Assembly: GCA_951406725.2 (NCBI GenBank)
Contig: OX597826.1
Coordinates: 14,756,001 to 14,820,000, forward strand
From: Octopus vulgaris
Taxonomy: Eukaryota
Direction of reading: 5' to 3'
DNA length: 64,000 bases
This document shows, piece by piece, positions 1 through 64,000 of this stretch (position 1 is its first letter; the number at the start of each line of letters is the position of its first letter). The translations under genes and the position numbers were made by a program. The notes under the pieces are model-generated. The model was not told the DNA's origin and did no database searches. It worked only from the letters and a program-made list of their open reading frames with translations.

Positions 1-314
1 ACTTAATGCACAATCTTACAGACTTAATACACATCACTCTCCCTCTTTACCTCTCACTTTTCGCTTTACCTTCTTTTTCTCTCGCCTTTCGGGTCAGCTA
101 ATCACGTGAAGGCGTTGCAGATGGGCTAAGTAACGGAGAACAAAAAACTTAGTTTTAAAAATACACGTTTTACTCACCACCACTTCTCCCTCCTATCTCC
201 CTATCTCTCCACCTTCTCCTCCTCCCACCCGCTTATCCCTCCCGCTTCAACTAATCACGTGGAAGTGTTGCAGACGGTCTAAGTAACGGAAGAACAAGCA
301 GAATTATTATAAGA
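1..314 (-). mobile_element. Probable non-autonomous Helitron 5' part, with an internal ~55 bp direct repeat (about 95-147 and 248-300)
   Basis: Minus strand starts A|TCTTATAATAATTCTG..., like the TC-TATA starts of the Helitrons at 8995 and 22286. CTAATCACGTG..GTTGCAGA..CTAAGTAACGGA occurs twice. The 3' end lies outside the window. Confidence 0.35.
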
Positions 315-569
315 TATTTTACTTCTGAGATCTCTTTTTGGTCGGGTTAATTCTATGAGAACAGATAGCAACCTTTCTACGATGCTTAGCACCTGAATAC
401 TAATCTTAAAATCCTCGCTGTCCCCAACAGAACAGGTTTTGAGCATGTTCTACCCTTATGTTAATTCCAATATCTCCAACATATTTCTGAAACCTGGTTG
501 TTACTGCTACAGCTATTGGGATGTAGTCACTTGGTGGTTTAAGCTATCATTATTTTTATTATTATTAAG

Positions 570-975
570 ACGGTGGGACAGAAGAATCATTAGCACGTTG
601 GACAAAATGCTTAGTGGTATTTCTTCCGTATCTACATTCCTCGGAAGTCGATTGAATTTGCTCTTTTCGGAGTCGATAGAATATGTACCTGTTAAGTATC
701 GAAGTCAACGTAATCGATTAGTCCCCAACCCCTGCAATTTCAGGCCTTGTGCCTATAGTAGAAAGTATTATTTTTTAAGGCAGTGAGCTGGCACAGTTGT
801 TACCGCCCCAGGAATAAAGCTGAGCGGCATTTTCACCTGTTCTGCATTCAATTTCCGCTTTGGTTGACTTTGTCTTTCATCCCTCTGGGTCGATGAAATG
901 AGGACCAGTTGAGCACTGGGGTCGATGTAATAGACTATCTCCACCCTAAAACAATTCAGATCGTATGTCTATACC
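570..975 (+). mobile_element. Two decayed tandem SINE family B copies
   Basis: Degenerate GGCxGxGAGCTGGCAG head and GTTGACTTTGxCTTTCATCC...GGTCGATxAAATxAGxACCAG core shared with the other B copies. Confidence 0.7.
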
Positions 976-997
976 AGGGGAGATTATTTATTTATTT

Positions 998-1425
998 GGC
1001 GAGCTGGCATAACCTATTTCTTTACTACCCACAAGGGGCTAAACACAGAGAGGACAAAGAAGGACAGACAAACAGATTAAGTCGATTTTATCGACCGCAA
1101 TATGTAACTGGTACTTAATTTATCGACCACGAAAGGATGAAAGGCAAAGTCAACCTCGGCGGAATTTGAACTCAGAACGTAGCGGCAGACGAAATACTGC
1201 TAAGCATTTCGCCCGGCGTGCTACCGTTACTGCCAGCTTGGCATAACCATTAGTAGATCGGACAAACTACTAAGAGGTACTTCAGTTCTGCGTTCAAATC
1301 GTGCTGAAGTCAACTTTGCTTTCCCTTTTTGTAGGGTCGATAATACACAATCTTAGTTAAGTACTTGTGACAATGTAATCGATTTACCCTATCCATCGAA
1401 ATTGCTCTTCTCGAGTTAAAATTAG
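998..1425 (+). mobile_element. Old SINE B copy interrupted by a younger antisense SINE B
   Basis: Head GGCGAGCTGGCATAACC at 998-1014 resumes at about 1240 and continues into the core GTCAACTTTGCTTTC...GGTCGATAA. Confidence 0.7.
1015..1238 (-). mobile_element. Young SINE B subfamily copy (tail ...TTTAGCCCCTTGTGGGTAGTAAAGAAATA) with 10-bp TSD
   Basis: TGGCATAACC at 1005-1014 and 1239-1248; body close to 57250-57475. Confidence 0.85.
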
Positions 1426-2053
1426 AATAATTTCTTATTAGTAGTAGTGGTAAATGTTTCAATATGATTGATATTTTTGCTTTTTAATAAAGACTTATAT
1501 AATATTTCCATATAATCAGTTTGATAAATCACAGTTTATCTGAAACTACACTCTATGATAAATTACTGTTTACTGAGTTTTGTAAATGGTCGCCATCTAG
1601 TGAGATAACTCATGTTTATACATCCACCTACATACACATGCGTACTTACAAGAATTCATACAAACATCACAAAACGGGAAAGAGCGCTATCAGGAAATTT
1701 CATCTACAAGCAATCAATAATACGATCAAATTATGTAAAACATTGTAAAACGTTAGCACGTGTTTTTCTGAGTATATTAAATAATTTTAAAGGGCTATTG
1801 CTGAAATGAGCTAAAATTAGGCTTTCGTATATATACCTCTATGGATTTGTTTTTTCGAGCACAGCGTGTTACTTATCAAATGACAAATTATTTAAGGACA
1901 ATAAAAAGAATGGTGGATATATTTACCCGATGTTGAGAAAACAATGAAAAAGTATTTAGTTACTAATGATTTTAATTAAAAAATGTACAAGTTTGTTATT
2001 TTTGAAAACATCGTTTTATCATCGCTGCACTTCACATTTGTGTGTGTATATGT

Positions 2054-2098
<45 letters not shown>

Positions 2099-2163
2099 GT
2101 ATGCGCGCGCTCAGGCGTGTGTATGTGTCTTTTTCTTTGTGTAATCAGCCATTCAAATAGAGG

Positions 2164-2331
2164 CAGGCGTGGCTATGTGGTTGTGTGGTAAGAAGCTTCC
2201 TTCTCAACTACATGGTTCCGAGTTCAGTCCCACTGCGTGACAAATACGTCAAGTGTCTTCTAATACGTCCTTGGGCCGACCAAAGCCTCTTGAGTGGATT
2301 TGGAAGATTGAAACTGAAAGAAACCCATCGT
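2164..2331 (+). mobile_element. SINE family A, 5' half, diverged
   Basis: tRNA-like A/B boxes TGGCTxTGTGG..GGTTCAGTCCCA, then CAAGTGTCTTCT...GAAACTGAAAGAA. Confidence 0.8.
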
Positions 2332-2619
2332 AAAGAGCCATCAGTAAAGAGTTATATTTTATCACAAAATCTAAACCTCTTTTGAATGCGTCCACCACAA
2401 ATGACACTATTACAAGGGCCTTAGAATATTAAAAACAATAAATTCAGAACAGTCACTTCGCATGAATTTATTCAGAACAATTCCAATCATTATTATTACA
2501 ATCACAACAGGTCACTTTTAGGTCACTTGTTCATTTAAGAGGATTTCACCAGCATCCTACTACTCTCATGCCACTCCCGCATTTTTACCATTCTTTCTCT
2601 CCTTTTCCTACTCCCTCTT

Positions 2620-2642
2620 CTTGTTCTTGTTCTTCTTCTTCT

Positions 2643-2677
<35 letters not shown>

Positions 2678-2700
2678 TTCTTCGTCGTCGTCGTCATCGT
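2620..2700. repeat. (CTT)n/(CGT)n microsatellite
   Basis: Direct reading. Confidence 0.95.
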
Positions 2701-3054
2701 CACCTCCTTTTTCAGCGACTACTGTTGCTTAAATAAGCAAAACCAAGAGCTCATATTAGGACTACTACTACCTGCTACCTGCTACTAAGATCTCACATGA
2801 GTAAAAGAGAGAAACAGACAGAAACTGTTCCTTGCATTTGAAAACTATGGAAATATTTTTCAAAAACATTTCATTTAATTTTTCACAATTTAATTGATTT
2901 TCATGCTTTACTCTAAGATGAAAAAGTCGCAAAGACTGAACTCGGTAATAAAATGTTCTTCTTGATAAAATTAATTTAGCATTTTCTGAGTCGTTTTATT
3001 TTCCTTATACATATCAACTCGCGTGTTCCTTTTCAACCTTAAACACGCACACAC

Positions 3055-3056
<2 letters not shown>

Positions 3057-3130
<74 letters not shown>
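3057..3130. repeat. (TA)n microsatellite
   Basis: Direct reading. Confidence 0.98.
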
Positions 3131-3134
<4 letters not shown>

Positions 3135-3207
3135 TGACGGTGCCCCAGGATGACCGCAGCCTCAAGGCTGAAATATATAAAAGAATAAAAGTACATATAT
3201 ATATATA

Positions 3208-3748
3208 TAGGAGTAGGTGTGGTTGTGTGGTAAGTACCTTGCTTAACAACCACATAGTTCCGGGTTCAGTGCCACGGAGGAATGAATAAATTTACACATG
3301 TGATCAAACTTCTAACTTCAATGGGCGCACCAAAGCAGAGGTATCAATTGTACAAAGAATTTCACACAGACCAGTAGATGTTCTCGTTTCATTTAAGATA
3401 TTTCCGTTTCCAAACTATCTGAGCTTTCCTATATCAATCATTACATCGCGAGTGTTAATAGACGGAAACTGAAAGAAGCCCGTCGTATATATGCATATAT
3501 ATATATATGTGTGTGTATATGTTTTTGTGTCTGTGTTTGTCCTCCCAACATCACTTGACAAACGATGCTGGTGTGTTTATGTCTCCGTAACTTAGCGGTT
3601 CGGCAAAAAAACGATAAAATAAGTACTAGGCTTACAAAGAATAAGTCCTGGGGTCGATTGGTCGATTTGCTCGACTAAAGGCAGTGCTCCAGCATGGCCA
3701 CAGTCAAATGACTGAAACAAGTAAAAGAGTAAAAGAGAGTAAAAGAGT
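3208..3748 (+). mobile_element. SINE family A, with ~70 bp replaced by a foreign 184-bp segment (3277-3460)
   Basis: Head 3208-3275; body resumes GACGGAAACTGAAAGAAGCCCGTCG at 3461; (GAGTAAAA)n tail. Confidence 0.85.
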
Positions 3749-3885
3749 ATACATATAAATATACATATGTATGTACATATGTATATATATATACTCATAT
3801 ATACATATACATATGTAAATATAAACGCATAAATACATATATATATGCATATATGTATATATATATATATATATACACACACATA

Positions 3886-3901
3886 TATAGATTAGATAGA
3901 C

Positions 3902-3953
<52 letters not shown>

Positions 3954-3971
3954 GATAGGTAGGTAGGTAGG

Positions 3972-4055
<84 letters not shown>

Positions 4056-4085
4056 GGTAGGTAGGTAGGTAGGTAGGTAAGTAGG

Positions 4086-4127
<42 letters not shown>

Positions 4128-4135
4128 TATAGATA
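3886..4135. repeat. (GATA)n/(GGTA)n compound microsatellite
   Basis: Direct reading. Confidence 0.98.
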
Positions 4136-4675
4136 GCTGGGGAGAGAGAGAAAGAGAGCGAAAGAAGAAATGTAGCCAGTAAGAACATATCAATAAGTGA
4201 TGAATGTAGTAACTATTCTAAGAAGTAACATTTATCGCCACATCAATATGGCTGTTTCTACGTTACTACCTTTTAACACCAGGCAGATCCTCCGTCTGTT
4301 GGTTATTGGTGCAGCCTGTACCTTGCGTATATTGCAAAGAGGGCAGTGAACCCCCACCATTCTCTAGCAGACAATTGGATCACGAAACCGAACGTTTTCG
4401 AGCTACTTGTGCTCATTTCCTGTCGTGAACACCCGGCCGCTAGACATAGCAGAGATTCGCCCCAGTTCGCAATATGCAGAAAAATTAGCGTCCATCGATC
4501 ACTAATATTGCAACATGCAAAGTAGCTAGTAAGAATAATCTTAATAAGAGAAAAATCTCGTGAACCTCATCGACGACCAAAAGGCAAAATTCTTCTTAAT
4601 TATTCTATGAATAATTGCCCTCTGTATTCATCTCTATTCCACTTGCTCTCAATATCTCCAAAGGGATAACCCTTA

Positions 4676-4890
4676 GGAGACGTCGAGCTGGCAGAACTGC
4701 ATGCCGGGAAAAATTCGTTGCAGCATTTCGTCCGTTCTGACTTCTGAGTTCAAATTACACGGACGTCGACTTTCACTTTCATTCTTTGGAGCTCGATAAA
4801 AATACGAACCAGTTGAGTACTGAGGTCTTTTTAATCGACTTACCCCTTCTCTAGAAAATGCTGGCCGTGTGCCAAAATCTGAAACCAGCA
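4676..4890 (+). mobile_element. SINE family B
   Basis: CGAGCTGGCAGAA head, TTCTGAGTTCAAAT B-box, GTCGACTTT core. Confidence 0.8.
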
Positions 4891-5049
4891 TTCATAATTT
4901 TGAACTAAAGTAAAAATTTTAAACTTATCTGCAAACACGAAACTCAAACTTTTCTGTGATGAGCTTCATACTCATTTTACAAAATATTTCTCATTAATAA
5001 GGAAAGGAAAGTTTTCCTCCGGTCTGAAAGGGTGCCAAAGAAAGAGAAG

Positions 5050-5456
5050 AACCTCAATAATGCTACCGCAATTTTTGATCAGCTGCATCTCCCCAATAAC
5101 GCAGGATAAATGGATGCGAAATGGTTTTAGAGGAATGAATAAATTTACCCGTGATCAAACTTCTAACTTCACTGGGCGCACAAAAGGAGAGGTATCAATT
5201 ATACAAAGAATTTCATACAGACCAGTAGATGTTCCCGTTTCATTTAAGATATTTCCGTTTCCAAAATATCTGAGCTTTCCTATATCAATCATTACAACGC
5301 GAGTGTTAATATTGACAGTTGCTGAATTGAATTTTGAGATCTAACGCTTTGCTAATGACCTGTTATGTATGGGATGTTCAATAGTTGGAAGCCCCCATAA
5401 TCTCACTTTATATCACTGATCTTAAAAGTATTGAGTATCCTGAAGTGCTGACATGA
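5050..5456 (+). pseudogene. Helitron RepHel PIF1-type helicase C-terminus remnant
   Basis: Reads FTGRTKGEVSIIQRISYRPVDVPVSFKIFPFPKYLSFPISI..LTVAELNFEI*RFANDLLCMGCSIVGSPHNL..KSIEYPEVLT*. This is collinear with the Helitron helicase consensus as I recall it (GxxVxIPRIxxxPxDxPFxFKRxQFPxxLxFAMTINK..GLxL..CFSHGQLYVAxSRVG..TKNxVYxEVL). Contains stops and frameshifts. Confidence 0.8.
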
Positions 5457-6019
5457 CAATGTTCCGAAACTGAGAAGGCTATGACAGATCTAGATTTAAT
5501 ATCATATGAAAGGGAGCTCATCACAACAATTAGTATCATTTCTTTATCACTACAAAAATTATCATTTCTGCATATGAATAGGTGGGTCAGCCGTAAGCAT
5601 ATTTGTTTTCATGCCTCATAAAACCGATATCATTTCTAATGTTTGTATAACACCTGGCATTCTGATTTCTAAACGTGATTCATTTGAGCAGTTAAAAGAT
5701 TTTGTCAATGAATAATATATTTAAGTTCAATAATAAATGTGGAATATAAGTCTTTAATGCAAATCCAGAATTCTGGGATCCGGAATTATCCAGTAATTTT
5801 TTGCTAGTTTTATTTTGTCTTTTTGTCTTCTCTCCTTGTGCTGTATGAACATTTAATGGGGGTTTAAGAGTCAGATTTTGGCTGGTATTTTCAGCATGGG
5901 GTATCTCGTAGATACCCTAAATTATAATTTTAATAATAATAATTAACTTTGAAGGGTTTTTTTTCCATGCTGGCCACTTGATAAGATCGATATTTAATTT
6001 AAATTAACGATCTTATCCT

Positions 6020-6066
<47 letters not shown>

Positions 6067-6104
6067 TATGTATGTATGTATGTATGTATATATGTTATAT
6101 GTAC

Positions 6105-6285
6105 GTATGTGGGTGTATATGTCTGTTTGTCTGTGTTTAGGTCCCCGTCACTTAGCGGTTCGGCAAAAGATACCGATAGAATAAGTACTAGGCTTACAAA
6201 GAATAAGTCCTGGGGCCGATTTGATTCGACTAAAGGCGGTGCTCCAGCATGGCTGCAGTCAAATGACTGAAACAAGTAAAAGAAA
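6105..6285 (+). mobile_element. SINE family A, 3' half
   Basis: CTTAGCGGTTCGGCAAAAGA..GATAGAATAAGTACTAGG..GGTGCTCCAGCATGGC..GACTGAAACAAGTAAAAG. Confidence 0.85.
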
Positions 6286-6709
6286 ACCTTCTGCGCCAAT
6301 AAACCACTATTATTCCTGAAAGTTTGTTTTTATATATTCTACAGATTGCTTGAAGCTCACTAACGTCCAGCACCGAATTTTTAGATCTTGGCTTTACATA
6401 CACAAATAGTCACTGTGAGGATATTTAGAGCTCTTATACAGATATTTTTATCCAAGATACACTGGTTTGATATACATCTTCACCTACAAATTGTTTCATT
6501 TTGCATCCAATTTAAACTGCAAAGCACCTATAAATATATAGTCATACATTTCAAACTGATTGAAAATCACCACGGCAAGGAAAAAGGACAATACAAGGAT
6601 TACATTATGATCTGTTGAAATACTCCAATATACTAAGAATATATAAGCATGCTTAGTATGTGTGTATGTGTGTGCGAACACATGCGTTAAATTTACACAT
6701 ATGCATATA

Positions 6710-6771
<62 letters not shown>

Positions 6772-6774
<3 letters not shown>

Positions 6775-6955
6775 GCAAAAGATGAAGATGGGTATGTAAA
6801 CAACAAACAGATGTATTAGTTTAACGTTCGGGAAGTGTGAAAGTATTTTATGTTTCGAGCCTACGCTCTTCAACAGAAAAGAACACAGAAATATGCAGAG
6901 AGAGAAAATAAAAAAAAAAGTTTTCGTGGTTAGCGATCAATCATGGTGAATTCTA
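6772..6955 (-). mobile_element. Penelope-like pseudo-LTR unit (subfamily 1) inside (TA)n
   Basis: Homologous to 10512-10702 and to 53012-53090, which precedes a PLE RT remnant; flanked by TA tracts; carries a hammerhead-like motif. Confidence 0.7.
6846..6880 (-). ncRNA. Minimal hammerhead-ribozyme-like motif (degenerate)
   Basis: UUUU-CUGUUGA-A-GAGC(GUAG)GCUC-GAAAC-AUA-AAAU; A6>U change and decayed helix III. Confidence 0.5.
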
Positions 6956-6972
6956 TATCTATACACACACAC

Positions 6973-7022
<50 letters not shown>

Positions 7023-7029
7023 ATTATTC

Positions 7030-7071
<42 letters not shown>

Positions 7072-7891
7072 GCAATTATTCGTATATGTGCCTGTGTGTA
7101 GTGAAGGCTGTATGTGCGATTGTGAGTTTAGTCTTATACTGATCAAACAAACAGTGTTGATTATAACTGTTTGTGATAAACAAAATTATATCTATTGTTT
7201 TTAACTATTGTAAATCGTTTTGAAGAAACTAAAATATTTGGCAACAATAAATGGTTAAATATAATTTTCTTTTTCTTTCCTAAATACAAACAAAATTGCT
7301 TTTTTGCCTTATGATTGCTAAAAGAAATATTAACAGAAAACGTTTTCTTTTAAGCAAAATTAAAAATCGCTGTAAAAATAAAACGAAGCAATCCACAATG
7401 TATAAATCACTGAGTTACAAAATTCCCAATTCTAGCTCAAAGTTTGAAGCGCTTTGAAGTGCATCACACTCTAGTCTACATATAAAGAGGTAAACAACAG
7501 AAGATGGTAACAGCCATCTGCAATAGTGAACAAGAAGCCATCTCAGCATACATGCCCCAAGTGTTCGTCATATATAATCTGTTGAGTGACCAAAGTAGAG
7601 TCATCAATGTATCGCCGAAGTGCTTGACATCATTACGAATTGAAAAGATGCTACTGGCATCCCAGACATCGAAAATAGAAAACTCAAATGCTAATTGTGG
7701 TAAAACAATCTTCCGCTGAGCGTTCTTCACATTCGTGTCGACAGGATCCCTACAATGCACCACAGCTATTAACATCACTGCTGCAATCGCAAAGTGAAGC
7801 AACTGTCGAGCAACAGCTGTACCAACACAATTATCCAAAACAACTCAGATACTTGAATGTACGTTTGCACTGCAACGGAAAGTGAACAACC

Positions 7892-7990
7892 AGATATATA
7901 GAAATATTCCTACAAATATATAGATTGTAGATATATAGAAATATTCCTTCGAATATATAGATTGTAGATATATAAAAATATTCCTGCGAA
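7892..7990. repeat. 37-bp minisatellite, ~2.7 copies
   Basis: AGATATATAGAAATATTCCTxCxAATATATAGATTGT repeated. Confidence 0.9.
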
Positions 7991-8994
7991 CAACCAGCAC
8001 ATTAACGTTAGGGGGTTATTTGAAAGGCATCTTAGAGATACGCAGGTATTGTATAGTACAAAATCCTCACAAATCTGCTCAAGCATTTCCAGCCTTAATG
8101 ACGGATTTCACTAATGTCCCGATGTGAATTCGTGAAATCGCAGCGGGTCATCTAAGTTATACTAAGATTATCGTCGGGTTGAATAAGTTACCATAATTTC
8201 TTTTCTAATAGTTGGCTATGTGGACCATACATTCGTGGCGCTACATTCAACTTAGAACAGATCAGCAAACAGTAAGGCCTGAAAGCGTCCTTCGTAGCTC
8301 TGAAAAGTTTGAGTGTCAGGATTAGCCAACTATTTAAACGTTGTTTCACGTAGCCCTTCTTTAGTAACAAATGGTGGGTTTTGATAAAAACGAACATCTG
8401 TTATCGAGACTTAGTGCAAAATATGAGGCTTACATTGCACATTCTAGGGACTGTTCGGAAAAACACGAAGGCATGAAACCCATTGGAATGACACGGAAGG
8501 TGTGGCAGCCTAGCAACAAATCCTCTGTCCAGATTTTGATGGTCATAGAAGACACTTTCTGCACGAATGCAAGCAGATATATGTAATTTTGCAGGAGCAC
8601 TTGCACAATTGGTCGAGCGAAATACTGAACAGCGTACGTCATACATTCCAACCAGCGGCCACTTCGTACAACAACAATCATTGCTGCTGCTCTTCACGCT
8701 ATTGTTAGTATTTCTGATGCTAATAGTGTTGTAGTTATTGCTGTAGTCGTTGGGGTTGTTGAGATTGCAGTGTTGGCAGTAGGGGAAGCTTTCCTTCAGC
8801 GACCGCTTTCTGTTTCGCTTCATATTGCGTGCAGAAAGCTTTATGGCGGTCATTGTTCCCGCAAGGTTTTCATTTCCAACAGAATGTAGGCTCTTCCAAC
8901 GCAACACATTTCGCTGACCTACCAGATGGCTGATTCCAACTGTACGATTTTTATTCCGATCACATTCCGTCTGAGCTAAACCAAAATCTATCTA

Positions 8995-9351
8995 TCTATA
9001 TATATATATATAAACGGCAAAATGTCTGTGTGTGCGTCCTTTATACAAATCCACAATTTTTCAGTTAGAGGGCTTGCACTTTCTAATGTCATTCAAAACC
9101 GTCCAAGGTCGTGCACATTTTTACATTTCCCCAGTCAAAGCCATTAAAAAATCAATAGAAGTGATTTTTTTGTGAATTTTCTATCCAAAACCCAATCAAA
9201 ATGCCCGAAACTTGATAGGCCAATTGAATGCCAGCTAGCTGTATGTGATTGGTCGGAGATTTGGACAGTACTCGCGTGTATATGCACACACACACAGCTG
9301 TATATGCATGCACTAGCACTATGACTCGGCAACGCCGGGTCATAGTGCTAT
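8995..9351 (+). mobile_element. Non-autonomous Helitron
   Basis: 5' TCTATATATATA..AAACGGCAAAATGTCTGTGTG; 3' hairpin CGGCAACGCCGG ending ...GTGCTAT (CTAG-like). Confidence 0.75.
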
Positions 9352-9705
9352 TATCAATATAAATTCCTTATTTTAGATTAGACGATAGCGTGTTTCAGTG
9401 CTCCGAATGAAAATAGCCATACGCGGTTATGCCGGCTGTCATTAATCATAAAGCCTCTGTCTCTTTCAATATTTTTCAGACGTAGTTCTGTTTGTTCCGT
9501 TGAGATTTACTTCTGTCTAAATATTTTCAAAATTATCTCTGTCTACCACCATTTGTTTGTCTTTCCTCCACCACCATCCTAAGATACTTTGGATCATTGG
9601 AACCGTTTGAGTTTTCCGATTTCTGAATGGATTTTGTTCAATGAGACTAAATTGAATGTTTTGACCGCATGGGCAAAAATGCGTTCAGCTCTACAACAGT
9701 AGTGA

Positions 9706-9721
9706 TTACTACTACTACTAT

Positions 9722-9771
<50 letters not shown>

Positions 9772-9774
9772 ATG

Positions 9775-9830
<56 letters not shown>
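9706..9830. repeat. (TAC)n(TAA)n microsatellite
   Basis: Direct reading. Confidence 0.98.
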
Positions 9831-9832
<2 letters not shown>

Positions 9833-10235
9833 TCCTTTGTACTATAGGCGCAAGGCCTGAAATTTTGGGGGAGGGATCTAGTCGATTATATCGACCGCAG
9901 TGCGTAACTGGTACTTATTTTATCGACCTCGAAAGATGAAAGGCAAAGTCAACCTCATCGAAATTTGAACTCAGACAGTAAGGACGGACAAAACGCTGCT
10001 AAGCATTTTGTCCGGTGTGCTAACGATTCTACCAGCTCCTCGCCTTTATAAGCTTCCCAATTTTGGCACAAGGTCAATATCGGGCGAGGCGATAAATCGA
10101 TTATATCCCCAGTACTCACCAGCTAACTATTTTATCGACCCCGAAAGGATTAAGGGAAAAAGTCGACCTCTATAGAATTTGAAATCAGAACATAAAGAAG
10201 GGCCAAATGGTGCAAACAATTCAGTCACATCGCTA
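9830..10235 (-). mobile_element. Two tandem SINE B copies
   Basis: Reverse-complement core TATCGACC..GAAAGxxTxAAGG..AAAGTCxACCTC..ATTTGAAxTCAGA present twice. Confidence 0.8.
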
Positions 10236-10467
10236 CCTTACTCATTACTCTTTACTCTATTACTTGTTTCAGTCATTTGACTGTGGCCATGCTGGAGCAC
10301 CGCCTTTAGCCGAGCAAATTGACCCCAGGACTTATTTTTTGTAGACCTAGTACTTATTCTATCGGCTTCTTTTGCCGAACCGCTAAGTTACGGGGACGTA
10401 AACACACCAGCATCGGTTGTCAAGCGCTGTTGGGGCGACAAACACAGACACACAAACGTATACACAT

Positions 10468-10511
<44 letters not shown>

Positions 10512-10512
<1 letters not shown>

Positions 10513-10702
10513 GGGAGAGTTTACGAAAAAAACAAAAGATGAATACAGGTAGTGTACAAAACAAACAGATGTATTAGTATAACGCTCAGGAATAGAAAAA
10601 GTCTTTTACGTTTCGAGCCTACGCTCTTCTACAGAAAGGTACACAGAAAAAACAAGGAGAGAAACAAGGGAAGAAAAAATGTGTGTAGTGGCTAACGATC
10701 TA
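10512..10702 (-). mobile_element. Penelope-like pseudo-LTR unit (subfamily 1) inside (TA)n
   Basis: Homologous to 6772-6955 and 53012-53090. Confidence 0.7.
10603..10638 (-). ncRNA. Minimal type I hammerhead-like motif
   Basis: CUUU-CUGUAGA-A-GAGC(GUAG)GCUC-GAAAC-GUA^AAAG. Stem I CUUU/AAAG, palindromic ACGU helix III, A6>U variant. Confidence 0.6.
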
Positions 10703-10705
10703 TTA

Positions 10706-10750
<45 letters not shown>

Positions 10751-10817
10751 GACGGGCTTCTTTCAGTTTGCGTCTACCAAATCCACCCACAAGGCTTTGG
10801 TCGGCCCTAGGAAGACA

Positions 10818-11020
<203 letters not shown>

Positions 11021-11027
11021 AGCAGCT

Positions 11028-11315
11028 ATGATGATTTAAAGTGTGAAATTCGAAGGTTGTGATGAATGAAAAGAGTAGACGTGAAACCAATATTAATTGT
11101 CAGATTTGGAAATAGCAGCACTCAACATGGCTGAAAAATATCGGTGCAATTGTGAAGGTAGAACACCTACAAAAGTCAGCATTGATCGGAAGTGCAAGAA
11201 TTTTTCGTAGGGCTCTTGAAGCATGACAGGTAAAACAAGTGTCACCTTAGTTTGCTGGCTGTGGACAGCTGACACTTCCCATCATACCCAGCAATATAAA
11301 TTGTGGGTTTTAATA
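11028..11315 (+). mobile_element. R4/Dong-type LINE 3' fragment (RLE C-terminus and 3' UTR)
   Basis: YDDLKCEIRRL..VDVKPILI..WLKNIGAIVKVEHLQKSALIGSARIFRRALEA*; 3' UTR GTGTCACCTTAGTT..ACAGCTGACACT resembles about 35005-35045. Confidence 0.75.
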
Positions 11316-11383
11316 CAAGAAGAAGAAGGAGGAGGAGAAGAAGGGAGAGGGGGGAGGGGAGCGGAGCGGAGGAGGAGGAGAAG

Positions 11384-11931
11384 AAATGGCCTAATGCAGT
11401 ACCAGGCAGTGGCTCTCATGGCTTCTGATCTTAACTGATTGGAAGTGTTATCATGTACATTGTTTTGTCTTGGTATAAAAGATGGGTTACAGCAAATATT
11501 CTGCTCAATACCACATATTTGCTTGTCAGTTGTTTGACCTTAACCAGTTGAGCATGTCCCTTAGAGGCTGACGATATGTACATCTCTGATCACGAGCAGA
11601 AGTAGTGGGGGAGCATCATAGCCATGTGTTGGGAGGGATTCTTTGGGGTTTGAATAATTCACCTCTGGAAATATGGATGTTTTGTTCAACATCCTTAAAA
11701 ACCTTTATTCAGGAACTGTTTGAGTGGGATGAGCTACTCGATCTGAAGAAAAATTTAACTTGGCCCCAACAGTAAGGTCGTGTGCTGTTTATTTTGATAT
11801 AAAACTATGTCATGCACATATGGTTGTCATGCATGTGCCTGGTGTACCCTTATCATGATGAGTATACTGGGCTTCGCATAGTTTACTTCGGTGTCATTTT
11901 GATGGTATGCACTGCTTTCTCACATAATAAT
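11384..11931 (+). mobile_element. TAA-tailed non-coding retroposon (same family as 26992-27465 and 35957-36026)
   Basis: High similarity to the reverse complement of 26992-27465; ends GATGGxATGCACTGCTxTCTCAC + (TAA)n. Confidence 0.75.
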
Positions 11932-13380
11932 AGGTATACATCCCAGGAAAGGATGGAAGGTGTGGATTGATGCAGCTGCAAATGTCTCGGAAAACAGTAA
12001 CCATGGTATCAGACGTCTATCTGAAGTATACCAAGGTCTGGATGCTTAAACTTTTCAGCAAACATGAAAATACCAAGAAATATTAGAAGAAGCACATAAA
12101 TATGTAAAGCAACAGAAAATCACTGAGACTGAGGTGCAGCTAGGCGAAATAGAAGAAACCAATATGACCGTGAAATAAACAAAAACACAAACCAGATCTA
12201 ATGGAGCTGCGGAATAATGGGAAAAGTAAGGCACTGTATAGCAAATACCCAGAGCCGTTTGAGCAGCATTATAGGCCCCTTCTAAATCAATGCACTGGGT
12301 CCTATAGTATTTTTTTTATCGAAAGCAATCCTCAGTATACATAAATCAAAATCGCTCCCCTATATGTATGAAGTCCCTAGGCAACTGCCCAGACGGCTCT
12401 GTAAATATTATACAAATGCCAGCGATCCTGATCTTGATAGTTGGCTGCAGAAATAGCGAGCTTCATTATCGCAGCCCAATATTGAGCAGGTTCTTAGCTC
12501 TTCAATTCTGGTCTTCTTTTTATACAGTGTATCATTGCTAATCATAAATAACATACATCGAAAAACATGAAACTTGCTGTTACTTAAGATCACTTGGTAA
12601 GACTAGGATCATCTCGTATAAAACAAAGCACCAACAAAGCAATAGCAACAACAACAAAAACAAAAGCAACAACATCAATAATAATAAAAGTAATGTAAAG
12701 TTTTAACCCCAGTAAGGTATACATCAAGACATGACAGAGTTGACTAATATCTACATTGGTTAATATGTCAGTAATATTAAACCAAAACTGCGGACAAGTG
12801 GTATAAGTATCACCATGAGGTTGTACACGAGGGAAACACGTAACAGTTATTTGCGACTTTTCGGTACATATAGATAGAACCATCAAACTTAATAAAGCGG
12901 ATATTGTTGTAAAAGATACTTGAGTGTCCTTTGTGATCATGATATTTCGGTAAAAGAATTTGACAAGCTCATAAAATATATAGATTTACTCAATGAAATC
13001 AGAAAAAAGGTGATAAGTCAAGGCGCTTAAAATATCAATGATTACAAACGCACTAGGAAGTATCAAAAAAGGAACTGAGAATTATTTGAGAATGAACATT
13101 GGTTTACTATCTCTATATGAAGTACAAAAGGTTGTTTTAACTGGTATGTCACAGCTATTCAGAAGAGCATCGTCGCTGTGAGAACGATTACCTTCCATAT
13201 AAATAAATTTTTCCACATAACTTTATTTGATTTTGGTAAATGAACGGTCTACTTGTTTATTTTAATGCTCAATCTACGTAAAAAGTGTGTTTCTTTGTCG
13301 TGGGCGTCGGGGAAACACATGACAAGAAATGAAAACAAAATTGAAAGAAGAAAGACTCATAGTACTTATGATAATAATTA
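11932..13380 (+). mobile_element. Decayed R4/Dong-type LINE (C-terminal RLE region and 3' UTR)
   Basis: WYKYHHEVV..TVICDFSVHIDRTIKLNKADIVVKD..ISVKEFDKLIKYIDL..ALGSIKKG..EVQKVVLTGMSQLFRRASSL*; many stops and frameshifts. Confidence 0.8.
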
Positions 13381-14119
13381 AGAAACACTCCCAGCTGCGT
13401 AATCTACTGAAAATTGTATATACGACTATTTTAGATAACCTGTTGAAAATTGTTAAAAAATACCTTGGGACAGAATCAATATTTTATGAATCCAGTCAAG
13501 TTCTAAAAATAAAAGCAAAAGACAAGAAAACGTATACCAAAGCTAAACTTTGTTTAGGCACACTAACCTACCTTGAGTTTCGTAGTCAAATTAACCATAA
13601 AACTGAAAATAGTGAATACATAAAAGCAATTATACTATAATTTGCAAATGGCCAAGTGGTTAAAACACTGTGACTGAAGCTATTTAAGTATGTATAAAAA
13701 TGTATAAAAATGAGAAGGAAATACAGTATATGTTTGAAGTCTACTAAAATTGTTAATGAATTTAACGAAATATAATACTGGGTATAGGCAATACGCAGAT
13801 GGCGACTGTTTGAAATTAGCTTATCGATAAATGTGAGAATGTATAAGACAATTTTCTTTTCTTTATTAAAAACGGTGCAATATTACCAATCATTTCTGCC
13901 TGCCAGACTTAACTACACTAGAGAATCAGTAGTCTTTAATATAATTAATTCCATATAGAACATACTTTGTCTAATAAAATAAATAATACGAGCACTTAAG
14001 GGAGGCTACAGACAACTGCATGAAAGAATGCCAGATTTTTTTTTCGTTGCATTATTTTCTCAAATTTTACCATAACGTGCATTGCTAAATCTTTAACAAA
14101 GTTACTTCTGAATCACAAA

Positions 14120-14735
14120 ATCTTTGGTAGGTAAAAGAGCCAGTTCAAGCTATGTATGTGAAGTTGTGTAGATGGTGTTTGGAAATATTTTTATGGACAT
14201 ACCTGTAATTGAAAGATCTAGCTTTCTCACGTGCTATGTCGTATTGATTCGCCTTCAGAATTTTGTCAATAGAACACGTTTCTGTAGAACAGTCAACTAT
14301 TTCATACGTTAATTCTAAGAATACGTCATTCGGTTGATCAAGCAACTTCAGAATTGAAGGGCATATTAAACAATGTAGTCGTATAAATACAAAAAGATGT
14401 ATCTGATCGTAACTGAATCGTTTTTGATTATAGGTTTGCTCGGTCAAGGCTGACAGAGATGAAAGTTGCTACAAAAGAATATTATTTAGCCCTTGCAAAT
14501 ATGGTTGCACTCATAGCCAACCATACTTCATCAGCCCTTAATAATTCTTCCCAAGACTCGTTCTATCAAAAGGCGTTTACTTCTTCGTGTTTTACGTCGA
14601 TGAAATGGTAAAGGGCAATTTTCATCACAAGCACATCAGTCGCGGTGTCGCTCATCGACTAACTGGACTCATTATAATCTAATATTCTCTAACATTACTT
14701 CTGTGCAATTTTGCTGAGTCTATTCTCTTGGCTCT
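14120..14735 (-). pseudogene. Decayed PIN/XPG-like nuclease coding remnant, probably transposon-derived
   Basis: Pieces SDTATDVLVMKIALYH, ADEVWLAMS, FH-LSxxD-like and REKARSF..ISKHHLHNFTYIA occur in the order of the EEADTR..DTDV..ELW..FHAxxGCD..LPPT..H..RAxYQA family (recalled). Confidence 0.4.
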
Positions 14736-15086
14736 TTTCAAACACGTTCCTCAGTAGCTGTTGAAAATCACACGGTGAATTCTCACTTAATTGGGTTGTT
14801 GTAGATTCTTGCGCACCAGGATGTCACACTGAATCGACGCGTTCAGCGTCCAGTAACTAGGCCCTTGTATATGTGTCCTGTCTCGGTTCATTATATAGAT
14901 AGCAAACTTTTAGTTTCTGTAGGTGATCAGATGAAACTCTGAGTATCCTAAGCTACGTCTATCCACTGACCTAACAAACGCTGTATCTCGTATACAGCAT
15001 TTCCGATCAGGATGATGCGATATCATTCCAATTCAAAATGCAAGTTGGAAGGCTGAAACTGTTTGAGTAGACTTACAAGGTTTTCA

Positions 15087-15238
15087 ATAAGGGTGGAGCA
15101 CTTGCAGAAAACAGCACTGCTTGGAACCACTCGAAAAATCTAGAAGGTGCTCGAAAAATAGTGGGCGTTACCTTAGTTCACTGGTAGTGAACAGTTGACA
15201 CTGTAGTACATCTCCAGCATTAGAAGCTGTACAAAGGC

Positions 15239-15240
<2 letters not shown>
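15087..15240 (+). mobile_element. 5'-truncated R4/Dong LINE 3' end, same family as 31965-35080
   Basis: EHLQKTALLGT.. plus 3' UTR GTTACCTTAGTTCACTGGTAGTGAAC..AGAAGCTGT, followed by (TAA)n. Confidence 0.85.
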
Positions 15241-15853
<613 letters not shown>

Positions 15854-15854
15854 T

Positions 15855-16022
15855 ATAATAATAATTATTATTTATTATTATTATTATTATGAGGAGGAGG
15901 AGGAGGAGGAGGAGGAGGAGGAAGAAGAAGAAGAAGAAGAAGAAGAAGAAGAAGAAGAAGAAGAAGAAGAAGAAGAAGAAGAAGAAGAAGAAGAAGAAGA
16001 AGAAGAAGAAGAAGAAGAAGAA
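15855..16022. repeat. (TTA)n(GGA)n(GAA)n microsatellite
   Basis: Direct reading. Confidence 0.97.
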
Positions 16023-16437
16023 TGTGTACTTTATTTTGACAGAAAATTTGATTTAGAAATATTTAATGTCAGAGATGGAAAAAAAAATTTTGATTGCAAT
16101 GGAAAACAGTGAGACAAATCTGAAGACTCGCAGAATTCTTCCAGCTGTACTTAAGTAAATAATTATGTATGGACAGAACTGTTGTGTTTTTAAACATGCC
16201 TGAAGCAGTATTCATATATTTGGATAAGATTTCAAAAAAGGAGCAGAGAAAACAGAATAATTCTATTCACATGATAATTTCAGAAATTAGCGAAGTGCGA
16301 ATTGGACTATTTACTTAAATCGACCTCTTTCCCTATCTGTCAATTATCAAGTGACTGCTAGAAAACAAATTCCTTGTAGGTATAAATATACATACATAAA
16401 TACATACATACATACATAGATACATATACATACATAA

Positions 16438-16504
<67 letters not shown>

Positions 16505-16581
16505 TATACAGACACACACGTGCGCATACACGCACACACATACTGTTATGTCTGTGTATGCGTTATATATATATACATATA

Positions 16582-16617
<36 letters not shown>

Positions 16618-16841
16618 TGTATAAATAATTATAGGTAGGCACCTGAGATTTTAATGTAATCTGCATAGAAGTATATATGTGGTTAAAGACTAACCTAAGT
16701 TAGTATTTGGTTGGATATCATAAATATTCATGGATATATTAGAGTTTATGGAAGATTTTCAGTGTCAATAGCATCCATAATACACTCGCACGATCGCGTT
16801 CGTGTATCTGTATGTTTTAGCACGTGTGCGCACGGTACATA

Positions 16842-16898
<57 letters not shown>

Positions 16899-17071
16899 TT
16901 GAATTAGCTGCTTATTTTTCAAGAAATTAGTAGATGTTGTTTCTTTCCCTGATGTATTTAAATGTATAACAGTTACACACTCGTGCTGTATGTAATCTTA
17001 TTATTATTTATTTACCTAAGTGTGTGTGCTTGTGTATTTTTCCACGTGTATATATATATATATATATATAC

Positions 17072-17281
17072 ATAGGTAATCCAAACATGAAAACACCAAG
17101 AGAAAACACAACAACGCGAGGACGTGGAACAAATGTAGTATTATTGGACGCTCAGGAAGGAAGGGAAGAAGGGGGCTTGTATGTTTCGAGCGGAGCTCTT
17201 CGTCGGAAACATAGGAAAAGGAAAGATCCAGAGAAGGGAAGACGGAGGGAAAAAATCGCCAACGGTACACACGCGGTCACA
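17072..17281 (-). mobile_element. Penelope-like pseudo-LTR unit (subfamily 2) between (TA)n and (TATG)n
   Basis: Close homologue of 49381-49557. Hammerhead motif GUUU-CCGACGA-A-GAGC(UCC)GCUC-GAAAC at 17183-17210; shares GTATTA..ACGCTCAGGAA with subfamily 1. Confidence 0.65.
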
Positions 17282-17445
17282 TGTATGTATGTATATATGT
17301 ATGTTTGTATGTATGTATGTATGTATGTATGTATGTATGTATGTATGTATGTATGTATGTATGCATGTATGTATGTATGTATGCATGTATGTATGTATGT
17401 ATGTATGTATGTATGTATGTATGTATGTATGTATGTATTATGTAT
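17281..17445. repeat. (TATG)n microsatellite
   Basis: Direct reading. Confidence 0.98.
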
Positions 17446-17601
17446 GTGTGCGTGTGTGCAAACATACATACTCGCATGTAGCTTTAAAATATGTGCAAAA
17501 TCTATTATTTTCATACTAATAATATACACTTCTAAACTTTTTCCTGATTTAAATTTCCCGATTTATTCTCAGTCGCTAATTTTTTCTGAATTTTAAAAAG
17601 A

Positions 17602-17669
<68 letters not shown>

Positions 17670-17810
17670 AACAAAGTGACACATGCATACCTACACCATA
17701 TCCTTTTACATTATCAGACGTGCGTAAACTTCACAATCATGATGTCTTTATATCGGTGAAAGAAACAAACAACAGTGCTCTAAGGAAAACTAAACGTTAC
17801 TTAGTGATAT

Positions 17811-17980
17811 ATTTCTTCACTACCCACAAGGGGCTAAACACAGAGGGGACAAACAAGGACAGACAAAGGGATTAAGTCGATTACATCGACCCCAGTGCGT
17901 AACTGGTACTTAATTTATCGACCCCGAAAGGATGAAAGGCAAAGTCGACCTCGGCGGAATTTGAACTCGGAACGCAACGA
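17811..17980 (-). mobile_element. Young SINE B subfamily copy, 5'-truncated, candidate TSD AGTGATA
   Basis: Close match to 1015-1238; AGTGATA at about 17804 and 17981. Confidence 0.85.
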
Positions 17981-18241
17981 CAGTGATAGTTTATGCTCTG
18001 ACGCCATCGTCTTATTGGAGAACTCCCTCTGTTTTCAGTAATTATTTCAGTGTCACAATATTTCACCTCTTAATCCAGCTTCTATGAGAGGGACAGCGAG
18101 AACAGGTCTTATCTTCACCTAGAGAAGGTTCCATCTGCGGTGCCTTGTGAACTTAATGGCTTTGAGCTGCTTTTAGTTGCCTTGACCAGATTCTTAGTGC
18201 ATTTTTTATTTGTTTTCGTGCCGAACCAATCATTATTGTGA

Positions 18242-18541
18242 AGGCGCAATGGCCCAGTGGTTAGGGCAGCGGACTCGCGGTCGTAGGATCACGGTTTCGA
18301 TTCCCACACCTGGCGTTGTGAGTGTTTATTGAGCGAAAACACCTAAAGCTCCACGAGTCTCCTTCAGGGGATGGTGGCGATCCCTGCTGTACTCTTTCGC
18401 CACAACTTTCTCACTCTTTCTTCTGTTGGCCTGCCCGCTTAGTCAGCGGGGAGTGGCGTCATTTGAAGGTTAAAACAATGCGAAGCGCATTGTGACCAGC
18501 GATGTGTAGCAACATTTGATAGCCTGGTCGGTCACAGTCAC
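18242..18541 (+). mobile_element. SINE family C (tRNA head), tail type 1
   Basis: GGCGCAATGGCCCAGTGGTTAGGGCAGCGGACTCGCGGTC..GGTTTCGATTCCC; head shared with the copies at 48240-48640 and 63300-63678. Confidence 0.85.
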
Positions 18542-18701
18542 CAATTATTATTATTATCATTTTATTTCTTTTTTTTGCGAGAAACAAGGCATTGTTAATA
18601 CTGGGAAACTGCAGCAGCTGTCTTCATTATTGAATGAGAATACAGGTAGTTCTTTGATAAAAGCCTCATCACTCAAGTTTTTGTATTTGGCGTCCTTCAG
18701 T

Positions 18702-18950
18702 TGTGGAGATGCGTGGTTTGGTGGGTAGGGTGTTGCACTCAAAAATGTAACATTGTGGTTGCGATTCCTCGAATAGGTGATGCGTTGTGTTCTCGAGCTA
18801 AACACGTCATTTCACGTTGCTCCAGTCTACTCAACTGGCACAAATGAGCAACCAAGCGACAGATCGGTGCCCCGTGCACAGAATAAAGGGAAACCAAACG
18901 CATGAGCATATGAGTCGAGAAGAAACTTTGATCTGTCACTTCAGCTTGTA
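18702..18950 (+). mobile_element. Old tRNA-derived SINE, decayed
   Basis: GCGTGGTTTGGTGGGTAGGGTG..GGTTGCGATTCC..GTTGTGTTCTCGAGC.. with degenerate A/B boxes. Confidence 0.55.
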
Positions 18951-19241
18951 ATGTGTGTAGGAGTGTCTGTGTGATTGTATGTGTGTGAATCGGTGCTTTA
19001 TAATAAAACTAAACTAAATATGAGAGTGTTGACTACGATTCATACGGTGTGTGTTTATGTTTTGGAATCTGAAACTACACGCTGTTGCCACTCTGACATT
19101 CTGTCTATTTACATAACGCTATAAATTTCACACTCCATTGATATGTTCATATTACCGATGTAACCTAAGTGCCTCAGGTTCATTCTTATTTACTCTTATT
19201 ATCTTAGAATTCATTGAGCTCTGCTGTTTTAATATAAAAAT

Positions 19242-19275
19242 TACTACTACTACTACTACTACTACTACTACGATA

Positions 19276-19309
<34 letters not shown>

Positions 19310-19495
19310 CGATGATGATGATGATGATGATGATAATGAGAAGGGGGAGGAGGAGGAGAAAGTGGTGGTAGGGGAGGAGGGGGAGGAGGAGGAGAAAGTG
19401 GTGGTAGAGGAGGAGGGGGAGGAAGAAAAAGAAGAGGAGGAGAAGGAGGACGACGACGACGACGATGACCATGACTACAACATCAACAACAACGA
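19242..19495. repeat. (TAC)n(TGA)n(GGA)n low-complexity tract
   Basis: Direct reading. Confidence 0.95.
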
Positions 19496-19524
19496 CAGGA
19501 ACCGCAACATTAGGAATAATAAGG

Positions 19525-19986
19525 GCTTCCGATTTTAGCACAAGGCCAGAAATTTCGATTGGGAGGGTTGAGCTCTGGGGTCGATTACACCCGCCTCAGT
19601 GCTCAACTAGTACTTATTTCGTTGATCCCGAGAGGATGGAAGGCAAAATCGACCCCAGCAGCATTTGAACTCAGAATGTACAGTCAGAAGGAAAGCCGCC
19701 AAGCATTTTGTTCGCCGCAGTGATGATACTGCAACTCGCTGCTTTAACAACAACAACAACAACAATAACAGTTTCAAATTTTAGCACAAGGCCACTGATT
19801 TCAGGAAAGGGTATGTAAACTCGATTGCATCGACCCCAGTGCTCAACTAGTATTCGTTTTATCGACACCGAAAAGATGAAAGGCAAAATCGGTTTCCTTT
19901 CCAAATTTTAACTCAAAACGTAAAGACAAACAAAATGCCGCTAAGCACATGGCCTGGGAACTAACGATTGTGCCAGATCGCCGCCT
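19525..19986 (-). mobile_element. Two tandem SINE B copies separated by (CAA)n
   Basis: Reverse-complement B core at about 19610-19680 and 19850-19920. Confidence 0.8.
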
Positions 19987-20634
19987 TAACAACAAGAACG
20001 GCAATAACAATAGCAATAATAGTAATAGTAATGATGATGATGATGAATTGACAGAAGAGGGTTGTCGAGAGTACTGTTTCCAGTACTTGAATGGAACTTA
20101 ATTTTAAAAATTAGGTACTTTATTTTGTAGAGAGGTTGAAAGACATATCTAACCTCGAACTGATTTGAACTCAGAAAGCTGACAGATGAGATCGACGTTA
20201 CATGTTTCAAGGATGAATTATACAAAGCCGTTGTCCGATTAACAAGAATATTGAAAAGATGTATCACAGTAAAAAATATCATAAAATGACACAATTTGAA
20301 ACATTTCAATGGAGGAACCGCGACTTTAGTCTATTTAAGGAACGCCACAGTACTGAATTAATATTGATCACAAGGACAAGTACTCCTCTTTCTCTTTCCC
20401 CCTCTCTCTCCCTCTCTCCATTGGCTTCTCTCACACTCTCCCTCTCTCACTCATTCTCCTTCTCGGGCCTTACTCCCCGACCTCAAATCTGCTTATAGAA
20501 AATTACCCAGAAGGTAGCGCCACATTATTTACCCTCACCTTCTACTTTGAATACTGCTTAAAATTTGATGTTGTTGAAGTAGAAAGTTTTTGTCTGCGAC
20601 CCTTTCTGTCTTGTCGACTGCACGGTATCTTCCA

Positions 20635-20791
20635 GTTCAAATTCCGCCGAGGTCGACTTTGCCTTTCATCCTTTCGGGGTCGATAAATTAAGTACCAGTT
20701 AAGCACTGGGGTCGATATAATCGACTTAATACCTATGTCTGTCCATGTTTGTCCCCTCTATGTTCAGCCCCTTGTGGGTAATAAAGAAATA
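20635..20791 (+). mobile_element. Young SINE B subfamily copy, 5'-truncated, 11-bp TSD
   Basis: GGTATCTTCCA at 20624-20634 and 20792-20802. Confidence 0.9.
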
Positions 20792-21120
20792 GGTATCTTC
20801 CACCAAACAAAAGAAAATTGCTTTCACAGCCCAGTCAAAGGATTACCTAAAGAATTATGTGTTTAGATGAGTTTCTTTATATTTTTTAAGGTAAAACATA
20901 TTGTTTTAAGTATTCACCGCAATAAATGAAGGTGTTATTAAATATTTGCCCACATCTATAGATTAAGCAATGTCTTGTCTGTGAGTACGTTTTATTGCTT
21001 CTGATTTGCTAACGTTTTCTTATCGATTTATTCTCATATCTGTAAACGAAGAATATTAATTGATTTCACTAATTATTCTTATTAAATATAATTTACAATA
21101 CTTAGCTATTACAATAGTTA

Positions 21121-21538
21121 GGCGCAGGAGGGGCTGTGTGGTAAGTAGCTTCTTTACCAACCACATGGTTCCGGGTTCAGTCCCACTGCGTGGCACCTTG
21201 GGTAAGTGTCTTCTACTATAGCTTCGGGCCGACCAAAGCCTTGTGAGTGGATTTGGTAGATGGAAACTGAAAGAAGCCCGTCGTATATATGTATATATAT
21301 ATGTGTGTGTATGTGCGTGTTTGTGTGTCTGTGTTTGTCCCCCCAACATCGCTTGACAACCGATGCTGGTGTGTTTACGTCCCCGTAACTTAGCGGTTCG
21401 GCAAAAAGAGACCGATAATATAAGTACTAGGCTTACAAAGAATAAGTCCTGGGATCGATTTGATCGACTAAAGGCGGTGCTCCAGCATGGCCACAGTCAC
21501 ATGACTGAAACAAGTAAAAGAGTAAAAGAGTAAAGAGT
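21121..21538 (+). mobile_element. SINE family A, full length
   Basis: GGCGCAGGAG head, A/B boxes, internal (TA/TG)n, (GAGTAAAA)n tail. Confidence 0.9.
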
Positions 21539-21891
21539 ATTAAACAAGCAATAACGTTAGTTCACATTCACAAACAGGAGGAAGCATAAATCTATGCGTG
21601 AGACGAGGTATGAGTGCGTCTGCGTGTATGTGCGCGCATGTTTGTGTGTGTGTGTTGGATTAAAGGGGATCTATTAAGGATAGAAGCATATCAAAGTGAA
21701 CACCACACAATTAATGGCTAGACAGAATTATGCAAATCATATATCTAATTAATAATTTATTGACTTTATTGAATTCGCTTCTAACCTTATGTCGTATCGT
21801 TTTAATATTTGTTTCATCCGTCCTAGTTATGGGCTTCATATTTCGTTATAATTCTTTATAATCCTATAAATTCTTTATCCTTTATTAATAA

Positions 21892-22286
21892 CTAGCAGTA
21901 TCGCCCGGCGTTGCTCGGGTTTGTAAGGGAAATAACTATATAAGCATTTTTAGAGAGTTATAGCCAAAAAATAGCTAAAATGCATTAAAAATGGAAAAAA
22001 AATTATGGCAATTTTTTTTTAAATCATTGACTAATCGTAGACATTTTTAGAGAGTTACTTCCCTTATATAATAGGGAAAAAATTGCATTAAAATGGAAAA
22101 AAATGATGGTAATTTTTTTTTAAAATCGTAGACTCATCGTAGACGCGCGCTAATACCCAGAAGGTCTCGATATGAATCACGACTATAAGGTACCCGTTTT
22201 GGTTAAACTGCACCGCAAAATGTGGGAATAGTTAGGAATCTAAATCGTAGGAGACAGACACACAACTTCTCTTTTATATATAAAGA
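21892..22286 (-). mobile_element. Non-autonomous Helitron, complete termini
   Basis: Minus strand A|TCTTTATATATAAAAG...CCCGAGCAACGCCGGG-CGATACTG-CTAG|T: 5'-TC, subterminal hairpin, 3'-CTAG, inserted at an A|T site without TSD; internal ~100 bp duplication. Confidence 0.9.
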
Positions 22287-23914
22287 TTATGACCTTCATA
22301 ATTCTTATAAATTCTTTTAACATTGTCCTAATACTCTACATTATTTTACATTATTATCCTGACTTCACCGATCTACTTAGCCTATAGGATTTTGATTGAT
22401 TCGCTTTGTTCTCACTAATAATGTCACATATTGGTTAATAGAAACGTTGAGATTCTTGGGTTTTCAGGCTTTTTATTATGAATATCAGTTCTGGTTTCCC
22501 TCCTCAATTAATTCGAGCCTTTTGATTTGTAACTTCATTAAAGCCATATAGCTGATCTCTCTAAATTTCGATATTTACCTAACATCGATTTATAAATTTA
22601 TATCTTTTATGTTAACTTTGGTTATTGACTAAACTCCTTTCATTAGTTTATTATGCAAAGTTATTTGCTTGTTCCAATGCTGTCTTTCCGTAAACTATGT
22701 GTCCACTTTATTAGGTTTATCTTACACTGTTTCTATTTAAGTATTTATAGGTTATGATTGCTGGCACTGTGATTATGCTTATCTCTATGTATTAATTATT
22801 TTCTTTTCCTTTTTCTTTCTTCTCCTTCTTTTCCCATCCCTCTCCTCCGAAATCTCGCAGAAATCTTTACTATTTTCTGCGTTTTTTCATTGATTTTTTT
22901 CCTGAAGTATTAGTTGGATCTTCTTTAAATGCAGGTGATATATTACTAATTCTACAATAATCGGAGCATTTTTATCAAGAAGAAATAAGTAAATGAATTA
23001 GTAATGCTGGAATTTATATTTGAATATGTTCCTGTGTAAGGCCGTAAAAACACCAGCGTAAAGAGAGGACAGAAGTCGACAGTATGAAAATTGAAGATAA
23101 GAAAGTTGAAAGACATTCACAATAGTGAAAAGAGAATGTGGTAGAGAATAACATACTCTTTCGTATCTCTGGAGGGTCACAATTCTAATTATAAATACAC
23201 CCACTGGTTCTATTTTACTTCTTTATTTTTCAATTAGTTAATTGTGTTTATTGTTGGCAATAATGGCCCGGCTGAGATACAACAGAATATAAACTAATCA
23301 ATTTAGGAACCATTGCAATGCACATCTATAGGTTTTAGCAAATATATATATACATCTATATATATATGACAATTGTATAGGTTTCTTTTGCTCTTCCGAG
23401 AAGGTTCCCTGGATTAATGGAATAAACTGTGATACCAATAATAATGCTATTTAGGAGGATTACCCAAAGCGCTGCTTCCGACTGCTTGCCTGTATCCAAA
23501 GAAATATTTCTTTTTAAATAGTTTAAGATAAATTGAATCGTGCAATGAACATTTTTAATTATAATACACGAGTGGCCTTTTTAACTTGCCTATTCCAGGC
23601 ACAGTTTAATGTCTGTCATTTCTCTGCCATTCATTTAAAGTGTAATTTCAATTACAAATACTGTTACTCGCAGCGCATTTTTAATTACAGAAAATTCGTG
23701 AATAACTATGATTCTGTTTAATCGAGTTTCATCGCTTTATAAATCTTTTACATGGGAAAATGGATTGGGTTTTGTGAAAGAGAAGTTTTACATGGTCAAA
23801 CTGTTATTTGGCATTGGTTCTTAATTCATCAATAACCAGATGGAAAGTAGTCCTCAGCTGTTAATATTCGTCCTGGATTATATTAGCTCATTCCGTATTG
23901 TTTCGTTGTCATAT

Positions 23915-24315
23915 TCTCTTTTACTCTCTTTTATTTGTTTCAGTCATTTGACTGCAGCCATGCTGGAGCACCGCCTTTAGTCGAGAAAATCGACCGCAGA
24001 ACTTATTCTTTGTAAGCCTAGTACTTATTCTGTCGATCTCTTTTGCCGATCCGCTAAGTTACGGGGACGTAAACACACCAGCATCGGTGGTCAAGTGATG
24101 CTGGGGGGGGACAAACACAGAAACACACACATATATATATATATACATACATATATACGACGGGCTTCTTTCAGTTTCCATCTACCAAATCCACTCACAA
24201 GGCTTTGGTCGGCCCGAGGCTATAGTAGAAGACACTTGCTCAAGGTGCCACGCAGTGGGACTGAACCCGGAACCATTTGGTTGGTAAGCAATCCACTTAC
24301 CACACAGCCACTCCT
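23915..24315 (-). mobile_element. SINE family A, near full length
   Basis: Reverse complement of 21121-21538. Confidence 0.9.
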
Positions 24316-24630
24316 GTTAAAGAACATTATATAACAGCAAGATAAATATGAATACTGAAGATGAAAAATACATGTTAATCGGCATCAAACGTTTTGAAAT
24401 AGTTTTGTCTTCTATTCCGCATTAAAACCCCGTTATGCTTCGACAATGTAAAGCTTCGAAATAATCTTATTTATTATCTACATCTCAATGTATGAAGCAT
24501 AACTAAAGTTGCATCCGAGGCGTAACACAAACGCCTGAAGAACTAAGCTTTTACATACTAAAACTTTTGCCCAAAGCTTTCACCCAAGACGCCATTTGTT
24601 TTTTTCTCTGGTGGTGATCTGCAGGTGGTG

Positions 24631-24683
<53 letters not shown>

Positions 24684-24885
24684 AGCGTAATTGTTTTTGA
24701 TTTGTAATGTCTTGTGATTTATGATTTATTTTTAATTTTTGAAAGTTTATGAAGTATTTCCTTCCGTAATTCTTAATTGTAAAATATGATTTACGATATT
24801 TATATTACACAAGGCTTCAAGCCACATCGTGTTAAAAATGCCGAATACAATGCAAATATGTACGTATGCATCTATGCATACATAC

Positions 24886-24928
<43 letters not shown>

Positions 24929-25024
24929 TTCATGCATGTATGTATCCATGTATGCATGCATGTATGTATGAATGAATGTATATATATGTATATATATAAA
25001 GAGAGAGAGATATACTTAAATATA

Positions 25025-25065
25025 TAGACAGACAGACAGGCAGGCAGACAGACATACAGACAGAC

Positions 25066-25136
<71 letters not shown>

Positions 25137-25157
25137 CAGATAGATAGACAGATAGAT
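25025..25157. repeat. (GACA)n(GATA)n microsatellite
   Basis: Direct reading. Confidence 0.97.
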
Positions 25158-25632
25158 AAGCAGATATCGAAAGAGAGTGAGATTGATACATAGATAAATA
25201 TTCACATAGAAACTACACCAAATTTATAATGCCACGTTTATCTGATGCTTTCATACGGAGAGTCATTCAATATCCAGTTGGCTTTATATATACGCGCGCG
25301 TGTAGTGTGTATACGTGTGAATATGTGTGCCTGTAGATTAGTGTGACTGTGTGTATGCGTGTATCATATACTACAGTATATTCTACGTACAACTTCAATG
25401 AAAGACACTGCTTTCATGAATCATTGTACAACATGACGACTCGATGATAAGTAATAATATTGTTCTATCCACTGATATTGAGCAGCATCGAAAGTTCACT
25501 CTTCACTGCAAGAATTACCAGGGAATAGGTTTGCTGTTTTCCTGCCTAGCCTTGCTAGTTCGTTTAGTATGCAGTTGTAAATGTTATAATTATAAAATGA
25601 CTGAACACCTGAAATATTGATGGCAATTACAA

Positions 25633-25706
25633 TTTATTATTATTATCATTATTATTATTATTATCATTATCATTATTGTTATTGTTATTATTATTATCAT
25701 TATTAC

Positions 25707-25782
<76 letters not shown>

Positions 25783-25939
25783 TAGTTTTATTTTTATAGC
25801 GTGCTTTCACTTCACTACCGAGCGCAGCTCTGTGTGCCTTGGGTATGTGCTGTGATTTGTTGTGATGCTCTGATGGTTATTGTATGGAAAGTGTTCTGCG
25901 TAGGATGTGTGCAGTACGTTCTTCTTCTTCTTCTTCTTC

Positions 25940-26036
<97 letters not shown>

Positions 26037-26052
26037 CATCATCATCATCATC

Positions 26053-26115
<63 letters not shown>

Positions 26116-26145
26116 GTTATTATCATTATTATCATCATCAATAAT
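25633..26145. repeat. (TTA)n arrays flanking a LINE 3' end
   Basis: Direct reading. Confidence 0.97.
25779..25918 (-). mobile_element. 5'-truncated R4/Dong LINE 3' end (second family; same as 35189-35326)
   Basis: TAHILRRTLSIQ* plus 3' UTR ..GTGAAAGCACGCTATAAAAATAAAACTACTG + (TAA)n. Confidence 0.85.
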
Positions 26146-26991
26146 ATTAATGCGCTAACTTGTTTTTGTACGTACCTGTTGTGTGCGTCACTCTTCGAAG
26201 GAGTAGCAACTGAGAGAGAGGGGGACAGAGAAGAAAGAGGTAGAGATAGTGACAGAGAAAAAAAAAGTGAGAGAGTGAGAAATAAAGAGAGAGAGTGAAA
26301 GAGACAGTGAGTGGTGACAGCGTTCGTTTTGTGTTTTTAAATGTTTATCACATCGCAAGAGAAGTAGATACATAGATACATATACACATTGTTAAATCAA
26401 AAGATGGAGAGAAGAGGGACGCAAAGGAAGTGAAATAGAAGGAGAGAAAGTGAGAGAGACAGTTGATACATGAATCCAAAGAAAGGTTCATACATAAATA
26501 CATACACACAGCAAGTATTGGATGTCAATTTCACTTTTCATTACCACACGAGGATAAACTTAACTCTCAAATGGCTGAGTAATCCTCAGACATGCATAAC
26601 ATTAACGTAGTTCTCAGGGAGATTCAGCCTCACACAGAATATGACTTGGCTGGCTCCTTTGAATTACAGTTACAACTCGAGACATATATATGAATGTATT
26701 TGTGTGGGTATTGTTTAGGTTATTTAAAACGTTTTCAATACTAAGAGTCACGTGGTAGAAATAAACGCAATTACCAAACTTTCATTCATAAATCCATTTA
26801 TTATTTCGTGCTTTTGCATTTCAATTTGTACATTAAGGTTCTTTGAATATGTACGATGTATTTTAAGGTTAAATAATAATTCCGTTTACGTTTGTGTAAC
26901 AGATATTTTGGTTGGATTATATATTCATTGGTATCACATTACTTTCTATATTCTATAACTGTCTCAATATAATTATTAATCATTATTATTA

Positions 26992-27465
26992 TTGAGTGAG
27001 AGAGCAGTTCATGCCATCAAAGTGACACTGGGGTAAAATATACGAAGCCCAGTATACCCATCATGACTACCCGTCTGATAAGGGTACACCAGGCACATGC
27101 ATCACAACCATATGTGCGCGACATGGTGATCTCATATCAAGATAAACAGCACATGACCTTGCAGGTGGAGCCCAGTTAGAATTTTCTTCAGATCGAGTAA
27201 CCCATCCCGCTCAAAAGGTCCCTGAATAAGGGTTGTTTAAGGAAGTTGAACGAAACACCCATGTTTCCAGAGGTGAATTATTCAAACCCCAAAGAATCCT
27301 TCTCAACACATGGCTATGATGCTCCCCCACTACTTCTGCTCGTGATCAGAGATGCACATATCGTCAGCCACTAAGGGACATGCTCAACTGGTTAAGGTCA
27401 AACAACTGACAAGCAAATCTGTGGTATTGAGCAGAATATTTGATGTAGCCCATCTTTTATACCAT
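26992..27465 (-). mobile_element. TAA-tailed non-coding retroposon, 5'-truncated
   Basis: Reverse-complement homologue of about 11470-11931; embedded in (TTA)n. Confidence 0.8.
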
Positions 27466-27474
27466 CTTTATTAA

Positions 27475-27531
<57 letters not shown>

Positions 27532-27703
27532 CGTTATTATTATTATTATCGTTATTATTATTATTATTATTAATATCATTATTATTATTATTAATATTAT
27601 TATTATTATTAGTAGTATTACTATTACTATTATTATTATTATTATTACTATTACTATTACTATTATTATTATTATTATTATTATTATTGTTATTATTATT
27701 ATT

Positions 27704-27735
<32 letters not shown>

Positions 27736-27745
27736 TATTATTATT
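27466..27745. repeat. (TTA)n/(TCA)n microsatellite
   Basis: Direct reading. Confidence 0.97.
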
Positions 27746-29498
27746 TCAGGATACTTATTTTAATTTGTTTTTCTATCACCACTATAAGTATTACTGTTTT
27801 AGAAGTTGGAAAGTGCACTTCTCATCTACTAGGATGGACACATTGCTCATGCCATCATCTGTACCTTGCCTCTGTCTCCAAACTCCACACTAAACCTAAG
27901 CCATATGTCTATTCTTGAACTATTCTAACTTTCCAAATTACAAGATGGTTTGCCTATCTCACTTTACTAAGAAATGTACGAAGATCTTTACCCGTAACTT
28001 GTATATAAATATTGAAAATACTCACAAATCTTCTGAGAAAGTTAACAACAATGATGCATTGTTTGTAACAGTTTTCAATAAAAACTTTTGTGTAGAATAC
28101 AAAATAATCGGTTTCTATTGCCTGTCTCTCTGGCATTCTTTTCTATGACACTAACATCAACACACTAAAGGGTTGAACAAAACCATAAAAGCAACCAAAT
28201 TCCACTCTACTGGTCTTAGAATGAAGGCAATCTGTTAAATCAATGCAAAAATCCAGTACAAATCTGATGTTGCTTTTGAGGGGATCGTTTAACGTATACA
28301 AAGTTTTGTCGTACTTCTATAAAGGTACGGTATTAAGAAAACTTAAAACATTTGCTATTTGAACTGACATTTTCCTAGTTGTTTTTCAAATATCTTCTGT
28401 CATTGATGAATGTGTTATTTGGGAGTTTTCTTCGAACTTTTGCATGAAAGAAGACTTAAACGAAATTAAAAACGACCACCGATTGTGCAAAATTTTCAAA
28501 TCCTGATTCAAATACATCTATAAAGTTCGATGTAATTTATTTTGATGTTCACATATCCTGTGGGTAATTGATTATTTTAATTATAAAATTCTTTACCGGT
28601 TCAATCCATAATACTGATTTCAGTATTCTTAAATCCCAAAAGCATTAATCAGCACAATGAACAGAAAACAATTGATTTTAAGCTTTGTATAAAACAAATA
28701 ATTATTTTTATAATTGACTGTTTCGTCATGAAATTGGACGATATTTTACAGAGTCTGGGAAAAGCGATATGATAAGGTACAATATTGTTAAGATTAAACG
28801 TAAGATTAAAAGACAAATAGATAAAAAAAAAATATGCACGAGAACAGGTTTAATAAACTATTGAAGTCAACAAAGAAACAGTCTAAATAATAGAGTTTTC
28901 TCTCTTCGATGACGAAAGAAATGCTGGAGTACAATGCAGTTATAAATAGTTATATAGAATTTGTAAACATTTTGTGTGTGGGCGAAGCATATTTATATCT
29001 CTATAGAAGTGATAGATACTGAAGCACTACAGATATAGCTAAGACCTCAAATAATCGAACATTTTTCTATAATATCTGTTATTCAACCAGTCTTGTCTTA
29101 TTTTGCAATAACACTGACAGCCATAATGCAGAACCTTCTTAGTAGCATTATTCTAAGCGCAACAATTTGGTTTTCAGCCTTTTATCTCTGAGTTTCTTAC
29201 ACACTAATCTTAGCAATTCCTGTTATGGAAAAAGTTAACTTTTTTCCAGGTTATTAATGAGTTTTATCGTAGGTCTACCAAATGTCTACATACACCATTT
29301 ATGCCTTGAAGTTGCTTTTCAGACAAGTTAACATCTTACAAACTGTAATCTTTTACTTACCTACTATACATTTTTCATCGTGTGATCCGTTTTTAATTGT
29401 ATAAAATACTCTCTTCTAGGTCGATACTCGTATAAAGATTAATTCAGTTTTCTGTAACCCTTACACAGCAATCATCTTACAAATAATGCCAAATCCAG

Positions 29499-29914
29499 GC
29501 GCAGGAGTAGCAGTGTGCATAGGCACTGGAATGGCTGTGTGGTAAGTAGCTTGTTTACCAAGCACATCGTTCCGGGTTCAGTCCCACTGCGTAGCATCTT
29601 GAGCAAGTGTCTTCTACTACAGCCTTGGGCCGACCAAAGCCTTGTGAGTGGATTTGGTAGACGGAAACTGAAAGAAGCCCGTCGTATATATGTGTGTGTA
29701 TATGTTTGTGTGTCTGTGTTTGTACCCCTAACATCGCTTGACAACCGATGCTGGTGTGTTTACGTCCTCGTAACTTAGCGGTTCGGCAAAAGAAACCGAT
29801 AGAATAAGTACTAGGCTTACAAAGAATAAGTCCTGGGGTTGATTTGCTCGACTACATGCGGTGCTCCAGCATGGCCGCAGTCAAATAACTGAAACAAGTA
29901 AAAGAGTAATAGAG
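29499..29914 (+). mobile_element. SINE family A, candidate TSD AATCCAG
   Basis: Full body; AATCCAG on both flanks; short extra segment in the head. Confidence 0.88.
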
Positions 29915-30358
29915 TAATCCAGAATACACAAATAACAATTAGAAAATGGCGGAGAATAAGGATTAAATTACAAAAAAGATGGCGTTAAGTACATTAAAGT
30001 TGGCATTAAAAGGGTGCATAAAATGCTGAAAATGTATAAAACAGAGAATATTCAATGTAATGTTGTCCGTTCAATACATCAAATATATTATTTTTGATTA
30101 AATGGGAAAGAGAAATAATATACAAATAAATTAACATAAATTTAAAATATTGAATGAAACTCTTAGAAAATGTATTAATATAATTTAGAATAAAATAGAT
30201 GAAGTGACTTCATTCGTCTTTTAGAGACCAGCTACGATTAAGCCACTCCTTCTAGATAAGCCACTCAAGTTCGAAGAATGATAATATAGCTCTGCTTCTG
30301 AAGCAAAATATAATTTTACTGCTTTTAACCATTTCTAAATCTATAATTAAAATATATA

Positions 30359-30529
30359 GGCGCGGGAGTGGCTGTGTGGTAAGTAGCTTGCTAACCAACC
30401 ACATGGTTCCGGGTTCAGTCCCACTGCGTGGCATCTTGGGCAAGTGTCTTCTGCTATAGCCTCGGGCCGACCAATGCCTTGTGAGTGGATTTGGTAGACG
30501 GAAACTGAAAGAAGCCCGTCGTATATATG

Positions 30530-30560
<31 letters not shown>

Positions 30561-30778
30561 TTGTGTGTCTGTGTTTGTCCCCCTAGCATTGCTTGACAAT
30601 CGATGCTGGTGTGTTTACGTCCACGTCACTTAGCGGTTCGGCAAAAGAGACCGATAGAATAAGTACTAGGCTTACAAAGAATAAGTCCCGGGGTCGATTT
30701 GCTCGACTAAAGGCGGTGCTCCAGCATGGCCGCAGTCAAATGACTGAAACAAGTAAAAGAGAAAAAGAGAAAGAAAGT
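30359..30778 (+). mobile_element. SINE family A, full length
   Basis: Matches the family A copies throughout. Confidence 0.9.
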
Positions 30779-31605
30779 ACGTTGTCATATGCTGAATTTT
30801 AAACACTGATCTATTCAATAACACTTAATAAACTTTCGCTCAGCATTTAGAACAACAAAATTGGTCAAAATGCCACAAAATCATAGTTAAATCAATCCGG
30901 GTGTGGAAACAAAATTTCCTGAACAGCAGACTACGATAAAATTACTAATTGCATTTTGTATCCGTTACACACAAGCACAGGTGTTCCTGCAGGATGTATT
31001 ATAGGTCCAGTATGGTATTCCATCTACACGCACGTTTACATTACCATCAACGACAACATTTACAGTTAGCTAACAACAAAGATGCTGTCGGCCTTGTATC
31101 GGAAAAATTCATTTAAGCAAGTACGATTCAGTGATTGATTTTCTTGGCGAAAATATTGGCCAAGTGTCAACGACATAGCCTCTATACGTTCACTTTGAAC
31201 TGCTATAAAGAGCAGTGATATCTTCCTCAAATCAAGCCATAATATGATGGACACGTTGGATAATGTACTCTTAGAAATTCTACGTAGAGAAAAACATGGG
31301 CAAGTACTGACTAGATTCCTTTGGTCATATGTCTGCTAGATGAAAGGTTATACAATAGCTAAATATAACCAAACAAAAACAATGATCGAAGCTCCGATAA
31401 AAACTAAAGGGGTCGAGTTTTTACTTCACAAAACTGAGATGAAAACACGACTTCATTTAAAAAATGAAAGAAAATTATGATTTGGAAATATCGCTACTTT
31501 ATACCTGCTTGATAATATAAAAATTATCAACAATAATAAGAATGATAATAAAAATGATATTATTAATACTAATAATGTAACAACAACGACAACAACAATA
31601 ATAAT

Positions 31606-31794
31606 ACTTTCTACTAAAGGCACAAAGCCTGAAATTTAGTGGGTGTAAGTTTTTCACTTTCTCTTCATTTATTGACCCCGAAAAAATAAAAGGCAAAGTT
31701 GATCGCAGCAGAATTTGAAATCAGAGTATAAAGGCCAACAAAATGCCGCTAAGCATTTTCCCGGCGTACTAACGATTCTGCAAGCTCACCGCCT
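31606..31794 (-). mobile_element. SINE family B, decayed
   Basis: TTGACCCCGAAA..AAAGGCAAAGTTGA..ATTTGAAATCAGA..CTAACGATTCTGCAAGCTCACCGCC. Confidence 0.75.
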
Positions 31795-31963
<169 letters not shown>

Positions 31964-31964
31964 A

Positions 31965-34900
31965 GATTGACATCTGGAGCAAAGACAGGGAGCATGAACT
32001 GAAACAAACAGTAGTCTCTCCAAAACAGGCAGAACTAGTCATTTTAGTTAGGGAAATGAAGGAAATCAAAAAAAAATGAGCAACTGGAAGGCCCCGGGAC
32101 CAGATGGAGTTCATGTCTACTGGATCAAAATATATGGTGAATGTCATGCACGAATAGCTGCGCAACTCAACTCCTTGTTAGATGCCGACCAAGTAACACC
32201 AGAGTGGATGACAATGGATAGCACAGTGCTAAAAAGATTGATCGATGGAAATTGAACCAAGAAACGAAAAATGTCATTCTGAAATACATCAGAAAAAACA
32301 CCACAGAAGCAAATAACTTGATCAAGGCAGCAAGCATTACTGTAGCAGAAAACGTGGGTGTTGTTATCAAGAAAAAGAAACACAATGGGAGTGACAAAAG
32401 AAAAGATCCATGGTGGAAAAGAAGAATCCAGGCAGGGTTAGACATGCTCTCGAAGGAAATCTCTGTTTGACCGAAAAGAGAAAGGGGAGCTTAAAAGCGA
32501 ACAAAAATACGGGGCACTGAAAAGGAAGAATAATATTGAAAGAAAGGGCCTAAAAGTAGTAATGGAGGAACTGAAACAGCACCTCATTGTAAAGAGAGCA
32601 AAGATGGTAATATACGACCAAAGAATGAAGTATTACCAACAGAATAGGTTATTCAGAGTAGATCAGAAGAGATTCTATAAATAAATAAATGGAGAGTGTA
32701 CAGATAAAAATTGATACCAGATAACATTGAAAGTCAAAGAGTTTTGAGTAACATCTGGAGCAAAGACAAGGAGCACAAGAAGGATGCTGAATGGTTGCAA
32801 GAACTGAAACAAATAGTAGTCTCTCCAAAACAGGCAGAACTAGTCATTTCAGTTAAGGAAGTGAAGGAAATCAGCGAAAAATGAGCGACCATCTGGGACC
32901 AGATGGAGTTCAAGGCTACGAATAGCCGCGCAACTCAGCACCTTATTAAATGCCGACCAAGAAACACCAGAGTAGTTAACATTGGTAGGACAGTGCTGTG
33001 CCTGAAAAACATGGAAAAATGCAATACAGTAAACAATTACAGGCCGATATACTGTTTCATACTTATGTGGAAGTTATTGACTGGAATACTCGCAGAGTCA
33101 ATGTACAAACATCTGGAAAAAAATGGAGTCCTGCCACATGAGCAGAAGTGTTGCAAGCGTAAGTGCAGAGGTACCAAGGATCAACTCCTGGTAGACAAAA
33201 CTGTACTTAGAGACTGCAAGAGGAGAAAAAGTAACTTAGCCATGTCATAGATCGACTATTGTAAAGCGTACGATATGATCCCACATTCTTGGATTATGGA
33301 GTATATGAACCTATTTGGTTTTGAATCAAATGTTGAGCACTTGCTTGAAAAAAGCATGGCGAATTGGGGAGACGGACCTGACAGCATACGGAAGAAGTTT
33401 AGGGACAGTAGAAATTAAGAGGGGCATCTTCCAAGGGGACAGCTTTCCCCACTGATCTTTGTACTGTGCTTGATACCACTAACACTGATTCTGAGGAAAG
33501 TAAAAGCTGAGTATGTATTCAAAAGACGCCAACAAAAAGTCAATCATTTGTTATTCATGGATGATCCTAAACTTTATGGTAAAGATGAATCCCAAGTCAG
33601 CTCCCTCGTTGATAGGGTGTATACTTTCAGTGCTGATACCAGAATGGAGTTAAGACTGAGAAAGTGTGATGTGTTAGTCTTGAAAAGAGGCAAAATCAAA
33701 TGTATGGACGGGCTAACGATACGGTTGGGGGGAGGCTATGAAGCAGATAGAAGAGACGGGTTATAAGTACTTGGGGATATTGGAGATGAATATATTGATG
33801 GAGAAAGAAATTACAAAAAAATTTAAGGTAGACTACTTGCGCAGACTGAGACTGACCCTAATTCGAAATTAAATGGACGGAATCAGATCAAAGCTATTAA
33901 CATCTGGGTGGTTTCACTTCTTAGATATGAGCAGGGGTAATCGCATGGACAGTTGACGAACTAAACAGCTTAGACAGAAAGACAAGGAATTTGTTAACTA
34001 GATATGGGTCACTCGACCTACAGGTGGCACAGACAGACTGTATGTACCAAGAAAAGGAGGAGGAAGTGGATTTATTGAATACGAACACAGCATTAGAGTT
34101 GAAGAAAATAACATAGCATGGTAAATAAAAATGCCACAGAATCGCTATTATTAGCAGTAGGAAGGTTAAGCTTGTGTAGGATGAAAGATTGCAAAGATAA
34201 AGCACTATTCAAGAAATTGATAACGAATGAAACTGAAAACAAGTGGGTAAAGAAAAGAATGCATGGTCAATTTCATAGGGATGCTAAAGATAAGACAGAC
34301 AGAGAAAAAAGATGGCTGTGGATGACTAAAAGTGATTTAAAACCGGAAACGGAGGCTCTAATCTGTGCTGCTTAAGAGCAATCACTAAAAACAAACTACA
34401 TAAAATACAGAATAGATAACACATCAGAAAATGATAAGTGCAGAATCTGTGGACAAAACGGTGAATCCGTATGGCATATTACCAGCCAATGTACGCCACT
34501 AACCCAGAAGGAATAGAAGAGACGTCACAACAATATAGCCAGGCTTTTCCATTGGACACTCTGCAACAGGAATGGACTTGACAGAGCAAAAAATTGGTAC
34601 GACCACAAGCTAGAAGGCATCGTCGAAAATAGAAATGCAAAGATTATATGGGATTTTATAATTCAATGCGACCATGAGATAGAGAATAGGGTGCCAGACA
34701 TAGTTTTAAATGAGAGAGTAAACAAACGATGCTGGATCATAGATATAGCATGCCCAGCTGACAAGGTATGCGATAAGGAAGAAACAAAAGTTGAGAAATA
34801 TGACAGGTTAGCTTGGGAGTAAAGCAGTTATGGCCGATGAAAAAGGTGGTAGTGGTACCAATAATTGTCAGAGCTCTAGGAGCAGTGAGCAAAAACCTCG

Positions 34901-35080
34901 AGAAGTACGTGGAACAAATAGGAGTGCAATAAAGTATGAGCACTTGCAGAAAACAGCACTGCTTGGAACCGCTCGAATACTCTGGAAGCTACTCGAAAAA
35001 TAAGAGGTGTTACCTTAGTTCACGGGTAGTGAACAGCTGACACTGTAGAACATCTCCAGCGTTAGAAGCTGTGCAAAGCC
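31965..35080 (+). mobile_element. R4/Dong-clade non-LTR retrotransposon (RT, CCHC, RLE endonuclease), 5'-truncated and pseudogenised
   Basis: [37 protein letters not shown], RGIFQGDSFPxLIF, HLLFMDDxKLY, MHGQF, LKPETEALICAA, CRIC..E..HI..C, WDFxIQCDH..RxPDIV..IDIACP..HLQKTALLGTARIL; (TAA)n tail; many stops and frameshifts. Confidence 0.92.
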
Positions 35081-35406
<326 letters not shown>

Positions 35407-35407
35407 C

Positions 35408-35810
35408 CTACTCATTGATATAATCGATATAAATGTATCTGTCAAGACCTGCCAAAAGCTGAGCAAGTATAAAGATCTTGAAATAGAAATTGGCAAAATG
35501 TGGTGCCTCAAGACTAAAACAAAGCCTGTTGCATAGGAAACGCCAAAATGGCAGTAATTGAAAAGACAGTGCTCATGGGAACTGCCCATATCCTGCATAA
35601 AATACTGTCTGTGTAATCTCAAAATTTAAAACAAACTCACAATTTTCTTATGTTTTCTTAAACAATCTCTAGAACAATACTATGTGAAAAAATCAAAAAT
35701 ATATCTCCCTAAGCAACTCACTACCATTAACTTCCAGCTTGTTGTCTCGTGAGGTGTCTAGCTGAGACTTGGAGCCAACTTGTACAAATACCAAGCAAAA
35801 GTCAAACAAA
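35408..35810 (+). mobile_element. R4/Dong LINE 3' fragment (third family)
   Basis: LLID..NVSVKTCQKLSKYKDLEIEIGKMWCLKTKTKPV..VLMGTAHILHKILSV* plus 3' UTR and (TAC)(TAA)n. Confidence 0.85.
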
Positions 35811-35828
35811 TACTACTACTACTACTAC

Positions 35829-35862
<34 letters not shown>

Positions 35863-35956
35863 GATGATGATGATGATGATGAAGATAATGATAATGATAA
35901 TAACAACAACAATAATAATAATAATAACAATAATAATAATAATAATAATAATAGTA

Positions 35957-36026
35957 ATGGGTATACTGGGCTTCGTATATTTGTACCCCAGTGTCACTTT
36001 GATGGCATGCACTGCTCTCTCACTCA
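35957..36026 (+). mobile_element. 3' end of the TAA-tailed retroposon family (11384 type)
   Basis: GGGTATACTGGGCTTCGTATATT..CCCCAGTGTCACTTTGATGGCATGCACTGCTCTCTCACTC + (TAA)n. Confidence 0.85.
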
Positions 36027-36041
36027 ATAATAATGATGATG

Positions 36042-36126
<85 letters not shown>

Positions 36127-36195
36127 TTTAATAACAATGATAATAATTAGTAAATAAGAAATAGTGACTTTGTTGTGCTTAGGGACAGTCGTTAT

Positions 36196-36427
36196 ACACA
36201 CTGGTTCAATCCACTTCCTTTCTTTATTATTAGTCAGTTAGTTAATTATTTCAACTAAGCAATTTGTTTTGCTTTTGTTCGTCAAAGCTCTTTCGTTGCT
36301 ACTTGAAAATTTTACAAGTACCAACGAAAGAAATTTCTCGATTAAAGGCAAAACAAATTAGTTAATTGGATATTTAACCAATAATTGACTAATAATAAAG
36401 GAAAGAAGTGGAATTGAACCAGTGTGT
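36196..36427. mobile_element. Palindromic MITE or foldback element
   Basis: ~110-bp imperfect inverted arms, ACACACTGGTTCAAT..CTTTCGTTGCTACTTG and CAAGTACCAACGAAAG..ATTGAACCAGTGTGT, with almost no spacer. Confidence 0.8.
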
Positions 36428-37200
36428 GTGTTAATTATATTGGCATAATGTCTATCTCTAGACGCGACAAAATGTGTTTAAGGAAAAATTTTAAAATAAA
36501 GGGAAATTACTAGGAATTAATCTGAAAACAATAAATCCCATAAATAAAATATTCAAAACGAAAAATAAAAGGTGGAAAAAAAAAAAAACACCCCTTAATC
36601 ACAAATACGTAAAATACTCACATCCAATGAATTTCAAGAACGGGGAAAATTAGAAACTTTATTAAAAGCAGTAGATTCCATTGCCGTAAGAGAACTGGTC
36701 AAATTATCACAAAAAAAAAGAAAAGAAAAATTACTTCACATGTTAAAGTGACATAGAAATACTTAAAAAGAAATGAAATAAAGTGAAATTTGTTTAATGA
36801 AAAACTGAATAAACATGAAAAGAGATTTACCGTAATATATGAAAACTAACCAATGAGCTGACTTTCCTTAGATGCAGCAGAATATTGCATCTATGGCAAT
36901 CTCAACATGAGTAAGTTGATAGATATATGATGAAATTCTGACAATGCTTTTAAGAAATATAACAGAAGTTAATGTTACCACACCTATGCATTATAAATCT
37001 TTAACATGACACATCTATATTATCGTTTTCAGTTTCAACACATGATATTAGACTGAGTCACATGTCAAGCAAGGCAATTCACATGTATCTCTAATGCCTG
37101 GTAGTAAAGCATTCTGTAATTCAACTAGTTTTGACAAACGTTTTATCCAACTGATTTTCGTAATGTAATATTAATGAATTTGCATATAAATATATTCATA

Positions 37201-38477
37201 TGGGGTGGAATCAAAACGTTCCCGACTAATTATGTTCAATAAAAAAATATCTTATTTACTTTAGTTTTAACATCATCTCATTCAAAATAGTCACTTTGTG
37301 CAGTGATGCACCGGTCCCAGCATTCTTACCAGTTTGGGAATCAGGCTTGGAAGTCGTTTTCCGTAATCGAGTCTTAGACCTTGTTATTCACTCTTGATCT
37401 TCACAACGGTGTTAACGGTGACCGTTCAGCTGCATTTTCATTTTGGGGAAGAGATGGAAGTCCGTAAGTGCTAAATCTGGCTAATAGGGCAGGTGCGGAC
37501 CCAATTCCATATTGATTTTGTTGAAAAACTCACGAGTAAGAAGAGTTCGGTGACTGGTTGCATTGTCGTCGTAAAGAATCCATTTCTGTGCACTCCACAG
37601 ATCCGGTCACTTTCGCCGAATGTCCTCCCTCAAACACTTCAAAACATGGTCTGACCCTGGGGGACGAAATCTCGATACACAATATCGCAGATGTCGAAAA
37701 AAGCGATGAGCGTACGCTTGATTGAGCTACGGCTCTGTCATGCCTTCTTCGCTCGTGGCAATGAAGGGTTCTTCCATTGTGACGACTGCTGCTTCGTCTC
37801 AGAGTCGTACCCGTAGACTCAACTCTCGTCACCGGTGATGACCCTCGACATGAATGATGGTCACCAGCAGCATGCTGTCGGATATTTTGGCAGACTTCGA
37901 AGCGATGTTCTTTCTGCTCAGTAGTCTGCAGGTGGGAACAAACTTCACAGAGACATGCCACTTGTTCATTTCTGACATTAGGATTGTCTGTACGGGCCCA
38001 CACGACTGACCAACAACATCAGCAATGTCGTTGGTTGTCTTCCAACAATCTTCATGCACAATCCGATGAATTATCTCCACACTTCCGAGGTGACGCGTGT
38101 GGCAGGTCTCCCAGATCGATCGTCGTCTCCCAGGGAGGTTCTTTCGCTTTTGTAGCACCAGTGCCATCCGAAGCATTACGTACGACACATTGCCTCGTCT
38201 CCGCAAACTTGCTGAAGCATGCTTAATATTTTTCTAGAAGGCTTTAACGCAAAATTTCACGTCGACTCTTTGGTCCAGCTTCCTGTCATTGACAAAATCG
38301 CAGACTGCAGCATTCACGTGATCACAAAAACACAAATTTCACAACTTACGAAGTAACCACAACGATGTCACTCGGCACACTGCCTCATAAAAGTTACTGC
38401 TGGCTCTCATTGCACAATCAAGCGTTCGCTACCGTCCAGCAGAGCAGAAGTGGCCCGTGAACTTTCTAATAACACTT
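37201..38477 (-). mobile_element. mariner transposon, near full length, decayed transposase
   Basis: HVSVKFVP, VITGDES*VYGYDSETKQQSSQWK, HxPY*PDLAxxDFHLFPKMK motifs; degenerate TIRs at about 37201-37230 and 38449-38477. Confidence 0.9.
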
Positions 38478-38789
38478 TTTATTAAATAATTTCTGTATTG
38501 TCGAACTACTAAACTTTTTAATCAGTAGTTAAATGAAACTAATGTAATAAATATGTGTGGTAGCCTTATTATCGAACTTTCCACTGTAGTTTACCTTTAA
38601 TTTTGTTCGTAAACTCTGGCAAAGTAAACTGGTTGTGAAAAATCTGTAATGCTCGACGATGAAAAATCAGTTGTTTGACTAAAATGTGAAATTGGTGTTA
38701 GTGGATGAGAATTACTCAGACAAAGAGATGGGAGACCTTTCCTTGATTTATTTTTATTTTGTGAGTTACTTTGAGAAAAAAGTTAGGGG

Positions 38790-38950
38790 ATAGAAAGAAA
38801 GAAGATCGATCTAATACGAGTACTTTTTTTATTGATCCTGGGAATACGAAGAGTAGAGTTGATCATGGAACGGCTTGAACTCATTGCACAGAGAGTCGGA
38901 ACGAATATCTTAAGGCAATCATCCAACCCTGTAACAATTCTGCCAATTGA
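38790..38950 (-). mobile_element. SINE family B, highly decayed
   Basis: GTACTT..TTTATTGATCC..GAAGAGTAGAGTTGA..TTGAACTCA..AACAATTCTGCCA. Confidence 0.5.
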
Positions 38951-39627
38951 TTTCCCTTCTAAAATACTTTAATTTAGTTTTGACAGCTGCTAAGAGAGAA
39001 ATACAAGGATAATACTATGTTCACATAGGGAAAATATCTTTTTCATCTTTAACAATGAAAACTTAGAGCATTTTTAGTTTGATTGGATTATTATATTGTT
39101 TCCACTTAATTTTACATCTATTTTCACTTCTGAAACTGTGAAATGTATTCTGTTCTATTCTTTGTATTCTTGATTTATTTTCAGTTTGTGAGTTAGAGTG
39201 GCAGGAATCGTACAAGTAGTTGGGGGCAAGTAAGCAAGTCTTGTTTGTTTAGTGTTTCAGGCTACTTTATTCAAATTATGTTAGCATGTGATATTGATTT
39301 TTTTTTTCACTGTTTAGGTTTTGAATAGGATTCTGACATGACTTCCTTGAGAAGTGCAGTTGTATCATCAGCGAAATAGAATGTGAATAAATTGATGCAT
39401 AGCATTTATATGGATCAGAAATTAACATTTTTCGACAACTGACTTTTCCAGAATATGATTAGCAATACTAGTTCATAGTTTTTACTGTCTGCTGGTGATG
39501 TTTAGTGTTCATCAAAGTACTCTGTATTAAACTCATTGCAAGCAGATCATCCGCCACGGGATGCACACGTCCATTGCCCATTTAAACGGGGACCTCATGA
39601 TTTGGAATACATAATTTTAAAGACATA

Positions 39628-39674
39628 TATCTATCTATCTTTCTCTCTGTCTACCTACCTACCTACCTACCTAC

Positions 39675-39741
<67 letters not shown>

Positions 39742-39807
39742 GCTAGCTAGCTAGCTAGCTAGCTAGCTACCTATCTATCTATCTATCTATGTATCTGTCT
39801 GTCTGTC

Positions 39808-39843
<36 letters not shown>
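39628..39843. repeat. (CTAC)n(CTAT)n(CTAG)n(TA)n compound microsatellite
   Basis: Direct reading. Confidence 0.97.
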
Positions 39844-39846
<3 letters not shown>

Positions 39847-40198
39847 TAAAGAAGGGTAGAAATTGATATTAATCAATTAAAACCAGTGGCCTATCATATT
39901 TTTAAAAAATCCGAAGATTTGAAATTTATTTACATGCAAAATTTAGAGGACTGATCACTAAAAGTGGACAGCCTGTATGCTAGATATAGACGTCAAAATC
40001 AAAACAAGTGAAAGTAATTAGTACATAGGTTATCGTTTTTTTTATTTCGCATATTTTCATTTGTCGTGCTTATTTTTACACTTTGGTTTTTTGCTGAATT
40101 TTTTCTTGAAAACACATTCTTCGTGGAAAATGGCGATTTTGACGTCTATATCTAGCATACAGGCTGTCCACTTTTAGTCGTCAGTACACTAAATTTTG
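39843..40198. mobile_element. TA-embedded unit with ~60-bp inverted repeat (PLE inverted pLTR or MITE)
   Basis: 39938-40000 is the reverse complement of 40135-40197 (core ACTAAAAGTGGACAGCCTGTATGCTAGATATAGACGTCAAAATC exact); (TA)n on both sides. Confidence 0.65.
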
Positions 40199-40223
40199 TA
40201 TATATATATATATATATGTAAAG

Positions 40224-40432
40224 ACGAAGGGGTGCTGAAAAGTTCTTGGCTTTAAAAGTATCGTGAAAGGCCTGGTTGGAGTTTTAACTTTCTGAAGTCT
40301 TTTACGGGGCTTAGAAATATTGTCGGACCACTTTAATAAGTGTATAAGTGTATCAATTTCAGGGGGAAATATGTTGAATAAAATCATAATTAACTGTTCC
40401 TCATGTATTTTCTTTTACCCAAAGTAAGGAAA
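40224..40432 (+). mobile_element. Non-autonomous mariner derivative
   Basis: TIR-like ACGAAGGGGTGCTGAAAAGTTC; mariner transposase terminal GxYVE* (GGGAAATATGTTGAATAA); right TIR eroded into (TA)n. Confidence 0.6.
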
Positions 40433-40448
40433 TATATATATCTACATA

Positions 40449-40520
<72 letters not shown>

Positions 40521-40583
40521 TATATTATAGTAAAATGTTCTCCAAATTAATAGAAAAGTAATTTTATTATACTTGGAAATGGG

Positions 40584-40793
40584 AAGGCAGGCGAGCTATT
40601 AGAAGCGTTAGCCCGCTGGACGAAATGCCTAGCGGTATTTCGCTTGTAGCTGCGTTCTGAGTTCAAATTCCGCCGAGGTTGACTTTCATCCTCTCGAGAT
40701 AGATAAATTAAGTACCAGTTGAGTACTGAGGTCGATGTGATTCGACTATCACCCTCCTCCAAATTTCAGGTCTTGTGCTTCTAATAGAAAGTA
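40584..40793 (+). mobile_element. SINE family B
   Basis: GGCGAGCT head, GTTCTGAGTTCAAATTCCGCCGAGGTTGACTTT..GATAAATTAAGTACCAG. Confidence 0.85.
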
Positions 40794-40945
40794 TTAGAGT
40801 TAGAAAAGATGAAAGCTCAGAGATTTATTAAACCTGTCAGTAAAAAGACCTAACTTGAACTCTAATCTGTACTTGATTAGAATGTTATTTCAATGGGGAC
40901 CATATAGTTTTAAGTTTAAAATAATATAACGAAGGTAGCTACATA

Positions 40946-41353
40946 GGCGTAGGAGTGGCTGTGTGGTAAGTAGCTTGCTTACTAACCACATGGTTCCGCG
41001 TTCACTCACACTGCGTGGCACCTTGGGCAAGTGTCTTCTACTATAGCCTCGGGCCGTCCAAAGCCTTGTGAGTGGATTTGATAGACGGAAGCTGAAAGAA
41101 GCCCGTCATATGTATATATGAATGTGTGTGTTTGTGTGTGTATGTATGCTTGTGTGTCTGTATTTGTCCCCCCCCAACATCGCTTGACAACTGATGTTGG
41201 TGTGTTCACGTCGCCGTAACTTAGCGGTTCGGCAAAAGTGACCGATAGAATAAGTACTAGGCTTACAAAGAATAAGGCCTGGGGCCGATTTGCTCGTCTA
41301 AAGGCGGTGCTACAGCGTGGCCACAGTCAAATGACTGAACCAAGTAAAAGAGT
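40946..41353 (+). mobile_element. SINE family A
   Basis: Full body with tail. Confidence 0.9.
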
Positions 41354-41859
41354 ATTCCGAAATCGAACGGTAGCAGCCTGATTTTAGATCTCATCTATCA
41401 ACGGTGACTGGCTGAAGTTACTAAAGAAAGATAACGAAGCAACAACAAGAACAGTAACACAATGCCACTACTATAAATAACTCGTAGAACCAACTCAATA
41501 GAGACTATTCTACCATCCATACAAACAAAAGCACAACAACGTTTTTACCTCCCACATCCACTAAATTGGGGAAAAGAAAAAGCCGCCAGAATCACGCATT
41601 TGTCTAGCAAAAATGGCCACTGAAATTAGTCATAGTGATTGTAAATTAATCAATTAACTATACAGGACGTAAACAGTTAAATACAACAAGCAGCGAGCGA
41701 AGCTTACTCGCGTGATTTTTGTCAGATTTAGTCTAATCCATCAGAAACATCCCTGATATAAAATATACAAAAGAATAAAGATGGAAACTGTCTGTGTTGA
41801 TATTTACATACATCCATTGGTGACTAGGATTTTAGTCAAATGTATTTCAGCTGCACATA

Positions 41860-41902
41860 TGCTTATGTATGAATGTATGTATGTACGTATTATGTATGTA
41901 TG

Positions 41903-41936
<34 letters not shown>

Positions 41937-42021
41937 TGTATGTATGTATGTATGTATGTATGTATGTATAAATATATGTATATATATATATATATATAGT
42001 ATGTATATATATATATGTATG

Positions 42022-42053
<32 letters not shown>

Positions 42054-42164
42054 TTGTATATATGTATCTATATATATATATATTGTATGTATATATATGT
42101 ATGTATGTATGTACATATGTATGTATGCATGTATATATATTGTATATATATGTATCTATCTATC

Positions 42165-42214
<50 letters not shown>

Positions 42215-42359
42215 ATGTATATATGTATGTATGTATCGCACGTGTCTATATATGCATACGTACTTACGTATGTATATGTATGAAGATGTACTTATATATG
42301 CCCTATATATCATATGCTTATGCATGTACATATATACATACATACACACACACACACAA

Positions 42360-42403
<44 letters not shown>

Positions 42404-42582
42404 AGAATGCATCGAGGAGCGCCGCATACATACGTATATATATGTAGGCGTGCGTGTCATTCTCGTATCTTCTTTTTCTGTATTTCTGGTGCTTTATGCA
42501 CATCTCCTTATAGTATATATTCTTAAAGTTCTGAGTCATAACTAAATTACTTACGAACTCCCACACGCACACACACACACAT

Positions 42583-42617
<35 letters not shown>

Positions 42618-42770
42618 CACACACAAACACACACATACATCAACGTCACACACGTACACACAAACATACGATTGAATATTTAAATTAATACTTACTCAGA
42701 ACCGCGTGTATGCGTCTTTATGCATACGTGACTGCTTCTGTGTACATACATTTAATTATAATATGCATAC

Positions 42771-42823
<53 letters not shown>

Positions 42824-42826
42824 TAG

Positions 42827-42863
<37 letters not shown>

Positions 42864-42916
42864 TATTTATATATAGATATATATATACAGATATATATAC
42901 ATATATAATAAATACT

Positions 42917-42972
<56 letters not shown>

Positions 42973-42975
42973 CAT
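41860..42975. repeat. Long TA/TATG/CA/GATA low-complexity region
   Basis: Direct reading. Confidence 0.95.
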
Positions 42976-43397
42976 ATAGATGGAGTGGTAGGGAGAATGT
43001 GGATAGAATCTCCAAGAAGTAAAGCAATAAGAACGATTGGAATGTAATCTTATTAATCAAAGAGATTAGAAGACTAAAGAGAAATGCAAACAGAGAGGAT
43101 TTTGCATTATCAAAACTGTTAAAGGACTGACGACGGCTGAAGAGTTCTTCCATTGTTACAGAAATATATCTCATTCAATATCTCTGCTTCTGATTCATTC
43201 TGCCCGTCCAGTAATAAGTTTTGCAAATTTAGACTGACATGCGTTCACAACATTGTTGAATGTGGATATCATATGAATGTGTGAGAGTGTGTGCGTGCGT
43301 GTGTCCGTATGTATGTAAGCACGTACATATTCATATGTGTATGCATGTATATGTATATGTGTGTGTATGTATGTATATATGTATATATATATATATG

Positions 43398-43436
<39 letters not shown>

Positions 43437-43442
43437 ATACAC

Positions 43443-43474
<32 letters not shown>

Positions 43475-43516
43475 GTGTGTGTGTGTGAATATATATGTGC
43501 GTGTGTGTGTGCGCGC

Positions 43517-43551
<35 letters not shown>

Positions 43552-43560
43552 ATACGATAT

Positions 43561-43682
43561 GGGGGTGCGTGTAGTAGTAGACAAGTTCGACTCTACTTCG
43601 TTCCACCTCGGCTGAGTGTTATCTTCTACAGCCTCAGTTCGACTCACAATTATCAAAGCCTGTCCAACAGATTCTATTTGTA
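43561..43682 (+). mobile_element. Highly decayed SINE A head
   Basis: GTTCGACTCTAC..TCTTCTACAGCCTCAGTTCGAC..AAAGCCT..GATT resembles the family A 5' half. Confidence 0.4.
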
Positions 43683-43976
43683 ACAAAATGGCGAAGGAGG
43701 GGTATCCGCTTGAGCATCACTTAAAGGATGTCCATATCTATGGACTCTTTAGCCACTGACAGCGTAATTATTCAACATATGTGTGTGTGCGTGCGTGTGT
43801 GTGCGTGCGTGTATGTGCGTATGTGTGTGTGCTCGTGCGTGTGTGTATAGTTGTGTCTGTGTCTGTGTTTCTGTACGTGCGAGTATGTATGTGCCATATG
43901 TATGTATATTTACATGTTTCTCGTTTTCGTAGTAGGTACAAATGTTATTACGAGAATATCCTATCACAGATTAAAT

Positions 43977-44294
43977 CAAGGGTTCCTAAATTTTTTCGCA
44001 CTGCAGACCTCTTAGCACCCAGACCACATTCCTGCCCATCCCCACCTCGCTCACCATCACAAACATAGACCATTTTCTGCAGGAAATCCAATACAACATT
44101 ATTTCACAAATAGAGCTTAACCCATTATTTTGTTTGTTTTTAATTCCCCCGTTTGGTTATCCCGTTGATTTTAGACACCCCTTTTGGCTACCTCATTATC
44201 GCCCCACTTTTCTTGAATGACCCCTGAATTTTTCTTCTCCCTATGTGATGCTGGTGGTGGTGGGGAGAAGTACCACCAAGTTTGGGAACCATCG
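43977..44294. mobile_element. hAT (Charlie-like) MITE
   Basis: TIRs CAAGGGTTCCTAAA / TTTGGGAACCATCG; 8-bp TSD GATTAAAT (43969-43976) and TATTAAAT (44295-44302). Confidence 0.75.
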
Positions 44295-44595
44295 TATTAA
44301 ATTTTCGCCAGTGGATTTAAAATTTGTTGAGCTGTTACTTCCAGGTCATCGCCATAGTTTATTCTTCCATGGTTAATCTTCAAGTTCTGCAAAATTTATT
44401 ATCGACAAATTACACTGAACACATTTGAGAACCAAACATGGTCCGTTTTCTTGTATTCTTTTCTTGTTTTTGCATTTACATGTTACCCTTTTGTAAATGC
44501 AATCCTCTGATTTCTAAGAGTTCTTATTCTATGTAATACAACGTTTCTTTATAAGTTTTATGATAATTATTAACTGAACGTTAACTTTAGAAATA

Positions 44596-44596
44596 T

Positions 44597-44647
<51 letters not shown>

Positions 44648-44676
44648 GTGTGTGTGTGTGTAGATATGTATGTATG

Positions 44677-44713
<37 letters not shown>

Positions 44714-44720
44714 ATGTATG

Positions 44721-44803
<83 letters not shown>

Positions 44804-44816
44804 GCATGTAAGTATG

Positions 44817-44853
<37 letters not shown>
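44596..44853. repeat. (TA)n/(TG)n/(TATG)n microsatellite
   Basis: Direct reading. Confidence 0.98.
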
Positions 44854-44858
<5 letters not shown>

Positions 44859-46900
44859 TAGATAAAACTTAGATATGTTTCGACCAGAGATTGGTCCAGG
44901 CCATGTCTAACTTAATAGCACCACCTGATAGGATTATTCGAATCCTGTTTAAGTCAAGTTTTGTTCAAGTAGTGAGTTCTTGTTGGGTGAGTTGTATCCA
45001 GTTTTGTTCAAGTAGTGAGTTCTTGTTGGGTGAGTTGTATCCAATTATGGGTGGCTTGTCTGGTATTCTTTGAAGGAATCTATCCAGACTCTGTTTGAAG
45101 TTGATGGGATCCTTTTCCTCTTTGATCTCCCTCGGGACAATGTTAAATAGGGCAGGGCCTGTTGAGGAAAAGAAATTATGTTGCAGTGTACATGTATGTT
45201 GTGATCTTGAATTTGGCAGGGGACGTATAGCCCGTGGTCCAAGTCTCGGATGAACCTTGAAGCTAATATTTAGGTCGTTTGGGCAAAGTTGGCGGTATAT
45301 TTTCCACATCGTACAAATGATGTACCGCTCACGGCGACGCTGGAGGGAGTAAAGTTTCAAGGCTTTAAGGCGATCCCAATAGTCGAGAGCAGCCATGCCT
45401 TCAATTTGTTTAGTGAGAGCCCTCTGGGGTGACTCAATTCTGGAGATGTTTTGTCTTGTGTGAGGAGACCACAGTGGGCAGCAGTATTCAAGGTGTGGCC
45501 GTACAAAGGATGAAAAAAGTGGTATGATGACACCTTGTTCTCTGGACCGGAAAGTTCTTAAGATCCAGGAACTCATCCTACGAGCTGTATCGACCTTCTT
45601 GTTGATGTGTGCACTCCAACTGAGATCGTCATCAACAATTACACCCAGGTCTCTGATATTGTTAGAGGCTGTGAGCGGTTCCCCTGAAGGAAGAGAGTAT
45701 GGTTGTTTTAGTGAGGAATTTCTTCCAAAATGCATCAGCTCAAATTTTCCCTCATTCAGTTGCATTTTGTTTCTGTCTGCCCATTGACTCACAGCATATA
45801 GGTCAGACTGGAGTTGAGTTCGGTCTGCTTCTTCATTGACGATTTGCTGGAGCTTAGTGTCATCAGCGAATATTTTCACTTTGCAGTGATGTACGACACT
45901 GGAAAGGTCGTTTACATAAATTATGAAGAGTAGCGGACCCAAAACAGTTCCCTGGGGAACACCGCTGGTGACTTTTGCTGGGTTTGAGTGGACTCCATCA
46001 ACTACAACATGTTGTGTTCTATTCGCTAGGAAATACTGAATCCAGTGTAGAACTTTTCCACGGATTCCAACATTTGCCAATTTTGAGAGTAGGATGTTAT
46101 GGTCTACCCTGTCGAACGCTTTACTGAAGTCAAGGTATATGACGTCAGAGTTCGAACCTGTTCCCAAGGCTTTGAGTACATCTTCAATGTGGTGTAAGAG
46201 CTGTGTTAGACAGTCCCTGCCACAGCGAAAGCCATGTTGATTTGAATTTAGGAGTTTGTGGGTCTCCAGGAAGTCAGCTATCCTTGATCTTAACACTCTT
46301 TCAAACACTTTAATGATGTGGGAGGTGAGTGAGATTGGGCGATAGTTGACTGCGAGGGATCTGTTTCCCTGTTTGAAAACCGGGATGACCGACTGGGATA
46401 GAAACTTTTTCGGTATATAACCTGCGTCTAACGAGTTTCTCCAGAGGTTGGTCAGAGGGACTGCAAGTTGATATCTACATTCCTTCAGGAGACTGGCGGG
46501 AAATCTATCAGGGCCTACAGCGGAGTAATGTTTGACCTCATTTATTGCTGCTACGATGTCGGTGGCAGTGAAGGTTATGTCTGCGATTTTGTGTTGGGAG
46601 TCAGCTTCGTTCGTTTCCCTCACATCAATATCAGTGGGAACACTGAAGACAGAGCAATATTGTTTCTGCAGTATTTCTGCCATTTCTTTAGCATCGTGTT
46701 GGGGAATGCCGTTTTCATCAATCAATGGCCCAATAGGTGAGACAGTGGTTCTATGCTTATTTGCATAAGAATAGAACACTTTTGGGTTCTGTTTGATGTT
46801 TTTGATTACCCATTGTTCCTCCACAGCTCTTTGATTTTCAATGGAGGTTTTCATGTTAGTCTGCAGATGAAGTTTTTCCAGCTCTAGTCTTTTCATTGTT
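44853..46900 (-). mobile_element. CR1/L2-type LINE, 5'-truncated, young
   Basis: RT ORF, short 3' UTR with a GACCA..TGGTC hairpin, and an (ATCTAAGTTT)x2 tail running into (TA)n. Confidence 0.92.
44965..46896 (-). CDS. LINE ORF2 reverse transcriptase (endonuclease domain missing), 643 open codons
   Basis: NPKVFYSY, GPD, NYRPISLTS, QHGF, YLDFSKAFDRV, SGVPQGTVLGPLLF, FADD, RDLGV, RPHLEYC, LQRRRER; no stops. Confidence 0.9.
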   Translation of the reverse strand: MKRLELEKLHLQTNMKTSIENQRAVEEQWVIKNIKQNPKVFYSYANKHRTTVSPIGPLIDENGIPQHDAKEMAEILQKQYCSVFSVPTDIDVRETNEADSQHKIADITFTATDIVAAINEVKHYSAVGPDRFPASLLKECRYQLAVPLTNLWRNSLDAGYIPKKFLSQSVIPVFKQGNRSLAVNYRPISLTSHIIKVFERVLRSRIADFLETHKLLNSNQHGFRCGRDCLTQLLHHIEDVLKALGTGSNSDVIYLDFSKAFDRVDHNILLSKLANVGIRGKVLHWIQYFLANRTQHVVVDGVHSNPAKVTSGVPQGTVLGPLLFIIYVNDLSSVVHHCKVKIFADDTKLQQIVNEEADRTQLQSDLYAVSQWADRNKMQLNEGKFELMHFGRNSSLKQPYSLPSGEPLTASNNIRDLGVIVDDDLSWSAHINKKVDTARRMSSWILRTFRSREQGVIIPLFSSFVRPHLEYCCPLWSPHTRQNISRIESPQRALTKQIEGMAALDYWDRLKALKLYSLQRRRERYIICTMWKIYRQLCPNDLNISFKVHPRLGPRAIRPLPNSRSQHTCTLQHNFFSSTGPALFNIVPREIKEEKDPINFKQSLDRFLQRIPDKPPIIGYNSPNKNSLLEQNWIQLTQQELTT

Positions 46901-47199
46901 GTTGAATGTGGATGTTGCGTGTGATATATATATAGTTCATTTGGGATAACTATTAAGGAACGTCTCTGGAAAACTTGAAATTCGCCTACCACTATTTTTC
47001 TTTTCGTCGTAACTTTTTTTGTTCTCTCCAAATTAATTCTCTTTTATCTGTTTACCTTATTCTTCTTATTTTGTTACAAATATAATAAATACGAAAGACG
47101 AGTGACCCAAAATTTATGTACAATAGTTTCTGTTCTTACCATTTTTTTAATGCAATTTCCGACAACCACTTCTCATCTACCAGTGGGACTAGTGCTTTA

Positions 47200-47830
47200 T
47201 TCTCGGCATCTTGCTTTCATTCGAAGTGTATGATTTAGGATCGATTCTTTACACTGAATCCATGACAAAATGAACACTATCGATGCGATTATCTTAAATA
47301 TTCTTCTTGTACTTACCCAATCTACAATTGATATCAATCTTCATTTATCCTTACAAAGTGTTTATTCTTTATTCATTATTCATCCTTACAAAGTTTTTCA
47401 ATCCCTCAAACAACTACGACGTCGTTTTTCACATCTTAGCAGGTTAAAAGCTGGAAAATAGACATCTGTTGGCTTCTTTTGTGAATGATTTATCGAAATC
47501 CTTCGCTTGGCTGTGTCGAAAATCCATGTTTCATGAGGAATATTGTGTTTCTTGTTCCGAATGCCTTTAGGTCACTATGTTGGTTCGCATTGTCATTTTA
47601 CATATGGCAGTGTTAATAATTGATATCGTTGGCTTCAGTTTCCCAACTCAAGCAGATTGTTTTATGTGGTTAGTTTTTGATCCTAAATAATGCCGAATAT
47701 TAACATCAGGATGTTTAGATATATGGTTTGTAATACAAAAAGCCACAATTCTACAATGGTTTAACAAGTGAGGTGATATACTTGAGTTTGAATAAGTTTG
47801 TGTTTAACGCCTGGAACATTATCGGATCAA
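47200..47830 (-). pseudogene. Possible very old PLE C-terminal remnant
   Basis: LTLPYVK, then VYF..C..CEK.. and RMNNExE-like pieces in the order expected for PLE thumb and GIY-YIG regions; heavily disrupted. Confidence 0.3.
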
Positions 47831-48239
47831 TAAAAAGTACTACCCTCCGAAGGGAGAGTGTGCAATATCGGTGTCCCCTTCAGATTAACTGCGAGATCTT
47901 TAAATCAACCATGAAGATAGGTTCATCTGCATCATAACTGAGATAGCCTCAAGGTTAAGTTATCGGCTTACACGCTCAGTTCTCTGCCTTAGGAAGACTG
48001 AATGTATTTTTCGTTACTCGGAGATTCTTCCTTGTTTGTTATCATCTATGACAGGATTAAGGATCAAATAAGGGGTTCTCTATTTTTTCGGTCCTCTTAC
48101 AAATAACCTGCAACTCTGCTCTCCATTATAGATTCGGCTGAGCAAAATCCAAACGATCGAATTTTTTTTTAAATATATAACCATATAATGTATGTCTTAC
48201 TATATTGGCAGCGGTGTGCTTTTCCCATTTTCTTTTCAT

Positions 48240-48640
48240 TGTTGTTGCTGCTGTTGCTGTTGAGCGAAGCGATCTCGTCCCAGAGCTCGCAAGATCGCGC
48301 CTCTGTAGTGAGAGAAGTCCTAAACGTGGTTCTTTGCTATTCATAAGACCCACAGAAGAGAAAGCAGGTCAACCCTCGACACCGAGAACATCGACGGATG
48401 GATGAATGCGCATCCAGGCTCAGCGGTTGCGTAGGAAGTCGGCGACAAGAAACAGGAAGAAAGAGTGAGAGAAAGTTGGAGCGAAGGAGTACAACAGGGG
48501 TCGCCACCACTCCATGCCAGAGCCTCGTGGAGCTTTAGGTGGTTTTGCTCAATAAACACACACAACGCCCGGTCTGGGAATCGAAACCGCGATCTTCCGA
48601 CCGCGAGTCCGCTGCCCTGACCATTGGACCATTGCGCCTC
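48240..48640 (-). mobile_element. SINE family C, tail type 2, ending in (CAA/CAG)n
   Basis: Head matches 18242; body close to 63300-63678. Confidence 0.88.
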
Positions 48641-49044
48641 TACTGATGTTGCTGCAAGGACAATACAAAGGTAGCAGCAAATGATACAATACATTGCAGG
48701 TTATAGTGTCGAAACAGTCAGTGATTAACTCAATATTTTCTTATCTTATTTTTATACGACCCTGTCAGTGAAGACAGGCCAGTGACCTTCACCTAATACT
48801 TTCAGGACATCTGCTAGTAGCTGGAAGAAGGAAACTTCTTAAAATTGAGGCCTAGATCAAAACATTGACACCTGATTGGACTCCTCTAAAGACACCTAAA
48901 AACCAGTTGATGGTGTATAACCGAGCGACAAATAAAGTCTACTACACAAAAACTTAGAATTCAAAGAGCCGTTGGAACAAATATCGTGAGGCAGCTCACT
49001 CGATGCTTTAACGCATCTACCAATTTACCACCATGAAATGATAC

Positions 49045-49165
49045 GTTATTTACCGGCCTCGAATAAATATGAAAAAAGTTGACCTCTCCGGGATTCGACA
49101 GCAGAGCAGAGAGCCTCGGAAGAAAAGCGCAAAACATTTTGTCGTACGTATCTGACGATTCTGTA
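49045..49165 (-). mobile_element. SINE family B, decayed
   Basis: AAAGTTGACCTC..GGATTCGAC..CATTTTGTC..ACGATTCTG. Confidence 0.5.
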
Positions 49166-49318
49166 AAATTACAGACTACTGATACAAGTCATAACTAAAA
49201 GTCAAGGGAGACATTTTGCTGCTTATGTGAGGAGAGAACTGAATTCGCATTTTGCTATTTATATATAGAATGCATTATATATACACATAAGAATATACAA
49301 ACATACACACGCGCGCAC

Positions 49319-49380
<62 letters not shown>

Positions 49381-49385
<5 letters not shown>

Positions 49386-49557
49386 TAATCCAAACAAGAA
49401 AACACAAAAAAACACAACAACGCGAGGACGTGGAACAAATATAGTATTATTGGACGCTCAGGAAAGAAGGAAAGAAGGAGGGTTTAACGTTTCGAGCGGA
49501 GCTCTTCGGCAGAAACATAGGAAAAGGAAAGATCCAAAGAAGGGAAGACGGAGGAAA
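49381..49557 (-). mobile_element. Penelope-like pseudo-LTR unit (subfamily 2) next to (TA)n
   Basis: Homologue of 17072-17281. Confidence 0.65.
49482..49516 (-). ncRNA. Minimal type I hammerhead-like motif
   Basis: GUUU-CUGCCGA-A-GAGC(UCC)GCUC-GAAAC-GUU^AAAC. Combined with the 17183 copy (CCGACGA), the inferred ancestor is canonical CUGACGA. Confidence 0.6.
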
Positions 49558-49983
49558 TAGTGGAAACACCTTAACATTTCAAACAAATTTATTTTAATAT
49601 GGGGTAGGACCACCTTTGGCAGTAATTACAGCTTGAATTCTGTGTGGTATGAACTCATACAAAGTTTGAATTGTTTTCAAAGGAATTTTTGTTCATTCTT
49701 TACCTAAAACAGTCTCCAGTTCTCGTAGTGATGATGGTGGAGGATATCAACTCCTTTCTTCTTTTTTTTCTAAAATTCACCATAAATGTTCAATAATATT
49801 GAGATCTGGGAATTGTGATGGCCAGATATGTTCAACTTCTCTAGAATGTTCCTCGTGCCATTCAGTAACAACTTTACCTTTGTGAATTGGTGCATTATCA
49901 TCCTAAAAGATTGTGTTTCCCTCCGGAAACAGTTCCGCAACCATAGGAGGAATTTTATCAGATAAAATGCTTAAATAGTCTTA
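49558..49983 (-). mobile_element. Tc1-like transposon 3' fragment
   Basis: IF*DDNAPIH..VTEWHEEH..WPSQFPDLNIIEHLW..IPHRIQAVITAKGGPTPY*. Confidence 0.88.
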
Positions 49984-50061
49984 AAGGAGAGAGATTCATC
50001 GGAAGCGATAAATTTCGGTACTGGTTTTTTTTTTCCATTATTTATAATTCTACACTCTCTT

Positions 50062-50145
50062 AAGTATCAGTTGCGTACTCAGGTCGATCTAATCGACTGT
50101 CCCCTCCCCAGAAATTTCGGGCCTTGTGCCTAGAGTAGAAAAGAT
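50062..50145 (+). mobile_element. SINE B 3' fragment
   Basis: AAGTATCAGTTGCGTACTCAGGTCGATCTAATCGACT..AAATTTCGGGCCTTGTGCCTAGAGTAGAAAAG. Confidence 0.7.
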
Positions 50146-51299
50146 TATTTATTATTCCTATTTCTCTTAAATATTTCTATATATTTTGCTAGATTTTTGT
50201 GTGTGATACGCATATAATATCAACTTTGACAAGTTGAAATTCTTGTAGATTCAACTTATTGTTCGCAACTGATCTGGAAATCATAGGGTCATACTTTCAT
50301 TTGAAAACGTTACATATTTCTAATCATCATTAGCATATAAAATTTGGGGACAAAATAACAATCTGGTGAGATATTTCAAATATATGTTTAAAGGAAAACT
50401 AGGATTAATTTTTGAGCTCATACGTTTTTCTCCAGTTGCATTCGTTTTATTTCATTTATTGAAGTGTAATTATTCAACTTTGATCTCAGCTTTCTATATT
50501 TTGTATATATATGATAGAACAACTAATATCAAATATTCACAGTCATAAATATACATATATATACATATAGATAGAAATTGAGAAAGAAAGAGAGAGACGA
50601 AAGCGTTTACATAAACGTTTATGAATGATTATGAATATATGCATGCACAAATATTTGCACATATATACATTAATACACTTATACATATATGCAAACATAC
50701 GTGAATCCATAACTAACCTTACATAAAAACAATATGATCATGTATTTTTAAACGCTTTTTACCTAACTTTGGATATATCTGTCTGTGTTTATTATATTTA
50801 AGACAAGCATAATTCAACAAGGAAAAAAATATATATTCAAAACTTTGAATAGATTAGATCGGCTACTTAACTCAGAATCGGAATTCCTAAAAAAATTTTT
50901 TAAATTAAACGCACGAACAAAAAAAAGATAAATATTTCCAGAAGGAACGTTTATGAAAATTATGGGAAAAAATGTAAACGGTTTATGAGATCTTAGCAAT
51001 TTTTTTTTTATGGATTCACTAAACGATCTTAGCGTTTTGAAAAAGATAAAACGCAAACTATACCGAATCGAGATAATCTCAATATCAGACCGCTTTATCT
51101 TATGGGGATTATCACCTATATACATGTATCTTGTTCCTTAGTCTTCTCTCTCCTCCCCCTCTCCCTTCCCCTCTCCTATCCCCCTCTCTCCAATTGAGCA
51201 ACATGGTTCAACTTCTTCTTCAATGCAAATTAACATGCATGTATACATACGTATATATGTGTATATATATGTGTATGTATGTATCTGTATTTATATATA

Positions 51300-51883
51300 T
51301 ACCGGGTGCAATGGGTAAATTGTCGCTGCTTTGGTTTTGATTTTTGTCGACTACTCAGCATAGTAGGGTCAGAGGGGCACCATCTGTAATAAAAACAGCA
51401 TCATGACGCAATTCACTCTGCCAGAAATTTGAAAATAACATGCTGTGCTGCCAGGTATTCACGCTGAAAGCTCCAATACGAACATTTCAGAGTGTTTGGC
51501 TGTCAGTCTGAGTACAGTGCAGAGGATTCGGAAAGAGTTGGGTGAGTCTAATGGTGATTACGATGGTACGTCAGCTTGGAAAACTCACTCTGGTCGTTGT
51601 GATAAGAAAATAACTCTTGAATTTGTTGGCGTGATCCAGGCCATGATCGACAACGTTCCCTCCAAGTCAATTAGGTCCTTCGCCTGGGACATGGGAGTGT
51701 CTGAGCTTTGTACCAGGCAGGGAGTGTATGAAGACATTCGGTATTCTTCATACATGATGAGGAAAAATCGCGCGACGAAGCTTTTAAACAAACTCAAGCA
51801 TCCCATCCAAACGAAAAATTTTCTGCCATTATCAGATAGTGAACACACAGAACAAGCGTTTGCTTGCCGTGTTCCCAAAACAT
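51300..51883 (+). mobile_element. Tc1/mariner-superfamily (maT-like) transposon 5' fragment
   Basis: TA-CCGGGTG TIR start; HTH-region translation ISECLAVSLSTVQRIRKEL..IQAMIDNVPSKSIRSFAWDMGVSE..VYEDIRYSSY..RATKLLNKLKH; internal deletions. Confidence 0.8.
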
Positions 51884-51950
51884 GTACATATATATATATG
51901 TATCTATTTATACATATATATATATACACATATATCTATACATACACACA

Positions 51951-51990
<40 letters not shown>

Positions 51991-52059
51991 GCTCGGTAAC
52001 AACGCCGTTAAATGGAGTCGGGACTGCCTTATATACAAATAAATACGATAAATGCTTAT

Positions 52060-52470
52060 GCAGGGAAAAATTAAGATGTCCTTTGATGAATCTCTGTACG
52101 AGTACAGATCTTGTATATAAGTTCACGCAAGGGGAGGGACGTATGTTTACATCGGGCAGACGGCTGATTCATTTAAGAATTGTTATTGTAACCATGTTGC
52201 CAGCTTTAAAACAATCAATAAGAGACATACAACATCGTTGGCAGATTTTGTATGGCGAGTGAAGGAAGATCAAATGAAGTACAGCAGAACTTGGTCCATA
52301 GTAAGGTACGTGAAACCATACAATATAATTACCAGAAGATGTCTCTGCTCTGATGAATCCCTGTCTATTCTGTGACTAACGAGAAGATCATTAACATAAT
52401 TTTTGAAGAATTCTCGAGATGCCTACACGCATATAAATGTACTTTCACAAAATGCAGTGAGAATGAATTT
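52060..52470 (+). pseudogene. PLE GIY-YIG endonuclease remnant
   Basis: CP..LVYK..YVYIGQTADSFKNCYCNHVASFK..TTSLADFVWRVKE..WSIV..KPYN..RRC..C..E..IN..E..RCLHAYK. Confidence 0.8.
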
Positions 52471-53011
52471 TGAGTAACCGTTAATATAATTTAATTTACT
52501 TTAAGGTATGGATGACTTATGTTTACTTTTTACCTCCCCATTCTTACAAACACCAAGTAGATAGTTAACTCGCTTTGTGATCAGGAGTTAACCAAACCTC
52601 CCGTATGCGTATGTTCACTTTTTTGTGGATGCTTGTATGAGCGAATGAACTCGTGCCATGCAGCTTGCCTGACGGCGTTTATTCATCCATATCTGTTAAC
52701 GGTTATTTTTAATACTTTTCTCGCTGGATTGCGTGTTCGGTTAAATTTTTGCCATCTGTGATTTTGTTTTTGATCTTCTATATAAATGAAGATATTTCCT
52801 CCGTCTAGCTGCTTTCCTTTCTACAACGCGAGAAGTTACTTTAACGAGTTGTATTTATTTATCACCCGACGAGATACATATGCACTGTCGGATGCTCATG
52901 AAACAGTTGCTGAGTGTTCTACCCATGAGGGATCGATGCTAGATGTGTCGAAACACTTGTCCTGATTAATGATGAATTCTCGTATTTTCCATCTTCCGGC
53001 TGTCATTTGCC

Positions 53012-54615
53012 AAAAGACTTTCTCCCTTCCCGAGCGTTAAACATCTGTTAATTGTTTAGACACCCGTCTTCGTCTTTTTTTAAATTCTTACTATATATTA
53101 CACACTCACGTGGTCGCACCAGTTTTATCCTGTCTCCACCTCCAATTTGAACTTTTCTTGGATTATTCTACCTGGATTCTCTACCTGGATTTTCTTCTAC
53201 TCTCCTACACCTGGACTCCTACACTTCGTCCGCACCTCTCCTACCCATGGACTCTTACTTTAATGAGAAATTGCTCCAATACTCCACGACGTTTGAACCT
53301 TTTGAACTTTTCTAAACTTTTTTGTACTTTCTGCTTTTTCCTATTGTCGTTTCTCTCAATCCGCACTTGTTACCTTGCCTCTCTCTCTCTCCCTCCCTTT
53401 CTTTTTCCCTTTTGTCTTACCTTCTCCCTTTCTTCCCTTTTCTCTTTGTTTATTCCTTCTTCCTTCTTTCTCTCCTTGATTTTATTTTTTCTCCTCACCC
53501 CATTTGCATTTTTTCTCCCCACACCTTTCGAATTTTTCCTCCTCACGTCTTTATTGCCCTTCTCTCTCCCCCTCTTTTTTCCTTTCTTCTTTCTCTCTTC
53601 TCGTTTTTCAATCATGCCCCATTACAAACCTTTCCTCCTCCACCTTCACTACCGCCTAAAAAAACCACATTTCAACACTTCCTTTCCGCTGCTTTCAACC
53701 TTCTATTAACCTTTCCCTACTAATTTTTTTAAAAAAACACGCTTCTGTAGCAGTCGCTGCCATCATCACCGCTTCATCCCTAAAAGTTTCCTCCATTTCC
53801 ACCCCACTCTCCACTCTGCTTCAACCATCCTACACATACTCCGCATTACATCCTATCGCCTTATGCGCGTCACCATTCATTCTAATCTCTCCAAAATACA
53901 TGCCATCGACCGCCTTCTCCCTCTGCCTTTTTCCTTCTTCTCTTCTCAGTTGCCCTTCCATGCTAACACTACGTTACATAATTCGTTTAAATCATCTCTT
54001 TCATCTTCTCGCTCACACCAAACAACCTAATCTCCACTCACTCCTCCATTCCATCATACCCGATGCCACTACCCCTCATCTCCTCTCCTACCCTTCTCCC
54101 TCCCTGATACGCCGGTTTGACTTTTCCAAGCGTCCCCGACATCTGAATATCTCCCCTGCTGAACTCTCGGCCCTTCAATGTCTCCGACGCCGCACGTACC
54201 TCATCATTATGCCGGCCGATAAGGGTGGAGCCGTGGTGGTGTGACGCGCAGACCTCCTACAAGGCGGGTGCTCTCCACTAACTTCAAGACACCTCCTTCT
54301 TCTGCCCTCTGCCCCCTCACCATACGCCCAGCTATTAACAGACGGTGTCCTCTCCTATTCATAACCTCCTCTCGTCTCCCGCCACCACCTGTAACCTCAA
54401 TGTCTGCGCCGCTCACACTCCCACAATTTACTTCCTCACAAAATCCCCAAACCTTAAAACCCTGGCCCCCGTCCGCCTGCAACTGCTCCACCGAACTCAT
54501 CTCTAGATATCTTGACCGTGTCCTTGCCCCCTAGTGGCTTCCCTCCCCTCTCACATCCATAACACCAACCATGTTCTTCGTTTGTTCAACTTTTTCTCCT
54601 TCCCTCTCTCCCCTA
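53012..54615 (+). mobile_element. PLE 5' portion: pLTR plus decayed RT N-terminus
   Basis: 53012-53090 is subfamily-1 pLTR sequence. It is followed by a pyrimidine-rich leader, then NISPAELSALQCLRRRTYLIIMPADKGGAVVV*R, FYFLTKSPN (PKIHK-like) and ACNCSTELISRYLDRVLAPLVASLPSHIHNTNHVL. Confidence 0.88.
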
Positions 54616-55276
54616 ATCACAGTTCAATTATATATAAGTCACTTCATGTCCCATCGGTTCAGAAAGACGAAATCCCGTCTGGAATGGACGGCTGGATTGT
54701 AAAAATTAATTCAAATGTCTGTGTTATGAGCGTGAGCGTAAATTATTCAATCTTAGATCAATTACAATTAAAAAAAACAACAAAAACATTTTAACGGACG
54801 ATACAATCAAGTAAATTCGATCCACAACCATCGAAATTCACTTCATTATATCTCAGACATATACCAATTGAAACCCTTTTATGGCCAAGATAGTCTCTTG
54901 TTATCACAACATACAATAATAATATATGTGTGTATATAAATGTATTAAGTATCTAAGTCTTCTCCTACGTGTAACTACAGCAAAAACTATATAAACAATT
55001 GTATCTTCAATACAACAACTCATTTATCTATTTAAATTAGTTGGTAAAAAAAATGGTTTGTATCGATGTTTTCTGTCGATTCACTATAATTGAACTGTGA
55101 TTATGTATATCAGAACAATATATCTAAGTCCAAAACAATTTCTTGGACTTTTACGATTTATATAATTATTTATTTAATATAATGTTATATATTATATTCA
55201 TAGTATTTAATGTAATAATGTAATATAAATAAATTATTGAATGTCAATAGATCATCTCTATATTTAACTTACCTTT

Positions 55277-55304
55277 ATATATATATATATATATATATAT
55301 GTAC

Positions 55305-55369
<65 letters not shown>

Positions 55370-55592
55370 TTACAGATATAGGGTGAAAGATTAACTTAAT
55401 AAAACCAACAAATTTCAGCTAGTAGTTTTTCGGTATGGAAAAGGACCATATTCGGTAAAAGCTTATACAAAAAGTTTTTCATATATAATTATAACAATAA
55501 GGGTTTAGTAACAAGTTGCTTGACCACATACCGAAAATTTTAGAAATAGCAGCCAAAAGACTACTATTTCCTTTTTCTACAAAAGTATGTCT

Positions 55593-55645
<53 letters not shown>

Positions 55646-55832
55646 GTAAATAAATGCGGTTGAACGAAGATGTTATTCAAATTCTTTTACTTTCGGCATA
55701 TGTTTCGAAGACAACATAGGTTTTTTCCCAAAAAAAATAAACTGTGTAAAAAAATGCAATCTTCTCATCAGAAAAGAAAGAGAACCTATCTCAACAACAA
55801 GACATTATAACAGAGGATAATTCATCCACCCA

Positions 55833-55925
<93 letters not shown>
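55277..55925. repeat. Three (TA)n tracts separating PLE-like units
   Basis: 55277-55365, 55595-55641, 55836-55925. Confidence 0.95.
55690..55776 (-). ncRNA. Hammerhead motif with extended loop II and mutated cleavage triplet
   Basis: CUUUU-CUGAUGA-GAAGA[long loop]UCUUC-GAAAC-AUAU-GCC-GAAAG; canonical core, but GCC where GUH is required. Confidence 0.55.
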
Positions 55926-55927
<2 letters not shown>

Positions 55928-56164
55928 AATGTAGGATAAAATTTTTTCGAAACAAAAAATTTTATCAATGGCCAGCATATTAAAAAATACCTTTAAAGGT
56001 TAAATTATAAACAACTTATAAATAAGGGCAAGCGAAAAAATTTCTAATGCCAAATATGCCGAAAATTGGACATATTGTCCATTTACCATATAATTTTTTT
56101 CGCCAGTAATCATGCTTCTCGAAAAAAGGTCGACAGAAATCTCTAAAAAAATTCCATTTTAACC

Positions 56165-56219
56165 ATATCGGACCGATTTCAGGGTTAGTTCAAAAAGAAC
56201 CCTCCCTTCGTCAGTAATA
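56165..56219 (-). ncRNA. Hammerhead motif, canonical core
   Basis: UAUUA-CUGACGA-AGGG..GUUC(UUUUU)GAAC..CCCU-GAAA-UCG-GUC^CGAUA; stem I is weak. Confidence 0.55.
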
Positions 56220-56405
56220 CATGTGGCCACGTTGATAATGTACGTAATATATGTGTAAGTCTGTATGTGCGTACATGTGTATTTGTGTATGTGTGTGTGT
56301 GTGTGTGCAAGGGTTGAGTTGTCATGTTTATCAATAAACTCAAGAAATGAATTTACAAGCGATATACTTAAGTATGTACTTTGCAAAGAAAAGACAAGGA
56401 GGCGG

Positions 56406-56506
<101 letters not shown>

Positions 56507-57249
56507 TTTAGATATTTAGATAAATATCAGTGCAAGCTCGGGACACTTGTCTGATTGTTTATGAGTTTATTTGTTTGTGCGCGTGCTTATTAGAAAAAGT
56601 CAGTCGCTACGCTTCGTTTTTGTATTATCTACCCTAGTATGTATTTCATATCAGCAAATACGATTTATATCTGGATTTAACCCTTGGTCATAGATTTTTC
56701 GTGTAGACAACCTAGAACTTTTCTTAATATCAAGAATAAATTTCCTTTTCATTTCTATCAATCATACACAACGTGCGTTCATTATTGAACTCTGCATTCA
56801 TCTGAAAAATGTGATATTCGGTGTCAAAGACCAAACTGACCAAATACATAATTCATTATTATTTATTAAAAACAATAATAAAGCATTCATTACAATGTGC
56901 CGTTCAGCTGACTGGGTCTGCAAGTGTCAATTGGTTTAACCCTAAATTGATGTCCGTGTTATTTTCTAGAATAAAATAGATTTCGAATACAAAAGCTAAT
57001 ATTTAATCGACTGACTTTAATAGCATTCAATTCGATTATGTCATAATCAATGTCTCTTTTGTACTTATTATTGGAAATTGTTGATATTGGTAGCGTTAAA
57101 TTTTATTTGATTATTACTTCTGCTTTAGTACGGTTGGCAGAGAAAATCTGTGGAGCTTCGAACAAACAGTTTTCCTTTTTGATTTCTGAGCTCAAATCCC
57201 AACAGAATCGGATTTGACTTTCATCTTTATAGAATAGGTAAAATAGAGT

Positions 57250-57475
57250 CGAGCTGGCAGAACCGTTAGCACGCCGGGCGAAATGCGTAACCGTATTTGG
57301 TTTGCCGTTACGTTCTGAGTTCAAATTCCGCCGAGGTCGACTTTGCCTTTCATCGTTTCGGGGTCGATAAATTAAGGACCATTTACGCACTGGGGTCGAT
57401 GTAATCGACTTAATTCGCTTGTCTGTCCTTGTTTGTCCTCTCTGTGTTTAGCCCCTTGTGGGTAGTAAAGAAATG
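57250..57475 (+). mobile_element. Young SINE B subfamily copy with 16-bp TSD, apparently nested in an older B copy (from about 57128)
   Basis: GGTAAAATAGAGTCGA at 57237-57252 and 57476-57491. Confidence 0.9.
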
Positions 57476-59092
57476 GGTAAAATAGAGTCGATTTTCTCGA
57501 ATGCTACTAAGTACAAAATATGTAGCTTTGAATCTAACTTAGAAATCATTATTCATCTTCTTCTTGTTCTTTTATTACTATGTTATTATGTTATTGTTGC
57601 TGATGACGTGTTATTATTGTGATTAAAACCTTGCAATTTCATTCATAGTTGTATTATTGATCTTTGTCTTTAGCTATTTTACTATTCTTACTGTTGTAAT
57701 TGTTTGTTTTTGCTTTCTTCTATTTTTTCTTGGATTTTTTTCTTCTGGTTCTTAGGCTTTTTGCGTGGTTTCACGACTTCAGTTCACTATCTTCTAGTTC
57801 AGTATCTTTTGGTGGTTTACTTGATCAAAATACCGATACCATCTCCTTTATTCCAAATAAAGTCTCTCATTTATTATCTGATATAAAAATAACCGGTTTT
57901 ACCATTTTCTTCTTAGCTGTGATGAAAGAAATACCTAGAGCGGAATTATCAGATATTTTTGCCGGGAATGTGGTATAATTGATTTCAAAGAGCAGACTTG
58001 GTGACACAGTAAAGCTAATAATTTAATAATCATTATTTCTTCTTATCTGTATATACTTTGGATAAAGTGGTACTTTCTTTGATGATTCTTGGTATTTTTT
58101 TTATTTTCATATTTTTTCTTATATTTCTTGTCTTTTCGTGATGTAGATTATATTTCAGAATAACTGCTACATTGTTTGTTGTTTAATACATTTTATAAAG
58201 ATTACCGCCTCAATTCTCTTGATATTTAGATAGTGTATACATATATTTAATTGAACCTGCTTTTGATTCACTTTACACTCCTTTGTATTACAGCGATCAT
58301 ATTTGCCAAGTATCGCTTCAATAATGTATTTCTTAATGAATAGTTGATTAATTTGTATGAAAAGATTAGACACTTTGTATAACTGTTCTTGAATTAGTCA
58401 AAGAATTAGTTAGAATCAAGGCGTGAGGTATATTATGTCGAAAATACCTATTTCACAAAGTGTGTAGTACGCAGTCTAAATATCAGAAAAGTTGAGAGAA
58501 TCTGCAGTAAGTAACAACTTTTTATTGTGGAAAACGCTTGAGTCTGACACGCATTAGAAAGAGAAAGTTTCCGTATCAGACCGAATGTTATTTTTTTCTT
58601 TTATACGATCTATTATATTGGGCTGTTACCCAATCTCAGGATTGTGTAGAGAATATTGTACCAGCAGATGTTTAGAGCGGAAATGTTGGGGTTATTTGAG
58701 GTAGGAATTCTGTTTTTTTTTGTTTTCTTCTTTTTTTAGCAAATTTGCCTAAATTAAATTGATGAGCTGTTCATAAATTGTGTTATACGCTGTTTACAAA
58801 TTATAGTTATGTTGTACAATAGAGGTTTAATTGTTTAGCCATTTGTTAGCCCTGATTAACGACCCCTAACCATTTCGTCTATCTTTTACAAACATCTATT
58901 TACACTTCAGAAAGGTAGTATACACATTCATTCTTAATAGGTTCCGGCATATTCGAAGACAAATATTTGCACAAATCAAAATACAACAGGGATTCTAAAT
59001 GAATATGTAAATTATCGTTCTGATTCTCACTGTTCATCGTGCACATGGCAATTTGTCATCAGTTAGCGGATACCAGTGTCAGCAAATATATA

Positions 59093-59519
59093 GGCGTAGG
59101 AGTGGCTGTGTGGTAAGTAGCTTGCTTACCAACCACATCGTTCCGGGTTCAGTCCCACTGCGTGGCACATTGGGCAAGTGCCTTCTACTATAGCCTCGGG
59201 CCGACCAAAGCCTTGTGAGTGGAGTTGGTAGACGGAAACTGAAAGAAGCCCGTCGTATATATGTATATAGATATGTGCATATGTGGGTGTGTATATGTTT
59301 GTATATCTGTGTTTTCCCCCCAACATCGCTTAACAACCGATGCTGGTGTGTTTACGTCACCGTAACTTAGCGGTTCGGGAAAAAGAGACCGATAGAATAA
59401 GTACTAGGCTTGCAAAGAATAAGTTCTGGGGTTGATTTGCTCGACTAAAGGTCGATTTGCTCCAGCATGGCCACAGTAAAATGACTGAAACAAGTAAAGA
59501 GAGCAAAGAGAAAGAGAGT
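59093..59519 (+). mobile_element. SINE family A
   Basis: Full body with tail. Confidence 0.9.
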
Positions 59520-59595
59520 ATGTATGTATACAAATTTATATAAGTATGTATGGATGTATGGAAATATGGATGTATAATTTTTTTGCCAAGTTTAT

Positions 59596-59872
59596 AGGCG
59601 AAGGCGTGGCATAGGTGTGTATGTATGTGTCTTTGTGTCTGTGCTTGTCCCCCAATACCGCTTGACAACTGCTATTGGTGTAACCGTAACTTAGCGGTTT
59701 GGCAAAAGATACCGATGGAATAAGTGTCAAACTTTAAAAATAAGTATTGTATACAATACTTATCAAAAATAAGTATTATATAAGTATTCATTTCACTAAA
59801 AATTCTTCAAAGCAGTGCTCCAGAATGGTTGCAATCTAATAACTGAAAAAAGGTAAACGATAAAAAAGATAA
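59596..59872 (+). mobile_element. SINE A-related older copy with internal deletion
   Basis: GGCGAAGGCGTGGC head fused to GCTTGACAAC..CGTAACTTAGCGGTTTGGCAAAAG..GTGCTCCAG..ACTGAAA. Confidence 0.7.
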
Positions 59873-62800
59873 AACGCTAAAAGCTATTGTGAGATTCATT
59901 ACTCCGCAATGGCTTTCGCTGAGACACAAGGTCCTCAAGTCCCCTTTACTCTAATGAATCGGATGTGTTATGAACACGCTTCCGTCTACAAGGAACTGCT
60001 CTCCAGTGTCGAGTTACACCAGCGATTAGCATATTCACTTTTGAATCTACTGCAACTTTTTAAGGCTGAATATGTATAAAATCGCTCATAAATCATTTAT
60101 ACCAAAAGAACTGTTAGTTGCCAAGCATTGTTGATATTTTATATACCCAAGTTCTCTCATTGTTACATACACATCATTAGAACATTCTTGCACTCGTTTA
60201 GTCATCTAAGCAAATATATAAGTGTGCGTACGTGTGTCCGAGACTTCGAGCGGCTGTGAGTACATAACACAGTACGTTTAAAAATATTTTCAGCTAAACA
60301 CAAACATATCAGCTGTTTCCTCAGGCTGGTGTAGTGACATGTTTACACAGAGGCAGCTCATTTGAAATGTTTCCTAAATGTAACAAAACAAGATATTGCA
60401 AATTTATTCAATGTATATACAACAAGTGAACTTTGTGTACGGAAAAGAAATTGTTTGATTAAGAGTTAAGATTGTGTTCTAAATATTTAACAGTTTATCT
60501 TCCCTTGAGTCAATTCAATCAATATACTTCAGTTCTGTATAAAATATATGCTATGGCTACGTTCCTACCCAAAAACATGTTTAAATTTTTGTCCTTATTA
60601 ATCGATCTTCAATTGTTTAAATAATGGGTGGAGAAACAGAGAGCCAAAGTGCGATTCCTAGTTGTAGTAAATTTATTTCCCTCCTAAATAATACTATTAT
60701 TACTGTTAGTAATACTACAAACCAAAATATAGTCTTCCTTCTTTTCAATAGTTACATCTAATCACTTATAACTCTGTATTACTGATGAGACTTTGGAAAG
60801 AAATTGAGCAAGAGAATCTTTTCCGCCATATGAGATTTGTCACCTTTTCTAGTTGATTTGAATCTTGCTATCTTCTCTGATTACAAGCTACGTTTTGAAT
60901 ATTCCAGATGTATCTTATAACTAATATATTCCGTATTAAATTTCTCATCATGTACATTACTCACTTAGTTCCAAAGAATTCTCAAACATTAAAAAAAAAA
61001 CATACAAGATTATATCACATTATAGTCTAAAACAGTTTTCTGTTCAACTATTTTTGATTTCTAATATTTCACGAACATTTGCATTCATAATCTTTCTAAT
61101 TCAGTTATAATAAAATACATCTATAGCAACTGAATATGAACTGAATCTTTACGGTGTCATTTCAGATCATTCAGCTTCTTATCTTTTATACCGTTTACTT
61201 AGCCAAACATGGCTGCAAAAAATTCATGACCCTTCTAATTTCGGTTTTTGTTTTATTTTAATTCTTGTATTTCATTAATGTCAGAGCTTACTATGACGAG
61301 TAGATGCGGCTTTTCTGGTGCCCTTACTTCTTTTTATATCAGTTTTCTTTATCATTTTCTCTTCTGACACGCCTAAAAAACCTAAGCAATATTCCGCCCT
61401 TTACTTTCACTTTCATTTCGTAATGTTATATTGTACATTTATATATTTATTTACATCTACAAGTGCTGCTTCTTTCCAGTGTCTTAATGCCTGAAACTAT
61501 AATTCTACTTCAGTTTATGTTGCTATAAACATTGTTATTTATGACTAAAAATCGATTCCCCGTTTCTTTTGCTGCTTGTATTCTGACAAGTATTAAGATG
61601 CCGCCGTCAAAGTGATTCCTATACATACGATCTATAATGATAACTATATAAGCTCCAATCTCCCTAATTAACTATCAGACTATCTATTTATTATGTATAT
61701 GTATGTGTATATGTGTGTATATATATATACATATATATGCAACAGAAATTCTCACACACACTACACACATACACACACACACTCACACACACACATATAT
61801 ATATATATATGGAGAGAGAGAAAGAGAGAAAGGGAGAAAGAGGGAGAGAGAGGAAGGGACTCTTGTCAAACAGAACCCCATGAAGACGGATATCAAGATA
61901 AACTGGAGTATAAAAATCTAGTGTCAATTTTGACATCCAGCGCCATCTTCGAATATCAATGTCATAAGACCGTACATTCTAGTTTTGCAATCTGAGTGCC
62001 TCACACCCACCTAAGAAGGTAAAACGATAAAAAATATTAAGATGAGTCAATCACATAATGACGGATCATAATGGAAAATTAATTTTTCTGTCGCCTTTAT
62101 AAAATATATTTGACATTTGTTCAGAGATAGCAGTGAATGCCTAATATCTTGTATCAAAACACACCACTACGGTAGGATTATGTGGGCTGAAACTGAAGGA
62201 CATCACACTAGTGCACATTAATTAATAATTCCCTTCTTAGATTCCCTCTCAGAAATATACACTTTCTTTCTTACCTCCCCTCATTAATACCCTATTACCT
62301 GAATTTAATTACACCTCCTCTCGTCGCATTTCTTTCTCTTTCTCTCTGTTTCTCTCTCTTTCCCTCTTTCTTTATATCCTGTCTATAAGTTATATATAGG
62401 GAATTCTATGTAGACACATCCATAAATTTCATTGGAAATATGTCATCTGAAAAAGGTAATGTTTAATATAAATTTAGTTCTTGCAGTTTGATGGTATAGG
62501 TTTACTGTAATTAGTTTCCAATTCAAATAAAACGTATTCAGAAGACAGGACTAAGTCAGGCAGAACTAGTCAAAAAGTTCGAATCTTTGTTTTTAACTAT
62601 ACTATATCAGCAGAGTAGTTCGCTGCTCGATGCGAAAACAAATATCGTACACAACAGAGCTCAAATTTTGTTACCAAGAAATTTTCTTTAATACTTCTGG
62701 ATGTTTCAGTATATGGGGAAGTTTTTATCCATTTCTGACACTGTCCGTAATGTATAAATTCAAATTGCTGCTACCAAGCTTGGTATATGGGCATCAAGAA

Positions 62801-63299
62801 TATGGAAGTTTATGATAGGTGATTATGACCATTCAGAATTTGCTGTGGAATTGCACTTAGTGAAGTAGTCATTGCAACAACCAAGGACCGAACCATTCAG
62901 GAAAAAATAGTGAATTTTAGCTAAATGTAATAGGCTCCAAATTTCTGAAATATAGAATGTTCTCCGTGTCTTCAGCATGTAATTCACACGTGAATTTATT
63001 ATTTTAATCGGAAGAGTTGACTTTGTTTGAAACAGATGTAAGTAATTGCAGAAATCAGCAAGAATGCATCAAGAAAGGAAAAAGACCCTTCATAACCAAA
63101 TTCCAACCAAGTCTAAATATCTGTAGCAGAATAAGCAAGAAAACAACTACCACCAACGCATCTGCAAACTATGCTAAAGTTACCACAATGACTGCTAATA
63201 TACTAACGATTTCTACAGCCACTAACTGCCCACCTACCGCTGCTGCTACTTTTGCTAAAAGCCCTAGCTGTAGCCCCTTTCACTATCAGCCCCGACGGC

Positions 63300-63678
63300 T
63301 ACAGCTGCTGCTTTGTTTGTTTCTTTGTTTGTTGAGCGTCTCAGGACTGTCTGCAGTCCGAAACGTGGTCCTTTGCTATTCGTAAGACCAGAGAAGAGAA
63401 AGCAGGTCAACCCCCGAAAGCGAGAGCATCGACAGATGGATGAATGCGCATCCAGGCTCAGCGGTTGCGTAGGAAGTCGAGGACAAGAAACAGGAAGAAA
63501 GAGTGAGAGAAAGTTGGAGGGAAAGAGTACAACAGGGGTCGCCACCAACCCCTGCCGGAGGTTCGTGGAGCTTTAGGTGTTTTCGCTCAATAAACACACA
63601 CAACGCCCGGTCTGGGAATCGAAACCGCGATCCTCCGACCGCGAGTCCACTGCCCTAACCACTGGGCCATTGCGCCTC
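63300..63678 (-). mobile_element. SINE family C, tail type 2
   Basis: Homologue of 48240-48640. Confidence 0.88.
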
Positions 63679-64000
63679 CTACAGCTGTTGCTACTTCTAC
63701 CCTGCAACAATCAGAAGGAGGCCAAGCACCAACATAATGGGACAATTTTGAATGATAAATTTAATTTATGATTTTTCCTTTTATTCCAGCTCGGCTAAAT
63801 CAACATCGTGATGCTACGCTATTCAAACACATAGCTTGTTTAGATAGAAATGTTTTAGATAGAAATACAAATACTTCCTTACTTTTTTCCTTAGAAACAT
63901 TCTCCGATCATTTTAACATATATATAAATTAAAATTAAAAATAAAGATTAAATAAAATTGAAAGTTAACATAGTAAAATCATAGATTAAAATTATGCAAA

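Follow-up and report, generated by a model that had tools for sequence, protein, structure and literature searches.

Our results indicate that a Penelope-like element (PLE) family of the octopus, here family A, is likely to have been copied from uncut RNA, and that the copy beginning at position 53012 of the window is probably an ordinary 5'-truncated Neptune-type PLE whose end happens, likely by chance, to lie near the predicted hammerhead cut. The insertions of this family have a fixed 3' end, almost all read through the hammerhead, their 5' ends accumulate at a sharp wall, and TA microhomology is seen at junctions. The window is the whole stretch analysed, 64,000 nt of Octopus vulgaris (GCA_951406725.2, OX597826.1:14,756,001-14,820,000, forward strand), and positions in the family are numbered relative to the predicted hammerhead cut, the first base after the cut being +1. 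The features of the window that concern us are listed here:

51990-53011, plus strand: remnant of a family B PLE, preceded by (TA)n, with a GIY-YIG-like frame and an end repeat of its own, stopping at B's canonical 3' end, 53011
52862-52965, plus strand: hammerhead-like motif (type I) of family B, predicted to cut after 52961; its core is CCGACGA (U4C), its stem II long and its stem III palindromic
53012-53093, plus strand: only the downstream half of an end repeat of family A (Neptune-type PLE), starting at -1 (A17) and running to the usual 3' terminus, about +82 here
53094-54606, plus strand: body of the family A copy, comprising its 5' region and an N-terminal RT part that is broken (PADKGG near 54215)
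10511-10703, minus strand: mini-unit of family A lying in (TA)n; it begins near -91, and its U6 hammerhead spans 10603-10638
6776-6951, minus strand: family A mini-unit starting at the -101 boundary, entire U6 hammerhead kept
17150-17260 (approximate), minus strand: sister-family hammerhead unit, at 17191, A6 kept, C4
49450-49570 (approximate), minus strand: sister-family hammerhead unit, at 49497, C6 in that copy

The cut was placed on the minus-strand unit at 10603-10638, which has a minimal type I layout with a 4-bp helix I, the core CUGUAGA, a palindromic CG and UA before the cut. Reading along this unit, C3 is 10634 and U6 is 10631, followed by a bulged A, a 4-bp stem II, GAAA at 10614-10611, CGU and A17 at 10607, so that the layout read from the sequence predicts cleavage between 10607 and 10606. 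In alignment, 53012 pairs with 10607 and with 6849, which is position -1 of the hammerhead. The first-pass annotation had stated that the PLE starts within 1 nt of the predicted cut and lacks the upstream half of the ribozyme, and both statements hold, as 53012 is the base just 5' of the cut and no upstream half precedes it. From there the copy carries broken RT sequence, with its PADKGG motif near 54215, and extends to 54606, where it diverges from most of 19 other copies, which go on into the RT core; the following 54607-54640 (plus strand) holds about 20 letters that we could not assign and then a short ATATATA, so that the copy may have jumped to a 3' terminus here or have been broken later. 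Because it has stops, frameshifts and a break inside the RT, before the RT catalytic motifs, the window copy is not autonomous. An Rfam search of the window gave no ribozyme match, and a Pfam search of the window's PLE fragments gave no matches. Elsewhere in the window, a LINE-type element that has nothing to do with the family A boundary occupies 44965-47043 (minus strand), as an open frame of 692 codons in which an RVT_1 domain is recognised (E 5e-32).

By its motifs and domain features, family A is a Neptune-type PLE. A PLE-type RT core with a DKG motif can be followed by eye through broken frames, as PADKGG in the window and as GTRMGP and YIDD in copies L133, L134, L149 and L150, and CSRPRCRTC, a CX4CxxC linker, is followed by a GIY-YIG domain in L134, L044, L048 and L150; the window copy, broken off, has neither. 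With loose patterns, the 3' terminal motif was recognised in 68 of 70 family A copies, with a TA-type repeat next in 57, and the 3' end has a fixed place in (TA)n, about 85-90 nt past the cut. The DKG motif, the RT, the CX4CxxC linker, the C-terminal GIY-YIG domain and the (TA)n targets are described for the Neptune clade of EN+ PLEs (PMC8557442), and family A shares with that clade this order of domains, its targets and a hammerhead in the end repeat. It differs in having U6 in its hammerhead core by consensus and in that every translated copy is broken, with no intact ORF among them, and its placement is by motifs and not by a tree. Copies with RT, linker and GIY-YIG lie upstream of the same end repeat as the mini-units, and the mini-units therefore belong to a coding element; the link once proposed between the mini-units and an autonomous PLE is thus borne out as regards a coding Neptune-type element, but not as regards the window copy itself. 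Many family A copies, such as L002, L003, L005, L011, L012, L026 and L028, measure 400-600 nt and have a repeat-body-repeat structure; the point at which the body passes into the end repeat varies from copy to copy, through internal deletions or template jumps. A non-LTR retrozyme was considered and rejected, as family A units are dispersed singles or partial tandems whose ends are not at the cut.

The first-pass annotation had read the boundary at 53012 as that of an insertion reverse-transcribed from a self-cleaved RNA, and as a sign of an active U6 core, and it looked to a sharp peak of 5' ends at GUA^AAAG in support. No such peak was found. We took an unselected sample of 70 of the first 71 copies listed among 649 exact matches to an anchor at +27, and 65 of these 70 extend at least 20 nt upstream of the cut, one stops at -3 and four stop downstream. 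Genome-wide, copies were filtered with the 30-mer starting at +1 (723 copies) and then with its first 29 letters and a non-A at -6 (23 matches), which alignment scoring and then inspection by eye divided into 8 true 5' ends, 2 internal deletions (L159 and L163) and 13 intact copies, the last two groups being left out. The matched control of the same design was loop II, 13 nt upstream of the cut, which has the same CGTA letters; it gave 11 true ends among 47 matches, out of 1104 copies (1.0%), once L175, L185 and L188, in which homology extends further upstream, and 33 intact copies had been left out. The cut window (-5 to +1), with 8 ends in about 723 copies (1.1%, CI 0.5-2.2%), is thus no richer in ends than the control (Fisher p = 0.82; p = 0.65 if L163 is counted), the odds ratio being 1.1 with a rough interval, worked out by hand, of 0.45-2.8. 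Against a downstream control with 2-4 ends in at least 687 copies (L229 and L256, which extend further upstream, left out; L221 and L230 ambiguous), the cut window is 2-4 times higher (p = 0.11-0.39). An end that has A at -6 as well as at -1 escapes these filters. For exact starts at +1, the complementary filter, a non-A at -1, returned 48 matches; judging from the listed letters, at least 45 of them have an intact motif with a point change at position 17, and at most one resembles a junction.

In seven of the eight cut-window ends, the cut is still preceded by TA, GTA or CGTA, and control ends show the like. This is the microhomology expected for (TA)n targets, and microhomology joints have been described for PLEs (PMC3846280). 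Among 56 distinct body-bearing copies, the class to which the window copy belongs, in a set that includes matches found with the window copy as query and in which a few rows are deletions or duplicates, the 5' ends range from -201 to +175, and only the window copy and L028, which starts at +2, lie within 2 nt of the cut (2/56, near the background rate). Such a scatter is what the first-pass annotation had named as the outcome that would refute its reading. The coincidence at 53012 is therefore real but ordinary, no more than the chance rate provides, although a small share of the insertions may come from cleaved templates. RNA-seq depth in three raw runs, linked to this genome by species label only and possibly from another individual or species, peaks across the cut without a pile-up of ends, which in fragmented RNA is a weak test; the reads are equal on both strands and are mostly read-through of dispersed copies.

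The true sharp 5' boundary of the family is at -101/-102, about 100 nt upstream of the cut. When 173 copies reaching -20 were pooled, 57 ended in -102 to -91 and only 3 in -103 to -121. Genome-wide, the 26-mer starting at -101 is present in 694 copies, of which 250 lack the upstream letters, 344 read through and 100 are unclassified, that is, at least 250 of the 694 copies reaching the wall begin at -101/-102, against 38 ends at the control position -94. True ends with unrelated flanks were confirmed in 29 of 30 fetched wall copies, most of which keep the whole hammerhead, and the window unit at 6776-6951 (minus strand) begins at -101, exactly at the wall. Since the wall lies upstream of an intact hammerhead, it points to a linear, uncut template.

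The wall is probably caused by transcription that starts at an internal promoter, as it does in Drosophila Penelope. In D. virilis, the Penelope start and internal promoter lie inside the pseudo-LTR (Schostak et al. 2008, PMC2377424), the position that family A would share, whereas the family A start is read from insertion ends. We regard it as less likely, but as a serious candidate, that RNA processing, stopping of the RT or the ends of a few non-autonomous master copies produced the wall instead. Of the first 100 wall junctions listed, 44 take in C-102, although transcripts usually start with a purine, and a cap-templated G is lacking: G stands before -101 in 9/100 wall copies against 3/38 at the control (p = 1), and the cap-G signal hinted at by 5/11 in a small sample was accordingly dropped. 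Moreover, a single subfamily (G7/U17) accounts for many of these copies, and the peak could be exaggerated if a short non-autonomous master was amplified. However, the wall is used by both subfamilies, with unrelated flanks, and by the more distant relative L087; only a weak local hairpin is predicted there, an Rfam search at the wall returned no ribozyme, and any of these origins would still require uncut hammerheads. Downstream of the wall, the family A repeat from -78 to -20 (for example 10626-10690 of the window, minus strand) holds a branch-point-like motif and a long pyrimidine tract, with the first AG inside the hammerhead core. Either a 3' splice site like that of Drosophila Penelope or mere base composition could account for this; no splice donor or spliced read was found for this tract, in RNA-seq reads that exclude the upstream part.

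Up to 53011, the left flank of the copy is the exact canonical 3' end of a second Penelope-like family, family B, which the earlier annotation had missed. In the best 30 of 40 scored B copies, the base matching 53011 is the end in 23 of the 29 others, the remaining 6 carrying a common tail, and an A follows B's end in 24 of 29. Because the junction is B's canonical 3' end and A comes next so often, position 53012 could be the last base of B or the first of family A. B's own predicted cut lies 50 nt upstream of its fixed 3' end, to which 6/29 copies add an optional tail of about 80 nt, so the junction is not an RNA cut end. The B hammerhead layout is common to about 23 of 30 copies; its helix II holds an insert of 65 nt, and U4C is the state of the core across the family, B being mostly C4. 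Only a broken endonuclease frame is present, for which Pfam gave no match; the family may resemble a Hydra clade PLE (GIY-YIG without CCHH, DKT motif, CxCX5C linker, (TA)n targets). Directly left of the (TA)n that precedes B, 51439-51880 (plus strand) is a transposase-like remnant that may resemble Tc1/mariner.

It is tempting to ask whether B alone made the junction, by inserting into an intact family A hammerhead, or whether a later deletion took away the upstream half, in which case 53012 would not be a family A 5' end at all. The junction is exactly B's canonical 3' end, a (TA)n remainder is absent and the junction is single in the genome, all of which would suit such an event. Yet the missing hammerhead half was sought left of B at 51990 and was not found, the sequence there being (TA)n and the transposase remnant, so this reading needs an extra deletion and we hold it to be improbable. 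Two chimeras were also discarded: a recurrent B|A chimera, as the junction has 1 match genome-wide (controls 1 and 1), and an RNA-ligation chimera, as the B side is a 3' insertion end 50 nt downstream of B's predicted cut. The simplest history of the locus would be that a family A copy was truncated at the TA beside the cut and that B inserted later at the edge of the (TA)n tract, so that B's standard 3' end abuts the truncated copy. Less simply, A may have landed behind B, which is the arrangement in L087, or B may have entered A and a deletion have followed.

U6 is the family A consensus. It is present in 56/57 and 115/122 copies (about 94%), in both subfamilies, which rules out decay of single copies, and an alternative core register, on inspection, breaks helix II. 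Family A thereby departs from the canonical CUGANGA core with A6, which related families keep, while the remaining minimal type I features (helices I and II, a bulge after A9, GAAA, palindromic helix III and NUH) are present. The subfamilies, C7/A17 and G7/U17, differ within the motif only at the tolerant positions 7 and 17. The sister hammerhead family has at least 12,189 exact matches; among the first 100 listed, 98 carry A6 and 74 carry C4. Each of the three abundant families examined here has a core change expected to slow cutting. As in the minimal type I hammerheads of metazoan PLEs (Cervera and de la Pena 2014, PMC4209133), family A has an extra nucleotide between A9 and G10.1, a G10.1-C11.1 pair, palindromic 15.2-16.2 without a loop III, a short helix I and mostly single dispersed copies; unlike them, it has A6U in about 94% of copies and a 4-bp helix II, and the cleave-and-circularise cycle proposed there leaves no mark on family A 5' ends. 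Searches of the open literature for A6U or octopus PLE hammerheads listed no account of this variant, as far as main texts go; the alignments of PMC4209133 could hold one, and hammerheads are not mentioned in PMC13282606.

The least probable reading, and a very unlikely one, is that an active U6 hammerhead cut its own RNA and that reverse transcription of the cut RNA gave the 53012 insertion, the extra A coming from B's flank: the start within 1 nt of the cut (exactly +1 if the A is B's), L174 with a start exactly at +1, and subfamily differences confined to tolerant positions, a hint of kept function, are outweighed by the missing genome-wide excess at the cut, the 5' ends of body-bearing copies scattered at near background rate around it, the strongly lowered activity of natural A6C hammerheads in Mg2+ (PMC3088659, PMC7151607), the poor cleavage by minimal PLE hammerheads (PMC4209133) and an MFE fold of three monomers that is no better than shuffles (z 0.73), in itself uninformative. 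The claim that the boundary signals an active U6 core is thus left unsupported.

Copying from uncut RNA could proceed as follows. Transcription would start inside the end repeat, at about -102, from an internal promoter, and RT would initiate internally at about +88, downstream of the hammerhead, primed on nicked (TA)n. Running off the 5' end of the uncut RNA would yield the mini-units of about 190 nt, earlier RT stops would be joined to the target by TA microhomology, and transcripts begun further upstream would give the longer copies. Poseidon_Ac of the green anole (Frangieh et al. 2024, PMC11167929) is similar in its internal RT start downstream of the hammerhead, its sharp 3' end and its uncut RNA template: there, the substrate is mainly uncut RNA, mutation of the hammerhead leaves insertion normal, and reads ending at the cut are absent. 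It differs in belonging to another clade and in being in vitro work, and the parts of that report available to us describe no genomic 5' wall upstream of the hammerhead. Going further, we could speculate, tentatively, that the genome preserves the RNA template of a Neptune element to the single base, in that a capped transcript from the internal -102 start is copied from +88 through a hammerhead that is detuned (A6U) yet folded, as other abundant families may be detuned too (U4C), and that weak or protein-gated cutting lets the elements spread and spawn self-transcribed, SINE-like units of about 190 nt.

The role of the hammerhead in PLEs is an open question, and family A offers a genome-scale count of what has happened in vivo: cut RNA supplied at most a few percent of its insertions. 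This count backs the in vitro result from the anole and argues against an obligatory cleave-and-circularise cycle in family A. In addition, the family yields a candidate start site at base precision and a natural, high-copy A6U core.
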